The notes beneath the pieces are model-generated. The model worked only from the letters and a program-made list of their open reading frames with translations. It searched no databases and was not told where the DNA came from. DNA of 20,000 bases, taken from an uncultured virus (IMG/VR IMGVR_UViG_3300048905_000045). Taxonomy: Duplodnaviria; Heunggongvirae; Uroviricota; Caudoviricetes. Shown piece by piece: positions 1 to 20,000 of this stretch. The position numbers and the translations under genes are program-made. The stretch's first letter is position 1. Every line of letters starts with the position of its first letter. Location: the IMG/VR virus record IMGVR_UViG_3300048905_000045; one strand, written 5' to 3'.

Positions 1-1
1 C

Positions 2-2071
2 ACCATGCACGACGGCGACGTCCGCACCCCGCACCGCGAGGCCGAGGGGCAGATCGTCCCGTCCGGGCAGGAGTTCACCGTCGGCGGGGAGAAGATGTTC
101 TACCCCGGCCAGCCGGTCGGCGACCCGTCCAATTGGATCAACTGCCGCTGCGTCGCCCGGCCCACCATGCTCGACAACGGGGACGCGTCCATCGTGGCAT
201 CCGGCGCTGACGAGACTGACGGGGAGGGCTTCACTTCCGCGGTGATCGTGGCCCTGCCCGCCGAGTCCGACCCGGTGTCCGCCGCATCCTCCGAGGCCGA
301 CGGCGCGCACTGCACCCTGCTGTTCCTTGGCGACACCGCCAACCTCGACGCGGACGCGCTGAAGAACGCGCTGGCCGAGTTCGTCACCAACGGCGAGGTC
401 GGCGTCATGACGGAGAACGTCTCCGGCCGGGCCACCCTCGGCAAGGACAGCGCCGACGTGGTGCTGATCGACGGCGCCAGCCTCGTCAACATCCGCAAGG
501 GGATGCTCGAAAACTCCGACGAACTGTTCTCCGCCTACGACGCGGTCGAGCAGTTCCCCACGTGGATTCCGCACGTCACCCTCGGCTACCCGGAAACCCC
601 CGCCAGCGGGGAGTTCGCCGGGGAGCAGATCACCTTTGACCGCCTCGCCCTCTGGTTCGGCGAGGACCGCACCGCCATCTATCCCCTTGGAGGAACCCCT
701 GTGTCCGATAATGCCCCTGCCACCGAAGCGGTCACAGCCGCCGTGGAGGATGCGAAGCCCGCAGAGCCCGCGCCTGCCGCTGAAGCCCCCGCCCCTGACG
801 ACCAGTCGTCACCCGACGAAACCCCTTGGCACGGAGTCCTCGCCCCCGAGGGAACACCCTCCGGCGACGGCCGCCAGTTCGCCCTCGGCGCCCTGACCAA
901 CCGGGACCTGCCCCTGCCGCTGAAGGCGATGTTCATCGACGACGAGGGCCACAAGGGCTCCGTCGTGGTCGGGCGCATCGACAACATCTTCCGCGACGGC
1001 AACCTCGTCAAGGGTGAGGGCGTCTTCGACAACTCCCCCGAAGCCGACAAGGCGAAGGGCATGGTCGAGCGCAAGATGTGGCGCGGCGTCTCTGTCGACG
1101 TGGACGCCGCAGAGCTGTCCGTCGCCGACGACACCGCCGAGGTCCAGGTCACCGAGTTCTCCACCGCCCGGATCGCGTCCGCGACCATGTGCGCGATCCC
1201 CGCGTTCGCCGAGGCATACGTCGCCATCGGCACGTGGGCCAACGCCGCCGACGACGAGACGGCACCGGAACCGGCCGCCGACGCCCCCGAGGCCGCACCA
1301 CTCCCGGCCGGGCAGAAGCTGTCCTCCGTGTCGCTGGTCGCCTCCGCCGCCACCATCAGCGCCGACTACTTCCGCAACCCCATGCTGACCGAGGAAACCC
1401 CGCTGACAGTCACCGAAGACGGCCGGGTCTTCGGACACGTCGCCGGGTGGGAAACCTGCCACATCGGCTACGAGGTCTGCACCACCGCGCCGCCGTCAGC
1501 CACCGACTACGCGTACTTCCTCACCGGGCAGGTGCTCACCGACGCCGGGCCTGTGGCGGTCGGCCAGATCACCCTCGGCGGCGGGCACGCCGACGGGCGC
1601 TTCGGCCTGCGGGCCGCGGTCGCACACTACGACAACACCGGTTTTGCCGTTGCGGACATCACGGTATTCGAGGACGAGTTCGGCATCGCGTTCTCCGGCA
1701 AGCTCCGTGATGGTGTGACCGACAAGCAGGTCCACGAACTGCGTGCCACCGGAGTCTCCGGCGACTGGCGCGAAGTCCGGGTCCGCGGGAACACCTCGAT
1801 GGAAATGATTGCGGCGCTGTCTGTGAACGTGCCGGGCTTCCCGATTGCCCGCTCCCGGGCAACGTACGCCAACGGCCATCAGGTGTCGCTCATTGGGCGC
1901 CCCGTCCAGATCAAGAAGGCCAATACCCTCGACGCGGCGTTCGTCGCCAAGCTCGACGCCTACCACGCGGCAAAGAAGCGGCAGGAAGCTGTCGCCAAGT
2001 TCCGCTCAGAAGTACGCGCCGAGAAGGTCGCGGCACTGAAATCCGAATTCACCACAACGGGAGGGAAGTAA
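2..2071 (+). CDS. Capsid maturation polyprotein (5'-truncated): MuF-like C-terminal part, 2H phosphoesterase domain, prohead protease domain and a second protease-like domain
   Basis: The frame is open from the window edge (ACC-ATG), so the true start is upstream. MuF-type motifs TMHDGDVRTPH...GQ and PGQP...INCRC. HCTL (308-319) and HVTL (572-583) 2H motifs. Protease-like GHKGSVVVGRID...GVSVD...ATMCAIPAF. Second domain GRVFGH...HYDNT...SGDWR...VNVPGFP. Lies upstream of the capsid gene. Confidence 0.85.
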   Translation, partial: TMHDGDVRTPHREAEGQIVPSGQEFTVGGEKMFYPGQPVGDPSNWINCRCVARPTMLDNGDASIVASGADETDGEGFTSAVIVALPAESDPVSAASSEADGAHCTLLFLGDTANLDADALKNALAEFVTNGEVGVMTENVSGRATLGKDSADVVLIDGASLVNIRKGMLENSDELFSAYDAVEQFPTWIPHVTLGYPETPASGEFAGEQITFDRLALWFGEDRTAIYPLGGTPVSDNAPATEAVTAAVEDAKPAEPAPAAEAPAPDDQSSPDETPWHGVLAPEGTPSGDGRQFALGALTNRDLPLPLKAMFIDDEGHKGSVVVGRIDNIFRDGNLVKGEGVFDNSPEADKAKGMVERKMWRGVSVDVDAAELSVADDTAEVQVTEFSTARIASATMCAIPAFAEAYVAIGTWANAADDETAPEPAADAPEAAPLPAGQKLSSVSLVASAATISADYFRNPMLTEETPLTVTEDGRVFGHVAGWETCHIGYEVCTTAPPSATDYAYFLTGQVLTDAGPVAVGQITLGGGHADGRFGLRAAVAHYDNTGFAVADITVFEDEFGIAFSGKLRDGVTDKQVHELRATGVSGDWREVRVRGNTSMEMIAALSVNVPGFPIARSRATYANGHQVSLIGRPVQIKKANTLDAAFVAKLDAYHAAKKRQEAVAKFRSEVRAEKVAALKSEFTTTGGK
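689..703 (+). promoter_or_regulatory. Internal Shine-Dalgarno plus in-frame GTG start inside the polyprotein gene
   Basis: GGAGGA at 689-694, a 6-nt spacer and GTG at 701, in frame. It sits at the boundary between the 2H domain and the linker/protease part. Confidence 0.6.
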
Positions 2072-2073
2072 CC

Positions 2074-2220
2074 ATGGCTTGCGGAGCCTGCGGGAGCAAT
2101 AAGACGAAGTCCACCACCTACACCCACATCGCCCCGGACGGTACTAAGAGCGGTTACCGGACCGAAGTGGAAGCAAAAGCGGCTGTCGCCCGCAAGGGTG
2201 GGAGTTACAAGGCGGACTAA
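2074..2220 (+). CDS. Small basic 48-aa protein with N-terminal CxxC (MACGACGSNK...), head-region hypothetical
   Basis: Not in the ORF track (too short). ATG at 2074 follows GGGAGGG and TAA ends at 2220. It fills the gap between the protease gene and the capsid leader. The MAC/GC-type start resembles small genes at this position in related actinophages. Confidence 0.8.
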   Translation: MACGACGSNKTKSTTYTHIAPDGTKSGYRTEVEAKAAVARKGGSYKAD

Positions 2221-2250
2221 TTCGCCGCGACACGCCCATAATCGACGGTT

Positions 2251-2360
2251 GCACAACGGCCTACGTCTAGGATTTGTCTCAGTAAGACACTTTCCGAGCC
2301 GTAGGCCGTGTGTCGACCACTGTTAGCTCTACACCACACGCACTACGTCTCACTTAGGAG
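2251..2360 (+). promoter_or_regulatory. Structured 5' leader / probable late promoter region of the major capsid gene
   Basis: Perfect 10-bp inverted repeat ACGGCCTACG (2256-2265) / CGTAGGCCGT (2300-2309). Inner stem TGTCT/AGACA. Direct repeat CTACGTCT at 2261 and 2343. TAGGAT (2268-2273) is -10-like. SD AGGAG at 2356-2360. Confidence 0.6.
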
Positions 2361-2366
2361 AGAGTC

Positions 2367-4037
2367 ATGGCTAAGTTCAAAGCCCCCACAGATGTAAAGG
2401 CCCTCGATAACGACGAGCTGGCCGCCGCAGTCGAGGAAGCACTCGCCGAATTCGGCCAGTACGCCGAAATCCCCGACGCCGAGGTCACCGACGAGCAGTT
2501 CGCTGACATGCAGGAACTCCGCGGCTTCGCCAAGGTAGCCCGCGAGGAACTGTCCACCCGCGAAACGGCCGCCGCCGCGCGCGCCGACGAACTCGCCGCC
2601 ATCCGTCAGGAAATGGCCGCAGGCGACGAGGACGAGGACAGCTCCGAGGCAGAGGCAGAAGCCGCCGCCGCCGAGGCCGCCGCCGACGAAGCCATCAAGG
2701 CAGAGGCCGCCGCGAAGGTGGAAGCCTCCGCTAAGCGCACCGGCTTCGCCTCCAAGGCCGCGTCCAAGTCCGTCGCCCCCAAGCCCACCGCGGCCAAGGG
2801 CGGCACGCTGGTCGCCGCCGCCGAGGTCCCCGGCTTCGCCGCCGGACACAAGTTCAGCAACTTCGCTGACGCGTCCAGCGCCATCCTCAACCGGCTCCAG
2901 TCGATGCCGACGAACATTCCGAACCACCAGTCCCGCGCTGGCATTCTGAATGTCAACGTCGCCGAGACGCGCTTCACCCAGTCCAATCAGGAATTCCAGA
3001 ACCGCGACCTCGAACTGCTCCTCGCGGCAGGTCAGGAGAAGTCCCTGAAGGGCGGCTCCCTCGTGGCCGCCGGTGGCTGGGGTGCGCCGTCCGAGCGGAC
3101 GCTGGACTTCTGCGAACTGGAAAACGTCGACTCCCTGATCCAGCTCCCCGAGGTGACCATCACCCGCGGCGGTGTCCAGTACACCAAGGGCCCGACCCTC
3201 GCCGACGTGCTGAACTCCTCGACCGGTTTTTGGGACATGGACGAAGCAACGGCTGAAGCCGGTGTGGAACAGAAGACGTTCCTGCGTCCGACCGTTCCGG
3301 GCTTCACCGAGAAGCGCCTGAGCGCCGTGGGTATCGGCCTCGAAGCCGGTCTGCTCCTGCGTCAGGGCTGGCCCGAGGTCATCGACCGCCACGCCAAGCT
3401 CCTGACCATCGCGCACCAGATCAAGATGGCCCGCAAGTCCATCTCCCTGATCGAGGGCTTCACCGGCAACGCGAAGGCCATCACCAACGCCTTCGGCAAC
3501 GCGTTCGACATCTTCCACATCCTCGAACTGCTGGCCGTCGGCGAGCGCCAGCGCCTGTCGATGTCTGTGAACCAGACCCTCGAAGCGCTGATCCCGAACT
3601 GGGTCAAGGCCGTCGTCCGCGCCGACCTCGCCCAGCGTCAGGGCGTCGACACCCCCAAGGTGACCGACGCCGAGATTGATTCCTACCTGACGGCCCGCGG
3701 CATCAAGGCGCAGTGGATCACCCAGTATCAGGACATCCCGCTGGACCCGACCACGGGCCTCGCGCTGACCTACCCGGACACGGTCGAAGTTATCTTCTAC
3801 CCGGCCGGTTCCTTCGTCCGCGGTGTCGCGCCGGTCATCCAGCTCGACACCATCTACGACTCCACGAACCTGAAGAAGAACGACTACCTTCACCTGTTCA
3901 TGGAGCAGGGCGTGCTGATGACCAACCCGTGCGGCGACGGACACCGCGTGTCCTTCCCGCTGTACGCCAACGGCCGCCGCGCCAACGTCTCCGGCACCGA
4001 CGGTAACGACAACCTGTTCAACGCTCCCGTCGCGTAG
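2367..4037 (+). CDS. Major capsid protein (hexamer-type) with N-terminal acidic/coiled-coil scaffold-like region
   Basis: 556 aa, strong SD and highly biased codons. Ala/Glu-rich N-terminal ~150 aa. LVAAGGWGAPSE...YTKGP and LDTIYDSTNLKKNDY motifs are typical of large capsid proteins of Rosebush/cluster-B-like actinophages. Follows the protease gene. Confidence 0.88.
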   Translation: MAKFKAPTDVKALDNDELAAAVEEALAEFGQYAEIPDAEVTDEQFADMQELRGFAKVAREELSTRETAAAARADELAAIRQEMAAGDEDEDSSEAEAEAAAAEAAADEAIKAEAAAKVEASAKRTGFASKAASKSVAPKPTAAKGGTLVAAAEVPGFAAGHKFSNFADASSAILNRLQSMPTNIPNHQSRAGILNVNVAETRFTQSNQEFQNRDLELLLAAGQEKSLKGGSLVAAGGWGAPSERTLDFCELENVDSLIQLPEVTITRGGVQYTKGPTLADVLNSSTGFWDMDEATAEAGVEQKTFLRPTVPGFTEKRLSAVGIGLEAGLLLRQGWPEVIDRHAKLLTIAHQIKMARKSISLIEGFTGNAKAITNAFGNAFDIFHILELLAVGERQRLSMSVNQTLEALIPNWVKAVVRADLAQRQGVDTPKVTDAEIDSYLTARGIKAQWITQYQDIPLDPTTGLALTYPDTVEVIFYPAGSFVRGVAPVIQLDTIYDSTNLKKNDYLHLFMEQGVLMTNPCGDGHRVSFPLYANGRRANVSGTDGNDNLFNAPVA

Positions 4038-4043
4038 TGAATG

Positions 4044-4086
4044 ATCCGCTGGGGCGGTGCGGCCCATCGCCCCAGCGGATTACTTC
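4044..4086 (+). terminator. 16-bp GC-rich hairpin (terminator/attenuator) between the two capsid genes
   Basis: ATCCGCTGGGGCGGTG (4044-4059) pairs with CATCGCCCCAGCGGAT (4065-4080) with one G-U pair and a 5-nt loop. Weak U-tract (TACTTC). Confidence 0.75.
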
Positions 4087-4108
4087 AACCCCCGAAAGGA
4101 GGTAGGCC

Positions 4109-4864
4109 ATGACGAAGTTCCTGATTGATCCCCCCGCCGTCGCACCCGCGACCGGCGGCCTGCTGGACCTTGCCAACGTCATCACCGCTGATGCCGACTC
4201 GCTCGCGTATCACGGACTGACGCACCGCAGGGTTCTCGGCGGCCACAACCGCGTCGTCCCCGCACCCGGGCAGGACAAGGTCTTCGACCAGAACGCAGGC
4301 TACGGCGACAGTGTCGAGTTCCAGACCTACCGCGGCATCGAGGACGCCCTGCTGTTGGGCGAAGACCCTGCCGCGCTGGCCCGTGACGCATTCAGCGCCA
4401 ACGAAAGCTTCGGCGTCGAGGCCGCAGTGCAGGAGCACCTGCTGAACCCGGAGGCTGTGGACCTCACCCCGACCCCGGGAACCGGTGTCACCAGCGCGAA
4501 GGTCGCTCTCGGCCTGCTGGAGCAGTGGCTGTCGGAGAACTACTCGGGCAAGGGCCTGATCCACACCAACAAGCTCGGCGTTGAACTGCTCTTTGACCGC
4601 ATCGCCGGTACTGACCCGCTTGTCACCGTCAACGGCACCCCCGTTGTCAGCGGCGCCGGGTACACCGCTGACGGCCCGGACAGCCTCACCGCCGGACCGA
4701 ACGAGGTCTGGGTCTACATCTCGGGCCAGATCAACCTCTGGCAGGGGGCGCTGACCATGCAGGGCGCACCGCTCGCGAAAGCGAACCGCACCTTCGGCCT
4801 CGCCGAGCGTGCCTACGCCGCCACCAACTCAGGCCCTGTGGCCGCCATCCTCATCGGATTCTAA
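4109..4864 (+). CDS. Probable second capsid protein (pentamer-type / minor capsid)
   Basis: 251 aa, SD AAAGGAGG. PPAVAPATGGLL start, ALGLLEQWL...Y.GKGLIH, T..GTPVVSGAGY, N.TFGLAERAY motifs. Position directly after the large capsid gene matches two-capsid-protein actinophages. Confidence 0.7.
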   Translation: MTKFLIDPPAVAPATGGLLDLANVITADADSLAYHGLTHRRVLGGHNRVVPAPGQDKVFDQNAGYGDSVEFQTYRGIEDALLLGEDPAALARDAFSANESFGVEAAVQEHLLNPEAVDLTPTPGTGVTSAKVALGLLEQWLSENYSGKGLIHTNKLGVELLFDRIAGTDPLVTVNGTPVVSGAGYTADGPDSLTAGPNEVWVYISGQINLWQGALTMQGAPLAKANRTFGLAERAYAATNSGPVAAILIGF

Positions 4865-4874
4865 GGAGAACCCC

Positions 4875-5273
4875 ATGTCGCTTGATCTGAACACCCTGAA
4901 GGACGACGAAACCTACGTTGACGGCCGCTCCCCCGAGCAGGCCGCCGACCTTCTGGAGCGCGCCGCCGCCGCCGGTCTGTCCGGCCGCGTCTTCACCACG
5001 TCCCACGGCTACATCGTCCCCACCTCCATCCTCGACGCCAAGGAAGAAGCCGACGCTGACGCTGACGCCGACGCCGACGCCGACGCTGATGCTGACGCTG
5101 ATGCCGGGGAAGAAGCAGTAGCAGAGTTTGACCCGTCCAAGGCGACGGTCGAGGAAGTCAACGACTACCTCGCCAACGTCGACGACGCCGAGCGGGAGCG
5201 CGTGCTTGCCGCCGAAGCACAGGGCAAGGACCGCAAGGCCCTGCGTCCCGCCACCCCCGAGGGAGATAAGTAA
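4875..5273 (+). CDS. Acidic 132-aa head-region hypothetical protein with (AD)9 linker and C-terminal small helical domain
   Basis: SD AAGGAG at 4863-4868 favours ATG 4875 over the ORF-track start 4809. Its TAATG overlap couples it to the next gene. C-terminal FDPSKATVEEVNDYL...ERERVLAAEAQGKDRK. Confidence 0.8.
   Translation: MSLDLNTLKDDETYVDGRSPEQAADLLERAAAAGLSGRVFTTSHGYIVPTSILDAKEEADADADADADADADADADAGEEAVAEFDPSKATVEEVNDYLANVDDAERERVLAAEAQGKDRKALRPATPEGDK
5049..5105 (+). repeat. Hexanucleotide tandem repeat GCYGAY x9 (encodes Ala-Asp x9)
   Basis: GCCGAC GCTGAC GCTGAC GCCGAC GCCGAC GCCGAC GCTGAT GCTGAC GCTGAT GCC, read directly. Confidence 0.95.
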
Positions 5274-6166
5274 TGTCGCAGTCCAAGAAGGTTTCCTTCC
5301 TCCGCGGTAAGCGGATCAGGGCAACCGCCGTCAGCACCGCCGGTGTGCCGCTCTACGGAGCGTCCTCGGTCGTCACCACCAAGGGTGTCGTAACGCTGTC
5401 CTACACCACGAATGTTGAGGATGGTTCCGCGATCAGCCTGCCGAACTTCGGCGGCGAAAACTGCATCAACGAAACCGCCACCTCCAACTTCACCGGCTAC
5501 AGCGTCGAAGCAGAGTTCTGCGACGTCGACTTCTCCCTGCTCAGCCTTGTTACCGGCCAGCAGGTCTACGTCGACGACAACGGCCTCGTCATCGGCATCA
5601 CCGAGTCCACCGACGTGAACCTCGCGGCGGTCAACTTCGCGCTGGAGGTGTGGCTGGGCTCGAACATCCCCGGTGATTACGGCTACGTCCTCACCCCGTT
5701 CCTGACCGGCGGCACCATCGGCGACATCACCGTCGCCAACGATGCGATCACCTTCACGGTGACTGGCCTCCAGACCAAGAACGGCAACGGCTGGGGCAAG
5801 GGCCCCTACAAGGTCGAGAAGGTCCTCGGCGTCGATTCCGTCCTGCGCACCGCGATGCTGGCGAACGACCACCGCCGCACCTTCACCACGCAGGTCGCTC
5901 CCCCGGCGGTCTACGCGGGCTCCACTCCGCTCCTGAACCCGACCGATCCGGCCCTGACTGACATCACCGCCACGGTGGCCGTCAAGCAGGTCACGTTCGC
6001 CCCGACACCCTCGGGCACCACGCCGATCTGGTACGACTTCGGCGACGGCACGTGGGATTACGCGGCAACCGGCGGCTACGTCAAGACGTACGCCACGGCT
6101 GGCACGTGGACCGTCACTGCACGGCGCGGCACGTCCGTCGTCACTAAGTCCGTTACCACGACTTAG
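5273..6166 (+). CDS. Major tail (tube) protein with C-terminal PKD/Ig-like domain
   Basis: 297 aa. LRGKRIRAT...G, N.GGENCI, FCDVD..L..LVTG, FALEVW, W.KGPY.V motifs of cluster-B-like tail tube proteins. C-terminal WYDFGDG...TYATAGTWTVT is PKD-like. Followed by a strong hairpin. Confidence 0.85.
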   Translation: MSQSKKVSFLRGKRIRATAVSTAGVPLYGASSVVTTKGVVTLSYTTNVEDGSAISLPNFGGENCINETATSNFTGYSVEAEFCDVDFSLLSLVTGQQVYVDDNGLVIGITESTDVNLAAVNFALEVWLGSNIPGDYGYVLTPFLTGGTIGDITVANDAITFTVTGLQTKNGNGWGKGPYKVEKVLGVDSVLRTAMLANDHRRTFTTQVAPPAVYAGSTPLLNPTDPALTDITATVAVKQVTFAPTPSGTTPIWYDFGDGTWDYAATGGYVKTYATAGTWTVTARRGTSVVTKSVTTT

Positions 6167-6226
6167 ACGCAGGGCGCGGACTACGGAACAGGGGACTTCG
6201 GTAGCGGAGCCTTCGGCGGCGTATAG
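6167..6226 (+). other. Putative amber read-through extension of the major tail protein (TQGADYGTGDFGSGAFGGV*)
   Basis: 19 in-frame sense codons lie between TAG 6164-6166 and TAG 6224-6226. They encode three [YF]G-x-G-x type repeats. The terminator lies after the second TAG. Confidence 0.55.
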
Positions 6227-6239
6227 CGCCTGAGTCACC

Positions 6240-6280
6240 GGGGCCGGGGAAGTGGAGGTAGCGACCACTTCCCCGGCCTT
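6240..6280 (+). terminator. Intrinsic terminator-like hairpin after the major tail gene
   Basis: Perfect 14-bp stem GGCCGGGGAAGTGG (6242-6255) / CCACTTCCCCGGCC (6265-6278) with a 9-nt loop, followed by TT and a pyrimidine-rich tail. Confidence 0.8.
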
Positions 6281-6320
6281 CCATCCATCCATTTGCAGCA
6301 CACCATCTGAAAGGCCCGTC

Positions 6321-6539
6321 ATGGCAACACCTTTTCCCACAGTCCCGGCAGGGGATGTGTGGGGCCAGAAACTCCTCGACGCAATCACTTCCCGGGACAC
6401 TGACGCTGTGGCCGCCGCTGGCACCGCCGCTGACGCCAAGATCGCCGCCAAGGTCGGCGCCTCCACGCTGATCCTCGGCCCGCAGGACCCCGTGCCGGCC
6501 AACACCCCGGCCGGAACCGTCATCTTCAGGACCACCTAA
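6321..6539 (+). CDS. 72-aa putative virion adaptor / mini-fibre protein
   Basis: SD GAAAGG (6309-6314) and ATG 6321; the ORF-track start 6252 lies inside the terminator. N-terminal P..GDVWGQKL motif, Ala-rich helix, C-terminal LILGPQDPVPANTPAGTVIFRT. Confidence 0.75.
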   Translation: MATPFPTVPAGDVWGQKLLDAITSRDTDAVAAAGTAADAKIAAKVGASTLILGPQDPVPANTPAGTVIFRTT

Positions 6540-6540
6540 G

Positions 6541-8055
6541 ATGGCCGTCTCCCTCGTCGGCTACACGTCGGCGGAATTCCAGACCGGCGTGTTCAACTAC
6601 ACCCTCACCCCGGACGGCACCATCGCCACCGGGGACTGGCTCGTCGCTGTCGCCGTCACGGGGCAGGGGCAGGTCCTCGCGGTCCCGACGGGGTGGACGG
6701 CCCTCTACAACATGAAGGGCACCGGCACGCTGAACACTGCCGTGTTCACGAAGAAGCGCCTTGCCGGGGACACCGGCTACACCTTCACCTTCGGCGGCGC
6801 CACCACGTCCGCGAAGATCGCGATGATGTGGGTGCGCGGCGCGGCCGACACCGGCTGGGTGATCCCCACGGACGGCCGCTACCGGGCCAACTCCGGCGGC
6901 ACCTTCAACAACATCGCCGACCCGATCACCGTCGCGGCCAACACGCTCGCGCTGGTCATCTCCACCGAGCGCACTTCCGCCACCGAATCGAACATCTCCT
7001 CGATGACCGGGGCGACGCCGTGGTTCTTCGTGCCGCAAAACGGCGCCACCCAAATCGAAACCATCGCGGTCGGCTCCGTGCTGTCCTCCGGCGGCGGGGC
7101 CACCCCGTCCGTCACCATCACCTACCCGAACACGCAGGCCGCGAACGGCTGGGCCGTCCAGCTCGGCATCCCTGTCGCGGCCGCCGCTCCCGCCAGCGGG
7201 CTTTCGCGCTGGGTCGGCGGCGTCGAGGTCCCCGTGACGGTGAAGCTGTGGAACGGCACCGCCGAGGTCGCGCTCACCCAGTCCCAGCCCGCCGTCGGCA
7301 ACTATCGGATCGCGGACCTGCTGGCGACGTCCCCGTTCTACATCGCGCACCGCGGCTCCATGGACAACTGGCCCGAGCACACCATGCGGGCGTTCAAGAA
7401 CTCGGTCAACTACGGCATGAAGGCGCTGGAGGTGTCGGTCAACGTCACCACCGACAGCGTCATCTTCTGCCACCACGACACCAACCTGTCGCGGATGACC
7501 GGGACGAACCTGAACTTCTCCGCCGCGACTGCCGCGCAGGTGGACGCGCTGACCACGACGGGCGGGCTGACGGACAACCCGACGCAGGACCGCCAGCCGG
7601 TCGCCCGGCTCACCGACGTGCTCGCGGCGTACGCCTCCAACCATGTGCTGTTCATCGAGCCGAAGTCCGGCGGCGCGTGGCAGGCGGACCTGATCGCGCT
7701 GATTAAGACGTACCCGGACATCACCAACCGGATCGTCTGGAAGGCGCCGATTGTCTCCGGCTTCTCCGGCGCCAAGACCGCGGGCTTCACCACATGGGGC
7801 TACCTGCTTCAGGACGACCCGGCGCACGCGGACTGGCAGACCCTCGTGGCGAAGTCGGACGTGGACTGGATCGGCGTGAACCACACCGCGACCGACGCCT
7901 ACATTCAGGGCGTCGTGGCGCTGGCGAACAGCCTCGGCAAGAAGGTCATCATGTGGGAAATCCACACCGCCGCGATGCGCGACCGGGCGCTGTCCCTCGG
8001 CGTCACGGGAATGATGACCTCCAATGTCCGCACCGTCCTGCCCAAGTACCCCTAG
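6541..8055 (+). CDS. Virion-associated glycerophosphodiester phosphodiesterase (GDPD) fusion protein with beta-rich N-terminal domain
   Basis: 504 aa. The C-terminal half has IAHRG...PEHT...ALEVSV...D...CHHD..L.R, FIEPK, VIMWEI and GVTGMMTS, a GDPD TIM-barrel pattern. The N-terminal ~220 aa are Thr/Gly-rich and beta-like. Starts 1 nt after the upstream stop. Confidence 0.85.
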   Translation: MAVSLVGYTSAEFQTGVFNYTLTPDGTIATGDWLVAVAVTGQGQVLAVPTGWTALYNMKGTGTLNTAVFTKKRLAGDTGYTFTFGGATTSAKIAMMWVRGAADTGWVIPTDGRYRANSGGTFNNIADPITVAANTLALVISTERTSATESNISSMTGATPWFFVPQNGATQIETIAVGSVLSSGGGATPSVTITYPNTQAANGWAVQLGIPVAAAAPASGLSRWVGGVEVPVTVKLWNGTAEVALTQSQPAVGNYRIADLLATSPFYIAHRGSMDNWPEHTMRAFKNSVNYGMKALEVSVNVTTDSVIFCHHDTNLSRMTGTNLNFSAATAAQVDALTTTGGLTDNPTQDRQPVARLTDVLAAYASNHVLFIEPKSGGAWQADLIALIKTYPDITNRIVWKAPIVSGFSGAKTAGFTTWGYLLQDDPAHADWQTLVAKSDVDWIGVNHTATDAYIQGVVALANSLGKKVIMWEIHTAAMRDRALSLGVTGMMTSNVRTVLPKYP

Positions 8056-8063
8056 GAGACACC

Positions 8064-8822
8064 TTGTTTACCCAGCTCATCACCCCCAACCCGTACGGGC
8101 CCAAGGCCGAGGAGGGCCTGTGCCTTCAGTACGTGCGCCAAGCCTTCGGGCTTCCGGCACGGTTCGGGTCCGCGACCGAGGCGTGGAACAACTCGCGCTC
8201 CCAGCACCGGGACCGGAACTACCCCAAGGGTGTCTGGTTCGCGGTGTGGTGGAAGCTCGCGGGCAACCCGTACGGCCACGTCGCCGCGGTGGCCCCGGAC
8301 GGCCGGGTGTTCTCCACTTCCAACCTCAACCCCAACCCGCTGAAGGTCCACCCGAACGTCGCCGACGTCGAAGCCTACTACGCCCGGTACGGGCACCCGC
8401 TGACGTACCTCGGCTGGACCGAAGATGTGGCCGGTTTCCCGGTCATCGCCCCGGGCATTTCCGCTCAGGGCTCCACCACCACCACAGGAGACATTTTCAT
8501 GGCACTTTCCGATGCAGAACAGAAGCGCATCCTCGCCGCCGCCGACCGGATCAACGGCCGTGTCGCCGACGTCCGGGTGCTGAACGCCGAGGACGGCGCG
8601 TACATGAACGCGATGCGTGACGCACAGCACGCGAAGGTCATGGCGGCGCTGGACCAGACGCTCGACAAGGAGGACGGCGGCTACATCGTCAACCTCGTCA
8701 ACGCGATCAAGCCCGGCTCCGTGGACCCCAAGGCCATCGCCGACGCCATCGTCGCCCTGATCCCCGTCGGCGTCTCCCCCAAGGCTGTCGCTGACGAACT
8801 CGCCGCACGGCTGAAGGACTAA
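8064..8822 (+). CDS. Endolysin (CHAP/NlpC-P60-like cysteine peptidase domain plus helical C-terminal domain)
   Basis: SD AGGAG (8054-8058) plus TTG 8064 gives 252 aa. GLCLQYVRQAFG...SATEAW...YGHVA gives a Cys/His catalytic pair. YLGWTED ends the domain and is followed by a Thr linker. Confidence 0.75.
   Translation: MFTQLITPNPYGPKAEEGLCLQYVRQAFGLPARFGSATEAWNNSRSQHRDRNYPKGVWFAVWWKLAGNPYGHVAAVAPDGRVFSTSNLNPNPLKVHPNVADVEAYYARYGHPLTYLGWTEDVAGFPVIAPGISAQGSTTTTGDIFMALSDAEQKRILAAADRINGRVADVRVLNAEDGAYMNAMRDAQHAKVMAALDQTLDKEDGGYIVNLVNAIKPGSVDPKAIADAIVALIPVGVSPKAVADELAARLKD
8499..8822 (+). CDS. Putative internally initiated 107-aa C-terminal product of the endolysin gene
   Basis: AGGAGACA at 8486-8493 is identical to the SD context at 8054 and 10623. 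AT-rich spacer, and in-frame ATG 8499 right after the STTTT linker. Confidence 0.65.
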   Translation: MALSDAEQKRILAAADRINGRVADVRVLNAEDGAYMNAMRDAQHAKVMAALDQTLDKEDGGYIVNLVNAIKPGSVDPKAIADAIVALIPVGVSPKAVADELAARLKD

Positions 8823-8826
8823 GAAC

Positions 8827-9561
8827 ATGAGCTGGCCCGTAATCTGGCCCGGCGGCACCACCCCCGCCGGGGCCTCCCCTGAACAGGTGGCGCTGGCGGA
8901 GACGTACGCCGCCAACACCCTGCGGTTCCTGACCCTGAACAGGGTCGGCGGGAACCCGATCACCGTCATGCCCTGCGCCCGGACCTGCCGCAGGCCGCTG
9001 ATGCGGGCCGCTCTGTTCTCCCCCGTCCCCTTCTACCCGTCCGCGACGGACCTGCGCGCCTGCGGGTGCTCGCTCGGGTGCGGGTGCTCCGGCGTCGGCG
9101 GCGTCGAACTGGACGGCCCCGTCGGGCGCATCGACGAGGTCAAGATCAACGGCACCGTGCTGGGCCCGGATGAGTACCTTGTCATGGACGGCCACACGCT
9201 GATCCGCAAGGACCACACCAACTGGCCCGCCTGCGCCGGGAAGGACTTCACCGTCACTTACCTTCAGGGCTACGAGGTCGACGACATGGGGAAGTTCATC
9301 GCCGGTCTGCTCGCCGAGGAATTCATCAAGGCGATGCTCGCGGACAAGAAGTGCCGCCTGCCCTCCACCATCACCACGATGGCGCGGCAGGGGATCAGCT
9401 ACGAGCTGACCAAGGGCATGTTCGTTGACGGCGTCACGGGCATCCCGGAGGTCGACGCGTATGTGGTGCTGTGGAATCCGTACGGCCTGCGCACCCGCCC
9501 CGCGGTGTACTCCCCTGACCTGCCGCACTCCCACCAAGTCACCCTCGGGAGCTGGCAGTAA
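8827..9561 (+). CDS. Head-to-tail adaptor protein (Cys-rich)
   Basis: 244 aa. WPV.W, A...L..LT..RVG...TV.PC, CGC..GCGC, GPV..I.EV.I.G, W P.C, CRLP..IT...RQG, TGIPEVD...NP motifs resemble cluster-B-like adaptors. Position fits. Confidence 0.75.
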   Translation: MSWPVIWPGGTTPAGASPEQVALAETYAANTLRFLTLNRVGGNPITVMPCARTCRRPLMRAALFSPVPFYPSATDLRACGCSLGCGCSGVGGVELDGPVGRIDEVKINGTVLGPDEYLVMDGHTLIRKDHTNWPACAGKDFTVTYLQGYEVDDMGKFIAGLLAEEFIKAMLADKKCRLPSTITTMARQGISYELTKGMFVDGVTGIPEVDAYVVLWNPYGLRTRPAVYSPDLPHSHQVTLGSWQ

Positions 9562-10055
9562 TGGCACAGTCCGCCCGGCAAATGGCCGACATCCTCCTCG
9601 CTTCCCTCGTTGTCGCACTGCGGGACAAGGGGGGCGAGGAGGTCTGCTCCACCGCGATCTACCACGGCGACTCTGTCACCCTCGACTACGCCGACTGCGG
9701 TGGGATGGCGTGGGTGCGGCTGGTGTCCACCGGCCCGTCACGGAACTTCCCCTCCGTCATCTCAGACCTGAACGCCTGCGGCGCCTCGCTCGCACACACG
9801 TTCGAGTTGGGCGTGATGCGCGCGGCACCGCTGGCGACGGCACTGCTGGCCGGGTCCGGCGTGGACCTGCCCGACGACGCCGAGAACACTGAGGCCGCGG
9901 CGCTGGCGCTCGATGACATGGAGGCGCTGTGGGCCGCGATCCAGATGGCGGCGCAGGACATCGAACTGCTGGTGCCGGGGACCTACACCCCGGTCGGCCC
10001 GACGGGCGGCTCGCTCGGCGGCACATGGTCTGTGACGGTCGGGGACGATGACTGA
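9561..10055 (+). CDS. Head-tail joining / tail completion protein (putative)
   Basis: 164 aa, TAATG coupling. D..DCGGMAWVRL and GP.GG..GG.W motifs. Lies between the adaptor and neck genes. Confidence 0.6.
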   Translation: MAQSARQMADILLASLVVALRDKGGEEVCSTAIYHGDSVTLDYADCGGMAWVRLVSTGPSRNFPSVISDLNACGASLAHTFELGVMRAAPLATALLAGSGVDLPDDAENTEAAALALDDMEALWAAIQMAAQDIELLVPGTYTPVGPTGGSLGGTWSVTVGDDD

Positions 10056-10540
10056 TGCCTACCGCGTTTGTCCGCGTCCATGAGGGCGCGGTCCAGTCGT
10101 TCCTCCTCCCCGGCCAGCCGGTCGATGAGCTGATCCACAACACCGCCCAGCACACCCGTGCGTTCGCCCGCGAGCACATCAACAACCGCACCGGGGCGCT
10201 GTCGCGGTCGATTCAGGTCAACCGGCCGACCCGCACCGGGCCGCTGACAAACTCCTCACTGGTGGTGGCGCTGTCCAAGCACGCGCTATACGTCCACGAA
10301 GGGACGGGCCGCATCTTCCCGAAGCACGGCAAGATGCTGACCATTCCCAAACAGAACTACGGAATCAGCGGGGGCGGCAACCCGTCCGGCGGTTCACTGC
10401 GCAAAGCGTGGCGTTCCGGCGGACGCGTGGCGTTCCCCGACGGCGCCCCGTACTTCACCCGGCGCTCCATTAGCGGTCAGAAGGCGAACCCATTCCTGAA
10501 GAAGGGCCTCGCCGAGGCTATGGCACTCGTTCGCAGATAA
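10055..10540 (+). CDS. HK97 gp10-like neck / tail completion protein
   Basis: 161 aa, TGATG coupling. RTGALSRSI, HALYVHEGT and GQKANPFLKKGL match the HK97-gp10-like pattern. Confidence 0.75.
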   Translation: MPTAFVRVHEGAVQSFLLPGQPVDELIHNTAQHTRAFAREHINNRTGALSRSIQVNRPTRTGPLTNSSLVVALSKHALYVHEGTGRIFPKHGKMLTIPKQNYGISGGGNPSGGSLRKAWRSGGRVAFPDGAPYFTRRSISGQKANPFLKKGLAEAMALVRR

Positions 10541-10555
10541 GCCGCGCCTTCCACG

Positions 10556-10630
10556 GATACTGAGTACCCGCCGGTACTCTGATACTGGCCGTGCAATCGG
10601 CCACTCCGGGAGACTGAAATACAGGAGACA
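10556..10630 (+). promoter_or_regulatory. Intergenic regulatory region upstream of the tail chaperone / tape measure genes
   Basis: Inverted repeats GAGTACC-cgcc-GGTACTC (10562-10579) and TGGCCG-tgcaat-CGGCCA (10586-10603). Direct repeat GATACTG at 10556 and 10581. TACTCT is -10-like. SD AGGAG at 10623. Confidence 0.45.
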
Positions 10631-10634
10631 TCCG

Positions 10635-11066
10635 TTGAAAGAATTTGTTACAGCCGTAAAGACCGAGGACGAAGCTGAAGAGGGCATCACCTTCAAGCAC
10701 AACGGCCGCGAGGTGACGTTCTACCGTCCCTCCAAGGGCCAGCAGACGATGATGCTCGCCATGGGCGGGCGTGGCATGAGCGAAGAAGCAATCGGCCACT
10801 TCATCCACCTGTGGATCAACCTCGGCGACGACGACACCCAGCGCTATTTCCAGGACCTGTTGCTCGACCGCAAGAGCGGCTTCGACATCGACAGTGAGGG
10901 TGGCATCTTCGACATCTGGGAGCACCTTACCGAGGAGTGGTCGGGAAAAGATTCCCAGAAGCCGTCCGGCTCGCGTGCGTCGCGGCGGGCAACTGGCGCC
11001 AAATCGACGGGCACTACTCCGGTAAGGGCGTCGACCTCCTCGCGCTCCCGCTCCCTCGATTCCTAA
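10635..11066 (+). CDS. Tail assembly chaperone (G-like)
   Basis: 143 aa, SD AGGAG plus TTG. Directly upstream of the tape measure gene. Contains the slippery heptamer at EEWSGK. Confidence 0.8.
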   Translation: MKEFVTAVKTEDEAEEGITFKHNGREVTFYRPSKGQQTMMLAMGGRGMSEEAIGHFIHLWINLGDDDTQRYFQDLLLDRKSGFDIDSEGGIFDIWEHLTEEWSGKDSQKPSGSRASRRATGAKSTGTTPVRASTSSRSRSLDS

Positions 11067-11203
11067 ACGTCATCTATGACTGGGCAATGAATCACCAGAG
11101 CGAGGAAGACGCCCTCCGATGGTCGGAAACCCTCGCCAGTCCCCTCCCCAGTTCGTCGGACGAAATGGACGGTAACGAAATTGACCAGCTCAGCAAGCTC
11201 TAA
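10635..11203 (+). CDS. Tail assembly chaperone, -1 frameshifted long form (GT-like, ~189 aa)
   Basis: G GGA AAA at 10943-10949 (X XXY YYZ, in phase). The -1 frame stays open to TAA 11203 and encodes ...W..IDG....GVDLLALPLPRFLNVIY.W, a T-like segment. Confidence 0.75.
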
Positions 11204-11228
11204 GCAGTAAACGAAAGGACGGGTCACC

Positions 11229-14200
11229 GTGGGTATTGGACGCGAAGTAGCTGACGCGTATATCAGCGTCCACGGTGACCTGTCCCCGTTCCGGCGTTCC
11301 CTGAGCGGAGCCCAGAAGGACATCGAGAAGGCGGCGAAGAACAACGCTGACACCTACGCGGAAGCGTGGGGCAAGCGACTCGAAAAGCAGACCGGTGACC
11401 GGTGGAACTCCATCGTCGACGCGATGTACTCGCAGGAAAAGCTCGACATCAACAAGATGATCGAGCACTTCGATCCGACCGACCTCGACAACGCGCAGAC
11501 GAAGATCAACAAGTTCCTGCTGGACATGTCACGGAACCAGCACCTCACCGGCGATTACTACAAAGATGTCAAGCGGGACATCAACGCCGCCATCGAGGGG
11601 ATGCGCGAACGCAACAGGCTCGATGCCGAGAACGAGCAACAACTGCGCGGGCTGAGCATGGCGCTGGAGGCGAACAGCAAGTTCCTTGCGGACGCGAACA
11701 AGGAGAACGAGCGCTGGGCGCGCACCCTCGACGGCATCCGCAAGAACAACGCCATCGGCGACATGGAAGGCGACTTCCGCAAACTGGCCGGGACCATGAA
11801 GTCCGCCGACTTCGCCGACTTCGCGAAGGGCTTCGACACCTTCACGGAACTGCGCAAGCGCGTCTACGACGTCACCGCCGCCATGCAGGAGCAGGGCCGG
11901 ATGTCGGACGAGCAGGCCGCCGTGATGCGCGAGAACGTCAACATGTTCATCCGCGGCGAGCACCAGAAGTCCGACGCGATGCGCGAGACGCTGGCCGAGA
12001 CGAACCGGCTGAAGAAAGCTCAGGACGAGTACAACGGCTCGCTCTCCGGGATGGCCAGGAACTTCCACATCGGGAAGCTGGAGAACGACTTCCGCAACCT
12101 TGCCGCCGCGATGGACTCCAACGACTTCTCCCACTTCGCCCGCGGCGCGGACAACCTCCGGGACATGCGGTTGCAGATCGCGAACACCGCGAACGAGATG
12201 CGCAGGCTCGGCCGGATGACCGATCAGGAATACCTGCTGGTGCTCCAGCGCACCACCGCCCTGACGCACTCCTTCAACGACAACGACGGCGCAATGAAGC
12301 GCTCGATCATCACGGGGGCACGGCTGAGGAAGGTCTTCTCCGGGATGGGCCGTGCACTGCGCGGAACCCGGGAGCACCTTCAGGGCTTCGCCGGGCTGAA
12401 CGTCTTCGGCGACATGATCCGGGAGGGACTGGACTTCATCCACAACCTCGACCGCATCGCGGTGTCGGCGTCCAAGGCATTCCTGAAGGTCGGCGCGCTG
12501 GGCTCGGTTGCCGGGTCCTCCCTCGCGGGCCTGTTCGTCATCGCCACCGACCTCGGCGCCGTCATCGGCGGGCTCGGCGCGGCCCTGCCCGGCTTCCTCG
12601 TCGCCGCGGGCATCTCCGGCGGCGTGCTGTACGCGGCGCTGAAGGACATGAAGACGGTCCTGAAGGACCTGACCCCGCAGTTCAAGAAGCTTCAGGACAC
12701 CATCTCCAGCAAGTTCTGGGCGCAGGCGAAGAAGCCGATCACCGACCTGACCAAGGCGCTGATGCCGCTCCTGACCACGAAGCTCGGCGCGACCGGCACC
12801 GCATGGGGCAAGGTCTTCGGCTCCCTCGCCGATTCCATCAAGGCGATCCCGCAGAAGCGCATCGCGGGAATGTTCGACCGGATGAATAAGGGCATCGACA
12901 TTGCCGCCGGGGCCATGCCGCCGCTGATCCGCGCGTTCACCAACCTCGGCGACGCCGCGTCCCGGCAGTTCGAGCGCTTCGGCACGTGGATCAAGAAGAT
13001 TTCCACCGACTTCGACAAGTTCATCCAGAAGGCGTCCGACAACGGCGACCTCGACAAGTGGATCAACAACATGGTCGACGGCTTCAAGAACCTCGGCCGC
13101 GCCGCCGACGGCACCTTCGGAATCATCAACGCCATCTCCGACGCCGCGAAGCGGGCCGGGTCCGGCGGGCTGAAGGAATTCGCCGACAAGCTTCAGGGCA
13201 TCGCGAAGGCCATGCAGGAGCGCGGCTTCCAAGACACCCTCACCACGTTCATCTCGGGCATGAACATCGCCGTCGGCAAGATGGGCGAGGCCATCAAGGG
13301 CCTCGGCCCGGCACTCCAGTCCGTCATGCCCTCCATCAAGATCGCCCTGTCCGACGTCGGAGACTCGGTCGCCACGATCATCGGCTACCTCGGCCAGATT
13401 CTTTCCAACCCCACCGTGCAGAAGGGCATCACGGACTTCAGCAATGGGGTCAAGACGGCGCTGGGCCTGCTCGCCCCCGCCGTGAAGCCGTTCGCCGATT
13501 CGCTCGGCAACGCCATGTCCCTGCTGGGCAAGGTCGTGGAGTCCGTTGCGAAGATCGCCACCGCGTTCACCGTCAACCTCGCCCCCGTCCTCGACCAGAT
13601 GTCGATTAAAGTCCAGACCCTGCTGGACCCGCTCTCGAACATGGCCACCAACGCCATCGAAAAGCTGAAGCCTGTCGCGGACGCGCTGGACAAGTTCATC
13701 GTCGGACCCATCGTCGCGGCGATGAACTCCTCCCTGATCCCGTCGTTCAACGGCTTCGTGGACAAGGCCAGCCCGGTACTGGCCAAGATCGTCGAAGACC
13801 TCGGCCCCGTGCTGAAAAGTCTGGTCAACGACGTACTGCCGAACGCGGTGAAGTTCGCCACCGAACTGCTGGACCCGCTGGGGAAGGTCTTCGACCTGTT
13901 CACCCCGGCGCTCAAAAAGCAGATCGACGACGTCGCGGGCGGCTTCAGTTCGCTCTCCGCCGCCATGCGGATCGCGAAGGGCGAGGCGCGCACCGAGGAC
14001 TGGGGCACCCTGTTCGGCGCGTTCTCCATGGACGGCTTCAACAAGGCGCAGAAAGCCTACGAGGAGCAAATCAAGAACGCGCCCAAGACGGACTGGGGCG
14101 ACATCTTCGGCGAACTGCTCGGCGGCAACGCGCAGAACGGCATGGCAATCGCGTGGAACGAGAAAATCTACCCGGAGCTGGTCAAGGCCGGGCAGTGGCT

Positions 14201-15914
14201 GGACGAGCACGTCAATGACGGGCTGGACCGGATCTTCGGCAACGGCCAGTTCTGGAAGGACGCCGCCTCCAACAACATCGACCTGTCCAAGGGCCTGACG
14301 GACTGGCTCAAAGGCCAGTTCGACGAAATCGGCAGGGCCAACGAAGAACTCAGCGGCACGATCACCACCGCCCTCAACGACTGGTGGGGCGGCATCAAGG
14401 GCATGGCGCAGGACTGGTTCAAGAGCACCTTCGGGTTCGGCAACGACAGCTCCAAGCCTGCCGGTGGAAGCATCAGCGGCGGCGGCGGTGCGGGCGGCAA
14501 GGGCATGGGCGTGATGGGCAAGATTACCGAGGAGATGCTCGGCAACACCGGCGACCCCGCAACGGTCGTCACCGAACCGTTCGCCGGAATCAGTCAGGCG
14601 ATCAACGACAGCCTCGCCCAGATCAACGGCGTCGTCGGCGGACTCACCGGCGCGCTCGGCGAAATCTGGAACGGATTCTGGGGCGGCTTCGGCACCGTCG
14701 TCTCCGACGTGTGGACGAACATCACCACGTGGATCGGAACCTTCGCGGGGCAGATCGGCGCGAACATCGCCAGCTTCATCGGCACCGTCTCGACTACTTG
14801 GAATAGCTTCTGGGCCGGAGTCGGCCAGACCGTCTCCAGCATCTGGACACAGATCACCACGTGGATCAGCACCACCGTTGGGCAAATCGCAGGCAACATC
14901 GGTTCCTTCATCGGCACAGTGACCGCCAACTGGAATGCGTTCTGGGCCGGAGTCGGGCAAACAGTGTCGGCTATCTGGGCCCAGATCACCGGCTGGATCG
15001 GCCAGCAGATCGGCGCCATTGCGGGGAACATCGGCAACTTCATCGGCACCGTCACCTCGAACTGGAACAACTTCTGGTCCGGGGTTGGCGCCAAGGTGTC
15101 CCAGACGTGGGCGCAGATCACCGGCTGGATCAACCAGCAGGTCGGTGCAATCATCGGCCGGATCGCCGGGTTCATCGGACAGGTCACGGGAAGCTGGAAC
15201 GCCTTCTGGGGCGGGGTCAGTGCGCGCGCCTCACAGGCGTGGGCGCAGATCAGCGGCGCTGTCTCCAACGGCGTCTCCAGCGTCATCGGCTGGGTCGCCG
15301 GACTGCCGGGCCGGATCAGCGGCGCCATCGGCAACGCGTGGGGCATCCTTCAGGGTGCCGGTGAGGCGATCATGGGCGGCCTGCGCCGCGGCCTCGAATC
15401 GGCGTGGTCCGGCGTGCAGAACTTCGTCGGGACCATCGCGCAGTGGATCGCGGACCACAAGGGCCCGATCAGCTACGACCGGACCCTGCTCGTGCCCGCC
15501 GGTGAGGCGATCATGTCCGGCCTCGAAACGTCCATGAAGGACAAGTTCGGCAACGTCATGGACTTCGTCTCCTCAATGGCGTCGATGATGGCGTCGGCGT
15601 TCAACCACTCGGACATGTATATCGCCGGGAAGAACGCCTCGCAGGGGTTGGCCGACGGCCTGCTCGCGAACAAGTCCACCATCGCGGCGGCCTACTCCAA
15701 TCTCGGCACGTTCGCCACCGGCGACCCGGCGGGCCTCGGCACGCTGAAGATCGCCCGGGGTGACGACCGGTCGTCAGGCACGACGGCGTCGCATTCCTTC
15801 GCCCCGGGCGCGGTACAGGTCGCCGTCACCACACAGGCGACGGACGCGGGCCTCGTGGCCAGCAAGGTCACCGATTCACTCGACGACGCGTTCGCGCGCT
15901 TCTCAGGACTGTAG
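11229..15914 (+). CDS. Tape measure protein
   Basis: 1561 aa, SD GAAAGGA plus GTG. Start IG.EVADAYISV is typical. Helical Ala/Gly/Lys-rich body, Trp/Phe 11-residue periodic repeats, C-terminal HKGP.SYD..LL.PAG.AIM.GL motif. Confidence 0.93.
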   Translation: MGIGREVADAYISVHGDLSPFRRSLSGAQKDIEKAAKNNADTYAEAWGKRLEKQTGDRWNSIVDAMYSQEKLDINKMIEHFDPTDLDNAQTKINKFLLDMSRNQHLTGDYYKDVKRDINAAIEGMRERNRLDAENEQQLRGLSMALEANSKFLADANKENERWARTLDGIRKNNAIGDMEGDFRKLAGTMKSADFADFAKGFDTFTELRKRVYDVTAAMQEQGRMSDEQAAVMRENVNMFIRGEHQKSDAMRETLAETNRLKKAQDEYNGSLSGMARNFHIGKLENDFRNLAAAMDSNDFSHFARGADNLRDMRLQIANTANEMRRLGRMTDQEYLLVLQRTTALTHSFNDNDGAMKRSIITGARLRKVFSGMGRALRGTREHLQGFAGLNVFGDMIREGLDFIHNLDRIAVSASKAFLKVGALGSVAGSSLAGLFVIATDLGAVIGGLGAALPGFLVAAGISGGVLYAALKDMKTVLKDLTPQFKKLQDTISSKFWAQAKKPITDLTKALMPLLTTKLGATGTAWGKVFGSLADSIKAIPQKRIAGMFDRMNKGIDIAAGAMPPLIRAFTNLGDAASRQFERFGTWIKKISTDFDKFIQKASDNGDLDKWINNMVDGFKNLGRAADGTFGIINAISDAAKRAGSGGLKEFADKLQGIAKAMQERGFQDTLTTFISGMNIAVGKMGEAIKGLGPALQSVMPSIKIALSDVGDSVATIIGYLGQILSNPTVQKGITDFSNGVKTALGLLAPAVKPFADSLGNAMSLLGKVVESVAKIATAFTVNLAPVLDQMSIKVQTLLDPLSNMATNAIEKLKPVADALDKFIVGPIVAAMNSSLIPSFNGFVDKASPVLAKIVEDLGPVLKSLVNDVLPNAVKFATELLDPLGKVFDLFTPALKKQIDDVAGGFSSLSAAMRIAKGEARTEDWGTLFGAFSMDGFNKAQKAYEEQIKNAPKTDWGDIFGELLGGNAQNGMAIAWNEKIYPELVKAGQWLDEHVNDGLDRIFGNGQFWKDAASNNIDLSKGLTDWLKGQFDEIGRANEELSGTITTALNDWWGGIKGMAQDWFKSTFGFGNDSSKPAGGSISGGGGAGGKGMGVMGKITEEMLGNTGDPATVVTEPFAGISQAINDSLAQINGVVGGLTGALGEIWNGFWGGFGTVVSDVWTNITTWIGTFAGQIGANIASFIGTVSTTWNSFWAGVGQTVSSIWTQITTWISTTVGQIAGNIGSFIGTVTANWNAFWAGVGQTVSAIWAQITGWIGQQIGAIAGNIGNFIGTVTSNWNNFWSGVGAKVSQTWAQITGWINQQVGAIIGRIAGFIGQVTGSWNAFWGGVSARASQAWAQISGAVSNGVSSVIGWVAGLPGRISGAIGNAWGILQGAGEAIMGGLRRGLESAWSGVQNFVGTIAQWIADHKGPISYDRTLLVPAGEAIMSGLETSMKDKFGNVMDFVSSMASMMASAFNHSDMYIAGKNASQGLADGLLANKSTIAAAYSNLGTFATGDPAGLGTLKIARGDDRSSGTTASHSFAPGAVQVAVTTQATDAGLVASKVTDSLDDAFARFSGL
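14667..15330 (+). repeat. Five 132-nt (44-aa, 4x11) repeats in the tape measure gene
   Basis: TTCTGG (Phe-Trp) recurs at 14676, 14808, 14940, 15072 and 15204. The exact 17-mer TTCTGGGCCGGAGTCGG occurs at 14808 and 14940. Confidence 0.9.
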
Positions 15915-15923
15915 GAAGGCGCC

Positions 15924-17138
15924 ATGTATAACGGCTGGCTGGAGTACGCGGGCATTGAACTGATCAATGCGGCGCGGACGAAGAAGTACATCACCACCCT
16001 GCTCGCGGGCCTCGACGTCCGGTGCGACACCTCCGGGCTTCAGGCCGCGCGGGCGCAGGCCAACTACGTGTCCCCGGCGGCGGACAACGCCCCGTGGTAC
16101 AAGGCCACCCGGCCCGCGACCGGCCGGTTCTACGGGCTGTTCCCCGCGACCATGGCCGGGGAGGAGGACGCGTCCCGCGAGGTCGGCGTCATCGAACTTT
16201 CCGGCGACGGCGCGACCTACGGCAGGCCCCGTTACGGGTCACGGGAAATCCGGGTCACCGCGATGGCGTTCGCCGCCGACGAGGAGGCCATGGGCGAGGG
16301 CCTGTCGTGGCTCAGGGACGCGCTGGCGACCGGGGAGTGCGCCGAGACGACCGGGGCGTGCACGAACAACGAACTGCGCATGTACCTTGCCCAGCCGAAG
16401 AACGGCACCGCCGACAACCACATGATCCGCACCTTCATTCGGACCGAAATCCTCGACAATCTCACCGTCACCCGGCAGATGGGCTCGCGGGTGTGCGTCG
16501 CGAAGATGGTCGAGTTCATCTTCACCGTCGGCGTGCCGTGGGCATTCACCCCCAAGACCCTCGTCGGCTCCCTGAGCATGGACACCGGCACCGCGTCCTT
16601 CACCGACCCCGCCGGGGAGGACTGCTACAACACCTCCAACGCCTACACCAACTTCGTCGCCGACCCTTTCTACACCGCCATCGTGAAGCCGCCCGCCCCA
16701 CCCGTGGTGAAGCCGCCGAACGTCATCAAGCCCGCCTCGTGGCGGCGCCGGACTCTGGCCGTGACGCAGTCGGAAGTGGACCGCTGGGGCCGGGTCGCCC
16801 CGGTGGTGACGCTCTCGGTCGGCGCGTCCGGCGGCTCGCTGATCCGGGTCCGGTTCTACGGGAACGGCACAGTGTCCGGGTGCGGCTTCGAGGGCGAGTT
16901 CTACGTCTCCTACATCCCGCCCAGCTCCTCGATGATCCTCGACGCGATGCGCCGGGAAATCACGGTGGTGCGCTCGAACGGCGCGAAGGTCCCCGGCGGC
17001 CAGCTCGTCTACGGTTCCGACGGCCTGCCGCTGAAGTGGCCGTCCCTCGGGTGCAGTGCCTCCTACACCATGACCGTCGACATGCTCCCGGGGCAGACCG
17101 GCATCACCGCCCTCCTCGAATCCTCCGTAAGGGAGTAG
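15924..17138 (+). CDS. Minor tail protein (distal tail protein-like)
   Basis: 404 aa, first gene after the tape measure gene. MY.GWL.Y.G.ELIN.ART and APWY...P...RFYG motifs. SD AGGAAGG. Confidence 0.75.
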   Translation: MYNGWLEYAGIELINAARTKKYITTLLAGLDVRCDTSGLQAARAQANYVSPAADNAPWYKATRPATGRFYGLFPATMAGEEDASREVGVIELSGDGATYGRPRYGSREIRVTAMAFAADEEAMGEGLSWLRDALATGECAETTGACTNNELRMYLAQPKNGTADNHMIRTFIRTEILDNLTVTRQMGSRVCVAKMVEFIFTVGVPWAFTPKTLVGSLSMDTGTASFTDPAGEDCYNTSNAYTNFVADPFYTAIVKPPAPPVVKPPNVIKPASWRRRTLAVTQSEVDRWGRVAPVVTLSVGASGGSLIRVRFYGNGTVSGCGFEGEFYVSYIPPSSSMILDAMRREITVVRSNGAKVPGGQLVYGSDGLPLKWPSLGCSASYTMTVDMLPGQTGITALLESSVRE

Positions 17139-17141
17139 CCC

Positions 17142-18239
17142 GTGGCCCTGTCCTGCCAGACCCATACCGCGTTCATCTACGACCGGGGCGGGTTCCGCCA
17201 GATGATTGCGCTGACCCCGCTCCAGCGGGTGAAGTGGGAGCGCCGCCGCGACGACATCTCGACCGCGACGGTGTTCCTGTCCACGCCCGGGAAGCAGTGT
17301 GCCGAACAGCTCGGGCTGGTCGAGGCAGGCCGGGTGGAGCTGGTCATCTTCCGCGGCACCCAGCGGGTGTGGGAGGGCCCGGTGACCCGGGTCGCGTACA
17401 AGGGGCAGACCGTGGAGATTTTCGCGGGCGACGTCATGACGTACGTGAACCGCACGGCGATGCGCGGCGAGTACGATTCGCGCTACCCGAACACCGAGTA
17501 CACCATCGACCGGGTGAAGCGGATCATGAACACCGAGGTGGCCCGCAAGGAGGCGCTGGACCCGCCCTACAACATCCTCGCGAACGTCCAGTACCTCTAC
17601 ACCACCCCGCGCACGGACTCGCGCACCGCGGCCCACACCCTGCCGTACGCACAGACCGTGTTCGATCACGTCGACTCCTATGCGGCGCGCGGCGGTCTGG
17701 ACTACACCGTCGTCGGCCGGTCCATCCTGTTCTGGGATGTGCACCAAGCCATCGGGCAGACCCCCATGGTGACTGAGTCCGACTTCCTCGGCGATCTGGT
17801 GATTACCCAGTACGGTGCGGAGCTTGCCACGCAGGTTTACATCTCTGACGGCAAGGGGCACCACGGCCAGTACGGCGCCGTCGACCCTTACTACGGTGAG
17901 TGGGAAATGGTGCAGGATGCGTACGACGAGAACACGTCCGGCCCCGACGATGCGACCGACCCTACCGTCGGCGAAATGAACTCGCAGGCGTCGCGCATCT
18001 GGTCGCAGACGAAACGGCCCCCGCTGGTCGCCCGTGTGCCGGACAATACCAGCCTCAACCCGGCCGGTGTGCTCAGCGTTGACGACCTTGTTCCGGGTGT
18101 GTGGGTTCCTCTTACCGTCAGCGTGCCGGGTCGTACCGTCTCGCAGATGCAAAAGCTGGATAACATGACGGTTGAGGAGAGCGCGGAAGTGGGTGAGGTC
18201 ATTACTGTGACCCTGTCCCCGGCTCCGATCCAGACATAA
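17142..18239 (+). CDS. Minor tail protein (baseplate hub / Tal-like)
   Basis: 365 aa, second gene after the tape measure gene. V.W.R.RDDIS.A, ELVIFRG..RVWEGP, GLDYTVVGR.I and LVPGVW.P motifs. Confidence 0.75.
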   Translation: MALSCQTHTAFIYDRGGFRQMIALTPLQRVKWERRRDDISTATVFLSTPGKQCAEQLGLVEAGRVELVIFRGTQRVWEGPVTRVAYKGQTVEIFAGDVMTYVNRTAMRGEYDSRYPNTEYTIDRVKRIMNTEVARKEALDPPYNILANVQYLYTTPRTDSRTAAHTLPYAQTVFDHVDSYAARGGLDYTVVGRSILFWDVHQAIGQTPMVTESDFLGDLVITQYGAELATQVYISDGKGHHGQYGAVDPYYGEWEMVQDAYDENTSGPDDATDPTVGEMNSQASRIWSQTKRPPLVARVPDNTSLNPAGVLSVDDLVPGVWVPLTVSVPGRTVSQMQKLDNMTVEESAEVGEVITVTLSPAPIQT

Positions 18240-18255
18240 GAGGAAGGGACCGCCA

Positions 18256-20000
18256 GTGTCCATGCAAAGCCCCCGCGATCTGCGCGAATGGCAGAAGATT
18301 ATTGAGCGTGGGGTAAAGACCGCCAATCGCGGAATACCTATCGCGATTGCTCACGCCAATGACAAGGCGGCGGAGGTCCACGACGAGGTTGAGACCTACA
18401 AAGACCTGACACCGGCGGCCCCTATCGAGGTCACCTTCCAGACTCTCATCTACACCGACCCCAACAAGCGCCAGCGCGGCACCGCAACGTTCGACTTCCC
18501 CGACGTCGTGTTCGCCACGAACGGCACGCCGATCAGCGTGGACCGCTACGAAATCTTCGGTCAGGATCAGGGCGTCAACCCGCTCCAGCCGTTCCGCCTG
18601 ATGAACACCTCGACGGCGTCCAGCATCACCGTCACGGACCTGAAGCCCGGCTCGGTGTGGAAGTTCCGCATCCGCGCGCTCAGCGCCAGCATCATCAAGC
18701 CCGGCCTGTTCTCCCCGGACTACTCCGTTACCGTCACGGCGGACACCACGCCCCCGCCGCAAACCTCCGCGCCGGTCGCCACCGCAATCTCCGGCGGCGT
18801 CAAGGTCACATGGGACGGGCTTGCCGCGGGCGGCGGAGTCATGCCCGGCGACTTCGACTACACCGAGGTCGCCTTCGGCATGGCCGCCTCACCCACGGCG
18901 GTCATCGACAGGTTCTACGGCGCATCCTTCACCATCGTCCCGAAGACCTCCTACAACACCACGCACTACTTCCGGCTCCGCGCCGTGGACACCTCCGGCA
19001 ACCCCGGGCCTTGGTCTGTGCAGGCGACCGCCATCCCGGTGCCGCTGGTGGATGTGGACGTCATCCTCGCCCACCTCGACGGCGCCGTCACCGAAATCAC
19101 CAACATCGGCGCGGAAGCAATCAAGACCGGCGCGATCACCAACGCGAAGCTGGCGCTGAACGCTGTCGCCCAGAACAACCTTCAGGACCAGATCGTCTCC
19201 CTCGGGAAGCTGGACACGGCGACCAACGCGAAAATCCAGAAGGGTGTCGATGACGCCTTCACCGCGCAGGCCGCCGCGAACGCCGCCGACGGCAAGGCGG
19301 GAACCGCCATCAGCAATGCCGCCGCCGCCGACACCAAGGCAGGGAACGCCCAGACCGCCGCCGACGCGGCCCGTGCCGTCGCCGACGCAAAGCTCGCGGC
19401 CGGGGTCGCGCTGACCCTGAACGGCAACTTCGACGCCACCCCGATCACGTCCCCGCCGCTGGGCTGGCCGTTCCGGGTGCTGTCCGTGGTCCAGCCCTCG
19501 GCGACCACGGCCCGCTCGGGCACCAACGTGCTCAAATGCTCGCCGACCACCTCCACCATCGCCTACGCCTACACCGACTACGTCGCCTCCGCGACCGGCC
19601 GGACCTTCTACATCGAATACTGGGCCCGGCTCGATCAGCCGCTGGTGGCCGGAAACGAAAACCTCGAACTCGGCGCCTACTTCAACCAGCTCGACACCTC
19701 CGGGGCCAGCACCTCCAGCCCGCGCACCAACAACGGCCCCGACTGGCCCTCGGTGAAGTTCTCCGCGCTGAGCACGACGGCGTGGACCAAGTTCGCCGTG
19801 ATCCACACCGTCACGCAGGCCAACAACGTTCAAATCCGGTTCGGTCCGCGCATCCAGAATCTCGCCGTCGCCGGGAACACGTTCGAGGTGGACGGCTTCC
19901 GGGCCATTGACATCACCGAGGCGAAGGCCGCGCTGGACGCCGCCGCCACCGCGCAGGCCCGCGCCGATGCCGCCTTCGATGACGCCTACGACGCGAACGT
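18256..20000 (+). CDS. Minor tail protein / central tail fibre (3'-truncated) with two FN3-like domains, coiled coil and a CBM-like domain
   Basis: Absent from the ORF track because it has no stop in the window. I translated it open from GTG 18256 (or ATG 18262) to the end. SD GAGGAAGG. DLKPGSVWKFRIRA and VKVTWDG...HYFRLRAVDTSGNPGPWS are FN3-like. AITNAKLA repeats, Ala-rich coil, and LNGNFD...GW...ARSG...TFYIEYWAR...WTK...VDGFR (CBM4/9-like). Confidence 0.85.
   Translation, partial: MSMQSPRDLREWQKIIERGVKTANRGIPIAIAHANDKAAEVHDEVETYKDLTPAAPIEVTFQTLIYTDPNKRQRGTATFDFPDVVFATNGTPISVDRYEIFGQDQGVNPLQPFRLMNTSTASSITVTDLKPGSVWKFRIRALSASIIKPGLFSPDYSVTVTADTTPPPQTSAPVATAISGGVKVTWDGLAAGGGVMPGDFDYTEVAFGMAASPTAVIDRFYGASFTIVPKTSYNTTHYFRLRAVDTSGNPGPWSVQATAIPVPLVDVDVILAHLDGAVTEITNIGAEAIKTGAITNAKLALNAVAQNNLQDQIVSLGKLDTATNAKIQKGVDDAFTAQAAANAADGKAGTAISNAAAADTKAGNAQTAADAARAVADAKLAAGVALTLNGNFDATPITSPPLGWPFRVLSVVQPSATTARSGTNVLKCSPTTSTIAYAYTDYVASATGRTFYIEYWARLDQPLVAGNENLELGAYFNQLDTSGASTSSPRTNNGPDWPSVKFSALSTTAWTKFAVIHTVTQANNVQIRFGPRIQNLAVAGNTFEVDGFRAIDITEAKAALDAAATAQARADAAFDDAYDAN

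Follow-up and report, generated by a model that had tools for sequence, protein, structure and literature searches.

A conserved coding tail behind the amber stop of a siphophage tail tube gene: a proposed read-through tag and its candidate partner

The window analyzed here, 20,000 nucleotides of an uncultured caudovirus (IMG/VR record IMGVR_UViG_3300048905_000045), covers the structural region of a GC-rich soil siphophage related to Arthrobacter cluster AP, and its main features are collected in Table 1. The capsid gene closes with a tandem TAG TGA (4035-4040), both stops being present as the initial annotation had them. Between the capsid and tail tube genes lie two genes that match PHROGs of unknown function (4109-4864, PHROG 779; 4875-5273, PHROG 29381), the latter with an (AD)n run at about 5050-5105. 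Behind the tube gene are a small gene and a gene for a protein with a GDPD phosphodiesterase domain, and an endolysin-like gene (about 8064-8822, probably starting at a TTG near 8064) separates these from the head-tail adaptor gene. Cultured AP phages have their endolysin at the same place. Two overlapping ORFs ahead of the tape-measure gene (10635-11066 and 10937-11203) occupy the usual place of the tail-assembly-chaperone frameshift, and their counterparts in phage BruhMoment are annotated as joined. In RNA runs, 5-14% of the window's words were matched.

Table 1. Features of the window discussed in the text, with the evidence for each
Feature	Coordinates	Strand	Evidence
Capsid gene	2367-4037		Gene call, PHROG
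Major tail (tube) protein, 297 aa, ends ACT TAG	5273-6166	+	PHROG 792, E 7e-60; 69% to AWGoat gp22
PKD/Ig-like beta-sandwich, about residues 230-296; the tag would extend from its end	5960-6160	+	Pfam, model
First stop in UAG-A context, proposed leaky stop	6164-6167	+	TAG-A in 6/6 tagged loci
Predicted RNA stem-loop around the extension (6166-6168/6234-6236 and 6172-6177/6226-6231)	6166-6238	+	Folds, RNAalifold
19-codon extension TQGADYGTGDFGSGAFGGV (6167-6223) and second TAG (6224-6226), the ([YF]GxGx)3 tag	6167-6226	+	In-frame translation
16-bp GC hairpin without U tract	6240-6280	+	Fold; unlisted by terminator scan
72-aa fibre/adaptor-like protein, N-terminal P..G.DVWG helix, C-terminal LGPQDPVPANTPAGTVIF; proposed partner	6321-6539	+	
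504-aa protein, C-terminal GDPD phosphodiesterase domain	6541-8055	+	Pfam GDPD, E 4e-21; PHROG phosphodiesterase and tail fibre
Head-tail adaptor gene	8827-9561		Gene call, PHROG
1561-aa ORF	11229-15914		Taken as tape measure from size and place

The product of the tube gene is 69% identical to those of the Arthrobacter phages AWGoat and SilentRX, about 50% identical to those of Tank-like phages and about 42% identical to those of Microbacterium cluster EG. A structural model built from 106 sequences (pLDDT 89.8) has a tail-tube fold followed by a C-terminal beta-sandwich and matches the tubes of Douge, Chi, lambda and YSD1. The identity of the gene as that of a siphophage tail tube protein is thus borne out by PHROG, by homologues and by the model. 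The initial annotation had named the C-terminal part a PKD domain; the model gives a confident beta-sandwich at residues 230-296, while the Pfam match to PKD is weak (E 0.0063) and below the cut-off. From known tail tubes, we presume that this PKD/Ig-like domain faces outward on the tube.

Behind the stop of the tube gene, the same frame continues for 19 codons of a regular Gly-aromatic repeat and is closed by a second TAG, and the frame and coordinates given in the initial annotation were right. The extension is not due to chance: the ([YF]GxGx)3 motif occurs once in the six frames of the window, is absent from 672,802 codons of DNA flanking homologous loci, and did not arise in 100,000 shuffles of the 57 nt. 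Contigs from four runs of four studies cover the TAG with the same letters, which excludes a sequencing error there, and no difference is listed for 5900-6290 where they cover it; one of these contigs extends just 21 nt beyond the stop, and the window itself may derive from one of the runs. The remark that the extension has no Shine-Dalgarno (SD) sequence of its own also holds, as the duplex energy ahead of 6167 is +0.4 kcal/mol versus -3.5 to -13.2 for 10 starts in the window. When modeled with the UAG read as Gln, the 19 residues are unstructured, with no secondary structure and a pLDDT of about 53; no folded Ig or FN3 domain was found in them.

We examined loci L001 to L136, drawn from viral, metagenome, genome and phage collections, and kept those in which the match reaches tube residue 280 and the stop is included. 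Fragments, distant homologues that have no PKD domain, and L001, which is a truncated copy of the window, were dropped; with identical stop regions merged, 76 distinct loci were left. The tag lies in frame 0 behind a TAG in six of the 76 (L075, which is identical to the window, L004, L027, L028, L044 and L096) and in the -1 frame in ten; the other 60 are untagged. Relatives with a sense codon at the stop would have pointed to a recent nonsense mutation in the window, and there are none: no sense codon fuses the tag to the tube in any of the 76 loci, and none of 133 database proteins (the best 120 of 1514 matches plus 13 more) ends in the tag.

The expected conservation of frame and motif, with a synonymous bias, is present in the six in-frame loci. 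Over 15 aligned codons, five Gly columns are invariant at the protein level with 2-4 codons each, and the aromatic columns hold only Tyr or Phe. Pairwise codon differences, which are not independent of one another, split 48:68 (synonymous:non-synonymous) in frame 0 versus 13:105 and 13:82 in the other frames. The tags of the window, L004, L027 and L028 are 91-95% identical in DNA and their tube ends 68-71%, so these four represent one recently spread cassette and count as a single observation. The tags of L044 and L096 are 76% and 64% identical to the window's, which makes three in-frame tag lineages by tag sequence. In five of the six loci, the tag codons are rare, with an adaptation index of 0.33-0.43 versus 0.70 for the tube gene. 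Other frames were considered and rejected. The -1 frame of the window (LDAGRGLRNRGLR) is alike in the four close loci and is lost in L044 and L096, which rejects a -1 shift there; the +1 frame meets a stop in L004. The window has no slippery heptamer, and the conserved reading is frame 0. These comparisons mark the 19 codons as a genuine coding extension of the tube protein, conserved, under coding constraint and missing from annotation.

This tail travels with its neighbors. In a quick tube tree, from which six short rows were left out, the five in-frame tags represented fall in at least four places within the Arthrobacter-type clade. The closest relative, L003 (94% identical tube), has neither tag nor cassette, and its tube gene is followed directly by the endolysin gene; tag, hairpin, small gene and GDPD gene thus act as one cassette, subject to exchange or loss, at the tube gene's end. 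Tag and cassette are absent from the seven cultured Arthrobacter phages compared, and no cultured phage matched the window's cassette. A search with the DNA pattern around the second stop returned 11 stretches, namely seven known contigs and four chance matches. None of 17 GenBank regions of Arthrobacter AP and Microbacterium EG phages has an extended tube product annotated.

The stop itself is set apart from those of untagged relatives. TAG is followed by A in all six in-frame-tagged loci versus one of 30 untagged TAG-ending loci (Fisher p 4e-6; 7e-4 when three lineages are counted), and in none of the 23 untagged TAG-ending loci of the Arthrobacter type. The context of the tagged stops is distinct; UAG-A is leaky in E. 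coli, and its leakiness in Arthrobacter would follow by analogy. All six loci in fact read TAG-A-Y, and the sequence GAGTCAC (6232-6238) is invariant behind the second stop in the in-frame-tagged loci. The G-A-Y at the stop can pair with the GTC of GAGTCAC, and this pairing would explain both the A-Y after TAG and the conserved non-coding letters. The second predicted helix begins about 5 nt past the UAG, near the mRNA entrance of the ribosome. Both basal helices are common to separate folds of all six loci and to RNAalifold, and 91.7% of the stem cells are paired versus 30-47% for slid controls. Covariation is weak and not significant (41 of 500 shuffles reach the score), the stability is at z -0.2 to -2.9 against dinucleotide shuffles, and synonymous recodings fold equally well (z -0.8 to +1.4).

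A 16-bp hairpin does stand behind the second stop, as initially described; with no U tract and no entry in the terminator scan, its label as a terminator is putative only. The six in-frame-tagged loci share its apex GTAGC (6255-6265 in the window) on differing stems, and five EG phages have the same hairpin with the apex G(T/C)AGC. Neither the window nor five further records, including a complete 63-kb tagged genome, contains a tRNA gene, so a phage suppressor (tRNA-CUA) is rejected as an aid to read-through. Genome-wide reassignment of TAG is likewise rejected: table 11 leaves the structural genes open, and TAG is the stop of several of them.

The ten remaining tagged loci carry the tag in the -1 frame (for example, GPGFGYGHGPYGHGPYGH). 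An in-phase heptamer C CCT TTY or R GGC CCY is present in exactly 12 of the 76 loci, that is, in the ten -1-tagged loci, L108 and L124, and so only in loci with an extension; four untagged tubes that end in Pro-Phe have the non-slippery CCG TTC instead. In L108 and L124, the same slippery sites lead into -1 ORFs of about 100 aa that look Ig-like by eye, that of L108 having no PHROG match; these two are probably SPP1-type isoforms within this tube family. Since no canonical start codon opens the -1 tails, fusion to the tube is the simplest reading there, and this group provides the strongest argument for fusion in the window too. In Hyperion (L295) and Squash (L296), Leu replaces the aromatic residues behind C CCT TTC and the last codon is different, which places the slip at the heptamer.

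The tag of Phinky is matched at 96-100% by 16 records of 15 cultured Microbacterium phages, and at least 17 named cultured Microbacterium EG phages have the -1 tag; it is absent from Sunfish, Kithara and FuzzBuster. Annotation of the major tail gene omits the -1 tail behind C CCT TTC in L023 (Phinky), L024 (Marcie), L273, L275, L276, L295 and L296. A decayed -1 tag (SGDSGHGPYGSRP) follows the tube stop of L056, where there is no heptamer and no adaptor gene; it is likely a relic left after loss of the cassette.

The initial annotation had suggested that the extension is a docking peptide, and this idea now gains a candidate partner in the product of the next gene. An adaptor-like gene (P..G/E..DxW and a helix) stands behind the tag in the window and in each of the 15 tagged loci whose next gene is visible; it is absent behind 55 of 56 scorable untagged loci, four more having too little sequence. 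An HMM built from the partners in unrelated phages gave 5.9-31.4 bits for the -1 loci (n = 10), a weak 2.1-15.2 bits for the in-frame loci (n = 5), 23.7 bits for the untagged L097, and at most 3.9 bits for the other 55 scorable untagged loci. Profile comparison of the in-frame group's partners with the unrelated-phage set gave P 75% (E 2.4e-5). The 72-aa protein of the window has no match in Pfam or PHROG; an atlas search returned only hypothetical proteins (0.91-0.92), with a tail-fibre lead below threshold. A predicted complex of the 30-residue -1 tag of L010 with three adaptor N-termini scored 0.03 against a mark of 0.32, and we weigh it neither way. L097 (perhaps also L095) combines an adaptor-like gene with a tube that has no tag, on contigs that end shortly after; the adaptor of L097 may dock on another protein.

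The C-terminal motif of the 72-aa protein also ends collagen-like proteins, and this, together with the GDPD domain encoded next, suggests an appendage acting on cell-wall phosphodiesters. The 504-aa GDPD protein would probably be its distal part. At the same place, six of seven tagged EG phages have a gene annotated as a phosphoesterase or esterase, and Phinky has one annotated as hypothetical. In other phages, LGPQDP.P.NTPAGT ends collagen-like proteins (L290/L291 near 1600-2000, L031-L034), followed in L290/L291 by a homologue with 63% identity to the 6541 protein. The GDPD-type gene there stands behind the collagen-like gene, and the 1.2 kb examined contain neither a tube gene nor the tag.

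Tag and partner also recur away from tube genes. A pattern scan of viral contigs found at least 120 stretches with the motif, of which 80 were listed. Among the listed matches, 63 are distinct and include a stop; the motif closes the protein in 15 of these, three of them -1 tags. A gene with the partner pattern, which was drawn from the tube loci by the analyst, comes next in nine of the other 12 C-terminal cases versus four of the 45 internal ones that have a next gene. The ORFs that end in the tag are ordinary long ORFs of differing kinds, one with a PHROG tail match and the rest assigned by eye, and many of the internal motifs among the listed matches lie within podophage nozzle-like proteins.

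We propose that most ribosomes would stop at the UAG at 6164 and that a small fraction would insert an amino acid there via a near-cognate host tRNA and end at the second UAG. Read-through would be favored by UAG-A, and perhaps also by the stem beginning 5 nt downstream. On the long form, three [YF]GxGx repeats would follow the outer PKD domain and would dock the P..G..DxW-helix N-terminus of the next gene's product. This product is probably a trimeric fibre head, each subunit of which would take up one of the three repeats through one aromatic residue, and it would carry the GDPD enzyme. Leaky recoding would then set the number of appendage-bearing subunits among the few hundred of the tube. 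If, as we assume, a 1561-aa tape measure corresponds to about 340 tube subunits, 1-5% read-through would place about 3-17 tags on each tail. That some recoding event fuses the tag to the tube appears quite probable from the sequence comparisons; UAG read-through with fibre docking is in our judgment the best explanation, and a moderately probable one. What the comparisons show is the constraint on frame 0, the distinct context of the stop, the joint occurrence of tag and partner gene, and a -1 slippery site ahead of the same tag in relatives; we infer the read-through itself, the role of the stem, the binding of tag and partner, the trimer symmetry and the stoichiometry.

Read more widely, ([YF]GxGx)3 and the P..G..DxW helix of trimeric fibres might be a portable tag-and-catcher pair, one that many phages would mount on different virion proteins and whose dose on the tube is set by recoding along either of two interchangeable routes, -1 slippage (Microbacterium-type) or stem-stimulated amber read-through (Arthrobacter-type). 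This generalization is tentative, and we hold it somewhat short of an even chance. Tagging every tube subunit would be excessive, hence the dosing; if true, a dsDNA phage would be using programmed UAG read-through, stimulated by RNA structure, to set how many enzyme-bearing side fibres each tail has.

Among the alternatives to read-through and docking, re-initiation fares best and is still unlikely. The 17-19 codons would be a mini-gene starting at AUG, ACG or AUU past the UAG, and the free peptide would bind or chaperone the fibre trimer or join the tail non-covalently. The first post-stop codon is indeed ATG in L004, L028 and the distant L096, and the ACG of the window and L027 and the ATT of L044 are near-cognate starts one mismatch from AUG. 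However, ACG and AUU are very weak starts, no SD precedes the first post-stop codon in any of the six loci, and tag and cassette are intact even where ACG or AUU follows the stop. Stop-then-ATG spacing of +3 is found at none of 60 next-gene junctions among the listed matches, at which -1 and +2 overlaps dominate; the -1 tags have no canonical start, and elsewhere the motif lies within a larger ORF in nearly every case. The A-Y behind the stop is accounted for by RNA pairing.

Slightly less likely again is that read-through is real and the tag has a different job, such as attachment to the cell surface or to a different virion protein. The adaptor without a tag in L097, the tag remnant without an adaptor in L056, the three of 12 in-frame C-terminal tags (among the listed matches) without a pattern-matching next gene, and the motif inside podophage nozzle-like proteins would all fit this reading. 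Against it, tag and adaptor were gained and lost jointly in two tube clades that use different recoding routes, and they stand side by side behind unrelated virion genes.

Two further readings are very improbable, and about equally so. Fusion might come about without decoding of the UAG, by a peptidyl-tRNA hop or another event that restores frame 0: the window and L027 read ACT TAG ACG, with Thr codons flanking the stop, the stem includes the stop's final base, and a T precedes TAG in five of six loci, but take-off and landing codons do not match in the remaining four loci (GTT/ATG, GCT/ATG, ACG/ATT and GGT/ATG). The tag could also be a silent relic, once fused and then moved with the cassette behind a stop, untranslated and kept as RNA structure or by recent transfer, as the 91-95% identity of four tags, the rare codons and the patchy distribution might suggest; yet three lineages (64-76% DNA identity to the window's tag) keep the frame, TAG-A, the motif, the second TAG and the basal stem, the partner genes are intact, and random landing would not yield frame 0 each time.

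Production of a minor virion protein by leaky stop decoding in a bacterium is known from A1 of phage Qbeta. That case concerns UGA and a long folded coat extension in a ssRNA phage, whereas read-through in the window would concern UAG and a short tag on the tube of a dsDNA phage. Recoded tube isoforms, in the parts of the reports available to us, are frameshifts that add folded domains (PMC6316719, PMC5009743, PMC5221750). SPP1 gp17.1/gp17.1* is like the window in that one tube gene would give two products with a common N-terminus by recoding at the stop; gp17.1* arises by a +1 frameshift at CCC UAA and adds an 87-aa FN3 domain at about 3:1, and the window has an in-frame UAG and a 19-residue unstructured tag (PMC6316719). 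The window thus resembles gp17.1* in function but differs in two features, the frameshift and the folded domain. In Listeria phages PSA, A118 and A500, Lactobacillus phage A2 and T3, frameshifts of either sign display an extra C-terminal part on some subunits, and for display of Ig-like domains the recoding route seems indifferent (PMC5009743). The examples available from that source are all frameshifts with folded domains, unlike the proposed stop read-through into a short peptide linked to a partner gene (PMC5009743). For the docking itself, the DTP of mycobacteriophage Mysterious offers an analogy only: its pseudo-trimeric claw presents three similar elements of one subunit to one trimer of the fibre gp40, but the claw is charged, lies in a folded baseplate domain, and involves neither recoding nor a Gly-aromatic repeat, as described in the part of the report available (PMC13252515). 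Arthrobacter cluster AP and Microbacterium cluster EG share gene order and tube homology with the window, and the main text of the cluster papers, in the portions available, has no mention of recoding in the tube gene (PMC5513430, PMC7302621). A search of main texts that lay outside most subscription journals brought up neither read-through in the tube gene of a phage nor this pairing of tag and partner.

If the proposal of read-through and docking is correct, it would add stop-codon read-through to the ways in which tailed phages make minor tube isoforms and would show two recoding routes to be interchangeable ahead of one peptide. It gives a probable role to an unannotated motif and partner domain that are both widespread in viral contigs, and it predicts that at least 17 cultured Microbacterium phages have a virion protein that has been overlooked. 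The locus would also be a native context in which to gauge UAG leakiness in actinobacteria.

A sequence search of the PDB with the motif and the partner domain gave no match. The motif is common in viral contigs (L152-L231 and L278-L283), both at the C-termini of several tail-region proteins and at N-termini ahead of genes whose products start TT..L.L.KP..G...D.WG. In L279, an ordinary gene starts with nearly the window's motif (YGTGEFGSGAFG), and the next gene encodes a longer version of the partner N-terminus.
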